Below, piece by piece: positions 1 to 64,000 of a DNA stretch of 64,000 bases (position 1 is the first letter of the stretch; each line of letters starts with the position of its first letter). Origin of the DNA: Octopus vulgaris (lineage: Eukaryota); contig OX597820.1 in the NCBI GenBank assembly GCA_951406725.2, positions 124,620,001-124,684,000 of the forward strand, in the 5' to 3' direction. The translations under genes and the position numbers were made by a program. The notes beneath the pieces are model-generated. The model was given only the letters and a program-made list of their open reading frames with translations. It did no database searches and was not told where the DNA came from.

Positions 1-28
1 GGTTTTGATTCTTCCTCTAATAGAAAAT

Positions 29-29
29 G

Positions 30-81
<52 letters not shown>

Positions 82-89
82 TAATAATA
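29..89. repeat. (AAT)n microsatellite
   Basis: Near-perfect AAT run. Confidence 0.95.
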
Positions 90-264
90 TATATAACGTG
101 AAGTGTATTTGCTAAATTATTATGACGGTCCCATACAGGACGATGTTACTGTGGTTTTTAGCTCCAGGAGAACATCTCCTCCAGCTGGTTAACGACACAC
201 TGACTGTGTCTGATTAGTATTTGCGAAGGGAGATCATCGTTCCCATCTCTAGCCTTATGTGATA

Positions 265-309
265 CACACAAACCCAGGTTTCTGAGTAGTGATCCGTCAT
301 CAGTGTGCA
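265..309 (-). ncRNA. Minimal type I hammerhead ribozyme motif (weak stem II), probably in a PLE pseudo-LTR fragment
   Basis: Minus strand reads UGCACA-CUGAUGA-CGGAUCACUACUCA-GAAAC-CUGG-GUU-UGUGUG. Stem I is UGCACA/UGUGUG, both core boxes are intact, stem III is near-palindromic (ACCUGGGU), and the triplet is GUU. Confidence 0.6.
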
Positions 310-615
310 ATAATTACCAGTAAGCAATGAGAACTCATTCCACACGCAAAATACTACATGCTATAACATAAACGTTATATTATGTTATAGTCATAGTATA
401 TTGTTATATTATAATATAAATAAAATATTGGATTGTCATTTGTAGCTCCCTATTTAAATTTTTGTTTGAAATTTGCATTATACCCATATTTATGTTGTAT
501 TCAACCGATGTACCAGTGAATTGGATGCTTTACAAACCCCTTTGAAGGAAATGCATTCATCCAACACCAGCAGTCTCATTAGCGATTCCTCTGAACTGAC
601 TCGGTGTGTTTAGAA

Positions 616-1031
616 CTCTCTCTTTACTCTTTACACTTTTACTTGTTTTGGTCATTTGACTGCGGCTATGCTGGAGCACCGCCTTTAGTCGAGCAAATCG
701 ACACCGGAACTTATTCTTTGTAAGCCCAGTACTTATTCTATCGGTCGTCTCTTTTGCCGAACCGCTAAGTGACGGGGACGTAAACACATCAGCATCGGTT
801 GTCAAGCAATGCTAGGGGGACAAACAAAGACACACAGACACACACATATATGTATATATACATATATACGACAGGCTTCTTTCAGTTTCCGTCTACCAAA
901 TCCACTCGCAAGGCATTGGTCGGCCCTGGGCTATAGCAGAAGACACTTGCCCAAGATGCTACGCAGTGGAACTGAACCCGAACCATGTAGTTGGTTAACA
1001 AGCTACTTACCACACAGCCACTCCTGCGCCT
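616..1031 (-). mobile_element. tRNA-derived SINE family A, full length (~410 bp)
   Basis: Minus-strand head GGCGCAGGAGTGGCTGTGTGGTAAG (A box) and GGTTCAGTTCC (B box), internal TA/TG microsatellite, (GAGTAAA)-type tail. High similarity to 24436-24844 and 52919-53340. Confidence 0.9.
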
Positions 1032-2262
1032 ATTTGTCAACTGCGAGAATATTTCCCCCTGTCAATATATAGTGAATGGCATTTACACCGCTTCGAATTT
1101 GCCTGAATCATATTTAAACTGGTCATAAGTTCCTAGTAATTTTCGTCATTACTCAGAGATTCTACTCAGTATTTTATTTAACAGGCAAGCTGCATATAGC
1201 GCGGCAAGACACTGCACCATGACGGAACCATCGTTTTCCCCCACTCTCTTTTATCAGTTCGTAAAATTTCCTTTTCCGTTATTGGTTGCTGAAGGTGAGA
1301 TAACCACTTCGAAATACAGACATTCACCAGTTTGATTAGAAAGCACTTCGAACTGACTCGGTTTAGTGTATTTACATCTATTTCTCTACTGCGAGAAATT
1401 ACAGATTTACAGTGAATGGCTTTCTAACGGGTCGAATATGCCTCAATCATATTCGAAGTGTTTTAAAATATCGTACATATATATGCTAATATTTTGGTGA
1501 AATCATAATAGAACGGGCTCCACCATAAAGGCATAATCATGCGCTGAATATTTTCTTCGTGAGTTTTAACATTTTAGACACCATGTTTATCTCTTTTGAT
1601 TACTATAGTTCAGATTTTGTTACATGTATAGAGGAAACTATGATATAGGAAGTACGATGCTTGTGCTGCGTCTTGCTTTTGGAAGCCACATTTTGCTGAG
1701 CACGCGCTCTTACAGTAGTTGATATAGGTGAATTGTTAACATGCAGAAAATGTATATCTTATTTAACGAGTTTCAGGATGAATTCGCTGGCATGTCATTT
1801 TTTAATATTAACTCTGAAATATGATGGATGTTTCAAATGCAAAACGGCATAACAATAAAATGTTGGCCAAAAGTATTATCAACGTAACACAAGTAAAATG
1901 AACACCATTAATTCTAACTCTTCTACGACGACTCTATGAATTCAGGCTTTCCTAGTTGAAATGGAAGACATGTTTATAAATTTAATATCACAAATATAAC
2001 CATAAATAAGCAATAGGCAAAAACCAGCAAACGAAAGTATATTTTCTTGCATTATATTTTATCTCTCCCTTGTATATGTTTACTCGCATTCCAATCATGA
2101 ATCCCGTTATTGCGTAATATTTGGCTTAACCAAAACTATTTTCTCGAAATCTGCACAGCACATTATATATTGTAATAGACTAGAAATTATTTTCCTGTCA
2201 CATAGGTAACTATAGCATTAGGAATCATTTTTTAGTACTATCAGATATTTTCCATTAGGATA

Positions 2263-2430
<168 letters not shown>

Positions 2431-4172
2431 AATAAATATGCCCCACAAATAGGCTCCTCCGCACAGAAACCCACCACCGAATTACACCCCCATACGAATT
2501 CACATAACCTACACGCATACAAGCATATGCATACTGAAAAGAACCGACAATCGTACACACATATACACAGAGATATATCCATGGATTTACGAGCTCCCCA
2601 AAACCGACTGTCATTGCCGAAAGAACCTTAATCATAATAAACCACACCACCGTTGCAAACTCCCCTATCAACAGCCTCATCACCACCTCACATTCTTGCA
2701 CAATTTACAATCCCCTCCTCTGCTATTACTACCACCAGCTACAACGTCCATCGGCAGCCTCTTGGTCAACTCTATTGTCTGGACTCATTTTCATCAACAC
2801 TCTCCATTCTACAGCCTGTACCACCACCATCATCTGCACCAAAGCCTTTTCTTTCACAACAAACAACACACAAACACACCGAAACAGAAATAACGATGAA
2901 GATGTTTAATACTTCAGCATCATCGGTATTGTCAAGCTACGCAGCTTTCCAGCTCCACTGTATTTGACATCTTTGATCATCAGGGCCTTGGATTAAACGT
3001 GTTAGACTTTAGAGCTTGACTTCTTTATTACAAGAGGCCTGAGATTGTGGCTATGAACACACTGTTCGAAAGAAATATACATGTATTTACATGTGTGACT
3101 AAATGTATGAATATATATGTGTGTGTCTGTCGCCCACTCTCTCTAAGTTTTCTGTGTTTGTCTGTCTCTCTCTAAATATGTGTGTATGTGCATAAATTTG
3201 AGAGTGTGTTTGTGCGTATATAATTTAAGACGCTTTCTTAAATATATTTCTGTTGATACATCATTCAATATCCCAATAGATTTCTTAAAGTACCATGGTA
3301 AAATGTTTGGAGTCGATGTCAGGTTACTAATTACATTTCTCTCGTCTAATTACAGTTTAATTTAATAAAACCTAGAGTTCCTAAATTTGAGATGGCTTTT
3401 TGTAAAAGAAAAATCGAAATATTTATGCGTCAAATGAGGAAGATGTCAGCAATCGCGTCTACTTAAGTGAACGTACGGAAACTGAAATTTCTCAATTTAT
3501 AGGTATTTAAATGAAATCAGAAAATATTTTCAGAACTGCGCAGAAATAGAAACACAGTAATATTATACAAAATGCATGTACACACACTTATTCTAACATG
3601 TAAATGTACATTTAAAAAGACACTATAGCATAATCGTAAATAGATGTGAGAAGCCACTAATTTGTCATAACTAGACACGTTGGGCAAATGCCACTCGACG
3701 GAAAATCAAAATTTCATAATTCCATAATATCCAATATCATTTATTCATTCTAATTTTGAATGTTCAATGATTGAGTGATGTCAGTTAAAATTTCAACATT
3801 TGTCTATTTATTAGCGAAGTTTTATATGAAATAATTTTTTGTTTTCATCTTGGAATCATATGGTTCTGATTTACTGTCACGTGACTTTTGGCCAAACCTG
3901 TATGTAATAAGTTATGTTTAAAAAGTAATGTACTGAAATTCAAACATGAAATTGGCATTTATATATATATATATATATATAACTATGTATCTATATGTAT
4001 ATATGTTTATATGTGTACGTTACTTGATGTTGGGGGAATGAGAAAGAAGTACATGTTGTAGAGGATATCAGTTTCAGTTTTAATAAAGTAAAAAAAAAAA
4101 CTATACATATTTAAGTCTGGCATTTATTCTTTCGTTTGTTTTGGTAAACTGCCAAGTAACTATACCAACACA

Positions 4173-4206
<34 letters not shown>

Positions 4207-4299
4207 TATTCAGCAACGCTCCAGCTTGAAATTTAGGTTTAGCTCATGTACCGTTGATACATTACATTAAAACTACTTTCAATTAATATACAATAGATA

Positions 4300-4470
4300 G
4301 GCATTTGTATGGTTGTGTGGTAAGAAACTTCCTTTCCCAACTGCTCGGTTCTGGGTTTAGTCGAATTGCGAGATCCCTTAGGGTAGTATCATCTACGATG
4401 ACCTGGGGCCGACCAAACAATAGTGAGTAGATTTGTTAAACAGAAACTGAATGTAGCCCGTTGTATATAC

Positions 4471-4530
<60 letters not shown>

Positions 4531-4736
4531 GCACATATATGTATATATATATGTGAGTGTGTCTGTCTGTATGTGTGTGTGTTGGTATATTAACTTAGCA
4601 GGTTACCAAAACAACCGAAAGAATAAATACCAGAATTTAAAATAGTAATGTGGTCGATTCAGTAGACTATAATTCTTGGAGGTGGTGCCCTAACATGGCT
4701 TCAGTCTAATGACTACAACAAGTAAAAGAATAGAAG
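4300..4736 (+). mobile_element. SINE family A, old diverged copy
   Basis: Same module order: tggttgtgtggtaag...ggccgaccaaa...gaaactgaa...(TA)n...ggtggtgccctaacatggc...acaagtaaaagaa. Confidence 0.75.
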
Positions 4737-5608
4737 TTAAAAGATCATATATACATGTGTGTGTGTCTGTGTGTGTGTACATATATGTACGTATGCATAT
4801 ACTCTCCTCTGGGTATTCTTACACATATAAGTATATATTTATATGTAGATACATACTATATGTGTATGTGATTAAGCACAACTGCGTATATTTTGGCATG
4901 TCTCTTTTCCTATGTGAACGATTCATTAATTGAAAGAATTCTTTATTTATGATACTAAATTATGATTCTCATAGAATTTCTCACAAAGACACTTGACAAC
5001 TTTAATCTGAAGTCATTTAAATATAAAGTAAGCAGAATGGTGTTCATTGAAGCAGAAATCCCATCAAATTAAATTGATGAGAGTTTTTATCGCTCCCTAT
5101 TCTATCACAGAGATATATTTTAATTATCGTTTCATTAACTTTTTGTCAAATTTACAAACAATATACTGCGTTGTCTCCTTTAGTAATTTTAGTCTACCAG
5201 CAGTCAGAGTTTCCTCTTAAATATAATTTTCAAGACGCTTTCTTTATTGTTGAATTTCATTTATCATATTTGACATTACTTGAAAAATTTACTACCAGCT
5301 TGGCAAGTTGTCTAAACAGTAGTAATAAAATGCACTTATACAAAAATACACACAGAGTCAAACACACACCAAAACAAAAACGCATACACGCATACACACA
5401 CATTTGCACACAAACACACCACACACACACCAGCGTGCACACAAGCATACAAAATACAAACGTACTCACGTATACAGATACACACTACTCACTGCCACAC
5501 ACGCACACAGTTGGGCAACTTGTGGTTCAATATGTGAGATCTGTCCGATTAATTACTTACAAAACATCCGAAAAAGAAAGCATGAAAAAATATGGTATAC
5601 TAATGCAG

Positions 5609-5637
<29 letters not shown>

Positions 5638-5640
<3 letters not shown>

Positions 5641-5977
5641 TCTTTTACTCTTTTACTTGTTTCAGTCATTTGACTGCGGCCATGCTGGAGCACGGCCTTT
5701 AGTCGAGCAAATAGACCCCGGGACTTATTCTTTGTAATCCCAGTACTTATTCTATCGATCTCTTTTGCCGAACCACTAAGTGACGTAAACACACCAGCAT
5801 CGGTTGTAAAGCAATGCTAGAGGGACAAACACAGACACACAAACACACATACACATACATAAATATATACATATATACGACAGGCTTCTTTCAGTTTCCG
5901 TCTACCAAATCCACCCAGAAGGCTTTGGTCGGCCCGAGGCTATAGCAGAAGACAAGCTACTTACCACACAGCCACTC

Positions 5978-5980
<3 letters not shown>
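5638..5980 (-). mobile_element. SINE family A with the B-box region deleted
   Basis: Matches 616-1031 but jumps from gaagaca to agctactt at ~5954. Confidence 0.88.
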
Positions 5981-6016
<36 letters not shown>

Positions 6017-6019
<3 letters not shown>

Positions 6020-6165
6020 CAAATTTACAGATTAAAAGGAGAACGCAGTTGCAGGAACAAGAACCAGTTTTGTCAGTTTAACTCTCAGGAAAAATGGAAA
6101 AGCCTTCTAGGTTTCCAGCGTACACACTTCGGTAGAATGTATTAATAAAGGAAGGAAATGATTAA
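6017..6165 (-). mobile_element. Degenerate pLTR-like repeat related to 23340-23610
   Basis: Minus strand ttctaccgaagtgtgtacgctggaaacctagaaggc...tgtaaatttgaac resembles tttcggttgaagagctttggctagaaacggaaaaga...gttaaatttcaac. Confidence 0.35.
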
Positions 6166-6357
6166 GAATTATGAATATACATACGCATGTATATATATAT
6201 ATATATATATGTTTGTGTGTGTGTGTGTGTGTATGTATGTATATATATATATACATTTAAACATATGTATGTATATATATGTACACTAACATACATATGT
6301 ACAGATATGTGTGTCTTTGTGTGTGTGTGCGCGCGCGCGCGTGTGTGTATGTATATA

Positions 6358-6710
6358 CAGCGTGGGTGAAATATAAGTTGCTATTAAAAATTGGTAATAA
6401 ATTCCATACTTCTTTTACAAATTTATTGAATGAAACGATGCATGTTCTTTATTGCATGGGAAAATGAAAGTAAATCTTCACATTTCAACGTAAACAACGG
6501 TGGCGTGAACCAGTTTCCTCAAATGGCCAGGAATGGAATGAACAATCTTCTGAAGGACGTCATCTGGAATATCCCTGGGACCCTCCCGAATCCCTCACTC
6601 CAAGTCCACCAGTGTTCGAGGTTTTGTCGTGTATACCTCCTGTTTTGTGCAACTACACAGATAAAAATAACATGTAATAAAAGCTGGATTCTTAGAATAC
6701 TGGACTTCTG
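6358..6710 (-). mobile_element. Tc1/mariner-superfamily transposon 3' remnant (transposase C-terminus plus putative TIR)
   Basis: Minus translation ...TCYFYLCSCTKQEVYTTKPRTLVDLE*GIREGPRDIPDDVLQKIVHSIPGHLRKLV...YVEM* resembles the region after the SPDLxPxDF motif. The element end reads TA|CAGCGTG. Confidence 0.7.
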
Positions 6711-7080
6711 GACTTCTGCAGTTACAGTTTTAAGGTGTTAGCTCCTGCACGTAATGGAATTTACACAGACGAAAATTCAATTCTTTATGCAAAACCGTAC
6801 GTATTCTGTGCCTTGTTAGTCAACTTTCACGAGCCTGTTGATACGTTGATTTTTTGGGGCAGCGAATGGACACCTCTAGGTGCAAATTCGTGGTCATATA
6901 TATATATATATAGAGAGAGATAGAAACAACTTAACAATAATGATCGTTATATATAATGCCTTCATTGGAGCAAACACAGCTTACAACTGCTTTCCGTAGT
7001 TATTATTGGTACATTACTGCTAGGCTTATACAATTGGTCATTTAATCAATTGAGATCAAGCTAACGACCCGAGAAAATTA

Positions 7081-7128
<48 letters not shown>

Positions 7129-7133
7129 GTTGT

Positions 7134-7178
<45 letters not shown>

Positions 7179-7332
7179 ATATTTATATACGTGTATATAT
7201 TTGTGTGTGTATTGATTGCTAGATAGATAAGCAGATAGATAGGTAGATGGATATGAACACATATATCGCCTACTCTTCCAATGATGTTTGTTTGACTTCG
7301 TTCGATTTTGCTACTGAATATTTCACAATAGT

Positions 7333-7798
7333 AAGGCGGTGAGCTGGCAGAAACGTTAGCACGACGGGCGAAAGGCTGAGCGGTATTTCGTCTGCCGTTA
7401 CGTTCTGAGATCAAATTCCACCGAAATCGACGTAATCCATTTGTCTGTCCGTGTTTGTAGTCTCTGTGTTTAGCCCCTTGTAGGTAGTAAAGAAATAGGT
7501 ATATCCTCTACCGTTACGTTCAGATTTCAAATTCCACCGAGGTCCACTTTGCCTTCAGGGTCGATAAAGTAAGTACCAGTTGCGTACTGGGGTCGATCTA
7601 ATCGACTTAATCCGTCTGTCTGTCCTTTGTGTTTAGCCCCTTGTGGGTAGTAAAAAATAGGTAGATCTGTCTTCATGTTCAGATTTCAAACTCCGTGGAG
7701 GTGGACTTTCCCTCCCATTCTTTCGAGGTCGATAAATTAAGTACCATTTCGTAGTGTGGTCGAAAATTTCAGGCTTTGTGCCTAGAGCAGCAAAGAAT
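7333..7798 (+). mobile_element. SINE family B, one head plus three head-to-tail body units
   Basis: Head aaggcggtgagctggcagaa; the body ending ...gccccttgtgggtagtaaagaaataggta is repeated, with junctions at ~7498 and ~7660. Confidence 0.85.
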
Positions 7799-9273
7799 AA
7801 TTCGCGTTACTCTCCAAATTTCTATGAAAATTCTACTTCTCGAATTTTCTGTGTCACTTTCTTTATAAAAACTAACTTTCATAATGTAATCTTCCATTTC
7901 ATAAGACATTGAAAATTTGAGAGTTTAGTCTTAAAATATAACAGCTGCAGTACACAACAACACGCCTGTTCGTTAGCTCAATTGCTAATATCCTTGTTGG
8001 CGGTATGATTTGCAATGCTGTTCAGCCTATGAAATATTTAGTTAGGCTGGGAATTAATTTTCCAGCCAGACAGAGAATTTATATAGACACATATCGATGT
8101 ATTGATATATTGATATATCGACAAATGTAACTATTTATCTTTTTATCCGGTTTATCTAAATATCTATGTATGTATATATGCATACATGCATACATAGGTA
8201 CAAACATGTATATATAGATGTATAAATATATAAACAGATATTCATACATACGTACTTATACATACATATATATATATATAGTTACGCACATATAGACACA
8301 AACACACACATATACAGAGACACGCATATATATAAATGAGCGTGTGTGGGGCACTAGTATCCATGTAAAGAAATACAGTTATAATTTTATACTCGGGTAG
8401 ACACCTATATTTATATCTATCTATCTACCTATCTATCTATCTACCTATCTATCTATCTATTTATCTATTTATATATTATATATATATATATAACTTTGTT
8501 GTGTTTAAATATAACGCTTTACTGGGAAATGTGAAAGCACATATTACCTCGGGGGTACTGTGTTGATAGCTGTATATTTACACCTTTACCATCAGTGAGA
8601 AAGTCTAGTAACGATAAACCGCAGTGAAATAGTTTTACCAGATAAATCTGTTATAAGCACATTTGAATTAAACTAAAGTCTATTTCCCATCACTCTCTTG
8701 CGCTGCCACATATACGCAGCTACACTTGCATGCATGGATACAAACGTACACAACATATATGTATGTAAATATATAGCTTATTTGTCAAAATCCATAGCAT
8801 TACCGACTCCAAGTTATCCCTCTTAGTACCTCCTATTCCTTATGAACTTTACCTTCGAAATATGGATATTGTGTGATCTTCTAAGTGCAATACATTATGA
8901 AATTTATAAACTGACTCTTCTAGATTGTACCTTCGTGTTGATTTCGCATATACTCAAATCGTATTTGTTTTTTCTTCATCAACATTTCACAGGTCGTTGT
9001 CTTGTAATGTAACTAAAAGAGACTGTTTTCGCGGCTCACTAAGAATCACCATCACTATTACTTCTTGCTACCAATATAGAAAGAACTTTTCAATAACTCA
9101 ATGATTGATCGTGGCGGCGTAGAGTACATAAGACTTAGACTAATGTCTTCATGTGAATGTATAAAATTAGAAATGCAGAAATAAAATCCTGCTCTTTTCT
9201 TGACACACACACAATATGTGTGTGTGTGTGTGTATTCTTTTGTGTGTGCATGTGCGTGTGTGTACATGTATGT

Positions 9274-9314
<41 letters not shown>

Positions 9315-12277
9315 TTTGAATGCGAAGGTCTGTATGCCTGTATTTCACTCAGTATATAGGTATGTCTACCGGTGTGGACCTGGTTTTTTTTTCTTGAGTT
9401 GATTCCCATTGCAAAATGAACACATATAATTCAACCAAGTACCCGTATGGTTACTGGTACTAGCTCGTTCCAAGAAAAATTAGGAATTACATGAGCAATT
9501 CTACAAGGAATCATATTTAGATTTCTATAAAATAATTACGCAAAAGCGGAGTTAAATGTAGGCGTTTTAAGAATCCTCCTTTATATCTGAATGTCTGAAA
9601 CGAAAGGAATACAATAATAGCAAAGCTCAAGATAGCTTCCTTTCACGGCTATTATTTTGGTGATATATTAACGCCATCTACATGATTGATGAGTTTCTCA
9701 AAGGATACTGTCTGACTAGTCTTCAAATGAACGTTATTATCGTAGAACCAGAAATATATCAGAATTCTTGTTCAGATGTTTCAAGTGGTATCCCCTAGCG
9801 CAAATACTAACAGCCAACGGGCGAAATAGCTAAAAGCATGCAGGAAAACCTTTAGTTACCATAATTTAAATGTTTGAGATATCTTTATTTTCTCGCTTTG
9901 TTTTCTTTCGTTTTAAAACAAGTATTAATTTTAGAAACATTTTCCATTAACCTTTGCAGCGAATCTTCCGGTATTCACTGGCTTGCACGTCATATATACT
10001 TACTTGATGTGTCAATTGTATATCTAAATGTATTGTTGTATATAGTACTATACGTTTATATCGGTCATCCTCTTAGTTTCAAATACTATATGCCTGATTT
10101 AAATAATTTCGCCACCACCAACATGCACTGTTATTGACTTTAGCTTGGTGAAGTATACATGTCTAATTACCCCTTTGAAAGACAATGATTTTTGCAATGC
10201 ATTAAAATAAATATTGAGTCTTTTTATGTATTTCTTATGAGAATTTTTATACCAATAATATTAGCATGTCTTTGAGAGATATGCTAATATAATTGTGGTG
10301 GCCTTTTCCCCCCACAAATATAATAAAGGTGATGATACTGACAGCTGGCAAAGAGAGGTAGGCATTTTCATAAAGCATTTATGCACCATAGAGCGTAAAG
10401 TAATGTATACTTGCAAACTCTATTTCGCATCCAGATGAAGATGAATAAATAAAGCCTCTATATGATTGTTCGATAGGATTCAAAAGCATCCAAGTGTCAC
10501 TCTCTCTCTGTCTCTCTCTCTGTTTGTCTCCCTATCTCTGTCTCTCAAGTCTCTCCCAATAATCTCTCACAAAATTAGTTTGGATAATGCATTCTCAGCT
10601 ATTCAACAAACGAATATAGACGTGGTGATCTTCATCGAGTTAAATTTCGTTATTCATCTCCATCAAAACTGACCTAGAGTTGAAGAATAACACAAACTAC
10701 AATAGTAACTGATATATTCGTAATGATGTAAAGGGTCACTGTTGCTCTCCGGTGTAGCTGAAGTTAAAAGCAATATATATATAAATTTTATATTTTCTCT
10801 GCCTGATTCTGTATTGATATTTAATTCTTCTTGAATTCCCGGCAGTGAAGCCGGTAACTTGGTGATTAAGCTAATTGCAACACATTTTGATTGTGCGTTG
10901 ATTAGGCAACATAATTGTATCCATTTCTCTTTTTCTATTTATTTATTGATTTTCCTATCTACACAGCTAGCTAGATACTTACCTACATATCGGATTTTCT
11001 ATATAAATAACGTTTTGATTATTTTACACACACTCGCTCCGACAACATCCACTCACCCATATCTATGTGGGCATATAAGTATGTGGAGAATGATCATATC
11101 AGCGCGTAAACAGACACATGTGTGTGTGTAGATACACACATACACACACGCACATATATACACCATCAAAATACCTCTGAATAATGGCGAGTGTGTTTCT
11201 CAGTTAACTAATCCTGGTTGCAACAAATTCCTCTCATATGTGTGTCTAGTTGTAAACATATTTTGATTGGATTCCAGTCTCCAAGAATTCTGAAATATAC
11301 GCCTGAAGGTATACGTGTCATAAAGAGATAGAGACATGATGTCAACAACTGTGCCAGAATACACAATGGATATTCTTTAATAATTACACGAAATAAACAT
11401 TGTTGCCTCTTCCCTCTAAGCACTATCATAATATCACATTAGATTTACATATATTGTCATCAGCAGCGTTTCCTTAAATTCAGAAATGAATATCAATATT
11501 GTAATACTAATGAAGCAAAAATAAATAGACTTTCCTAATTTTTGTTTCATATAATTCCTTTGCTCCAGGTGCTTCGAAACCAAACAAGTGCTGATACATT
11601 GTTTCAGTCTTGGACGAATGAAAGGTTGTAAAGTCTTTCATATTTCCAAGGCTAAAACAATGTCACAGTAAATTTAAAATGCAATATTTGTTTCAGCTAT
11701 GAGGCTTCTATAACTTAAACGAAAAGCACCTAATAGAGGTGAACCAGAGAGGAAAATAATGTAATTTTTGCTATGTATAATGGACTACATTGTCCAGTGT
11801 TATCTCGTTTTAAACCTTATGCGTAGGTTGTGAAATTAAGATGCACTTCACGTTTGTAGCAACTTTTGCGTGTAGGATGCATGTGGTCAAAAAACATGAA
11901 ACGTCTCATTGGATTTTCCTTATTTTTTACACATTCCTGTTTCAAATCTGCCCCATTCTGAAAATTGATTTTGACCCCAAGAAACCAGAAACAACTTAAT
12001 TTTTATTATATATGAAACATATTTCATATGAATTGAATCCTCATCTCACTTTTTCTTTGACAGCCTAATAGTTATAGCCTTAAAGTTTTTGATTCTTTTC
12101 TCCAATGCAATTTAATTGGAAGTTTTTAGTACCTGGTTTATTCAGTACCTCGTTTGTGAGGATGTGATTTGGAAGATGTTTCACTACTATTTAAGGCATT
12201 ACAAACGACCGCAGAACGCTCAAGCTTCCGTTACTGCATTGTAGTGTAGGTGCGGACAAAGAAGCGCGAAAAAATTG

Positions 12278-12540
12278 AGAAGGCGTATAGAAAACGCAGA
12301 CAATAAACAGCGGAAAACGATGAACAGAAACTAAAATATAGATTATAAAAAAGTAAAAAGGTAACAGCTCTATCCTTATACCTTAAACGATAAGGTTGGA
12401 AAGGTAGCAAGTCAGTCAGGAATAGGCGGAATTTTCCCATTCTTCAAAATATATTCATATATACGCATGCGACTAAAGTATCTGAACTGGAGTTCAATAG
12501 AGATTTAGGAATCGCAGATATGAACAAGATTTGCGCTAAT
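12278..12540 (-). mobile_element. Inverted partial copy of the PLE 3' end/pLTR at 13365-13620
   Basis: The reverse complement shares ctctattgaactccag, atatattttgaagaa, ttcctgactgacttg and gttttctata with 13365-13620. Confidence 0.8.
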
Positions 12541-12884
12541 TCATCCAAACAAATCTACATTTATTCGATACGTTCACATAAGATATGGATTTGTCAATTA
12601 CTTTCCATTTAATCGAATTCCATATGTACACAGCCAACTTAATAGCTTTAATTTTCTCGCTTTGTCGGAAGGAGGCTACGTATAGCGAATTTAAAATTCA
12701 CCTTTACATAGTCCAATATAAGTCTTCTTATCAGTTGTATTATTATTTAAGTTTGCAGTAACTTATATATAATAGATTTTGTCTTATGTCGTTAGTCAAG
12801 TGGATATGACCTTGGGTCGCATTAGTTGCAACTAGATTCAGGCTCTTGATATTTACCACGTGTAATGTTACTCTTCATATTGGG

Positions 12885-13775
12885 CCAGCAACTATATGAT
12901 AATTTCACAGAACGCCTGTTAAATATTTTCCTAGACAAACACTTTCCAGCCACTCACAGATACAGGAAAATATCCAATGGGCTTTCTATGAAACTATCAT
13001 ATAACTGCTGCCCCAAGATGAAGTTTATCATTACACGTGGTCAATACCAAGAGCCTGAATCCAGATGCATCTGTCGCGACCCAGAAACCAGTCCACTTGA
13101 CCAACGATGTATGACTAAATGAAGCAGAAGTTACTGCAACCCTAAATAATAATACAACTGATAAGAAGAGCTATACTGGATTATGTGAAGGTGATTTTAA
13201 AAACCGCTATGCCTATCACATAGCCTCCTTCCAACACAGTGTCAAAGTAAAGTTACTAAGTTGGCTAGCTACGAAACACAGCATGTGATTAAATGGAACG
13301 TAATTGAGAAATCTATACCTTATGTGAATGGATTCAATAAATGTAGACTATATTTGGCTGAAAAAGCTCAGTTCCTGTTCAGATCTAAGATCTCTAACTC
13401 TCTATTGAACTCCAGGTCAGTAATTTTCAGTGGTCGTATATGTATATATTTTGAAGAACTGGAATATTTGGCCTGTTCCTGACTGACTTGATATATTTCC
13501 CGCATTATCATTTAAGGTCTAATGAGGAGAGCTCTTTTGTATTTTTAATTTTTATTTTTTACATTTTAATTTCTGTTCTCTGTTGTCTACTGTCTACGTT
13601 TTCTATATGTTGCCTTCTAAATTTTTTTGTATTTTTCAATTAGTCTATTTAGTTAGTGATGATATGTGCCTTGCGCCTGAAGAATATGTTTGAGTCCTTT
13701 CAATATATGAAACTATTAGTAGCGCTTTAATGCACGTACTAGGTGATACACTGCTGTTAATAAACAAATAACTAC
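12885..13775 (+). mobile_element. Penelope-like element 3' relic: RT thumb/linker, GIY-YIG endonuclease and pLTR (possibly Naiad-type)
   Basis: Frameshifted peptide LDKHFP..HRYRKI..MKLSYNCCP..CICRDPETSPLDQRC..KSYTGLCEGDFKNRYAYHIASF..IKWNVIEK..KCRLYLAEK..LLNSRS, followed by an HHR. Confidence 0.85.
13663..13738 (+). ncRNA. Complete type I hammerhead ribozyme
   Basis: UAUGUGC-CUU-GCGC-CUGAAGA(13677-83)-AUAUGUUUGA-GUCCUU-UCAAUAUAU-GAAA(13709-12)-CU-AUU-AGU-A|GCGC-UUUAAU-GCACGUA. All three stems pair. Predicted cleavage is after A13721 (GUA). Confidence 0.85.
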
Positions 13776-13776
13776 A

Positions 13777-13896
13777 GGGGCAAGCGTGGCTGTGTGGTAG
13801 AAGCTCGTTCAGACACACTGCGTCGGTCTACTATAACCTTGAGCTGAGAAAAAGACTTGTGAATGGATTTGGTAGACGGAAACCGAAAGAAGCCCA

Positions 13897-13936
<40 letters not shown>

Positions 13937-14154
13937 TATATATATATGCATTTACATCTAATACATCTATGTGTGTATCTTTGTGCCTGTTTGCACCCTT
14001 TGTAACTTAGCGACTCGGCGAAAGAAAACGATAGAATACGTACCAGGTTTTAAAAGTATAAACCATGAAGTCGATTTCTTCGACTTAAAATATTTAATGT
14101 GATGCTCCAGCTTGGCTGTAGCGAAATGACTGAAACAAGTAAAATGTAAAAAGC
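13777..14154 (+). mobile_element. SINE family A, diverged copy with internal deletions
   Basis: gtggctgtgtggtag...ggatttggtagacggaaac...tgctccagc...gactgaaacaagtaaaa. Confidence 0.75.
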
Positions 14155-15654
14155 AAAAAGGAACTTCGAAAATTTTCTGTTACAAAATTGTTCATCTTGT
14201 CCCGTTGTCCGTTACTATATGAATAATAAACGTTATTCCCTTTTTTACTGATTATAGTTGGTTTTATGCTTAAATTGAAAAATACATAAATAAAGCATTG
14301 GATATCATGCTGCAAGGGAAGCTGCACCGCTCCTAAATTACAGCAGATGGTCTCCACGTATTTCTTTTAAATTTCCTGCAAATGATAATCAGTTTACTGA
14401 GTCAAAACTGCGTTGGAGTTTATAGTCATGATTCGAAGTTGTTGATAATTTTCTATTACATTGTGTACATCATTAGTGAAGATACTTAACTAACACTGAT
14501 TCCATCACCATAATTCTAACTATACCTGATTTAGTGCCCTAAAATCATTAGGAGCATTTGTCTCACTGAACTCATTCTTGAACTGAAATGCCGTTTTCCT
14601 TTCGATGTATTAGCAAGAAAATGCCTTCTCAATCTTTTTTTATATCTTTTAGCGAGGAGAGAAAGCAGTGCTCATGACTTATTGCAGGTTCCCTAAGTAG
14701 GTAGGGGTTGAGTGAAGAAGGAAGAGATTTTTGAACCATAAACTTGCCTCGAATGATTTACTACAGAGTGCATTTCGCTAACGATTAATAAATTGTAACT
14801 GTCATTTGGTTTTCCTATTTTCGTCAATAAACACAACTAATAATTTGAGGTGCAAATTTCTAAAATAATTAATCGGCTACGCACTAGTATACTAATTGCA
14901 ATGAGTTTAGTGATTCCGAGATCAAATTAAACCGAAATATTTAATTTTTTTTTGTATTTTGCTTGAATGTCGTAAGAGTCAATCGATGAGATAAAGATGG
15001 AGTATCCTCATTATGCGGGTACATTATACAAACACAAGTTTCATGAGTCATTACGTTACAATAGTGAAGATAACAAACCCTTCACAGAATGTTTTTCGTC
15101 GCACAGGCGTTCGTGGATATTTTTAATTCAGCCATTCTTCTATCCCTAAAATCTTAAGATAAATGATTAAGGAATATTTCAACAGTTTTGTAGTAGCCTC
15201 CAACTAATCATATTTTTCCTAGCTTTCCTTGTTTTATTTGTTGTTTTGGCTGCATTGGTGGGTTTGTGAATGTATCCGCATAAGATATTAACTTCGAAAT
15301 CCAGAAGTCTTTTTCCTTTAAATATTTGAAGTTATTTCTTTCACTTTAATCTGAAACGATTCCGGATGAATTAATTATATAGAGAATATTTATAAACGAA
15401 TTATATGTTGATTTCTTTTACGTCAACAAGTAGAATTCTTGACAGTTGGCCGCATAAATTCCAATCAAAAGATCTGTAAAATTTTAATCATTAAATTAAT
15501 CCGCATTTGAAGACAATGAAAAATTAAAAGTACAGTCTGAACGTAAATTAGAAAGCAATGAAAATAAAAATTATGAAGGATATATTAAGATAATTTATCA
15601 TTTCTAACTATTTTGAGCTATCATATTGTTTTATTAGATTCTATAAAAATAAGA

Positions 15655-15832
15655 CACCGGCTGCAAGAATCGTTACCGATACTTCTTACGGCTCTTTACA
15701 CTCCGAGCTCAAATGTCAGCTTTGCCTTCCATCTGTTTCAGGGTCGGTAAAACAAAAGGGACCAGTCAAGTAATGGGGTAAATTTAATCATCTTCTCTTC
15801 CTTAGAAAATTGTTAGATTTTGTGCCCTAAAT
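15655..15832 (+). mobile_element. SINE family B, highly diverged
   Basis: gaatcgtta...gagctcaaat...ctttgccttccatc...gggtcggtaaa...accagtcaagtaatgggg. Confidence 0.5.
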
Positions 15833-16747
15833 GTAAAATAGTGATATCCCAAACTAATGGAGGAATAGATTATACAGCAAAAAAAGAAAGCATATTAAAT
15901 GATTTGCAATATTTAGTGACTTCGACTCAATTCCCATATCAAACCACTGCGAGTTCGAATAACTTTTCATTCTTTAGAGAAAAATAGAAATATTAAATCT
16001 CTTGGGATCCAGCTTATGGACTGATCTTTATCAGAACTTTTGATATTATTTTGTATATTACTAATAGTCATAATACATTGTAATTCATAAGCTATCAATA
16101 AGTTGTGTTCAAGAAATCCATGACTATAGTGAGTTCTCTTGGTGATTTAGTAAAAAGGGAGTGACAGCGAAAGCAAATATATTACGTATTTATTATACCT
16201 AACCCTGTGGTAGGTGCAGGTAAACCTGAGTGTTCTAGATGCCCGGCCACGTGGTTTCAACATCTATCTATATATATACATATATCGCTGCTATTCTGCA
16301 AATGTTTCAAAAGTCCAAAAGGTTCCTTTTTCAGAAAACGAAAATATAGTTTCACCATTCATTCCATTCCTTTTAACATTAGCAACAGTTTGAACTTAGC
16401 AATAATAATTTGCTGGGTGCATATAATCGTAACTCCATTTTGTATGATATTATCAGTCAGAAACATTTTTGTCGTATGTGGAACTTTGACACTGACAATT
16501 TTCATAACTTGGCATCTGAAGCAGCTGGAGATACGATAGTTTGATCAAATGAACAGGCTATTGCAAGCAAAAATAACTATTGGAAAAAATACGTATTTGG
16601 CCAAATTTGGACATATGACAGTTTAACATAATAGCAACGATAGAGAGATAGATAGATCGATAGACAGACAGACAGACAGACAGATAGACAAGAAGACAAT
16701 ATATATATATATATATATATACAGACATATATATATATATATGTATG

Positions 16748-16816
<69 letters not shown>

Positions 16817-17956
16817 TTAGATAGAAAACTAGAGAGAGAGGGGGAGAGTGAGGGAGAGAGGTGAGTACAGGAAGAGAATGAGTTTCAATTATCACTTAAA
16901 TGAAGAGGGGGAAATTATATTTTACGCTTCAAATTAAATCTTCGTGCGCGTGATGATGGTCCCATTTCTCAGAAATCACTACACAGATACTTTGTTGCAT
17001 ACTAAATAAATTAAATGCACATAAAAGCGCATACCATGCAGACACTCTTGCTATTAGTCTTATGTTCCAAAAATTTTATTCAAGATTCAAAACTGAACTG
17101 CTTTTGACAATGGAAGTTACTTATAGTTTATATTGCATGATCTCGAAATTGGAGCTTTTGAGAACTGCAGAAGAGTTTCACTTCATATAAAGATTTACAA
17201 TGTTTACACTGATGCAACGGTTCTCCAGTCTAATATTAATGTAGTTATTTGGAAAGCATGGAGCAGCTTCAATGATCAATGGTCATATTCAAACTGTCGC
17301 CCTTTTGATCGAAATATGCCATTTTATTGACTCAGCAATTTGTGCTTAACGGAAGATAATAAATGGAAATTTTGAGCAAGTAAGAATCATCTATGATGAA
17401 TAGGAAAAATTATCAAGGTAAATATGTGGAACGACTTCGACAAATGTTCGTTTGTAATCGCTCAAAGGTTATGATAAATATTGTTTTTGGGAAACAAATA
17501 AACAATAGATGCTTTGACAGTTGCTACTGATGAAGTGTCACTAAATTACAATAAATTATATTAAATGACCACGATGTTAGCAATATCATTTCCCATATTT
17601 ATACACAGGTTCTGTTATTAGCTTTATTTGTTCTCCTTTGTTTAAGATTATTTCAAGTTTTCCACGAATTTCCCAAAGTTGAAAAAATGCGATACAATTT
17701 GGCCCTTTTTGTTTTGAATGTTTGAACATTCTTGCTGCTATATTTAACGGGGAAAATTTAAATATCTTCAATGTAATTCTGCTTGATTGGTTGATTATCC
17801 TTGTTAGACATAATGATTCTATTTATTTTTAACAAAACTATAACAATCTCGGGTAAAATTTAACATCCGATTCACGTCGTTTCAAATGGTGCAATGGGTA
17901 TATTGGTTTCAATCCTGAAAGTTAGCGAAAATTTAGGATGTATTCGAGTTGTAAGC

Positions 17957-18245
17957 GCGCGCTTTAAACCACTACGCCACATCGCGTAGTGGTTAACAGC
18001 GCGGGATACTAACCCCAAGATACCGAGTGAGATTCCAGGCAGTGACCTGAAGGATAGTAATAATAATAATAATAATAATAACAACAACATCGAAAAATAC
18101 CTTAGGAATGTGAACCCACGTTCGAAATTTCCCCAAGACACCTGATGAAGGCTGGAAAGTATATCAGCCAAAACATTTGTGTTAACAACAACAAGATGAG
18201 GACGAATATCCGTCAAATATAAATAATGTAAATAATGTAAATTAT
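17957..18245 (+). mobile_element. PLE family C 3' module: short inverted 5' arm, tRNA-like head, (AAT)n, HHR, (AATGTAAAT)n tail
   Basis: gcgtagtggttaa (A box)...gagtgagattcc (B-box variant), AAT run 18058-18088, gacacctgatgaaggctg...cagcc. 17957-17977 is an inverted copy of 17984-18003. Confidence 0.8.
18137..18183 (+). ncRNA. Degenerate minimal type I hammerhead (family C)
   Basis: GACAC-CUGAUGA-A-GGCUG-loop-CAGCC-AAAAC-AUUU-GUGUU. Stems I and II pair; GAAA is changed to AAAA, whereas the 25126-25130 copy keeps GAAAC. Confidence 0.65.
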
Positions 18246-18830
18246 TAAGTAGACGTAACAAATATATTGGAGATGGGCAATTTGCGGTCACTCTCACCAT
18301 AGTTTATTCAGGATCTCTCACTCTCTCGCACCCTCTTTTTCTCACACACACATACATGCATATAGGCATACACACACGCGTATACATATTTATGCATGTG
18401 TATGAAGTGTAATCACATACATTACTTTATAATGTGCTTACATAATAAAATTATATTCCCTTAGAAATTGCATATTTCTTTCTACTTAATTTACTTGTTC
18501 ACACTCTCATTGATATCTTAAAATATCACAAATGTACACTGCAGCAATTTACTGAAAGCAAATTTTCTAAGAATTTTCCTCAAAGACATCACAGCAGGAA
18601 TGAATGACTGCACAGCTATGTGACCTGCCTACAATGTTACTTTATAAATTGTCACCATCCAAACAACCATTAAATTTCGAGCATAGTTCCAGTTTCCTTT
18701 CAAATAATACGTCTCCTGCACATATCTGAGTATCGGTCAACACACTTATTCAATCACTAAAATCAAATGTACACGATTCTATACCCCAACTATTTTGAGA
18801 CAGTGAAATGGTTTAAAGGTATTCTATCCA

Positions 18831-19065
18831 AAGGCGGCGAGCTGGCAGAATCATTAGCACGTCGGGCGAGATGTCGAACGGCATTACGTCTGCCGTTACG
18901 TTTTGAGTTCAAATTCCGCCGAGGTCGACTTTGCCTTTCATCCTTTCGGGGTCGATTAAATGAGTAAAGTTACGCACTGGGGTCGATGTAATCGACTTAA
19001 TCCGTGTGATTGTCCTTGTTTATCTCCTGTGTGTTTAGCCCCTTGTGGGTAGTAAAGAAATAGGT
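18831..19065 (+). mobile_element. SINE family B, full monomer with ~15-bp target-site duplication
   Basis: A box tggcagaatc, B box gagttcaaattcc, central gcctttcatcctttcggggtcgat domain. TSD aggtattctatccaa (18817-18831) / aggtgttccatccaa (19062-19076). Confidence 0.9.
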
Positions 19066-19657
19066 GTTCCATCCAAGAGGATTTTACTTAAATCTACGTT
19101 TTAGGAATTAATTTAGGTGATGTTTACTGGCAGTTTCACTTCCCATAGAAAACATGTGCCTTTCCAGCAAATTTTGATGTTCTATACTTATGGTATGTTA
19201 AATTTTCTTTAATATTGAAGATGAAATAGAAATCTGTGTTTAGAGAAATTCGCCACGAATATGATAGAATCAAAATTTATTGAAATATATTTATGTCTGC
19301 TTTTCATCGAAACGCCAACAATTTCTTGTGACCTCTTACCAGAAAGTTCATTGTAAAATATGCAGAACAAATTATATAGTAATACTCTATGTACACTTTA
19401 ACATAATATTTCTATTCGTAGATTTTTAAGTTTCTATTTCTGTTCCTTTTACCTTCCATAGTAACCATTCTACAAATAATAAGTTCCATAAAACTGACTT
19501 CCAGTTTCGAGTATTTATTTGGTGTGTGTTAAAGTGAACTCTTGCGAGAAAGAAAAAAACCCACATAAGTACCAATATTTCGGTCTCAAACCAATTGCAT
19601 GTACACCCTTGTGTCTCTTCAACCTGTGTAAATGTATATGACGCAGAATTTATACTT

Positions 19658-19660
<3 letters not shown>

Positions 19661-19727
<67 letters not shown>
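19661..19727. repeat. (CT)n microsatellite
   Basis: Perfect CT run. Confidence 0.95.
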
Positions 19728-19731
<4 letters not shown>

Positions 19732-20201
19732 GCGCTCTCTTTCTCACCCCCTCACATACATACACAAACAAATATCTGATTTCGTGTGTGTTTACATATA
19801 TAGATATAAGTCTCATATGTAATTTTATCATATATACAAATCATAATTTCAACTCCACTGTATCACGATGCTTATACAAACACACGCAGAAAGAAATCAC
19901 ATACACAATTTCCATCTCTGTTTTTTAAAAAAACATTCAGGTGCCATTTTATATGAAAGCATTTTGTGATTTAGATCACCCAGAGAAACCACTTTGTCCC
20001 TGAAAGAAATATTACTGCATATTGTGTTACGTTAGCTAACAGTTCCATTTTTTACCATTTAGCTTTTTTAAGATGTATTGCATCCGAGGGGAAATATTGC
20101 TTTCGGGGTATACAGTAGCATTCATTTCCTTCTGTAAGAAAGGGAACTATAATTATGCGCGCGCACGCACACACACAAGACACACACGCACACAGACAGA
20201 G

Positions 20202-20270
<69 letters not shown>

Positions 20271-20504
20271 GATTCTAAATATTTCCAGAAGTCTATGTTA
20301 TTCCTGTCAACAGCAGCTAGTAAAGAACGTATGAGACCAGGGTTATATTTCGCTGCAAATAAAACATTACTTGCTGCTTTAGGAGAGAGAAAAAGTACAA
20401 GATATTATTCACAATAGATAATGGTTTCTCGGCTATACATCGTGTACTCATTTTTATATCATGTCGCAGAATTAGCCGTATTGTAGCTATCAAAAGAGCA
20501 TATC

Positions 20505-20536
<32 letters not shown>

Positions 20537-20568
20537 TCTATCTATCTATCTATATATATATATATATA

Positions 20569-20646
<78 letters not shown>

Positions 20647-20706
20647 CACATATATATATATATACATATATATATATACATATATATTTATACATATACA
20701 TATATA

Positions 20707-20864
20707 CGACGGTCTTCTTTCAGTTTCCGTCTACCAAATCCACTCCCGAGGCTTTGGTCGGCCCGAGGCTATGGTAGAAGACAATTGCCCAAGGTGCCAC
20801 GCAGTGGGACTGAACCCGGAACCATGTGACTAGTAAACAACCTACTTACCACACAGCCACTCCT
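20707..20864 (-). mobile_element. SINE family A, 5' half only, ending in an expanded (TA)n
   Basis: The head and body match 52919-53085 and abut the ~200-bp TATC/TA tract at 20504-20706. Confidence 0.85.
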
Positions 20865-20883
20865 CTCTCTCTCTCTCTATTTT

Positions 20884-20943
<60 letters not shown>

Positions 20944-21169
20944 AAGAGTGAGTGAGAGAGACGTACATTCCATGAACGCGGACTTATGATGTTTGTAAAG
21001 TGAATATTTCTGAACAGTAGATCCGCCACACACGGCACACAGGCAAACATGCACACAAGCACACACACACACACAAACACAAACACCCACACACACATAC
21101 ATACACACGCAAACTCGCGTATATATGATGATAGTTGAAAAGTGTTTTAAAGGTCCTTTGCAGGCTATA

Positions 21170-21393
21170 GGTCCATAGCTATAGGCGATTTTCTCGGTTT
21201 TTGTAGCGTATATATCCTACCCCACCACTGCACGGAAGTGTGAACGGTCGCTGCATTTCACATTTCTCATAGTCGAGTGTATTGGAGAAGTATGCAATGA
21301 AGAGGTTTGCTACAGGTCACAATCTAGGAACTCTTACTACTATCTGAAGATGCCGGGTACCACACCCGTAACCAATAAGCCACGTGCATTCAC
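21170..21393 (-). mobile_element. Diverged tRNA-SINE related to family D (63174-63456)
   Basis: Shares taaccaataagcc.cg.gc.ttcac at the head end and gagtg.attggag in the body. Confidence 0.45.
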
Positions 21394-21899
21394 TCTTGCC
21401 TGTGCGAATACATACGCATTCACATATATGTACGTACGTGAGTGTGTGTGTGCTGTTTGTCAGTCTGTATTGCAGATGTTGCAGCAACAACAACGTTAAC
21501 AGGAATAGAAAGACAAACTATCTTGCGCATGCACCTTCGTCATGGTTCTAGAAGCTGTTACAGAAGTATATCATTACACCATATTTAACTGGAAGGTAAC
21601 AGCATTATTCCAAGTAATGTGGATATGGCAGAAAGTTAGAAAGATCCTAAATAATAATTGTATGAATAGAGAAAGTGTAATGGCATACAAAACCACCGTA
21701 GAAGAACTCTGCATCCTTTGCCAGCTCGTCTACAAATATTTAAAGAATATCAGAAACATATCAGCATATCAAAAACAAGAAAAAATATTTTATCTATTGC
21801 TGATGGAAGAATAAATATTTCAACAATGTGCATCATTTAAGCACTTGGTGACATTTGTTTTCTGGTCAAGCTTCAAGAACCCTGCGAAGAATTCTTGCT

Positions 21900-22810
21900 G
21901 TTTGTAGAGATAAAAAGAAAACAAAACGAAGGTAATATTTTCACAGAAAGTTGTAGATTTAATAAATATGATCTTTTTAGTACATCTTCTTTTTACTAAA
22001 TATGGTCTTTTTTATGACCGCACAGAGAGAAATGTAGTGCTCTTAGAATAAAAAGGAGGATGTTTACATTTCCGAATACTCAGGGAGAAAGGAAAGGATA
22101 TAGGTATTCACAGAAGTTGTAGATATTAATGTTTGTTGTTTTTCTTTTTTTTTAAGCCGATCGTTTGTGTGCTCGAAAGTTGTAGTTCCCTAACTCCTTT
22201 AGAGGGAGAGTTAAAATATTCACAGGAAATTGTAGATATTCCAGTCTTTGGGAATAGTAGGAGGAAGAGATGTTCGCTTTGTTGAATTTTTGAATTTTTG
22301 AATTTCTGAATTCTTTTGGATTTTTTTCTATTCTTTTTAGGAGATTTACTGTGGTTTACAATTTTTGTAGTTGTACAGTATATATATATTGGCAGGTGCT
22401 TACCTCCTTAATTTATTTATCGTGCCTTTAATTGTGTTGTTACAATAAAAGGCATGTATAAATATTTGTGTAGTCAGGGAAAATCATAGATAAAATGTTC
22501 ACACAAAATTGTAGATATTAAATTTCTAATTTTTTTCTTTTTTTGAGATGTTCATTTGTGTGTCCATTTCAGAGAAGACTGCAGTGATTTGCAATAAAAA
22601 GGATGTTTACATTTTGAATAATCAGGGAGAAAGGAAAGGAAAGAAAAACAAAATAGAATTTTTCACAGAAATTTGTAAATATTTAGGTTTTAAAATTTAC
22701 TGCAGATGATCTTTCCGAACGGAGAAAATTGTTTTGCTCTTGGAATAAAGAGGATGTTGCCATTTTCGGATACTCAAGGGAAAGGGAAAATGATATGTAT
22801 TCACAAACAT
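21900..22810. repeat. Degenerate, irregular tandem (satellite-like) array, units of roughly 110-170 bp
   Basis: Recurring tattcacagaa(a)gttgtagatatt (21936, 22105, 22217, 22496, 22660) and aataaaaagga(gga)tgtttacattt...cagggagaaaggaaagg (22047, 22593, 22744). Confidence 0.7.
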
Positions 22811-22901
22811 ACACTCAAAGTAGAATATATATTCAGAGTTCCCTTGTCCATAGAGCATATATATGTATATGTATATATATATATACATATCTCTCTCTCT
22901 C

Positions 22902-22972
<71 letters not shown>

Positions 22973-23118
22973 GTATATCGACCGTTTATAAACAGAGGAT
23001 ACTGTTAATGCATGCGCTATTCCATACACACACATGGATATACTCAGGCACAAAATGGAATACAAAATGGCAGATCATTAGTAAGGAGTGACACACAAAA
23101 AAGAAAGAAGAAAGCAAA

Positions 23119-23163
23119 GGACCACTGATGAGATCACAGAAGTGTGACAAAAGAACTCTGGCC
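23119..23163 (+). ncRNA. Degenerate minimal type I hammerhead (family E)
   Basis: GGACCA-CUGAUGA-GAUCACA-GAAG-UGUGAC-AAAA-GAACUC-UGGCC. G12 is changed to A; the sister copy at 33081 keeps GAAA. Confidence 0.55.
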
Positions 23164-23339
23164 GAAATACAATTAACATAAAATAAAGCTAAAGAAAATG
23201 AACACGAAATATATAGTGCGTGTGTTTTTATTGGCTAAACTGGCAAGATGACCATCCCCAAATGCAACAATCCACACGTCAAGTTACCAGCCCCTATCTA
23301 CACGCACACACACGTTCTCACATACACATGCACGCACAC

Positions 23340-23610
23340 CTTCGTTTTTTGATCACCATTACTTTATTATCTACCCTTCTTCCTAACTTTCATGTCTGAC
23401 CACCTCTGTCCAGCCATCGCCATGATTAGGTGCTAGCTACTAAAGCTTTCTGTTTTTATTCTCTCTCTGTTTATTTTCTCGTGTTTCTTTCGGTTGAAGA
23501 GCTTTGGCTAGAAACGGAAAAGAATTACTCGTCTTCCCTAGCGTTGAACTAATACACCTGTTCGATGTTTACACATCTGTCTTCATCTTTTGTTTTTGTT
23601 AAATTTCAAC
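23340..23610 (+). mobile_element. Degenerate pLTR-like repeat with an HHR-like remnant at 23487-23522
   Basis: CUUU-CGGUUGA-A-GAGC-UUUG-GCUA-GAAAC-GG-A-AAAG keeps the hammerhead topology with a mutated core. Confidence 0.35.
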
Positions 23611-24435
23611 AATATATATATATATATATATATATGCATATATATACATATATCTAGGCATGTGTAATACGTATGTATATATATTTCTGTGTAAGTGAGC
23701 TTGTTTGTGTCTGTGTGTGTGCACACAAAACAATACATCAATATACAATACTGTGAAGGTGGTTATATGGACGAATATGTATACGGGGTGTTGTTTTTTT
23801 CTAATTATTTCAAAAAAGCATATAAAATCTAGACGGTATAAAATTAGCTTAAAATAGAAGCTGATTTAAGTGTTGAAGTGGGCCATTAATTGTCGAGAGA
23901 GAGAGAGAGAGAGAGAGTGAGAGAGAGAGAAAGAGAGAGATATAGAAAGAAAGCATAAAACAATTGATATATACTGGATAGTCAGTCTTCACCACTTTAT
24001 TCCTTTATTATCGCTAAATTGTAATTTTATTCTTCATTTCATGCGTCATTTTGATTGGCTCTTTCTTATAATCTGCCGATTAAGGATTGTAATTTAGAGG
24101 CAACCTGATCCCACTTATATGTTTGTCTCTTTATTTCTCTATTTTATATCTTCATTATAATTGCATTTCGTCCGTCACTATATATTGGGGTTTACTTTTG
24201 TCTGTAAACTACTAAGAATAACATATCACCTTGGGTAGGTTTTCTCACGTTGAATGAAATGACGGTAGGATCTAAAGTGAAACTTATTTAAACAATGCAC
24301 TGGAAAATATCATTTTACACCTTAGATGTATGACAATAGTTACACAACATTACACCAGTATGCTACAAGTTCAAAATTTGTCGAAACAAGTGTAATAATT
24401 TAATATAAAAGAATCTCGTTCATTGCATTTTCTAT

Positions 24436-24844
24436 CTTACTCTTTTACTCTTTTACTTGTTTCAGTCATTTTGACTGCGGACATGCTGGAGCACCGCCTT
24501 TAGTCGAGCAAATCGACCCCGGGACTTATTCTTTGTAAGCCTGGTACTTATTCTATCGCTCTCTTTTGCCGAACCGCTAGGTGACGGGGACGTAAACACA
24601 CCGGCATCGGTTGTCAAGCAATGCTAGGGGGACAAACACAGACACACAAACACACACATACATATATATATACATATATACGACAGGCTTCTTTCAGTTT
24701 CCGTCTTCCAAATTCACTGACAAGGCATTGGTCGGCCCGAGGCTATAGCAGGAGACACTTGCCCAAGATGCCACGCAGTGGGACTGAACCCGGAACCATG
24801 TTGTTGGTTAGCAAGCTACTTACCACACAACTACTTCTGCGCCT
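24436..24844 (-). mobile_element. SINE family A, full length
   Basis: Colinear and highly similar to 616-1031. Confidence 0.92.
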
Positions 24845-25061
24845 ATCATTTATTTATTGATATAAATTCTATAGATACAATGGAATTCCTGTTGCATATC
24901 CTGCTACAAAGTCCTGCTGTAGCAGGATAATTCCCTCTCTATAACATCAGGCTGCCAATAACTTTGGACGAGCTTTGTATTTTTTTGCTCGAATCTTGTT
25001 TAACTGATCATTACATACATACCTATACATATATATATTTACACACACACACACATATTTC

Positions 25062-25203
25062 TTTACATTATTTACATTATTTACATTTGACGGATATTTT
25101 TCCTCATCTTGTTTCTTGTTAACAAGTTTCGGCTCCAGCCTTAATCAGGTGTCTTCGGGAAATTTCGCACCTGAGTTCTCATTCTCTAAGGTATTTTTCG
25201 ATG

Positions 25204-25292
<89 letters not shown>

Positions 25293-25397
25293 GTTGTTGT
25301 TGTTGTTGTTGTTAATATTATTCAGGTCGCTGCTTGGAATCAAACTCGGAATCTTGGGTTTAGTATCCCGCGCTCTTAACGACTACCCCATATTCCC
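25062..25397 (-). mobile_element. PLE family C 3' module starting at the tRNA-like +1
   Basis: Minus strand GGGAATATGGGGTAGTCGTTAAGAGC...GAGTTTGATTCC, then (AAC/AAT)n, then GACAC-CTGATTA-AGGCTGGAGCC-GAAAC, then (AATGTAAAT)n. Confidence 0.82.
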
Positions 25398-28300
25398 ACT
25401 CTTTTATTATACTTTAGTCCTCAAGGGAGATAGTTAAAGAAATGTTATTTCTAACAATGTCGTATTTAATTTTCCATAAAGCAATATTTTACACATTTTT
25501 TGCATCGTTTCAAATTAACTCTGCTGAGTTGTTTTTCACTAAGGAACATTAATTCATGGAATATTGCATAGCTCATATCTTAAATATATCATTGTCCTTA
25601 CAAACTTAAAATTCAGAGTTTTATCTCATTTTAAATCAGACATTTATATAGAATGATATACCGTTGAATATTTATTTATGACATCACGTTTGCAACTTAA
25701 CTTCCTTTCTAATACGATCCTTTTAATTACTGTTACATTTGTGCAAGTTTTTGCTGTTGTTGTTGTTGTTGTAGTGGCTGTTATCATCCTCTTCAATGTT
25801 CCCGCTGCTCGCTTTGCTTTTATTTAAATAGTGCCTAATATCAGTCCATAGGAAGTAGTCATATGTGAGGTAGTTGTAGGTGTTATGATTTGGAAAGAAA
25901 AGACAACATATAATGACGCCATCACTTATCCTCACTTTTTCCATGAGTTACCGTAAATTCATTGTCCTAGCAATAAAAATAACCTTTCTACGTTTTTCTT
26001 TTAATGATTGATAGCTACTCGGCCTAATATAATAGCTGAGTATACGTGAATAATATGGTCTTCTGTACGGTTTATTGGTAGACATGTGTATTGCATTCAG
26101 AACAAATAAAATTTGTTTCATTTAATCAAATGTTCGGGTTTGATGTAGTCCAAATGTAATTTCCTAAACTTGTTAGTCCTCCTTTGGCAATTCAACATCA
26201 TACCTTATCTCATCCCTTGATATATCTTCTCTTTATGTGTATCCTGTAAATACTTCCATTATCGTAGATTTACTGGAATTGTTCCTGTTATACATTTGTG
26301 TCTACTAATCGAATGCCTTTTCTTTCTGCAAATTCTCTTTGTTCCTTTATTGCTGTCCCCATCGTGTAATAATATCTGCACATTTATTGTTTGTTTTCCC
26401 GCACATCTGTGTTACGGTAATCTCATCCTTCTTGTTACCAAGACAAATATGTTCTTCAACGATTTAAACTTTGCATTGATTGTTTTACAATTCTTTGGGC
26501 ATCTTCTTCGATATTTTGTTTCCACACTCACACACACTGAGGTGCAAACGCATGCACACACAAAACACACGCGCACACAGAGACATAGAAACACACACAG
26601 ACACAGACACACATGCGCAAACACACACACACACACACTCATGTATCGTAAAACCCAAAAATTCAAAATACATCTTCGATAATTCTTTCCTTGCTGCTCG
26701 CATTTGGTTGTTTGGAAAAAGTTTTTCAATAAATATATATAGAATTTTTTTTTAAGTGTAAAGTATCATATCATGCCGTGAGCATTATTGACTTGATATG
26801 ATTCCTTTCTGTTCTATTTAGAAAACGAGACAGGGAACAACGATTTATAGGTGCTATATATGATAAATATAGTAACCCACATGGATCGGAGTTCAATGCC
26901 TAAGATTGGCTATGAAAACCATGAGAATCTTAGGCATTTCTACATTCTACATTTTTAACCCAAATTTCAACAATAAAAATCAAATGAAATATTATAAGAG
27001 ATGCATTTTCACCTCACATCGTTTGAATACAGCAAAATATACGTAGCGAGAAAGGCGACAACAATTTCGTGTTTATGATATGCATTAATTCATAAAACAA
27101 TTGTATTATTGTTAGTCCCGTAGACAAAATTCTGTTCTGTTACGTGCAAATAAATTTCCCTCCAAAAAGATGTTAAAATTATTCCTTCTGCATAATCTAA
27201 CAAATCAATGTAAAATTGCGAGGCAGTTTTATAATTAATACTTAATAAAGAATACACAACATTATCAAATATGGTTTATAGACTGGAGAGTTACAAGTTC
27301 ATTTATAACATCGGGCAGAATGCCTTGAAGTAGTTGTCGAAGCTTTTTACTTTCCAAGTTCAAAAGCTGCCAAAGTTGTCCATGCTTTTCATTATACTTG
27401 GCGGCGTGCTGGATACTTGTGGCCAAATGATTGACTGTTTGACACCATATTTCTGCTCTTCTGTCTCTGTTAGAAGCAATTATTGAATATATATTGCTAT
27501 TCGTATTTCAGCATGTCAGTTAATCTGGATATGTTACTTTACTTCCAATAAAGCAAAATAAAATAAAACATATTCAATTTAAGTGGAGCGTGTATATGAT
27601 ATTATGGCGATGTTATTAGGGAAAGCTCCGTACTTTTTGTGTCCAGTGAGAAGGTGCTTGCTGATGGCTGAAAGGAAATTCTTTGTAACGCATTCTTGAC
27701 AATGCAGTTAGTGCCAGAGTAATTATAGAATTTAAACATTATATCTCTGCTTTAGCTGTCGTACATCTTGATTCATAATGAATTCTATTGAAGAGATAAC
27801 ACTTACCGCAGCTACAATTTAACGTTCATGTCAAGCTATTTCATCACCTTCAGTTGACAACAGAGATAATTATACAAATGTTTCACATAGCCAAAATTTA
27901 CTTATTCTCTGTTCCATATCACAAGCTCTTATATCATTTTGGCATCAATTCAATTCAATTTTGCTGAATTGTGTTTCGCTATGGAGCATAAAATCAGAAA
28001 ATATGAAATAACGTACATGATCAATAGAAGACTTCAATTAGTAATTTATTTTCCAGAGCCTGTTCATATTTTTCGAGATACCCTCATGCAAAATAAAAAC
28101 TTTTGACATTATCTTACTTTTAATGCTTGTGTTTTTGTTGCCTCGACTTGGATCAATCAAACAAGGCTCTGTTTGAAGTAATCCTAAACGTGGCTCAAGC
28201 CTCGTTTTTCGAATTAAAAATAGCATATTAGGATCGAAACGTACAGTGTAACTTCCCTTTTTATTTAGGTAGTAGGGTATGTATGATTAGTGGAATATTT

Positions 28301-31058
28301 GAACGCAGATTTTAACAACTGAGCAAGCACGTAAGATATAATGGTATGGTATTTCCTGTGTAAATAGTTCAAGAAGGTATACAAAATTCGAATCCATTGC
28401 AGTTTTTAGTATAATTTCGGGAATCTATTCATTATACTGTAACACTTCATATTCCTGGGATATTTTCTTTTAGTATAATAATCATTGCTGTATTCAAGGA
28501 GGCGACATACACTGAAGGGGAATTTTTGTTTTAGTCAATTTCTAAATATAAAAGACTTTTTATATGTGTTATTTACCCTATGAATATATTGAGTGTAACT
28601 AATCTTAATATTTTTGTATTATTTTACTAATTACAAAATGAGTATGGAGATATAGAATATCGTCAAGATACATGGGACCTAATCAATCTTTCGGTTTTAT
28701 AATTAGCTGTAGCTGGCAAATGGCAAATGAAATTGACAGAAGACCTGGCTTTTTCCAGTCGTCAAACGTCATTTCACATTTCTCCCTGATGTGTTAGCAA
28801 TAAGAAATCAAGCGAAATATTATATAGAAGAAGCGTTTTCCTTTTACACATTTGACAATAGATCGTTATTCTCAACTTGATAAGTAACAATTATTTTCAG
28901 CTTCAAAAAATATATGAATTCACTATGGAGATGATGAGTATTATTCAGAAATACAATTCCATCTAATTACGTGCAAATAAATGCGTTATTCCTCTTACAA
29001 AATGAAATAACTTGGTTTCTTGAAAAGTGTACATAGTTTGATAGTGATATGGAAGTTTTAGACATACACTTGGTAAAAAGGGGTGCATCCTTATTATATG
29101 TGGTATTATAGTATTAATTCAGTATGAATATTATTTAATCTGTTATTTTGATAAATCTTAAGAGTACAATTCAAATTCAGTGTAAATTACGGTTGGACTA
29201 TCCTTATTTTAGAAATCCCTTTCGAGCGTGTCCTCGTGTAAATGTTTGACTGTTGAGTGAGAGAATCGCTTTGAAACGAATAATTACTGCACCTTCCTCA
29301 TGCATCGCAAATTTAGCTTTCTTACATTATGAATACTCTTAAAATCATTAAGCATTTACAGTTGTTCACCTCGCTTTCCACTTTGAGGGCATGTTTTTTT
29401 CATTAGGTTCAGTTAACAAGAAAGATAATCAAATACCTTTTAATACTGAAAATTACTTACTTCCTAGTACATATACAACAAATATAAACATTGTTTTGGC
29501 ATCGTTTCAATTTAATTTTGTTAGGCAATATTATTTTATGGGAATTCAATATGAGGAACTGCTGAAATATTGTGTACAACCATATACGTAATATATACAG
29601 TTGTTTTATTACTGTTTAAAATTCTAATAACTTTTTCTATTTTCAGTCACAAGCTCCTTTAAAATAAGATATCTATGATGATTTATCTAAGAACTTGTTT
29701 TTCGTAATGATTTTGTTGTTAATATTGAGACTAATATCACTCTCGATCAAAATCCGTTACTTAATATTTTACTTCCTTTTCTTTAAGGTTGTAGAGTGTG
29801 TTTTGAAGAATTTGCTGTTATTTATAACAACTGAGCTACTACATATATGTTATTGTTAAAAGAAGACGGGACTTAAAGCTTTATCTTGAAGATAACTTCT
29901 CTTCTGAGCTTTTCATCAAAACAATTAACCTTGCTGTGCACTTGAGTTTTTCTTTTCAATTTTGCGTGTCTAAATATATAATAGTTTGCATACTATAATA
30001 ATTTGTTCTTGTGCAAGCATGGCCGTATTTGTACAGACTACGTTTACGGCATGTAACCTTTCTTTAATTTAATCTCTCCCTATATAACTTCTTTTATGCA
30101 TCAAGTGATAGAGCATAAGAATATTTTATGTGAAATGCTGATCGTTGTAAACACGGAGTATGTCTTTGTTTCATGTTCCTTTTGTTTACAAATGAAAGTG
30201 GAGTATCTATGATAGAGGTAGTAAGTTACTGGCAACCTAATCAACTCTACGTGTTGTGAAATTGAAGTGGCTTCAGTTAGTAATTGAACTAAGAAAAGAC
30301 ATGAATTTCCACTGGTTACCTCTTCTGTATATATAACACCGAACTGGAAACGTGAGAAATTAAATAACACAGTATAAAAGGAATAGCTCTTTCATTAGAT
30401 ACATTTGAAGATAAAATGATACTTTCAACTTGAAAGCAACAATTAATTACTGTATATTATATACACATATTCTAATAAATGATGTGTATTATTGCTACTT
30501 CCATAGACAAAACTCCGTTTGTGTTACTTATAAATATCAAATTTCCTGTGATACAGAAAGCTGCAATTATTACTTCTCTGTACAATTGCACATTGATTGA
30601 CAGTTATATGGCAGTTTCAAAGATGTACTTAAGGCGCCAGGCCATCTCTATTAAGTATGGCTTTAGTAATCTTACTTTAGGTTGTCCATTATTTCCAGAT
30701 ATCTTCGCTAATTAATTCGAAGAAAGAAACTAGATGCTAATAAGAAATGCAATTAGAGTATACTTTATATAATACGATGTTTCTGTATGGGGAAACTCGT
30801 TTTATATTGTGGCCCCAAGCAAGCTGATGCATATGGGAACAGCACACAAAAGCTGCTAATGTTGCATATAAGTTTTAATTAGTGAAAAGATAATTAAGAT
30901 GTACGAAATCATAATTAGGATGAGATATAAATGAGACGTAAATATTCATTATGCCAGTACATATAATATTCCTACCTCCGAGAACAATGACTGTTTTATA
31001 TTAGAATATGAAGTCCACAGAAAACATATATCAACGCAAGCAAATACATAAGCACCCC

Positions 31059-31130
<72 letters not shown>

Positions 31131-31192
31131 TAAACATAAACATATATGAATACTCGTTTATTATGGACTTCCGTAATCGCATGCACAATGAT

Positions 31193-31428
31193 ATACCTAT
31201 TTCTTTACTACCCACAAGTGGCTATGCACAGAGGGGACAAACAAGGACAGACATAGGTATTACGTCGATTACATCGACCCAAGTGCGTAACTGGTACTTA
31301 ATTTATCGACCCTGAAAGGATGAAAGACAAAGTTGATCTCGGCGGAATTTGAACTCACAACGTAACGCAGACGAAATAGCGCTAAGCATTTCGCCAGGCG
31401 TGCTAACGTTCCTGCCAGCTCGCCGCCT
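31193..31428 (-). mobile_element. SINE family B, full monomer with ~17-bp TSD
   Basis: Reverse complement of 18831-19065. TSD atgcacaatgatatacc (31181-31197) / atactcaatgatatacc (31429-31445). Confidence 0.9.
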
Positions 31429-31693
31429 ATACTCAATGATATACCGTCACCGCGTCCCATTCCTGAGCGTAGTGTTCATAACGGCATTATAATTCATGCA
31501 CATGCGCGAACAGAGGTAATTTGTAATTTGAGTTTCTACTTGGCAAACATTGCATGTTCGAATAGCGAAAAAAACTTCTATTTCATTCTTTCTTTTTTCT
31601 TTCTAGTTTATATTATCCAGTTTTTCGTCGTTGATTTTTAAAATATTAAATGTACGTTCTCTTAACAACTGCTTTGCATTAATTCATCTGATA

Positions 31694-31895
31694 AAGGCAG
31701 TGAGCAAGCAGAATCGTCAGCACGCTGGACAAAATGTCTATTGGCGTTTCGCCCGCCTTTACGTTCTGAGTTCAAATTCTGCCCAGGGCAACTTTTATTT
31801 CATCCTTTCTGGGTCGATAAAATAAGGACCAGATGAATACTGGGGTCGATCTAATCGACCTACCCATCTCCCACGAACTTACTGGCTTTGTGTCA
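31694..31895 (+). mobile_element. SINE family B-related older copy
   Basis: aaggcagtgagc...gcagaatcgtcagcac...gagttcaaattc...tttcatcctttctgggtcgataaa...ggggtcgatctaatcgac. Confidence 0.75.
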
Positions 31896-32471
31896 CCAAT
31901 AGTTGACACCAATAGTTGTCAGCTTTGCATTGTATATTTTCAACTATTGCATACGTTGCTGGCGTTCAGCTAACAGTAAATGCCATTCCTTGGCATACTT
32001 ACACTTGTCTCGTCTTCATGGATTTCTTTCCTTATAACTTCCAGAAAATTTTGAATATATATGCGCGCGCGAGGATGGGTGCATATGAATTGGCCTATTT
32101 AAAATATTTCCTGTAATCCAGGTGCTAGTTACAGAAATTGATGTAAAAGTCTGTCGTTGCAAGGTTTATTTTTAAATAATTTAATGTCATATGTTGGAGT
32201 TGGGCAACGTTTTGCATATTTATATTGTTCTCCTTAAATTGTCTATTTGAATGCGAATGCCGGCTTGTTGTATACTGTTAGAAATTAGGAGTCCCACTGA
32301 TTGTTGGAGGAGAGGAGGAGGAGCAAAACTAATGTAGAAAGAAGTAGGAGAAGTGAGAGTTAGAGATTAATTTAATAAGAGTACGCACATGCACAACGTT
32401 TATGTATACAGATACACACACACACACATATATATATATGTATATATGTATGCCTGTATCTATCTTTCTCA

Positions 32472-32538
<67 letters not shown>

Positions 32539-32551
32539 ATAATATATATAC

Positions 32552-32618
<67 letters not shown>

Positions 32619-32629
32619 TGTATATGATT

Positions 32630-32790
32630 GCTTGTCCCACCCACCATCCCCCACCATCGGTTTAGCAAAAGAGACCGACAGAGTAAGTACAAAGCTTACA
32701 AAGTATAAGTCCGGGAGTCGATTCGTTCGACTAGAGGCGGTGCTCCAGCATGGCCGCTGTCAAATGAATGACACAAGTAAAATAATAAAC
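32630..32790 (+). mobile_element. SINE family A, 3' half
   Basis: gcaaaagagaccga...ggcggtgctccagcatggccgc...acaagtaaaa, downstream of a TA tract. Confidence 0.75.
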
Positions 32791-33074
32791 GAATATATAT
32801 ATAATGCCCACGGGCATACATCGGAACTGTTCCATTTTGTCCCTCGAATCTTAGGACAGCAACAGCACAATGGAGTGGGAGGATGGGAATGAGGGGAAGG
32901 CCACACTGCTGCTAAAAACTATGACACACACAAGCATACACACACACATACACACACGTGCACACAGGCAATCATTCACAACAACAAGGACACAATCGGA
33001 TGCGCACATAAGGATACATATCTTAAAAGAACACAATGGAGTACGTGGAGCAAGTGCACACGCGGAAACAAAAA

Positions 33075-33116
33075 GTGTCGCTGAAGAGGTCACAGATGTG
33101 TGACGAAAGACGCCCG
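33075..33116 (+). ncRNA. Degenerate hammerhead (family E, second copy)
   Basis: CUGAAGA(33081-87)-G-GUCACA-GAUG-UGUGAC-GAAA(33105-08). Stem II is perfect; stems I and III and the NUH triplet have decayed. Confidence 0.5.
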
Positions 33117-33293
33117 TAAAATAGTCATAAGATAATAAAAGAAAAAAAAGTAATAAACGAATGAAGAAAAACATATATGTAGAGCGTGAATTTATTTGGC
33201 AAAAACAAAAATAATATGTACATCCCGAAATACAGCAATGTCTGTCTCAACACATGATTTCACGTCAAGAATCTTGCATTGCGAATTGATAAA

Positions 33294-33366
<73 letters not shown>

Positions 33367-33570
33367 TAACATCAAATGATGAAGAGAAGGTTCTTATGAA
33401 ATAACTCTGAAATAGGTCCGATATGGTAATAACGGGATTTTTTAGAAATTTCTATCGGCCTTCTTCGAAATGCGTGCTTGTTAGTGATAAATTACATGGT
33501 TATTAACGTTGTCTATATTCGGCATATTTTGGCGTTAGAGATTCTTTTCTATTGCCCTTACTTATAAATT

Positions 33571-33650
<80 letters not shown>

Positions 33651-33660
33651 GGTATGTATG

Positions 33661-33703
<43 letters not shown>

Positions 33704-33751
33704 GTTTTGTACACCACGTTGTCTTCGTTTTTGGGGTTTTTCGTAAACTCT

Positions 33752-33841
<90 letters not shown>

Positions 33842-33934
33842 ATGTATATGTGTATGTGTGTATATATATATGTGTGTGTACGGAAAGAAACATACAAGTA
33901 AACAAAGAGAATAGACAGATAACGGAAAGATATA

Positions 33935-34130
<196 letters not shown>

Positions 34131-34654
34131 GGCTGGATGGATTCCTTGAAAGAAAGACAGTCAGAAAGTATCAAAGAGAGACAGATAAATACAGTTATAT
34201 GGAATTTTCTGTGCGTGTCTTACGTGTTTGCACACTTAGTTATTGATTTAGGCCTTCACCAGATGCAATGCCTACAGGTTTTATCCCAGTGTACCTTACG
34301 TGTTCCTTTGCAAGTATAGGTGAATCTTATTGCCTATATAAACCATGCGTGCGGAATTATTATAACTCTCAATCTAATACTATTAAATTGATTCCTCTCT
34401 TCTATATCATTTATCGAATCTAACGGATATGAAATAAAATGCTCGTACTTATATATGATTGTAAAAAAAAAATCCTGATTTCTATACAGTACTCTCTATA
34501 AAGGGGATATTTTAAAAATTCCACTCCGCCCTTTCAGCTGTTTGATTTAGGTCAATTGTTGCGTTCGCTCGCTCTGCTCCAACATCCTTATCTTTAATAT
34601 CCATCTCCACATTAATTCTTCAGTTGCACAATCAATGGACTTCTATTTATATAT

Positions 34655-34853
34655 AATAACAATAATAATAATAATAATAATAATAGGAGTAATAGTAGTA
34701 GCAATAGTAGTGGTTATAGTTGTAGTAGTAGTAATAAAACTATAATACTAATAATACCAATAACAATAGCAATAATAATGTGTGTAAATAAAATAACGAT
34801 AACAATAATTATAATAATAATAATACTAATATTTATAATAATAATAATATATA

Positions 34854-34911
<58 letters not shown>

Positions 34912-34953
34912 TAATAATAATAACAATAATAATGATAATAATAATAATAATAA
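34655..34953. repeat. Imperfect (AAT)n/(AGT)n microsatellite
   Basis: Low-complexity trinucleotide tract. Confidence 0.9.
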
Positions 34954-35386
34954 TTGTTTCTTCTATAATTCATTGAATTATATTTTTATTGGAGTCGGCC
35001 TCTTTTGGGAATTTCTTGTTTTTTTTAAGTATATATTTTTGGATGTTTAACGCATTCATCTTGTGCGTCAAACAGAAAAGGTAGATAGATGTGAGGGAAA
35101 CTTCTCACTCCTTCGCATCATCACGAACATCAACGCTACGATTGTAAAGCTTACCCGTTCACAAAGCAACAACAGCAAAAAAAAGTCGAAAGCGATGCAC
35201 TTTTAGTAACGCAACCAAAATTAGCTCCAACATACTTTCCATCAATTTTAGTATCATAAGCATTTACATCACCCACAGCATCTTTTCAATCTAACCATCA
35301 CTTACTCCACCTACTGATAATCCTTACACTTTGATTCCTCCTTTTTTCCTTCTCCTTTTTTTGTTCATCTTAATAATTCCAGCCAT

Positions 35387-35393
35387 GACCACC

Positions 35394-35427
<34 letters not shown>

Positions 35428-35488
35428 CCATCATAAATCATCATCATCATCATCATCGTCGTCGTCGTCGTCGTCATCATCATCATCC

Positions 35489-35529
<41 letters not shown>

Positions 35530-35557
35530 GTCGTCGTCGTCGTCGTTGTCGTCATCA
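35387..35557. repeat. Compound (CAC)/(CAT)/(CGT) microsatellite
   Basis: Trinucleotide runs, the source of the poly-H/R ORF. Confidence 0.92.
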
Positions 35558-35998
35558 TTCGGAACAAGTATTCATCTTAATAATTTTGAACGCCATCACC
35601 TCAACTGCTCCTTTACGTAATTATTGGTGGTTAATCATTATTTTCCACTCTCTAATTATCTGCACTGACCAAATATTAAAGATTAAAAAATGCCAGATAC
35701 CCGTACATTCCTGCTCAATGGCTTAAAATGGAGTAGGACACTTAAGATAATGTTGCAGAATATCTTATAAAAATGTAAGATTACAGGAATAACGTACTTT
35801 GAAGACTTTACAAAAATTAAGCAGTCTAGTAACAGATGCAACAATAATGAGGAAAAGGATAGCAGAGACTTCATCCTTACTTCAGAAAATACGGCATTTT
35901 GTACGCATTCCTCTCCGAGGCCAAATCTCACCCACTCTGTCGACAGGCGGCTTACTACTGACCGCTGCTCAGAAGAATTTTGGTTTTAGAGATTTATT

Positions 35999-36093
<95 letters not shown>

Positions 36094-36096
<3 letters not shown>

Positions 36097-36937
36097 TAGT
36101 TTTATTTTTATATCGTGCTTTCACTTCACTACCGAGCACAGCTCTGTGTGCCTTGGGTATGTGCTGTGATTTGTTGTGATGCTCTGATGGTTATTGTATG
36201 GAAAGTGTTCTGCGTAGGATGTGTGCAGTGCCTAGTAGTGCAATTTTCTGTATGTTATATGTGTTTGTAAGTCCTGGTGTTTTTGTTATGTATTTGTCTG
36301 AATATTTTTTTATCATGCCTAATGCACCTACTAGGATAGGAATTGTTTCTGTTTTCAGATTCCACATTCTGGTTACCTCTATTTCCAGGTCTTTGTATTT
36401 TGAGAGTTTCTCCATTTCTTTTAGAGACACGTTGTCATCTGCCGGTATTGATACATCAATTAGAAAGCATTTTTTTTCTTCATGATCTCTGACAACTATA
36501 TCTGGTCTGTTGGCCTTAATTTCTCTATCTGTGTGTATCGGCATATCCCAGAGTATGGTTGCTTTCTCGTTTTCTGTGACCTTTTCTGGTGTGTGCCTAT
36601 ACCATCTTTTTTCTGTTATTATTCCACTAATGTTGGCATAGCTTCCAATGTATGTAGGTTCCAACTCTGTCATGTCTGTGAATATATTCCTTCTTAGCCA
36701 AGACTGGGCAGCTAGAGATAATATGATTTATTGTTTCTTGTCCATCTCCACATATTCTGCAGTTACTTGTAATATTTCTTTTCATTACATGTTTTTGGTA
36801 ATTTCTGGTGGGGAGGCTTTGGTCTTGTGCTGCAATTAAAAATCCCTCTGATTCTACTTTGAGTCCTGAGCTTCTCAACCATTGCTGGGATTTTTCTTTG
36901 TCTATTTCTTTTGCGTTTAGTTTAGTCCAGTATTTAC

Positions 36938-36940
<3 letters not shown>
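36094..36940 (-). mobile_element. 5'-truncated R4/Dong-clade non-LTR retrotransposon (CCHC knuckle plus restriction-like endonuclease) inserted in (TAA)n
   Basis: ORFs 36627-36878 (AAQDQSL..CRICGDGQETINHIISSC..RHD) and 36191-36673 (ILWD..NRPDIVV..LIDVSIP..EKLSKY..VGALG) are joined by one frameshift near 36628. TTA runs flank both sides. Confidence 0.9.
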
Positions 36941-36980
<40 letters not shown>

Positions 36981-37081
36981 GTAGTAAGAACGTTAGAAAT
37001 GTTATTGCAGGAAATATATTGCAGAGATGCGTCTATCGATTGTGTGTGTACAATAAGAATGTTATATAGGTCTCTCCCTCC

Positions 37082-37121
<40 letters not shown>

Positions 37122-37213
37122 ACACATGCATGAATATGTATCAAGTGTACACGTATATACATGTATATACACACACACAAACACATACACACTTATATCT
37201 GCATGTATCTATG

Positions 37214-37273
<60 letters not shown>

Positions 37274-37619
37274 AAAATATGTCTGTTTCTTTCTCTCTCT
37301 CTTTCAGCCAATCCCTCTGAACTCTGTGTCTCTCTCCTCGTCCCTCTCATTTTGTATATATGTATTATATGTATATACCGTTAATAAACTGCACTCCATA
37401 CTTGAGGCTCCGATAAATCTATGGGGCGTTACTCAGTCACTCAAGTATGTGTCCACTGCGTCTTATAACAAAAACAGCCGTAAGCTAATGAAGCCCATAA
37501 AATAAACTTCTATTCCTTTGCCATCTCATTTTCTCATAAGCATAGATACATAGATACATACATACAGACACAGACACACACACACACACACACACACAGA
37601 CATACACGTCTATATACAT

Positions 37620-38135
37620 AAAGACTGTGTGAAGGAAAACCTGAAGAAACTAGATATGAACGGAAGTGTTTGAGAATATTATGCTCTAGATTGGAACAAG
37701 TGGAGATGTACTGTTAGGACTGGTTGTAATGCCTGGGGGGGAAAGATGATTCAGCACTCTGAACTTAAAAGGGCCTGTCGTAAAGGAACAAATAGAACTG
37801 TAATCAACTAAGAAGATTGGGTGTGTGTTATATGTGATCTTCTTCTGTTGGCAAAATGAGGAGGGATGAAGCATTTGAAGTCGCATGAACATCGAAATGC
37901 CTAGATAGGTAATGATCTTGGTCACCAACTATCTCTTACAACTTGTGTCATATGTCAATATCTTGTATGAAAATATCTGGACTTAAAGAACATATGTTAG
38001 TACACAAAAACATTCCTTCAGAATCAGATTTCAAAGGGGAAAATATATAGAAGAAACTTCAATAATATCTGTCACTTGTGTTTTAAACTCTGTCGGTCAG
38101 CAGCTGGTCTTAAGAGGCATCTTATGGCTCTAATA
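37620..38135 (+). mobile_element. RTE-like LINE ORF C-terminal relic with three C2H2 zinc fingers
   Basis: From 37620: KDCVKENLKK..V*EYYALDWNKWRCTVRTG..KRACRK..WVCVICD..LAK*GGMKHLKSH, then TCVIC../SGLKEHMLVH, then ICHLCFKLCRSAAGLKRHL. In-frame stops and frameshifts are present. Confidence 0.65.
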
Positions 38136-38177
38136 GCTCAGCAACGGAGTGATTGTACTGTGTAATGGGGTGTGTAT

Positions 38178-38260
<83 letters not shown>

Positions 38261-38324
38261 TTCTATACACATACATAGATACAAATACTATATATATGAT
38301 ATGTACTATGTAATGGGTGTATAT

Positions 38325-38389
<65 letters not shown>

Positions 38390-38974
38390 CACATACATAG
38401 ATACAAACACTGACATACTGTATTTCTCTCTCTATGTCTCTCTCTGTCTCTGTCTCTCTTTCTCTCTCTGACACACGCATACACACACAGACATACCTAC
38501 ACGTTCACTTATATATGAGGATCTTCAATATGGTCGCACATTGAAACATAATTTCACTCAAGTGAAAATAATGAACAATAACAACCAAACAAAATAATTG
38601 TTATCAATCAGTTTAACTTCAAACCTTCGACATTGGCATCGCCACCCTTATCTTATTAGCAGTGATAATTATCTTTCTTCATATCAACCATTAGCTTCAT
38701 TAATATTATCGTTATAATCCTCAAGTTTATGAAGCTATTGATTTGAGTGAGAAATAGAAAGGTCAAGCCAACATCACGTAGACGTGCCCTTGTCACATTG
38801 GTTACCAATTATGTTCTTTGTTGGCCTATTGGTCATCGATTTTGGCAAAGAGATGAATCTTAAATGTATCTTCAGAGTATAGTGCCAAAATATTTTTTTA
38901 AAAGACATATAACTACAAAGGTAATAAAATCTACGCACACACCATCCCATACAAGCACACACACATATATACCT

Positions 38975-39455
<481 letters not shown>

Positions 39456-40604
39456 CCCTTGCGAAAAACAACTACAATGGAACAGGACCAAACGATGCGA
39501 GCTTATTCGAAATCTTTAACATAAAAAGATTTGTCTAGACTTATGGTGCATTAATCTACATGATTGCTCCAAAATCTTCTAAAAACACTTCAACAACTGT
39601 TGGCATAAATTGTCTCTGAAGCAAACAGAAGAATACTAGTCTTTGAAAGTTTTCTCTCCCTCAAGCAATACAAAACGAAAATTAGATGCTACACTCTTCA
39701 GACCAATTGACTATGTCGGTGTTTATCATCGAAGTCTAAAGGAAATTTCTCCCGTTTGGAAATCACATATTTGTTGATGTCATTGAGAACTGCCATACAC
39801 CATGTAAGTTATGTTTTGCTGTAAAAGTATTGATTTCTTACGTAAGAGGAAGACCATAAGTAAATTATGGAAAAGGAGTAGACGAATAAAGAGTAGTATT
39901 TGACAGACATTTTAGTGCATCAAAGTAGAAGTGAAAGGCAGTATCAATAGTAGTGACATTTGGTGAGGGAGACAAAGGGAAATGACCGGGAAAATAATAA
40001 AAATATAACTGAATGGCAACACGAAAATAATAAATTTGTCATAAAAATTTTTTTGTTGATTACGGTATTAAGATTTCGCAACAACGTCAAAGATATATAT
40101 GAATTTAATTTATATTGAAGATTTGCATTATATTAACATGTAATATATAACAGAAAATCAGTTAGACGTATACTATAAATACACACAATTATACACACAT
40201 ACATATAGTGAGGTACATATTCATATACATATTCACATATAATCACACCCACTTTACACGTGTTCAACTTCATAACTCAAAGCTAACAGTAAGATTTAAT
40301 GCTATCATGTCATAGAACATTCCAGTAATTGTTGAAGCTGTAGTGATAGGAGCAACCGATGGCTAACTAACAATGGATCTAATCGTTTCGAAAAAAAAAA
40401 AATGAAATGATGACGAATATACTCCCTAATCTGTGCAACACTATGTCTCAGACGGAGTAATTGCCGGCAGCCCATATTTGTCCGTGGTACTTGTCAAGGA
40501 TGTTGTCAAGGTTGAATGTTTGGAGCATGTCTATTAGACCAAGTTAGACTTTTCCAACCTAAGCTCTTGAAGTCTCTTTCCATATGCTGTGAATTCCTTT
40601 TCTC

Positions 40605-40634
40605 CTTCTTCTTCTTCTTCTTCTTCTTCTTCTT

Positions 40635-40715
<81 letters not shown>

Positions 40716-40718
40716 GTT

Positions 40719-40754
<36 letters not shown>

Positions 40755-41010
40755 ATTATCATCATCATCATCATTATCATCATTCAGATCACTCGGAATC
40801 TTGGGGTTAGTAACCTGCGCATTTAACCACTACGCCATATGTCCGTAGTGAATTTTAGGGCATATAAATTTAATATTTTCCTATATGCTATTCATATCTG
40901 CACTCGGTCTGCTTAGGAGGTTATTGTGTCCTAGCATAGGTACTGCTTCTTTTAGTTTTCGTATTTTCCATTGGTGTTCTATGCCTAATATTTTTAATTC
41001 GTCCCTCTGT
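40605..41010 (-). mobile_element. PLE family C fragment: GIY-YIG ORF end, tRNA-like head and expanded compound microsatellite
   Basis: Minus translation DELKILGIEHQWKIRKLKEAVPMLGHNNLLSRPSADMNSI, followed by ggacatatggcgtagtggttaa...ccccaagattccgag and (GAT)(AAC)(AAT)(GAA)n. Confidence 0.8.
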
Positions 41011-41261
41011 TGGATGAAGTGGAAACAATAGACAGAGAATAATAATGTGTGAAAATATACACCAAATGCAGCTATGGACGACCTCACTGGACTGCAGAAC
41101 ACATGCATCCGCGTCGGTTCCTTGTATCAGTTATAGAAATTGAATCTATCTTACATAGCCCACTAAAAATCACTGTGTTTATATGACAACGAAAGAAATG
41201 TTTGTGACATATTAGTCCTCCGGAACTGCTTTTCACCTCATGTCGTAGTAAAATTTTAATT

Positions 41262-41445
41262 GAGTGTTAATGCCACCAATTTTACCGATGTACAGAGAAG
41301 GACAGAGAGAGCAGAAGATACATTCAATGACGTTGTTAGAAGTGCAGGTGAAGGAGTCAGTGATATGATAGGGTCGGTGTTTGATGCCTGTGAGGAATGT
41401 GGTGTTGGAGAGGTAGGAGCAAGTGCAGCAGTCTGGGCGGACATA
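41262..41445 (-). mobile_element. PLE fragment (Neptune-like Cys linker plus GIY-YIG N-terminus)
   Basis: RPDCCTCSY...HITDSFTCTSNNVIECIFCSLCPSLYIGKIG matches the CxxC...FTCxSxNVIYxIxCxxC..YIGxTG pattern. Confidence 0.8.
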
Positions 41446-42331
41446 CACAAACATTATCCCCACAAATAAAAAGAAAAAAAACAGTGCTAACCATTCCGTG
41501 GTGTTTTACTTCACTAAATCTTATAGCTGCAGATTTTATGTCTCGACATAAGTCCTGGCTTTCAATCTTCTTACAAATACGATCTCAAAATTTGTCAGAA
41601 GCTGTATCGAAAGGTATTTGTCTGCTAAGTGTCCTGGATGTCATTTGAGTGTCAATAACATATGCTGCTAACTTGCTACCAAATCTATTTTACAGAGGAA
41701 AAGTATTAGTATTTTATTAATGGTAGTATCATTTAGACTCCAATTCCAGTCAGATGAGGAAGATAATTTATAAAACAACCTATGAGCATTAAAATATGCA
41801 ATTTAAATTCTGGTGTAGCATTTTCAGCTCTAAGTGAACTAAGAATTATACTAAGCAGAAATAAATGGTCTTAGAATATTGTCAAGTAATTCAAGCTTCT
41901 ACATCCATCAATGAGTTCCATATGTAAATTTTAATCGGAATTTTAGAAGCTAACTTCTTAATGTGTTACAAGAAAAGAGATAAATATTTTAAATAATCCT
42001 GGCCAATGAAATATCGTTTACGCCATTCTGTTCATGCGCTTTCGATCAGATACACTAGCACACGCGCGCATGCTCACACTCATACACCCACCCACTCACT
42101 CACAGGTACAGACACACGTGCGCGCCCACAGACACATACAAACACACACACGTATGAGTTATGCGTGTATATTTGCATATATGTATGTAAATATATATGC
42201 ACAAATATATATATATATATACATGTTTATGTATACGTACATACGCACATATACTTATATATGTATATATATATGCATATATACATAGGTATATATGTCT
42301 ATATGTTTGCAAAAGTATATATATCTATATC

Positions 42332-42484
<153 letters not shown>

Positions 42485-42654
42485 AGAGAGAGAGAGAGAT
42501 AGATAGGTAGATAGATAGATAGATAGATATATAGATAGATAGTTACTCTCTCTCCATAGATATATATTCATCACAACTGTCCAGCAAAGGGGGAAGCGGA
42601 CCATTGAGTGACAGTTCTGTGAACATTTGACAGCTTTAATGAAAGTATTCTGTT

Positions 42655-42847
42655 GTTCTTTTACTTGTTTCAGTAGCTTGACTGCGGCCATGCTGGAGGA
42701 CAAGTTGCAGTCGATCAAGTCGACTCCAGGATTTATTCTTGTAAGCCTAGTACTTATTACAGCGCTTTGTTTTTGCCAAACCACTAGTTTACGGTGACGT
42801 AAACACACCAACCTCGCTTGTCAAGCGATGATGTGGGGAGGGTCAAA

Positions 42848-42901
<54 letters not shown>

Positions 42902-42964
42902 CATTTGTAGTACCTCGGTTTCTCTTCTGTCTTTCCGATATCCATTACACATATATACATACAC

Positions 42965-43010
<46 letters not shown>

Positions 43011-43160
43011 CAAGCTTTTTTCGGTTTCCGTCTACCAAAGGCTTTCGTCGGCCCCAAGCTATAGTAGGAAACACTTGCCTAATGTGTCATGCAGTGGGAC
43101 TGAACATGGAACCATGTGGTTGGGAACCAACCTTGTTACCATCCAGCCACCCCTGCGCCT
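42655..43160 (-). mobile_element. SINE family A, diverged, with an expanded internal microsatellite
   Basis: cttttacttgtttcagt..gcggccatgctggag...gtttccgtctaccaaa...gcagtgggactgaac...cctgcgcct. Confidence 0.82.
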
Positions 43161-43166
43161 ACACAC

Positions 43167-43251
<85 letters not shown>

Positions 43252-43729
43252 CAGATGTTTACAAAAGCAATAGAATCATGGAATGGGTAAAAGGTTTTGA
43301 AGATTTAAATGTGAGATTAGTGTCTTGGATGGATTTCGCGTATAATTCGTAGGAGCAGCCAAACCAGAGGCGTGTCACACTGGTTCTAATTCAGTCTGGT
43401 ATTAAGTGTGTGCAGGACTATGTCATCTTGAATATTTTACATAATACTTCGATTGAAAAGGAGTCCTATTACTACACTCCTACTTCGTAACATTAAATCC
43501 ATATCTGCCCTCGCCTCTTGGTACCTCTTTGTACGTTGAATATCTTCTAATCAGACCAGATTAACACCTGGTTAGCGGCTCGCTTTATCTCAGCTAACAT
43601 GGTTTTACCGCTGTCGAACCGTTTCTGTTGGAGCCGCTGAAACTAACGGCTGGGATTGTTTCTCGTATGCAGTTAGCTTTAACTCCTATTTTAAAATCAG
43701 GTGCATTGATGATTTAGAAATATCAAGAG

Positions 43730-43784
<55 letters not shown>

Positions 43785-43972
43785 TACTGGCTGTTTTTGA
43801 AAGCGACAAGCTAATCACGTTTTGCTTTCGATGCCATGTGTGTCTACAAACCTGTTACACAAGAACAAAAGATATATGAAAATCTGATGAATAATGCAGA
43901 TAATATTATTTGAACAGAAATTCTTTAGGTAGAGGTTTGAACATGGTAAATCTTTTCTGAGTCACCTGCATT

Positions 43973-44011
<39 letters not shown>

Positions 44012-44041
44012 GACGTATACTTATATATATATATTTTATAA

Positions 44042-44089
<48 letters not shown>

Positions 44090-44898
44090 GATAGATGTAT
44101 AAATATATATATTAAAGCTATCAGCGCTTAAGAATCAGCGTGAAATGGCTAAGGAAAATAGTCTAATAATGGGGACAGAAAAAAGTAGTATTTCCCATAT
44201 ATATATATATATGTATCACTAAATGTGATGACAACTTGAATGCAGTCGTTTGGAACGGTCTTTTCTTTGAAGACATGACACAGACTATAATGTCAGTGTA
44301 GACAGAGATACAATAAGAAAACAAGACACACAGCCAGTTGTTACTTTGTATATATAAGTTAAAGTGACATAGTCAACGGAATCGCATAAATATCGTGAAA
44401 CATCATTGGCTTGAAATTTGAAGTAATTAAAAAAAGTGAGAGGCAGAAACAATGAGAGAGATAGCGAGAAATAAAGGGAGAAGGAAGGGGAAGGAGAGAT
44501 AGTACATAAGACCCACGAAATCATCGCTGCTTGACCATCCGGCTATGTCCGAATGAAAAAGAAAATTTAAAAAAACTAGTATTAATTACATTAGTATTTA
44601 TGTTCGAACGAATAAAAACTTAAGAAAAGGCGGATACAGGGTAGGGGTAAAACGAAATAATAGTCGTTATATCCAAAGAAAATGTAAGTGGCGCTTGAAA
44701 AGACCAGCAAGGCGAACAATGGAAGTTGAATCACAGAGACAAAATAAACAAAATATATACAAAAACAGAAGCAAGAAGACAAATCATCATTGGGTAATGA
44801 ATTTCATCGATAGGACATCGGGATAGAACGGACTAGGTACATAACATAAAAGTTTGAATATGATTGTAAGTGTGGACGTGTATATATGTGCCTATATG

Positions 44899-45291
44899 AT
44901 TTCTTTACAACCCACAAGTGGCCAAACACAGCGGGGACAGAGAAGGACAGACAAACGGATTAAGTCGATTACATCGACCCCAGTGCATAACTGGTACTTA
45001 ATTTATCGACCCCGAAAGGATGAAAGACAAAGTCGACCTCGGCGGAATTTGAACTCAGAACGTAACGGCAGACGAAATACCTATTTCTTTACTACCCACA
45101 AGGGGCTAAACCCAGAGGGGACGAACAAGGACAGACACACGGATTAAGTCGATTACATCGACCCCAGTGCGAAACTGGTACTTATTTAATCGACCCCGAA
45201 AGGATGAAAGGCAAAGTCGACCTCGGCGGAATTTGAACTCAGAACGTAGCGGCAGACGAAATACCGCTAAGCATTTCGCCCGGCGCGCTAA
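44899..45291 (-). mobile_element. SINE family B tandem dimer
   Basis: Two ~180-bp body units joined at gacgaaatacc|tatttctttac (~45081). Confidence 0.88.
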
Positions 45292-46662
45292 TGTGTGTGT
45301 GTTTGTGTGTAGGAACATGGTAGAGAGAGTGAGAAGGAGAAGAGAGGAAGCGTATTTTTCCCGTACATGTATATTTATGCCTATTTCGTATATTTCGTAA
45401 ATTATTGGCTCGAAATGGTCAAGCTGATCTAAACGACCTCATATATATCCCACTTCATTGATGTAGTGTTTCGATGATTTATTTAAATTAGTTGTTTTGA
45501 AGTTTATTATAGGATACTGATATATCGGAGAAGATACTTTGAAATCTCAAAATTTATTAAAGCTGCTTATTTTCCATTTTGCAAATTTGATGGCAGGTTT
45601 AGTGAAAGGCCACCTGCAATTTTATAGTCAGTTATAACTTTGTATAATTTCGCATTTCCGCAAGAATCATTTCTGTTGCATTGGACTACCTTCCTCTCCA
45701 TATAACCACCACCGCGTTTACTATAATATATGGGAGGGCAGAATAAAGTCTTCCAAGTAATTTCCTCCTTCCTTCAGTAACTGAATTAGCAATTATTTCC
45801 GGGAATGTAATATGCGCTCGGCAGAAATATATAATATATTCTGTAGCCTTAAACTGAATTCAATAACTTCATCAATTCAGCAATCATAACGTTATATAAA
45901 CTCTATAATAGTTATATTCCAGTTTAGTAATTGACACGTAGCCTCTCCTGTACATTATGCGCAAAATTTCTGATGAGTTTTGTAATTTGGATTGAGACTT
46001 TGGTAGGGGTGTATTCATGTTGTTCTCTTTCGTACGAACGTCTGCATACCATTCCTCGGTTATATAAGATTGGACAGTTGTGTTTCTTGGATGGAATCAA
46101 CTTGGCTTCCTCTAATATCTCCCTTGTGTAAACTCCATGATTTTTATTTTTATATGATTTTATTGAACATATGACAGTTGGGCAAACATTTTAAACCTAC
46201 TGTATTGAAAGTTAAAAATAATATCAAAATAAAAGTTTTTAATTTAAACAGATGTTATAGATGATGTTAAGAGGAGAATGTTAGTAAGAATCACTAACGC
46301 TTTACTGGTAATGTATTTTATCTACGTTCTACAAATAACGTAGAGCATACGGCTATTCTACTAACACTCTCCAATACCACGCCTAAAACTTTAGTAACAA
46401 CAACCGTACATGTGGCACTCAGTTAATATGACCGAGAATGCGTGTTTACATACACACACACATACTCTGTTATTCTGCTGCTCGGGCAGAGCAACTGGAT
46501 GTCACTTGTATGGTATATATGTATGTATGTATGTATAAATATGCGTATGTCACACATACACACACACTCATATATATATATATATACATACATACACACA
46601 CACACGAACACACACAGACACACACACACACACACACACACATACACACACACATATATATA

Positions 46663-47036
46663 TCTCTCTCTATATAAACGGCAGTTTGTCTGTGCGTGTT
46701 TCTGTGTGTCTGTTTGCTTGTACCTTCACCCTGACCACGGCTTTCAACCGATTCTGATGAAACTTGACACACACATAGCCCAATGTCATAATTCAAAACT
46801 AACGCAGCGAAAATTTTGAAAAGTTCCCCAGTTCTGAAAAAAATCGATAAATTCGACATGGGGTCCAGAATCAGAAACACAAACTGTCTAGGGGACGAAA
46901 CTCCACCTTTTTTAACTAAAAAAAAATTTACCATCATTTTTTCCCATTTTTTTGCTATTTTTTGGCTATAACTCTCTAAAAATGCTTTATAGTTATTTCC
47001 CTTACAAACCTGAGCAACGCCGGGCGATACTGCTAG
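46663..47036 (+). mobile_element. Non-autonomous Helitron (~370 bp)
   Basis: A|TC 5' end, subterminal GC-rich imperfect hairpin cctgagcaacgccggg (47009-47024), CTAG|T 3' end, and no TSD seen. Confidence 0.75.
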
Positions 47037-47050
47037 TATATATATATATA

Positions 47051-47205
47051 CCACTTAATAATCTCAATGGAGGCAATGCAAGCGGTAACTAGAGGAACAT
47101 TTGGAAATGTAAAACAATATACGTATATATTTGATTTTGAGTGTGGTTATTAATTACGTTCCTCTAGTTTCCGCTTGCATTGCCTCCATTGAGATTATTA
47201 AGCGG
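47051..47205. repeat. 48-bp inverted repeat with a 59-bp spacer (MITE/foldback-like)
   Basis: 47051-47098 matches the reverse complement of 47158-47205 with 2 mismatches. Confidence 0.85.
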
Positions 47206-47292
47206 AAGATACCTTACTTGGAGCACAACAACTCCAGCCTGCATTTTATTTACGGGTATTGTTAACACTAGCAATCTCAAAATAAAGCAGTG

Positions 47293-47334
<42 letters not shown>

Positions 47335-47367
47335 GCACACACAATAACTGAATGTCACCTGTATAAC

Positions 47368-47425
<58 letters not shown>

Positions 47426-50351
47426 AGAAATGATAAAATGGTGTAATATAACGCAATCCACAGTGTGCTCAACAGTATGACTCTCAATATTTCTTTACTA
47501 TGGGCACTTGAATATTCCTCACTTTGACCTTTGCATTTTTTATATTTCCATCAATCCTTCTGAGTCGTTACAATATAAGGAACTGTAACTGATTATATCG
47601 AACATACCGTCCTAAATGTTTATGTAATTGAGCAAATACTAGAAATAAGGATCCCTGAAGCACTTACAATATGAGCAGATATGGTTTTAGAGTAGCTTAT
47701 CCGCAAACATGTCACTTAATATATGTTTACACATATCTGAAATGTATCTAATGATGTATACATTGAAAATTAAGAAATATATCTTTCATAAAGATAATGA
47801 GCTCCTATAAAATAAAGAATATACACCAGTAACCTCACACAATCGACTCAATTCCAATACAGTTATTACTTAGCATATGATTATGAACATCTCATAGTAT
47901 ATACTATACGAACTGAACCGTAAAAGTAGAACAACTCTGAATATGATGGAGTAATTTTGTTTTAAATATGGTTATGACAACTCTTATACGATGTAATTTA
48001 AAATGCACGGTTTTAATGTAAGCCATTCGTCAAACAAATGCAACTCTGAAATAAAGACGGCCACATTCCACCATTGCCGTCTTCTCAAAACACCTTATGT
48101 GAAATCAATGAAGTCTTCGGTCTTAGTTTTCGAAAGTTGATGTAAAGTGTTTATTTTTTAAATCTCGGTTTATTAATTAATAGCATGGCTCTTTATTCTG
48201 AGTCTATTGTCAGTCTCTGATTGCATTATTTTAGACGTATATTTTGGACAAAGAATGTTTATGCTAACATTGCAATCGCATTCAAATCAACCAATATTAT
48301 ATGACAAAAATATGAAATAAATGTTCTCTATAGAAACTAGAGGAACGAATTCTTTCTACAATAGAACGGGAAGAAAATCAATAAATTCAAGTTGTATTGG
48401 TGCTTTTGAGGCTGATCTCTTATTGTAATTCCAAATGTTACATTTGAATTAAATATTGCAAGTCAGCTTTTAATAGGAAACATTTCTTCTTCTTGAAACA
48501 TATTATAAAATCAATTGTTGGGAAAATTAACGATGATTATTAAAAAGAAATATAACAAAAGTAATAACTTTGCTGTCATCTGTTTACTTGTTTACTTAGC
48601 ATCGTATAAATTAGTTATGGATTTTCTTTCAAAGACATCTTGGGAAATGTTTCAAAATTGATTGCTTTTTCAGACAGATTGGTGTTTAAAATACTATCCA
48701 TTTATTATTTTCATTTTATTTTATTTGATTTAATAAAATCCAATCTCTAATTTTAGTGTGACCTGCTTGTTCGCGAATAAAATTTCAGTCTTTCAATAAT
48801 TAATAGAAAATATCCGAATGCTCATCTTTTTCGAAATTAACATGATGTTTCGAACCTGTTTATAGCTACAGAGACATATTCACAGGATTTTGAGAAATGT
48901 GACAGTTTGCATAGGTATATATAAGTGTAGCAATACATCAGAAGAGATGTGTGATGAGACTGGTGTCATGTGATGTGTTCCTCATTTCGTTCTTAGTTTC
49001 AGTTGCTATGTTTTTGCACTTGCCAAATGTTTGATGAAATATTTACCGGCCAAGTGGATAAGGGATTTAACTGAATACACATACCTTGAAAACTATGTTT
49101 GCCGGTGTGCTTTTGCTGGACATCAATATGGTAAAAGCCGAAAAGAGGAGATACTGTATAGGCATGTGTTATATAGAGGAAGAAGAATTTAAATATTTAA
49201 GCAATTAACTACATGAGGATGATTCAGGCCAAAATTTCGTTCGTACATTCAATTACACACCAAATTTTGTAAGACGCTGTAAAATTGTCGACAGCTTTCA
49301 TAAATTTCTACTGAATATAAAATACAACGCCTCTAAACTAAATTATATTACAATGTGCTATTTATAAGTCTTTGTTCTTACTCAAATTATAAATTCTGAA
49401 GCTGACAGCTATATACAATATAATTGTTTTTAAATTGCTTACTTTTATGGACCACACTACAATCAGGATATCAGCAAAACATTCAGTATATGTATGTGCA
49501 TTTGTGTTTGTCCGCGTATACGTATGTGTCTACGTATATTTATATACATATGTATGTATGTGTATGTGTGTATAAATATGCACACATACACATATGCATG
49601 TGTATGTGTGCGAATATATCTATCGTAAGATCATGCACTTCAGGTCTTCCGCTGCAACGGACATCACTGTATATTATACAGGTATATTTAAAGCAAAATT
49701 CGTATTCATTCGTTAGGTGAGGTGATAATAGGTCACAACTGAATACTCTGACAGATGAAGAACACAGAACGAATTCTTCTATTCGTAAGTAGAAATAGAT
49801 TTATCGATTTTTAATAACTGTTGCGGATTTTCATACTAATGAGGAGAAAAAATACATAGTAAGTATTGACTTATTTTTAAGCACATAGTTGAAGATCATC
49901 TTTGCTATCAGTCCTATAACCTAAATACATACATTATTATGAAACAGCTTTAAGGGTTTTAACATAAATGCTGTGATGTATGCATTACTTACGTAAGCGT
50001 CATGGAAACAAACTGTAAAGCCATATAATGTAAATATTTCCCAGATTCGACTAAAAAAATACCTGAAATATATTAAAATTTGCAAAAATGATCCATTCAC
50101 TAGCTATATAATACAATCGTATTCTTGAGGATATTATAATGATGTAAGTATGCATACACGCTCAGACACCAACCTACACACACTCAGACACACATACACA
50201 CCTTCACACATACATTTCTATACATATATCTATAGATAGATATATAACTAGATAGATAGAGAGATAGGTAATATCTAAATGCGTGACGCAGTGTAAATAG
50301 CATTCTCCGAATGATCTATAGCCTTTAGACATCGAAATGTCACTTGAAACA

Positions 50352-50421
50352 TCCAATACACCTTTCACCGTTGCAGCTATGTAGAGTTCGAAATAGCTGC
50401 AATGGTGAAAGGTGTATTGGA
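50352..50421. repeat. 70-nt near-perfect hairpin
   Basis: tccaatacacctttcaccgttgcagctat-[12-nt loop]-atagctgcaatggtgaaaggtgtattgga: 29 bp with one G-U pair. Confidence 0.9.
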
Positions 50422-50477
50422 GCTAAATATCTATACTAATGTTTATCTTAATTATCCACTAAGCATGCACTTTATTT

Positions 50478-50832
50478 ATATTATTTACATTTGACGGATA
50501 TTTGTCTTCATCTTGTTTGTTGTTATCCCTCCAGCCTTCATCAGGTGTCTTAGGGAAATTTCGAACCTGGGTTCTCATTCTTATGGTATGCCCGTGGGCA
50601 ATTAAGGAGTGAATTTTAGGGCTTATAAATCTAATATTTTCCTATCTTTCCTTAATACCGGTTCCCATATGCTATTCATATCTGCACTCGAACTGCTTAG
50701 GAGGTCGTTCTGTCCTAGCATATGTGCCGCTTTTAGTTTTTGTATTTTCCAGTGGTGTTCTCTGTCTACTATTTTAACTTCATCCGACGGTGGGATCTCC
50801 ATTTTCCATACATGATCAGCTATACCCGATTT
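50478..50832 (-). mobile_element. PLE family C, 5'-truncated: GIY-YIG C-terminus plus internally deleted pLTR
   Basis: Minus translation KSGIADHVWK..DEVKIVDREHHWKIQKLKAAHMLGQNDLLSSSSADMNSIWEPVLRKDRKILDL*. The tRNA/AAT block is deleted at ~50588; gacacctgatgaaggctgg is retained. Confidence 0.85.
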
Positions 50833-50835
50833 ATC

Positions 50836-50906
50836 AATGTTGTTATAATAATAATAATAATAATAATAGTAATAATAATAAAAATAATAATAACAACAAC
50901 AACAAC

Positions 50907-50968
<62 letters not shown>

Positions 50969-51049
50969 CATCGAAAAATAACTTATGAATAGGAACCCAA
51001 GTTCCAAATTTCCCCAAGATACCTGATGACGGCTGGAGGGTATATCAGC
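50836..51049 (+). mobile_element. Inverted partial pLTR of family C (AAT run plus the 5' part of the HHR)
   Basis: (AAT)n-catcgaaaaata...aaatttccccaagatacctgatgacggctggagggtatatcagc, in the opposite orientation to 50478-50832. Confidence 0.82.
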
Positions 51050-51469
51050 ACAATCCGGTCGAGAAACAGGTGGTTCTTGTTGCTTGAAAGGGAAGACGAC
51101 CCTTCAAAACGGCGTTTTTTCTTTGGTTGTCGTTCACCTATTTTCGTTTTTCGAATCTCTTCCAAGTGGTTGGAAAATATCGTAAACGTTACGTCTAATT
51201 CATAAGCAAGCTCTTGAACAGTTGTGCGTGGATTGGCTTCGACTAAGGCTCTTAGTTAATCGTTATCAACATCTGATGGCCGACCACTACGCTTATCATC
51301 TTCAAGACTCTCGTCACTGCTACGAAATTTCTTGAGCCACATATGCTGTGCATTCATTAGTGTTTCCTGGAACAAAAACATATTTGATATCGCGAGCTGT
51401 CTCAGCAGCTTTTCGGCCTAGCTTGAGCTGGAATGAGAAAAAAATTTTGCTGATTTGCATTTTGTCCAT
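51050..51469 (-). mobile_element. Mariner transposase pseudogene, N-terminal half
   Basis: MDKMQI..F..KLGRKAAETARDI..GNTNECT / DESLEDDKRSGRPSDVDND*LRALVEANPRTTVQELA / RRFEGSSSL..FLDRIV. These are the HTH domains up to just before the first catalytic Asp. Confidence 0.88.
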
Positions 51470-51656
51470 GTTGTATTCAACGTTCCGGAAAAATGGAGAA
51501 ATCATTCAAAAAGAATAAGAGTAACACGATTAGAGCTAAACACGCGCTTCAAAAGGATATTTAAAGTCAAAGTAATTTAACGAAAATTAATTTTAAAATA
51601 TTTCGTTTTTGGATTTGGTTTGCAAGATTCTTTATATGAGATCCTGTGTTGAAGCA

Positions 51657-51948
51657 TATTCTGTTGTGTCTGGGGAGAGTCATTTTTTTTTTGTGCCTTA
51701 TTATTTAACACACTCACCGGTAAAATTTCCATTTATTTCTTATTTTTAATTTCCTAAAATTTTCGTTGCGTGTTGCAGCCTTTTCAATAGTTTTGACTAT
51801 AACGGGCAGAGTCAAAACTATTGAAAGGTTTGCAACACGCAACGAAAATTTTAGGAAAATGAAAATAAAAAATAAGTGGAAATTTTAACGGTGAGTGTGT
51901 TAAATAATAAGGCACAAAAAAATTACTCTCCCCAGACACAACAGAATA
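51657..51948. repeat. ~290-bp palindrome (arms of ~140 bp, 11-nt loop), foldback/MITE-like
   Basis: 51657-51798 is an imperfect reverse complement of 51810-51948. Confidence 0.9.
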
Positions 51949-52918
51949 ATTTGAAAATATACCATTTAAAATCAAAATTCCGCAAGAACGTTCTAGACAA
52001 CCTAATATATGTGGATAGATAAATAGATAAATAGAAAGAATAACTGAATAAGGAGAGAGAGAGAGAGAGATAGAGGATGAGAGTGAGAATGACAGAGAGA
52101 GGCAGACAGGGGGAGGAGAGAGAAAGTTGGGAGTGTGTATGAATGTATATAAGTTTGCTGGATAAAATTACTCACCTCTATAGCTGATTTCACATTACAA
52201 TTATTGGAATGACGAAATACGTGTAAGTTTTCGTTATAATGTCTAATTAGAAATTTCAAGTATGTAATAATGCTTTCGTGCAATTTTCTGTTTCACCCAC
52301 CCGTTTATATCGATATACAGAAAAATCTCGTATCTGATTACAAGTAAGTTTACTTTTAATATTGACTTAAATTATTAGTCTCGAATTGTTCATTATATCA
52401 TAGACACTAATGAGATCATAAGGAAGAAAACACCGTAAGTATGGTTTGGCTAGTATAGTTTTTAATGGTATGCAATATTTTTTCGGAAGTAATGATAATT
52501 ACCAATATTCCATGATATTTTGAATGTATGCAATATCCTATATGTTATTCTGACTAAATAATGTACGAGACCGAAAGACAAACTGAACCATACGATTTTA
52601 TTTCTCTCGTGGATAAACTTAAAATTGCACATAAGTAATCGTTGTTTAAATATTATCTCTGAGACATTTAACGAGTGGCATCTATAGTAGAATCATATTA
52701 TAATGATTATGTCCCGTAACTATTCCTCATAGCAAATTGTCACATCATTTTCTGAATTTATTTTTATTTATTTATTTGCTTATTCATTTCAATACTTCGA
52801 AACCGAGGGGCAGTGAAACTATGAAATTAGATACTTCCCTTGTGTTAGATACTTCCTCTCTACATTTATCCGTTCAAATATATCGATATCGACATCATTT
52901 TCATCGAAAGTAAACAAA

Positions 52919-53340
52919 AGGTGCAGGAGTGGCTGTGTGGTAAGTAGCTTGTTTACCAATCACATGGTTCCGGGTTCAGTCCCACTGCGTGGCAACTTGG
53001 GCAAGTGTCTTCTACTATAGCCTCGAGCCGACCAAAGCCTTGTGAGTGGATTTGGTAGATGGAAACTGAAAGAAGCCCGTCGTATATATGTATATATATA
53101 TATATATATATATGCGTGTGTGTGTTTGTGTGTCTGTGTTTGTCCCCCTAGCATTGTTTGACAACAGATGCTGGTGTGTTTATGTCCCCGTTACTTAGCG
53201 GTTCGGCAAAAGAGAGCGATAGAATAAGTACTGGGCTTACAAAAGAATAAGTCCCTGGGTCGAGTTGCTCGATTAAATGTGGTGCTCCAGCATGGCCGCA
53301 GTCAAATGACTGAAACAAGTAAAAGAGAAAAGAGAAAGAG
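52919..53340 (+). mobile_element. SINE family A, full length
   Basis: ggtgcaggagtggctgtgtggtaag (A box), gggttcagtccc (B box), tail aaaagagaaaagag. Confidence 0.92.
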
Positions 53341-54312
53341 AAAAATAATTACCTGCATTCCATCTCTATGACTAGCGTTTTAATGCAAATAATTTTTCAT
53401 TTTCAGATTTCTATTTCTTATTGAGAGTAATTCCAGGTTATGTTACCCACCTTCTGTTCCATCCACGCAATATAACATCTTGCTTCAATGAGAACCTCTC
53501 ACCTTTTTTCTCTCACTTTCTCTTGTTCTATCTCTCACTTCCTCTTGTTCTATCTCTCACCCTCTGTTTATCTGTCTCTATCTTCCTTTCTTTCTCACTC
53601 ACTCTCTTGTTTTTCTTTCTTTCTCGAGCAGTTAGTTTCCAATTTATTTTCACTGCCAACTAAAAAGTTAATTCTGAAGCAGACATAAAACATAAATAAG
53701 TTCCTATTATAATGGTATTCATACGTTGACAATTCATGGATCTTTCTTAATTCTGTTTTATCCCCTAGCAATTGTCGTTATAGGAAATTCACCTCTCGTA
53801 TTATAATCCATCAGGCGTAGAATATATGATAATTTAAGTATTTCGAGAATGATATTACAATTTATATTCATGTATGCATCACGACTATCTTTGTCATGAC
53901 ATTAGCTCTTATCACTTTCGACTAAATTGCTACATCATGAGATGTTAAGTGCTAGCAAATAAGGTTTTATAACAGGGATGCTTCACAAAGGTTGTCACAC
54001 CATAAACCGAAGTGATATGCGATGAACTTATCAAAGATAGAAAGTCCTATGCTGCATTGTATGCGTACAGGAGCAGATCGGCATTAGCAATTTTTTTTTT
54101 AGTGCAAAAGCTAATTAGGTATTATGCTAAGAACATCACCATCTGTTAACGAGTATTTCAGAATTATTTTACTTTCACTTGGATTGGAGGTGACGAAGCA
54201 AAAAACATGATCTTGCAGAAATAAGTAACTGCATTAGCATAATGAATGAAACACAAGCACACACACGCACACACACACACATACACACACACACACATAC
54301 ACACACACACAC

Positions 54313-54347
<35 letters not shown>

Positions 54348-54625
54348 ACTAAATTAATGTGTAATTTGAATATATGCACATACTTCAATCTGAGTCTTCG
54401 CAGAAATCCTTGCATCTATATTAAACAACAGAAAATTATTCCAAAGATGATGTATAAAAAAAGAACACCTATAGAGTCAGTCGCAGATGGACACGAAAAT
54501 CTGTACACAGCTTCTTTTATCATGGTTGAATGACAGACCGAAATGTCTCTTAGTAAAATCTGCCGATGAGAATGCTGCTGCTGCTGATGATGATGATGGT
54601 GATTATGCGGACACCAGTTATTATA

Positions 54626-55130
54626 GCGCGATGACCTGACCAGATACAGGAAACTGGATATTGTTGTGCGATCACCTGACTAGATATAGGAAACCGGAAA
54701 TTTTAGTGCGATCAGCTGACCAGACATCGGAAACAGGACATTGTTAGTGCGATCACCTGACCAGGCATCGGAATAACAATGAAAGAACATGCATGATAAT
54801 CAACATAGGACGCCCCGGTTGGAGCAGGAACAATGTAAAAGAAGAAAAAATAAACATCTATGACTATTTGAAGTGGGAAATACGAAAGTTGTGGTTAATG
54901 AGAAGAGTAGACATAAAACCAATAGACATAAAACCAATTCAGCTACCAACATGGTTAAAATATACTAGAGCAAGTATGTAGGAAGAACACCTCCAAAAAA
55001 TTAGCATTGTTTTGAACAGCGAGAATTCTTCGCAGGGTTTTGACGCATGACCAGTAAACAAATGTCATCTTAGTCTGCTGGTTGTGGACAGCTGACACTT
55101 TCCATCCTACCCAGCAAAATAAGCTGTGAA
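54626..55130 (+). mobile_element. Old R4/Dong-like RLE-domain relic with a ~40-bp segment in four tandem copies (last partial)
   Basis: CDHLTRHRKxDIV units start at 54626, 54666, 54706 and 54747, followed by ERTCMIINIGRPG..KEEKINIYDYLKWEIRKLW..IKPI and LALF*TARILRRVL. Confidence 0.7.
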
Positions 55131-55469
55131 TTTTCATCGCATATTATTGTTCATTACCACTTCAAAATAGCTGTTCTATCGGAACCAGCGTTACTAACAT
55201 TTTAAACCCACATGGACACTTCAGCCAACTGACTGGTAGATACAACCTGCACCTGTGATATATTGCAAGCCGGGAAGCGAACCACTACCATCTTCCAGCG
55301 ACAGGACCATCATACCTTACGATTTCGAGTTGTTTATGTTCATCCTTGGTGATGGGTAAACGTCTGCTAAAAATAGCAGTAATTCGTTCCAGCTAGCAAC
55401 ATATAGAAAAATAAGTGACAACCAGTCACTGATCTTGCAACAAGCAAATTAGTTACTCTGGGTATAGGG

Positions 55470-55594
55470 CCAACATTTCTCGGAAGCGGCTAAGTCAATT
55501 GCATCGACTCTGGTGCTTAGCTGGCACTTATTTTAGGAAATTCCTCTAAGTAATTTATCCGGCATGTTCACAATTCCGTTAGCTCATCGCCTTA
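55470..55594 (-). mobile_element. SINE family B, highly diverged and deleted
   Basis: taagtcaattgcatcgactc...ctggcacttatttt...agctcatcgcctt. Confidence 0.5.
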
Positions 55595-57033
55595 GGCTGG
55601 ATGTGATAACGAGGTGTTGTGGAGAAATATTCGTGCGGGTAAAAACTATCAGCATATAAAATAGATCTATTTAGGTAAATTTATTTATAGAGATTTATAA
55701 TAGTATGAAATAGAATTATAATTAAGGGCACAGAGGTTTCTGTGACTATATGCTTAACATAGACACTAAATCCGTCCAACCACATCACTTTAAGATTTAC
55801 ATATGTTGAAAGCGAGGAAGGAGACTGGCAGAAAATCATAAAACAATTCAGGTTGGTTTGAACTGACCAATTTCTGGATTGGAAAGGAAATTGAGCTCAG
55901 AGACAATTGACAAATATTCGAGCATCAATGTAATCCGATCAGGTGTATTACTGTACTTCGCAATTCATATTTGTTGAGCATTGTTATATGATGTATGGAT
56001 TACTGTGGATAAAGCAACATCACACATGAACGTGACTACGTAGTTAAATACACGGTCCTTTATATGCACACTCATCCACACTAAGAAATGATGAGCTCGT
56101 TCAAAATAGCGCAGCGTTGCCTGCAAAAATCTTTGTTGTAAACAGCGACATAGATCGAAACGAAAATACCGTCTTCTAAAACGTTTTCTCCAACAAAACG
56201 TTTGTTGCAGAACGAATATTGTAATATTACATTTATGTAACCTTTCAAGTTACACTGGTGGTTTATACAGATACCGAAACGTTTTACAAAGTGGGTTGAA
56301 ACGCCTTGTATTTTGAATAAGCTTCACTTAGTCTCTTTTTGATTGCATCACAGGAAATACTTTCTACCAACATTTGACTTGCTAACAACAAAGATTTTGT
56401 AATTGTCAATGTCACAGGGTGGCTTGGTTATTTACATGTATCTTTAAATCTTTTTCTAGAAAGTAACTCGCTCTTGTAACCATCGAAAATATAAAATATT
56501 TTTAGATGTGAACACCATCATAGTAGTCACACAGCACTTAACTGGAAAACTCCATTTAAAGTGCTGCGTCTCAATTCGCTTTTATTCGTACCTGTTAACA
56601 CATGCATTTGAAGAAAATGCAGTAAAAAATACGTTCATTTGTATGGATATTATATGTGTTTACCAATAGAACATAAAATGAACGGAAGCATAATGTCAGA
56701 AAACATATACAAATGCACGCCTTAGCTATGCAGAAGAAAAGATTATATAAAGTTGTGTGCATATAGTGCATATATATATAGTTATATATATATGTATATG
56801 GGTGTGTGTGTATGGATGTGTGTGTGTATGCATAATGTGTAATGTATATACACTTATATATATATATGAATATGAAAGTAAATATATACATATATATACG
56901 CTTGTATAACTTATTTCGTATCCCAAAAACAGGTACAGATTATAAACAATGAAACTCCGTGCGTAGAGCGTCACACACACACACACGTACACACACACAC
57001 GCACACAAACAGGCAGCGAATATACATGCATAC

Positions 57034-57186
<153 letters not shown>

Positions 57187-57206
57187 CATGCATACATACA
57201 TACATA

Positions 57207-59813
57207 CTAACAGAAATACTCAGCGTTGCCCGTGTCAAAGAAAATGATGAAATTTAAAGGCGTTGCCTAGATTACACAGATCCCAACTGCTAGTAGCTGG
57301 GATACCAACTGTCTACGTAGCTCTGCCATCCATGCCATCACGGAACATAGATGTTGAGTGAAATGTGAAAAGGAAGTTTTCAGCTCATATGTTTCTAAAT
57401 TAAATACACGCTTGTATAACTTATTTCGTAACCAGAAAACAGGTACAGATTATAAACAATAAAAGGCCGTGCGTAGAGCGTCACACACACGTACACACAC
57501 ACACACACGCACACTAACAGGCAGCGAATATATCCCGTTATTGCTTCACTTTTGTACACACGAATGTCAGTCGAAAAGTGAAAGTGTAATAGTAATACTT
57601 CAACAATCAAAGGTTTTACACCTCTGAATATGATATGGACTTACGATACGTGTAATAGTTTCTTCATATACTGTGTTTTTGTCTTGCCATGTTAATCACT
57701 GTGAATGTAGAGGTTCTTTTCATATCCAACTCTAGAACATCCAATATACAGCTGACCATGTGAGAAGCAAGGTTGAAGGAGGTTAATTCCCACCACCTTT
57801 AGAAATTTATCTTGTGCTTTGTTGATAGAAATTGCAAAGCTATGTTTGACAGGAAACTGCAGTCTCTTGAACTGAAAGGGGAGATCATTTCAGATGGGAG
57901 GTATACTTGGAATGAAGACACCCTGACCCATAATGTTTCTCAGCTGCATAGAAGACTTACACATTTGTGTCTCTGTCAGAGTGGCATCCCAGTGTGCATC
58001 ATCTTCCAGAAGACCTCTGAGATGGCAAACCTTGCAATATGTTTGACATACTGTGTTGTCCACCTTACGTGAGGCTGTAAACGATGTGAGTCCCTTGACA
58101 TGGTGTAATAGAAGCCTTAGGTAGTAGTATTCTGAGTAGTTGGGATGGACAACATAGACTCTGCTAAGAGTTCTGATTTCTTGATTCCCGGACGATGTGT
58201 GGGTCTCCAAGTGCACATCATATCCATTTCTTTTAGTACCAGGTATAGAATCGTGGAACTTTATTGCATAGCAGTCTTGTTGCCAATTCATCATCTTGAC
58301 AGAGTTTGAAGAATGCTGTATGGTATCTTTGGGAGCTTCCATTTGTAGTTGGACTGTGTCTGTCATTCTGCTGTCTCAGAGAGGGAGGACAATGTCACGC
58401 ATGTCATATTTCCCAACCAGAAGCACAGCTATTACATTTGATGTTGGCGCATTAAACCCCCGCCCATGTTAAGCAGATGTCTTCTTGTGTGATCTGATAA
58501 CTAACTTGTAATCCATGGAGTCAGGTGGAATTGTTTCAAGAACAGTCGTGAAGCTACTGACCAGGTTGTTGTTGTTGTTATTCAGCATCTTTTGCAGAGA
58601 AACTACAATGTTCATCCTGATGCCGGAAATGTTCTTCTATCTCTCTTGCCTTTCTTGTTGAGAATCACCCATGAAATATATTTGAAGGAATCTTCGTGAT
58701 TCATTTGACAGAGGTAGTAGAGAGACAATATGATGATAAATTTTACCTTGGGCCTTGAAAGTTTGCATGAATCCTGGCTCAGTTATATCACTTGTGGTTC
58801 CAAATGAGGTCATCTGTAGTGCAGCATTGTATTGTCTAATTTCGTTTTGGAAGTGCTTGGAATCTTGGTCAGTTGATAACAACAATTTCTTCAACGGCTC
58901 TGGAGGTCGGGATATTGCAGATAGTTTAACCTTTCCAACACTGCAGCACAGTCCAGGTGTCTCCAGCGACTACTTTCCTTTACAATGTATGCACTCTTTG
59001 ATTATTGCACCAATGGAAACGCTAGTGTTATCTGCATAATGATCTGCTGGATCATAATTGAAACCTGCTTCATAGAAGTTGCTTCTCTGAGCTATTGCAA
59101 CTGCTCTTCGTTCTGTTCATCACTTTGAGGTACTCTGACTCTTGTACTGTACAGTTTGTTCGTTTCTTGACATGCTTCCCTTTCTGCAGCTATCTCTCTC
59201 TTTCCCTGGACAGAGATATTCTTTTGAGTGTACTTGATATTGGAGACAAATGGCCATAACTACAGATTTTTGCCCCGCCCGACTTTGAATAATCATAACT
59301 TTCAGAAAATTGATATTTTTAATTCACTACAAATACACCTCAGACCATGTAGATTGCGAGGACATAGGAGTTTTACGGGAAAACAATTGGGGTTACTGTT
59401 TCCCACTCGGGGGTGTTTCGGAACAAGTCGTCCATATCTGTGTCATTTTCACCTGGGTGGGGAACATTTCTCAAAAATAATTTCCAATTGTTTTCCCCAA
59501 AAGTTCCTGTGTCCTCGGAATCTACATAGTTCGAGGTATATTTGTAGAGACTTTCATAAAAAATATCCACTTCTTAAATTCTGAACTGGACTCTGGTGAA
59601 TTTTCAGAAATTCCCCAACCTACCATTTCCTAAAACACATTCCTGCACTAGATTTTGTATATTCAGGATCTACATAATATAACACATATTCGTAGAAAAA
59701 ATTTATGAAAATTTATCCATTTTCCTGAAAGTTATAATCATCCAAATAGGGTGAAAGGAATCTGTAGCTATGCCGACAAAATTTGACAGTTTCCTTCTAG
59801 GCACGTCTATATA
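57207..59813 (-). mobile_element. Internally deleted Helitron (RepHel pseudogene)
   Basis: N-terminal ETPGLCCSVGKV..HFQNEIRQYNAALQMTSFG..QGKIYH..FLQIYF..FNAPT; linker RVYVVHP..EYYYLRLLL..GLLEDD..W; Pif1 C-terminal QFPVKHSFAISINKAQ..FSHGQLYIGCSRV. The 3' end is cacgggcaacgctgag...TTAG|T. The 5' boundary is approximate. Confidence 0.88.
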
Positions 59814-60552
59814 TGTATACAGAAATACACGAGTAAAGAATGAAAATAACTTGGTAATGGAAATTGTTTCTTAATACGACGGGCACAAATTACTTTTTAA
59901 AATATTTAGCGGAAAAGGAAGTATTGTACGGGTTGAAGCGAAATGTGTCACTTAATGAACGAGCCTGTATCGAAGGAACGAGAAAGAAACCGTCAACAAC
60001 AGAAAAACATATAACCGTACAGATTCAAGTGAAATTCATGAAGATGCTTCTGAGAGTAAATTAAGAAATTATCTACATCGGTTATTGTGAAATTCTTTCT
60101 GCCTGTAATTTGCCGTTCTTTGATTGAAAACTTAAGCATTACAGTGAAAAGAATAACATGGAAGATACACAATGGCATATGAAAATTAGAAGTGTAAAGA
60201 ATAGCGTCTGAAAAATGAAAGTGAAAACAAGAGATCTAGATAGAGATATAGAGAGATATGTTACGCAGAGATATAGATACAAAAAAATGGATAGAGACAT
60301 ATAATTAAGAGATATATTACGTCAATGACGCTTGGAAATCAGAAGTAAATATTGAAAAAAATTTCAAAGACGTGAATGCAAGGTAAAAAGCAATGTCTCT
60401 TATTTTTAATAATTTTTAATGGAAAAAAATCAATTGAACACCCTTATATTTGTCCAAGGTCAAATTAATCATGCAACACAAGCATGTAAGCAATTAGAGA
60501 AAACGTTTTCGCGTGAAAAGTGAATACACACACATCTCTATTTTATATGTTG

Positions 60553-60626
<74 letters not shown>

Positions 60627-60785
60627 ATTATTATTATTAGCATACACACACACACATATATATGTATAAGCATATGTGTACAACACATTTCCACGAAGAT
60701 TGAAGAACAACATGAAAATATACATTCATACAAATAGACATGCATACATACATATATATATATGTACATGTATATATAATACATC

Positions 60786-60825
<40 letters not shown>

Positions 60826-60827
<2 letters not shown>

Positions 60828-61190
60828 GGTCCCGGGTTGATTCGGGGTTAACCACAGTAAATAAGGTACTCAATACATAGCAGAGTAAAATTAATTTATT
60901 ATATAGAAGGAGCTTCTACAGGACTAGAACTGTTTCATTCAAGAGAAATCTTCAGGAAGCTAGTTAACAAGAATTGTATTGGCATTTATACATTTAGGCA
61001 GGTTTAAAGGGGTGGTGGTGGGGGACTTTTTGGGGGTAGGCATAGCGCAAAAATATCATACTTGGGGGAGTGGTCAAGGAGTCAGTGGTAAACTAGATAA
61101 AAGAATAAATAAAAGAATAAAAAAATATATAAAAAAATATATAGAAGAATAGAGTTTTAGGTAAATAAGGAGATTCTCACTTATACCTAT
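60826..61190 (-). mobile_element. Probable PLE pLTR fragment or retrozyme-like unit hosting the 60911 HHR
   Basis: A block of distinct sequence between TA/CA tracts that contains an HHR and has no ORF. Confidence 0.4.
60911..60961 (-). ncRNA. Type I hammerhead ribozyme with an intact core
   Basis: Minus strand AGCUUC-CUGAAGA-UUUC-UCUU-GAAU-GAA-ACAG-UUCUAGUC-CUGU-A|GAAGCU: 6-bp stem I, 4-bp stem III, GUA triplet, short stem II. Confidence 0.78.
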
Positions 61191-61260
61191 ACACATATGT
61201 ATACATATATACACACACACACACACATATATACATACACACATACATACACACACACAC

Positions 61261-61314
<54 letters not shown>

Positions 61315-61555
61315 GTATATATATAAATCTGTGTTCTGTCCTAGGGTTACATTTGTTATGCATTTTTAATATATATATATGCGTTTGTGTGTAGCAACGT
61401 GTGTAAATTGTCGAGAGTTAGGGCGTACGCGAGTCTGAAAGCGATATTTTGCGACTAGATATGTATATCTGTACAAGTGTTGATCTTCAAAATCTATGCA
61501 CGCCATAACACTACTATATATACATTCACACATTGCACACATCTATCTATCTATA

Positions 61556-61605
<50 letters not shown>

Positions 61606-62354
61606 CCTATCTATTTATCTATCTATCTATTTTTATCTACTTGTCTCACTCTCTGTTTATATATATATATATGTGTATGCACAATGGAGTCAGTATGCAA
61701 GTTCATACGCGTATATATCAACAGTCATGCATAATACCCACGAATGTTTAACACATGCATGTATGTGTGTCGGCATCCTTATGTTTACGAGCAATATTAC
61801 CTGATCAATTTTGTATGAATTGCTTTAATTCTTCCTAACAATGTTTTCCTTTTGTTTTAATTTAACTTTTTACTTTCATTACCTACCAATTGGTAGCACT
61901 ACCAACACTGCAATAATAGGATTTTACATATATCATGACTTCGACTAGTATGCGCTAATATGCGTACCTCTTTCCACACCTGACATCTTCATCACAGCTC
62001 ATTCGCAGCGGCCATCATATTTGTCTACACACATATACAGACACGGACATATGCAACAGAGTTAAACTCACATATCTGTATATGCATATATGTATATGTA
62101 TAAACACACAAACACACATACACACCCACATATATATATAACATATATTTAGAGTGCGCGCGCGCAATTTCGGCCGTATGAGTCCATATTTGTTTCTATG
62201 TTGTCCTTTTCCTTATTCGTACTACATTTATTTCGTTCTTCTGTATTATATTTATGTAACAAATACGAATATATATTAAAATATAAATATGTTTCATGTA
62301 CATAAAAATGTTTATACATATATATATATATATATATATATATGAATACACACG

Positions 62355-62388
<34 letters not shown>

Positions 62389-62477
62389 CTTTGAAATGTT
62401 TTTTTATATAACTTTTCTAAGAAGATATATACGTGTCTCTGCATATTTAAAGCAATCTCGACACATATGGACACATT

Positions 62478-62705
62478 GTGGAGGCGCAATGGCCTAGTGG
62501 TTAGGGCAGCGGACTTGCGGTCGGAGGATCGCGGTTTCGATTCCCAGACCGGGCGTTGTGTGTGTTTATTGAGCGAAAACACCTAAAAGCTCCACGAGGC
62601 TCCGGCAGGAGGTGGTGATCCCTGCTGTACTCAAAAGGCGGTGCTCCAGCATGGCCGCAGTCAAATGACTGAAACAAGTACAAAAAAAAAACAAAAAAAA
62701 AAAAA
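62478..62705 (+). mobile_element. tRNA(Arg)-like SINE (family F) sharing its 3' tail with family A
   Basis: tggcctagtggtta (A box), ggtttcgattccc (B box), ending aaaggcggtgctccagcatggccgcagtcaaatgactgaaacaagta plus an A-rich tail. Confidence 0.85.
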
Positions 62706-63057
62706 CATATATTATGATCATGAATTTACTCTTGCATTTGCATTTTCTTTCTGTGCATGTAATGGAGTCTCATCACTATATGCATACGAACAAATGTGCG
62801 CACATGTGTAGGTCAAACTTGCACAGACACAAATAGGTATATATGTTCAGGCAGAGCCGTGGCTGTGACTTTGCTTCTTAAGCAAGCGGCTTGGGAGTCA
62901 GTCTCACTGAGGTTCCGCTTAGACAAGCATCTTCTCTTATAGCACCAAGCTCCACCAAGCTCCACCAAGCTCAACAAATTGAAATTAAAAAAATATCTGG
63001 TGCCTCAACTTAAGTACCATAATCATCATCTCTCTCTCTCTCTCTCTCTCTATATAA

Positions 63058-63173
<116 letters not shown>

Positions 63174-63456
63174 GGAGCACTCCGTCGGTTACGATGATGA
63201 GGGTCCTGATACGATCAACGGAACAGCCTCCTTGTGAAATTAGCGTGCATATGACTGAGCAATAAGCAGCGTGACACACAGTGTGACAGGGACGGCCCTT
63301 TTAAATACAGTTACAATTCATTTTTGCCAGCTGAGTGGATTGGAGCAACGGGAAATAAAGTGTCTTGCTCAAGGACACAACGCGTCGCCGGGAATCAAAC
63401 TCATGACCTTACTATTGTGAGCCGAATGCCCTAACCAATAAGCCGCGCGCCTTCAC
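63174..63456 (-). mobile_element. tRNA-derived SINE family D
   Basis: Minus head gcggcttattggttagggc...gagtttgattccc, then gtgtccttgagcaagacacttt...ccactcagctg, a conserved-core-like domain. Confidence 0.8.
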
Positions 63457-63661
63457 ACACACACACATATATATATACACACACATATACATATATATAC
63501 AAGAACACACACTCATATATGTATATATATATATATATATATGCGTATGTGAGTAAGAAAAAATAATAACCTTGTATATATTATCAAATATATACCCTCA
63601 AATATAATCGTTTATTTACACATATGTTTACAATTAGATACACACCCACAAGCACACATAT

Positions 63662-63709
<48 letters not shown>

Positions 63710-63713
63710 GTGC

Positions 63714-63767
<54 letters not shown>

Positions 63768-64000
63768 TGTGTGTGTGTGTCCATATATTCTAACGTAAAT
63801 AACCTGCGGTCTGCTTTTTATATCTAATTGTTTCTCTGCATTTACTTGAACTTCGCGAAAGTAATTTTGACATATTTATTATTGATCGATTGTTACATTG
63901 TTATAATAACCTGATGGCATCGTAAAACTGATGACATCTCAAACTAATATATCTGAATTCACCTGTACTGAGACAGTTACTAGATTACTTTCGTTGATGT

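Follow-up and report, generated by a model that had tools for sequence, protein, structure and literature searches.

A decayed Penelope-like element in Octopus vulgaris with a type I hammerhead motif at its 3' end

Hammerhead ribozymes have been described as universal in the Penelope-like elements (PLEs) of the Hydra clade, and the hammerhead entries in File S2 of that work include Hydra-1_Obim, from Octopus bimaculoides, and Penelope-1_HM, along with many Hydra motifs that lack a G10.1-C11.1 pair (Craig et al. 2021, PMC8557442). As presented in PMC4209133, the minimal hammerheads of PLEs (min-HHRs) combine a long helix II with a short helix I, and canonical animal type I motifs have a helix I of 6 bp and a helix II of 4 bp that serve loop contact. 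The sole PLE min-HHR reported there as tested singly, from Schistosoma, failed to cleave as a monomer and was weakly active when dimeric (Cervera and de la Pena 2014, PMC4209133). Dimeric PLE hammerheads are also the subject of Lunse et al. 2016, as covered by the review PMC6765202. Inverted 5'-truncated copies are a known arrangement of PLEs.

The hammerhead and the element that carries it

The window analyzed here is a 64,000-nt stretch of Octopus vulgaris DNA (assembly GCA_951406725.2, contig OX597820.1, positions 124,620,001 to 124,684,000), and positions are counted from its first letter. It consists of AT-rich animal DNA laden with microsatellites. The locus contains the following features.

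12258..12932, - strand: 5'-truncated twin arm in inverted orientation, meeting the + arm head to head, without ribozyme
12928..13482, + strand: 3' end of a decayed Hydra-clade PLE ORF (RT thumb end, linker, GIY-YIG-type endonuclease)
13483..13662, + strand: T-rich 3' UTR of the PLE, matched by the inverted arm as far as 13627 and present in family contigs
13663..13738, + strand: type I hammerhead at the PLE 3' end, the only + strand descriptor match in the window (76-mer z -2.16)
13663..13676, + strand: 5' strand of helix I, with the distal part at 13663-69, a loop, and the proximal part at 13673-76
13677..13683, + strand: core box CUGAAGA (C3-A9), read from the sequence and unchanged among the variants listed (40 of 130)
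13684..13708, + strand: helix II, of 7 bp, bulged U13691 and 3 bp, with a 4-nt loop
13709..13721, + strand: GAAA (13709-13712), helix III within the near-palindrome ACUAUUAGU, and cleavage-site A13721
13722..13738, + strand: 3' strand of helix I
13739..13770, + strand: diverged 3' tail of the PLE, end approximate, since family contigs depart from the window behind 13738

The hammerhead motif at 13663-13738 is real and goes beyond chance. Core bases were assigned with the standard position numbering (C3, A9, 10.1, H17, etc.). The descriptor scan found all 11 invariant core bases in place, and the motif has the C3-A9 and G12-A15.1 segments, U16.1, H17, three helices and the open helix I of type I. 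A strict descriptor run on both strands of the 64-kb window gave this single match. The sequence alone had earlier been read as a hammerhead with core boxes CUGAAGA, GAAA and GUA (the last at 13719-13721), and all three were found where that sequence-only reading had placed them, both in the sequence and in the descriptor scan. The bipartite stem I that it described was likewise recovered in both its parts: a proximal helix of 4 bp (GCGC/GCGC, 13673-76/13722-25) and a distal helix of 7 bp including one U.G pair (UAUGUGC/GCACGUA, 13663-69/13732-38) enclose a 3x6 internal loop (CUU/UUUAAU). Helix III, formed here by 3 bp and a 3-nt loop, does lie inside the near-palindrome, as had been claimed, and A13721 corresponds to H17, so that the cut is predicted after 13721, the position already proposed. 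Helix II, by contrast, is not the 9-bp stem of the earlier description, as its bulge divides it and two of its pairs are G.U (13688/13704 and 13694/13699), both being G-C in the family majority. The 10.1-11.1 pair is A-U, and no additional base stands between A9 and 10.1.

The reading frame upstream of the ribozyme is badly damaged. When 52 of the retrieved proteins were compared with the window by tblastn, matches were confined to 12258-13611 and no RT was found at the locus. These matches passed through frames 1, 2 and 1 (12928-13119, 13130-13246 and 13234-13452), with frameshifts near 13120 and 13245, and an internal deletion lies near 13270. The third C of CxCX5C, the second C of CxxC and the terminal CxH have been lost; the CxCX5C and CxxC/CxH motifs survive as remnants in the window and are intact in relatives. 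The frameshifts and missing cysteines reported earlier for this ORF were thus both confirmed. A profile built from three pieces of the window retrieved 54 proteins at E<=0.001, of which about 50 were short and PLE-endonuclease-like, with a predicted protein of O. vulgaris itself (P0002) as the best relevant match (57% identity over 69 aa). The top row of this search (P0001) and a few other long proteins matching in multiple stretches were bacterial repeat proteins or resembled them and were excluded. No match came from a word-indexed comparison of 13243-13470 with longer proteins, where the profile search succeeded, and the Pfam GIY-YIG model appeared in one of eight relatives, at an E of 0.007 that is below the cut-off. 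The order of motifs (CxCX5C linker, Y..YxG, CxxC, N-R-S-E, CxH) corresponds to the Hydra-clade order when compared by eye with the published alignments (PMC8557442), and 13663-13738 is the 3'-end hammerhead expected of this clade. On these endonuclease motifs and the 3' hammerhead, with the published Hydra proteins compared by eye, the element is assigned as a 5'-truncated Hydra-clade PLE.

Relatives were also found at four metagenomic loci, one of which (L001) carries a Hydra-type hammerhead, and another (L004) lacks any DNA downstream of its match. The L001 motif, at 1194-1240, lies about 55 nt behind the endonuclease match; its helix III is palindromic, and a distal helix I is missing. Viral contigs contained no exact match to the family-type pattern. 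The match to P0002 starts at nearly the same point of the ORF as both arms of the present locus (12928-12967), and this shared start hints at a preferred truncation point or at the boundary of a long pseudo-LTR.

Like the Hydra PLEs presented in PMC8557442, this element has a type I motif 100-200 nt behind the C-terminal endonuclease ORF and near the element end. It shares the CUGAAGA box and a long helix II with Hydra-1_Obim, from which it differs in helix I, helix III and 3' UTR, and a comparison by eye places the two in separate families. A non-G-C pair at 10.1-11.1 is found here as in many Hydra members, and the string of helix III and cut site (acta-t-tagt-a) is identical to that given for Penelope-1_HM in File S2 (PMC8557442). 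Unlike in the published Hydra motifs, which have a shorter helix II, this helix reaches 10 bp with a bulge, and the distal helix I present here is unlisted for most members of File S2. The attached inverted 5'-truncated copy recalls Penelope-13_HM (PMC8557442), although the inverted arm has no ribozyme here. Neither end of the insertion shows the (TA)n target of Hydra PLEs, the ends being old and possibly secondary and (TA)n being a preference rather than a rule.

With the min-HHRs of PLE pseudo-LTRs, as portrayed in PMC4209133, the motif has in common a long helix II, a 4-bp proximal helix I, a palindromic helix III suited to dimers and its occurrence as a single dispersed copy beside a truncated PLE. 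A bulge in helix II and a helix III that is small and palindromic also characterize the Drosophila virilis variant of these motifs. It differs from them in having neither an extra unpaired base between A9 and 10.1 nor a G10.1-C11.1 pair, and its helix III is larger than that of the barest motifs. The same core and a helix I with an internal loop followed by a distal helix are described for canonical extended type I hammerheads (Schistosoma Sm-alpha; non-LTR retrozymes, PMC7229834), which have helices I and II of 6/4 bp instead of 4/10 bp and differ further from the present motif, which has no Rfam match. A non-LTR retrozyme in the sense of PMC7229834 was rejected as an identity for the locus, because self-comparison of the window revealed no tandem unit of 170-400 nt and an ORF remnant is attached. 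The papers searched gave no description of this particular octopus Hydra family, an absence that carries little weight.

Divergence of the arms, the ribozyme and its flanks

Alignment of the two arms (+ arm, 12964-13627; - arm, 12932-12269) shows 133 differences over 647 sites (20.6%, K2P 0.24), which equates to about 12% per arm. Both arms likely derive from one event. At the 31 alignable sites listed, the inverted arm has the family letter in 23 cases, the + arm letter in 4 and another letter in 4, so in only 4 of the 31 do the two arms agree with each other against the family. Most of the differences between the arms are therefore private to the + arm. Deletions shared through a non-autonomous parent were considered and rejected, since those near 13270 remove different stretches in each arm. 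The - arm stops about 30-40 nt short of the ribozyme, and a candidate decayed hammerhead past its end was discarded, as 470 of 500 shuffles scored equally well. Seen as a structure, the arms form a 680-bp inverted repeat of 79% identity (12269-13627), from which a long RNA duplex would arise on read-through. Speculatively, we take this duplex to be a possible substrate for RNA editing.

Four contig runs were made on 13150-13800 at >=80% likeness and gave 805, 40, 1070 and 822 contigs, mostly paralogues; the three DNA-type runs are those with 805, 1070 and 822. Run X1 contained 79 variant places in 651 nt (12%), and it is important to consider that the site-by-site figures that follow rest on 40 of 130 variants listed. 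Among these, at least five of the 76 letters of the motif are private changes (13669, 13670, 13696, 13699 and 13704), so that the description of the ribozyme as fully intact could not be upheld. Two of them, at 13699 and 13704, are C-to-T and turn a family G-C pair of helix II into G.U. C13669, in the seventh pair of the distal helix I, is private to this locus, as is C13670, and the tail of a family copy (P0004) is independently in accord with the family letters there. Just outside the motif, 13739 and 13741 depart from the family's continuation. Behind 13738 the family's sequence departs from that of the window, and its letters there would lengthen the distal helix I, so this copy has likely lost outer pairs of that helix.

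The density of changes among the variants listed is 5/76 in the ribozyme and 35/575 in the flanks (p=0.80). The sequence-only reading had left open whether preservation reflected chance or selection, and had proposed this very comparison of divergence; on the 40 of 130 variants listed, the result favors chance and goes against selection. If all 90 other variants lay outside the motif, the ratio would become 5/76 (6.6%) against 74/575 (12.9%), with p=0.14. In the worst case, 2 changes fall in 55 constrained positions (P=0.03 at 12%), a P that is uncorrected for the motif having been picked for looking intact. By site class, the visible changes number 0/11 in the core, 2/44 in stems and 3/21 at free positions (p=0.13), and all are compatible with the structure. 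In simulations of neutral decay at 10-12%, the core was kept with a frequency of 0.23-0.30, the core plus proximal helices with 0.05-0.09, and the whole including the distal helix with 0.02-0.04. Each DNA run had 53-90 distinct contigs over the ribozyme sites, which is not a copy number, and with that many, chance survivors are to be expected.

Folding, cleavage and competing explanations

In the isolated 76-mer, the hammerhead fold was calculated at -14.3 kcal/mol and the MFE at -17.4 kcal/mol, a gap of 3.1, and in the MFE the core bases are paired with the helix III strand. The pairing probability of helix III was 0.01. Both parts of helix I paired at 0.96-1.0 (0.66 for the outermost pair), falling to 0.13 within 13600-13800. 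The helix III hairpin was computed at +2.1 kcal/mol and the self-duplex of two copies at -4.9 kcal/mol, and these modeled energies are the signature of dimer-acting PLE motifs. Nearest-neighbor folding omits the tertiary energy of the core, and thus a low predicted share of the hammerhead fold does not prove inactivity. No partner copy lies nearby, as the twin arm is antisense and lacks the motif, and the other hammerhead of the window lies on the opposite strand at a distance of 47 kb and differs in its helix III. With a helix I of 4 bp and a helix II of 10 bp, a canonical contact between loop I and loop II would be unlikely, and the earlier notion of an extended hammerhead sped by such a contact does not agree with the 6/4-bp build of canonical motifs (PMC4209133). 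In run X2, guessed to be RNA, contig 22 spans 13333-13800 across the cut site with 6 other letters and no gap; it was left out of the evidence for expression or cleavage.

We consider, with a probability of roughly 0.8, that the locus holds the type I hammerhead of a dead 5'-truncated Hydra-clade PLE, the core of which likely survived by chance under neutral decay. While the parent element was active, its ribozyme would have cleaved multimeric element RNA behind the GUA. By analogy with published PLE motifs, it would most likely have done so as a dimer, two copies pairing through their palindromic helix III strands. The insertion would have left a head-to-head pair of truncated arms, each of which has since drifted about 12% from the family. 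The ribozyme has taken its share of changes, with those now visible all lying in loops or being tolerated as wobble pairs. For a + strand transcript of this copy, slow cutting or none is predicted, because there is no nearby partner, the monomeric helix III is unstable and a competing fold exists.

A neutral copy could nevertheless cleave well as a monomer if the two-part helix I and the long helix II provided a non-canonical tertiary contact. We regard this as unlikely, even though the family as a whole seems to possess the distal helix I, with no change at its paired positions among the variants listed and a family continuation that extends it. The strong pairing of both helix I parts in the isolated 76-mer is in line with such an activity, as are the newt motifs of PMC6155905, in which helix I extensions with an internal loop permit monomer cleavage. 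Extrapolation from the 6/4-bp build suggests, however, that helices of 4/10 bp put loop II far past the internal loop, and three of the loop letters that would make the putative contact (13669, 13670 and 13696) depart from the family majority as private changes. Further points against it are that the Hydra motifs published in PMC8557442 list no conserved distal helix, that L001 has none, and that core bases are bound to the helix III strand in the MFE. Still less probable is that the host has kept the ribozyme by purifying selection to trim or destabilize a putative + strand transcript. The absence of visible core changes and the restriction of stem changes to wobbles among the variants listed are what such exaptation would leave, the worst-case P for constrained positions points the same way, and survival of the whole fold in only 2-9% of simulated copies counts against our preferred explanation. 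On the other hand, the visible change density equals that of the flanks, the core alone would survive by chance about one time in four, no host exon was recognized among the 150 longest complex reading frames of 223, and the motif was noticed for looking intact within a many-copy family.

A mere chance match to the hammerhead consensus has a negligible probability. The Rfam search that had been suggested as a check yielded no hammerhead match for 13663-13738 at the gathering threshold or at E<=10, and a 91-nt fold gave a z of only -0.71, both of which would suit such a coincidence. Nevertheless, a relaxed descriptor produced 3 matches in 150 simulated 64-kb windows, none comparable, as none had a helix II of >=7 bp, and the motif sits where Hydra elements carry their hammerhead, with a helix III identical to a published Hydra motif. 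Its position and family conservation refute a chance origin. Very improbable, too, is the combined proposal that the hammerhead of this octopus Hydra family, with its unusual build of a 10-bp helix II and a two-part helix I whose distal part the family conserves, cleaves as a monomer via a non-canonical contact and that this copy is host-selected to cut transcribed + strand RNA; if true, the hammerhead would be of a new geometry and a cephalopod would have domesticated a ribozyme.

Other elements of the window and significance of the locus

A second hammerhead with an intact core is present elsewhere in the window.

~60910-60961, - strand: second, Hydra-style hammerhead, core from 60955, cut-site A at 60917

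It has a 6-bp helix I, a short helix II and a helix III of 4 bp with an 8-nt loop, which could form in a monomer. The motif lies within an ORF-less piece of about 350 nt between (TA)n tracts (~60825-61185), which probably represents a second PLE family's solitary 3' end. Directly after the PLE, at ~13775-14150, follows an interspersed repeat with an internal (TA)n, of which the window contains at least six other copies and which we take to be SINE-like. A LINE-like 3' end remnant occupies 35686-36992 on the - strand, with Pfam zf-RVT above the cut-off at 36630-36992. Reading-frame pieces at 57893-58969, also on the - strand, look Rep/helicase-like by eye and have no Pfam match; they are presumably the remnant of a Helitron.

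These results describe a real but unremarkable PLE hammerhead, carried by a fossil copy; to the extent of the data, its decay roughly keeps pace with that of the surrounding sequence. Since a reading frame of 550 nt offers mutation a far larger target than 11 core bases do, an "intact" ribozyme beside a ruined ORF requires no selection. The locus adds another octopus family of Hydra-type Penelope elements with the hammerhead already known for the clade, and as it stands this matters little. It may serve as a teaching case, in which the inverted twin arm dates the insertion internally.
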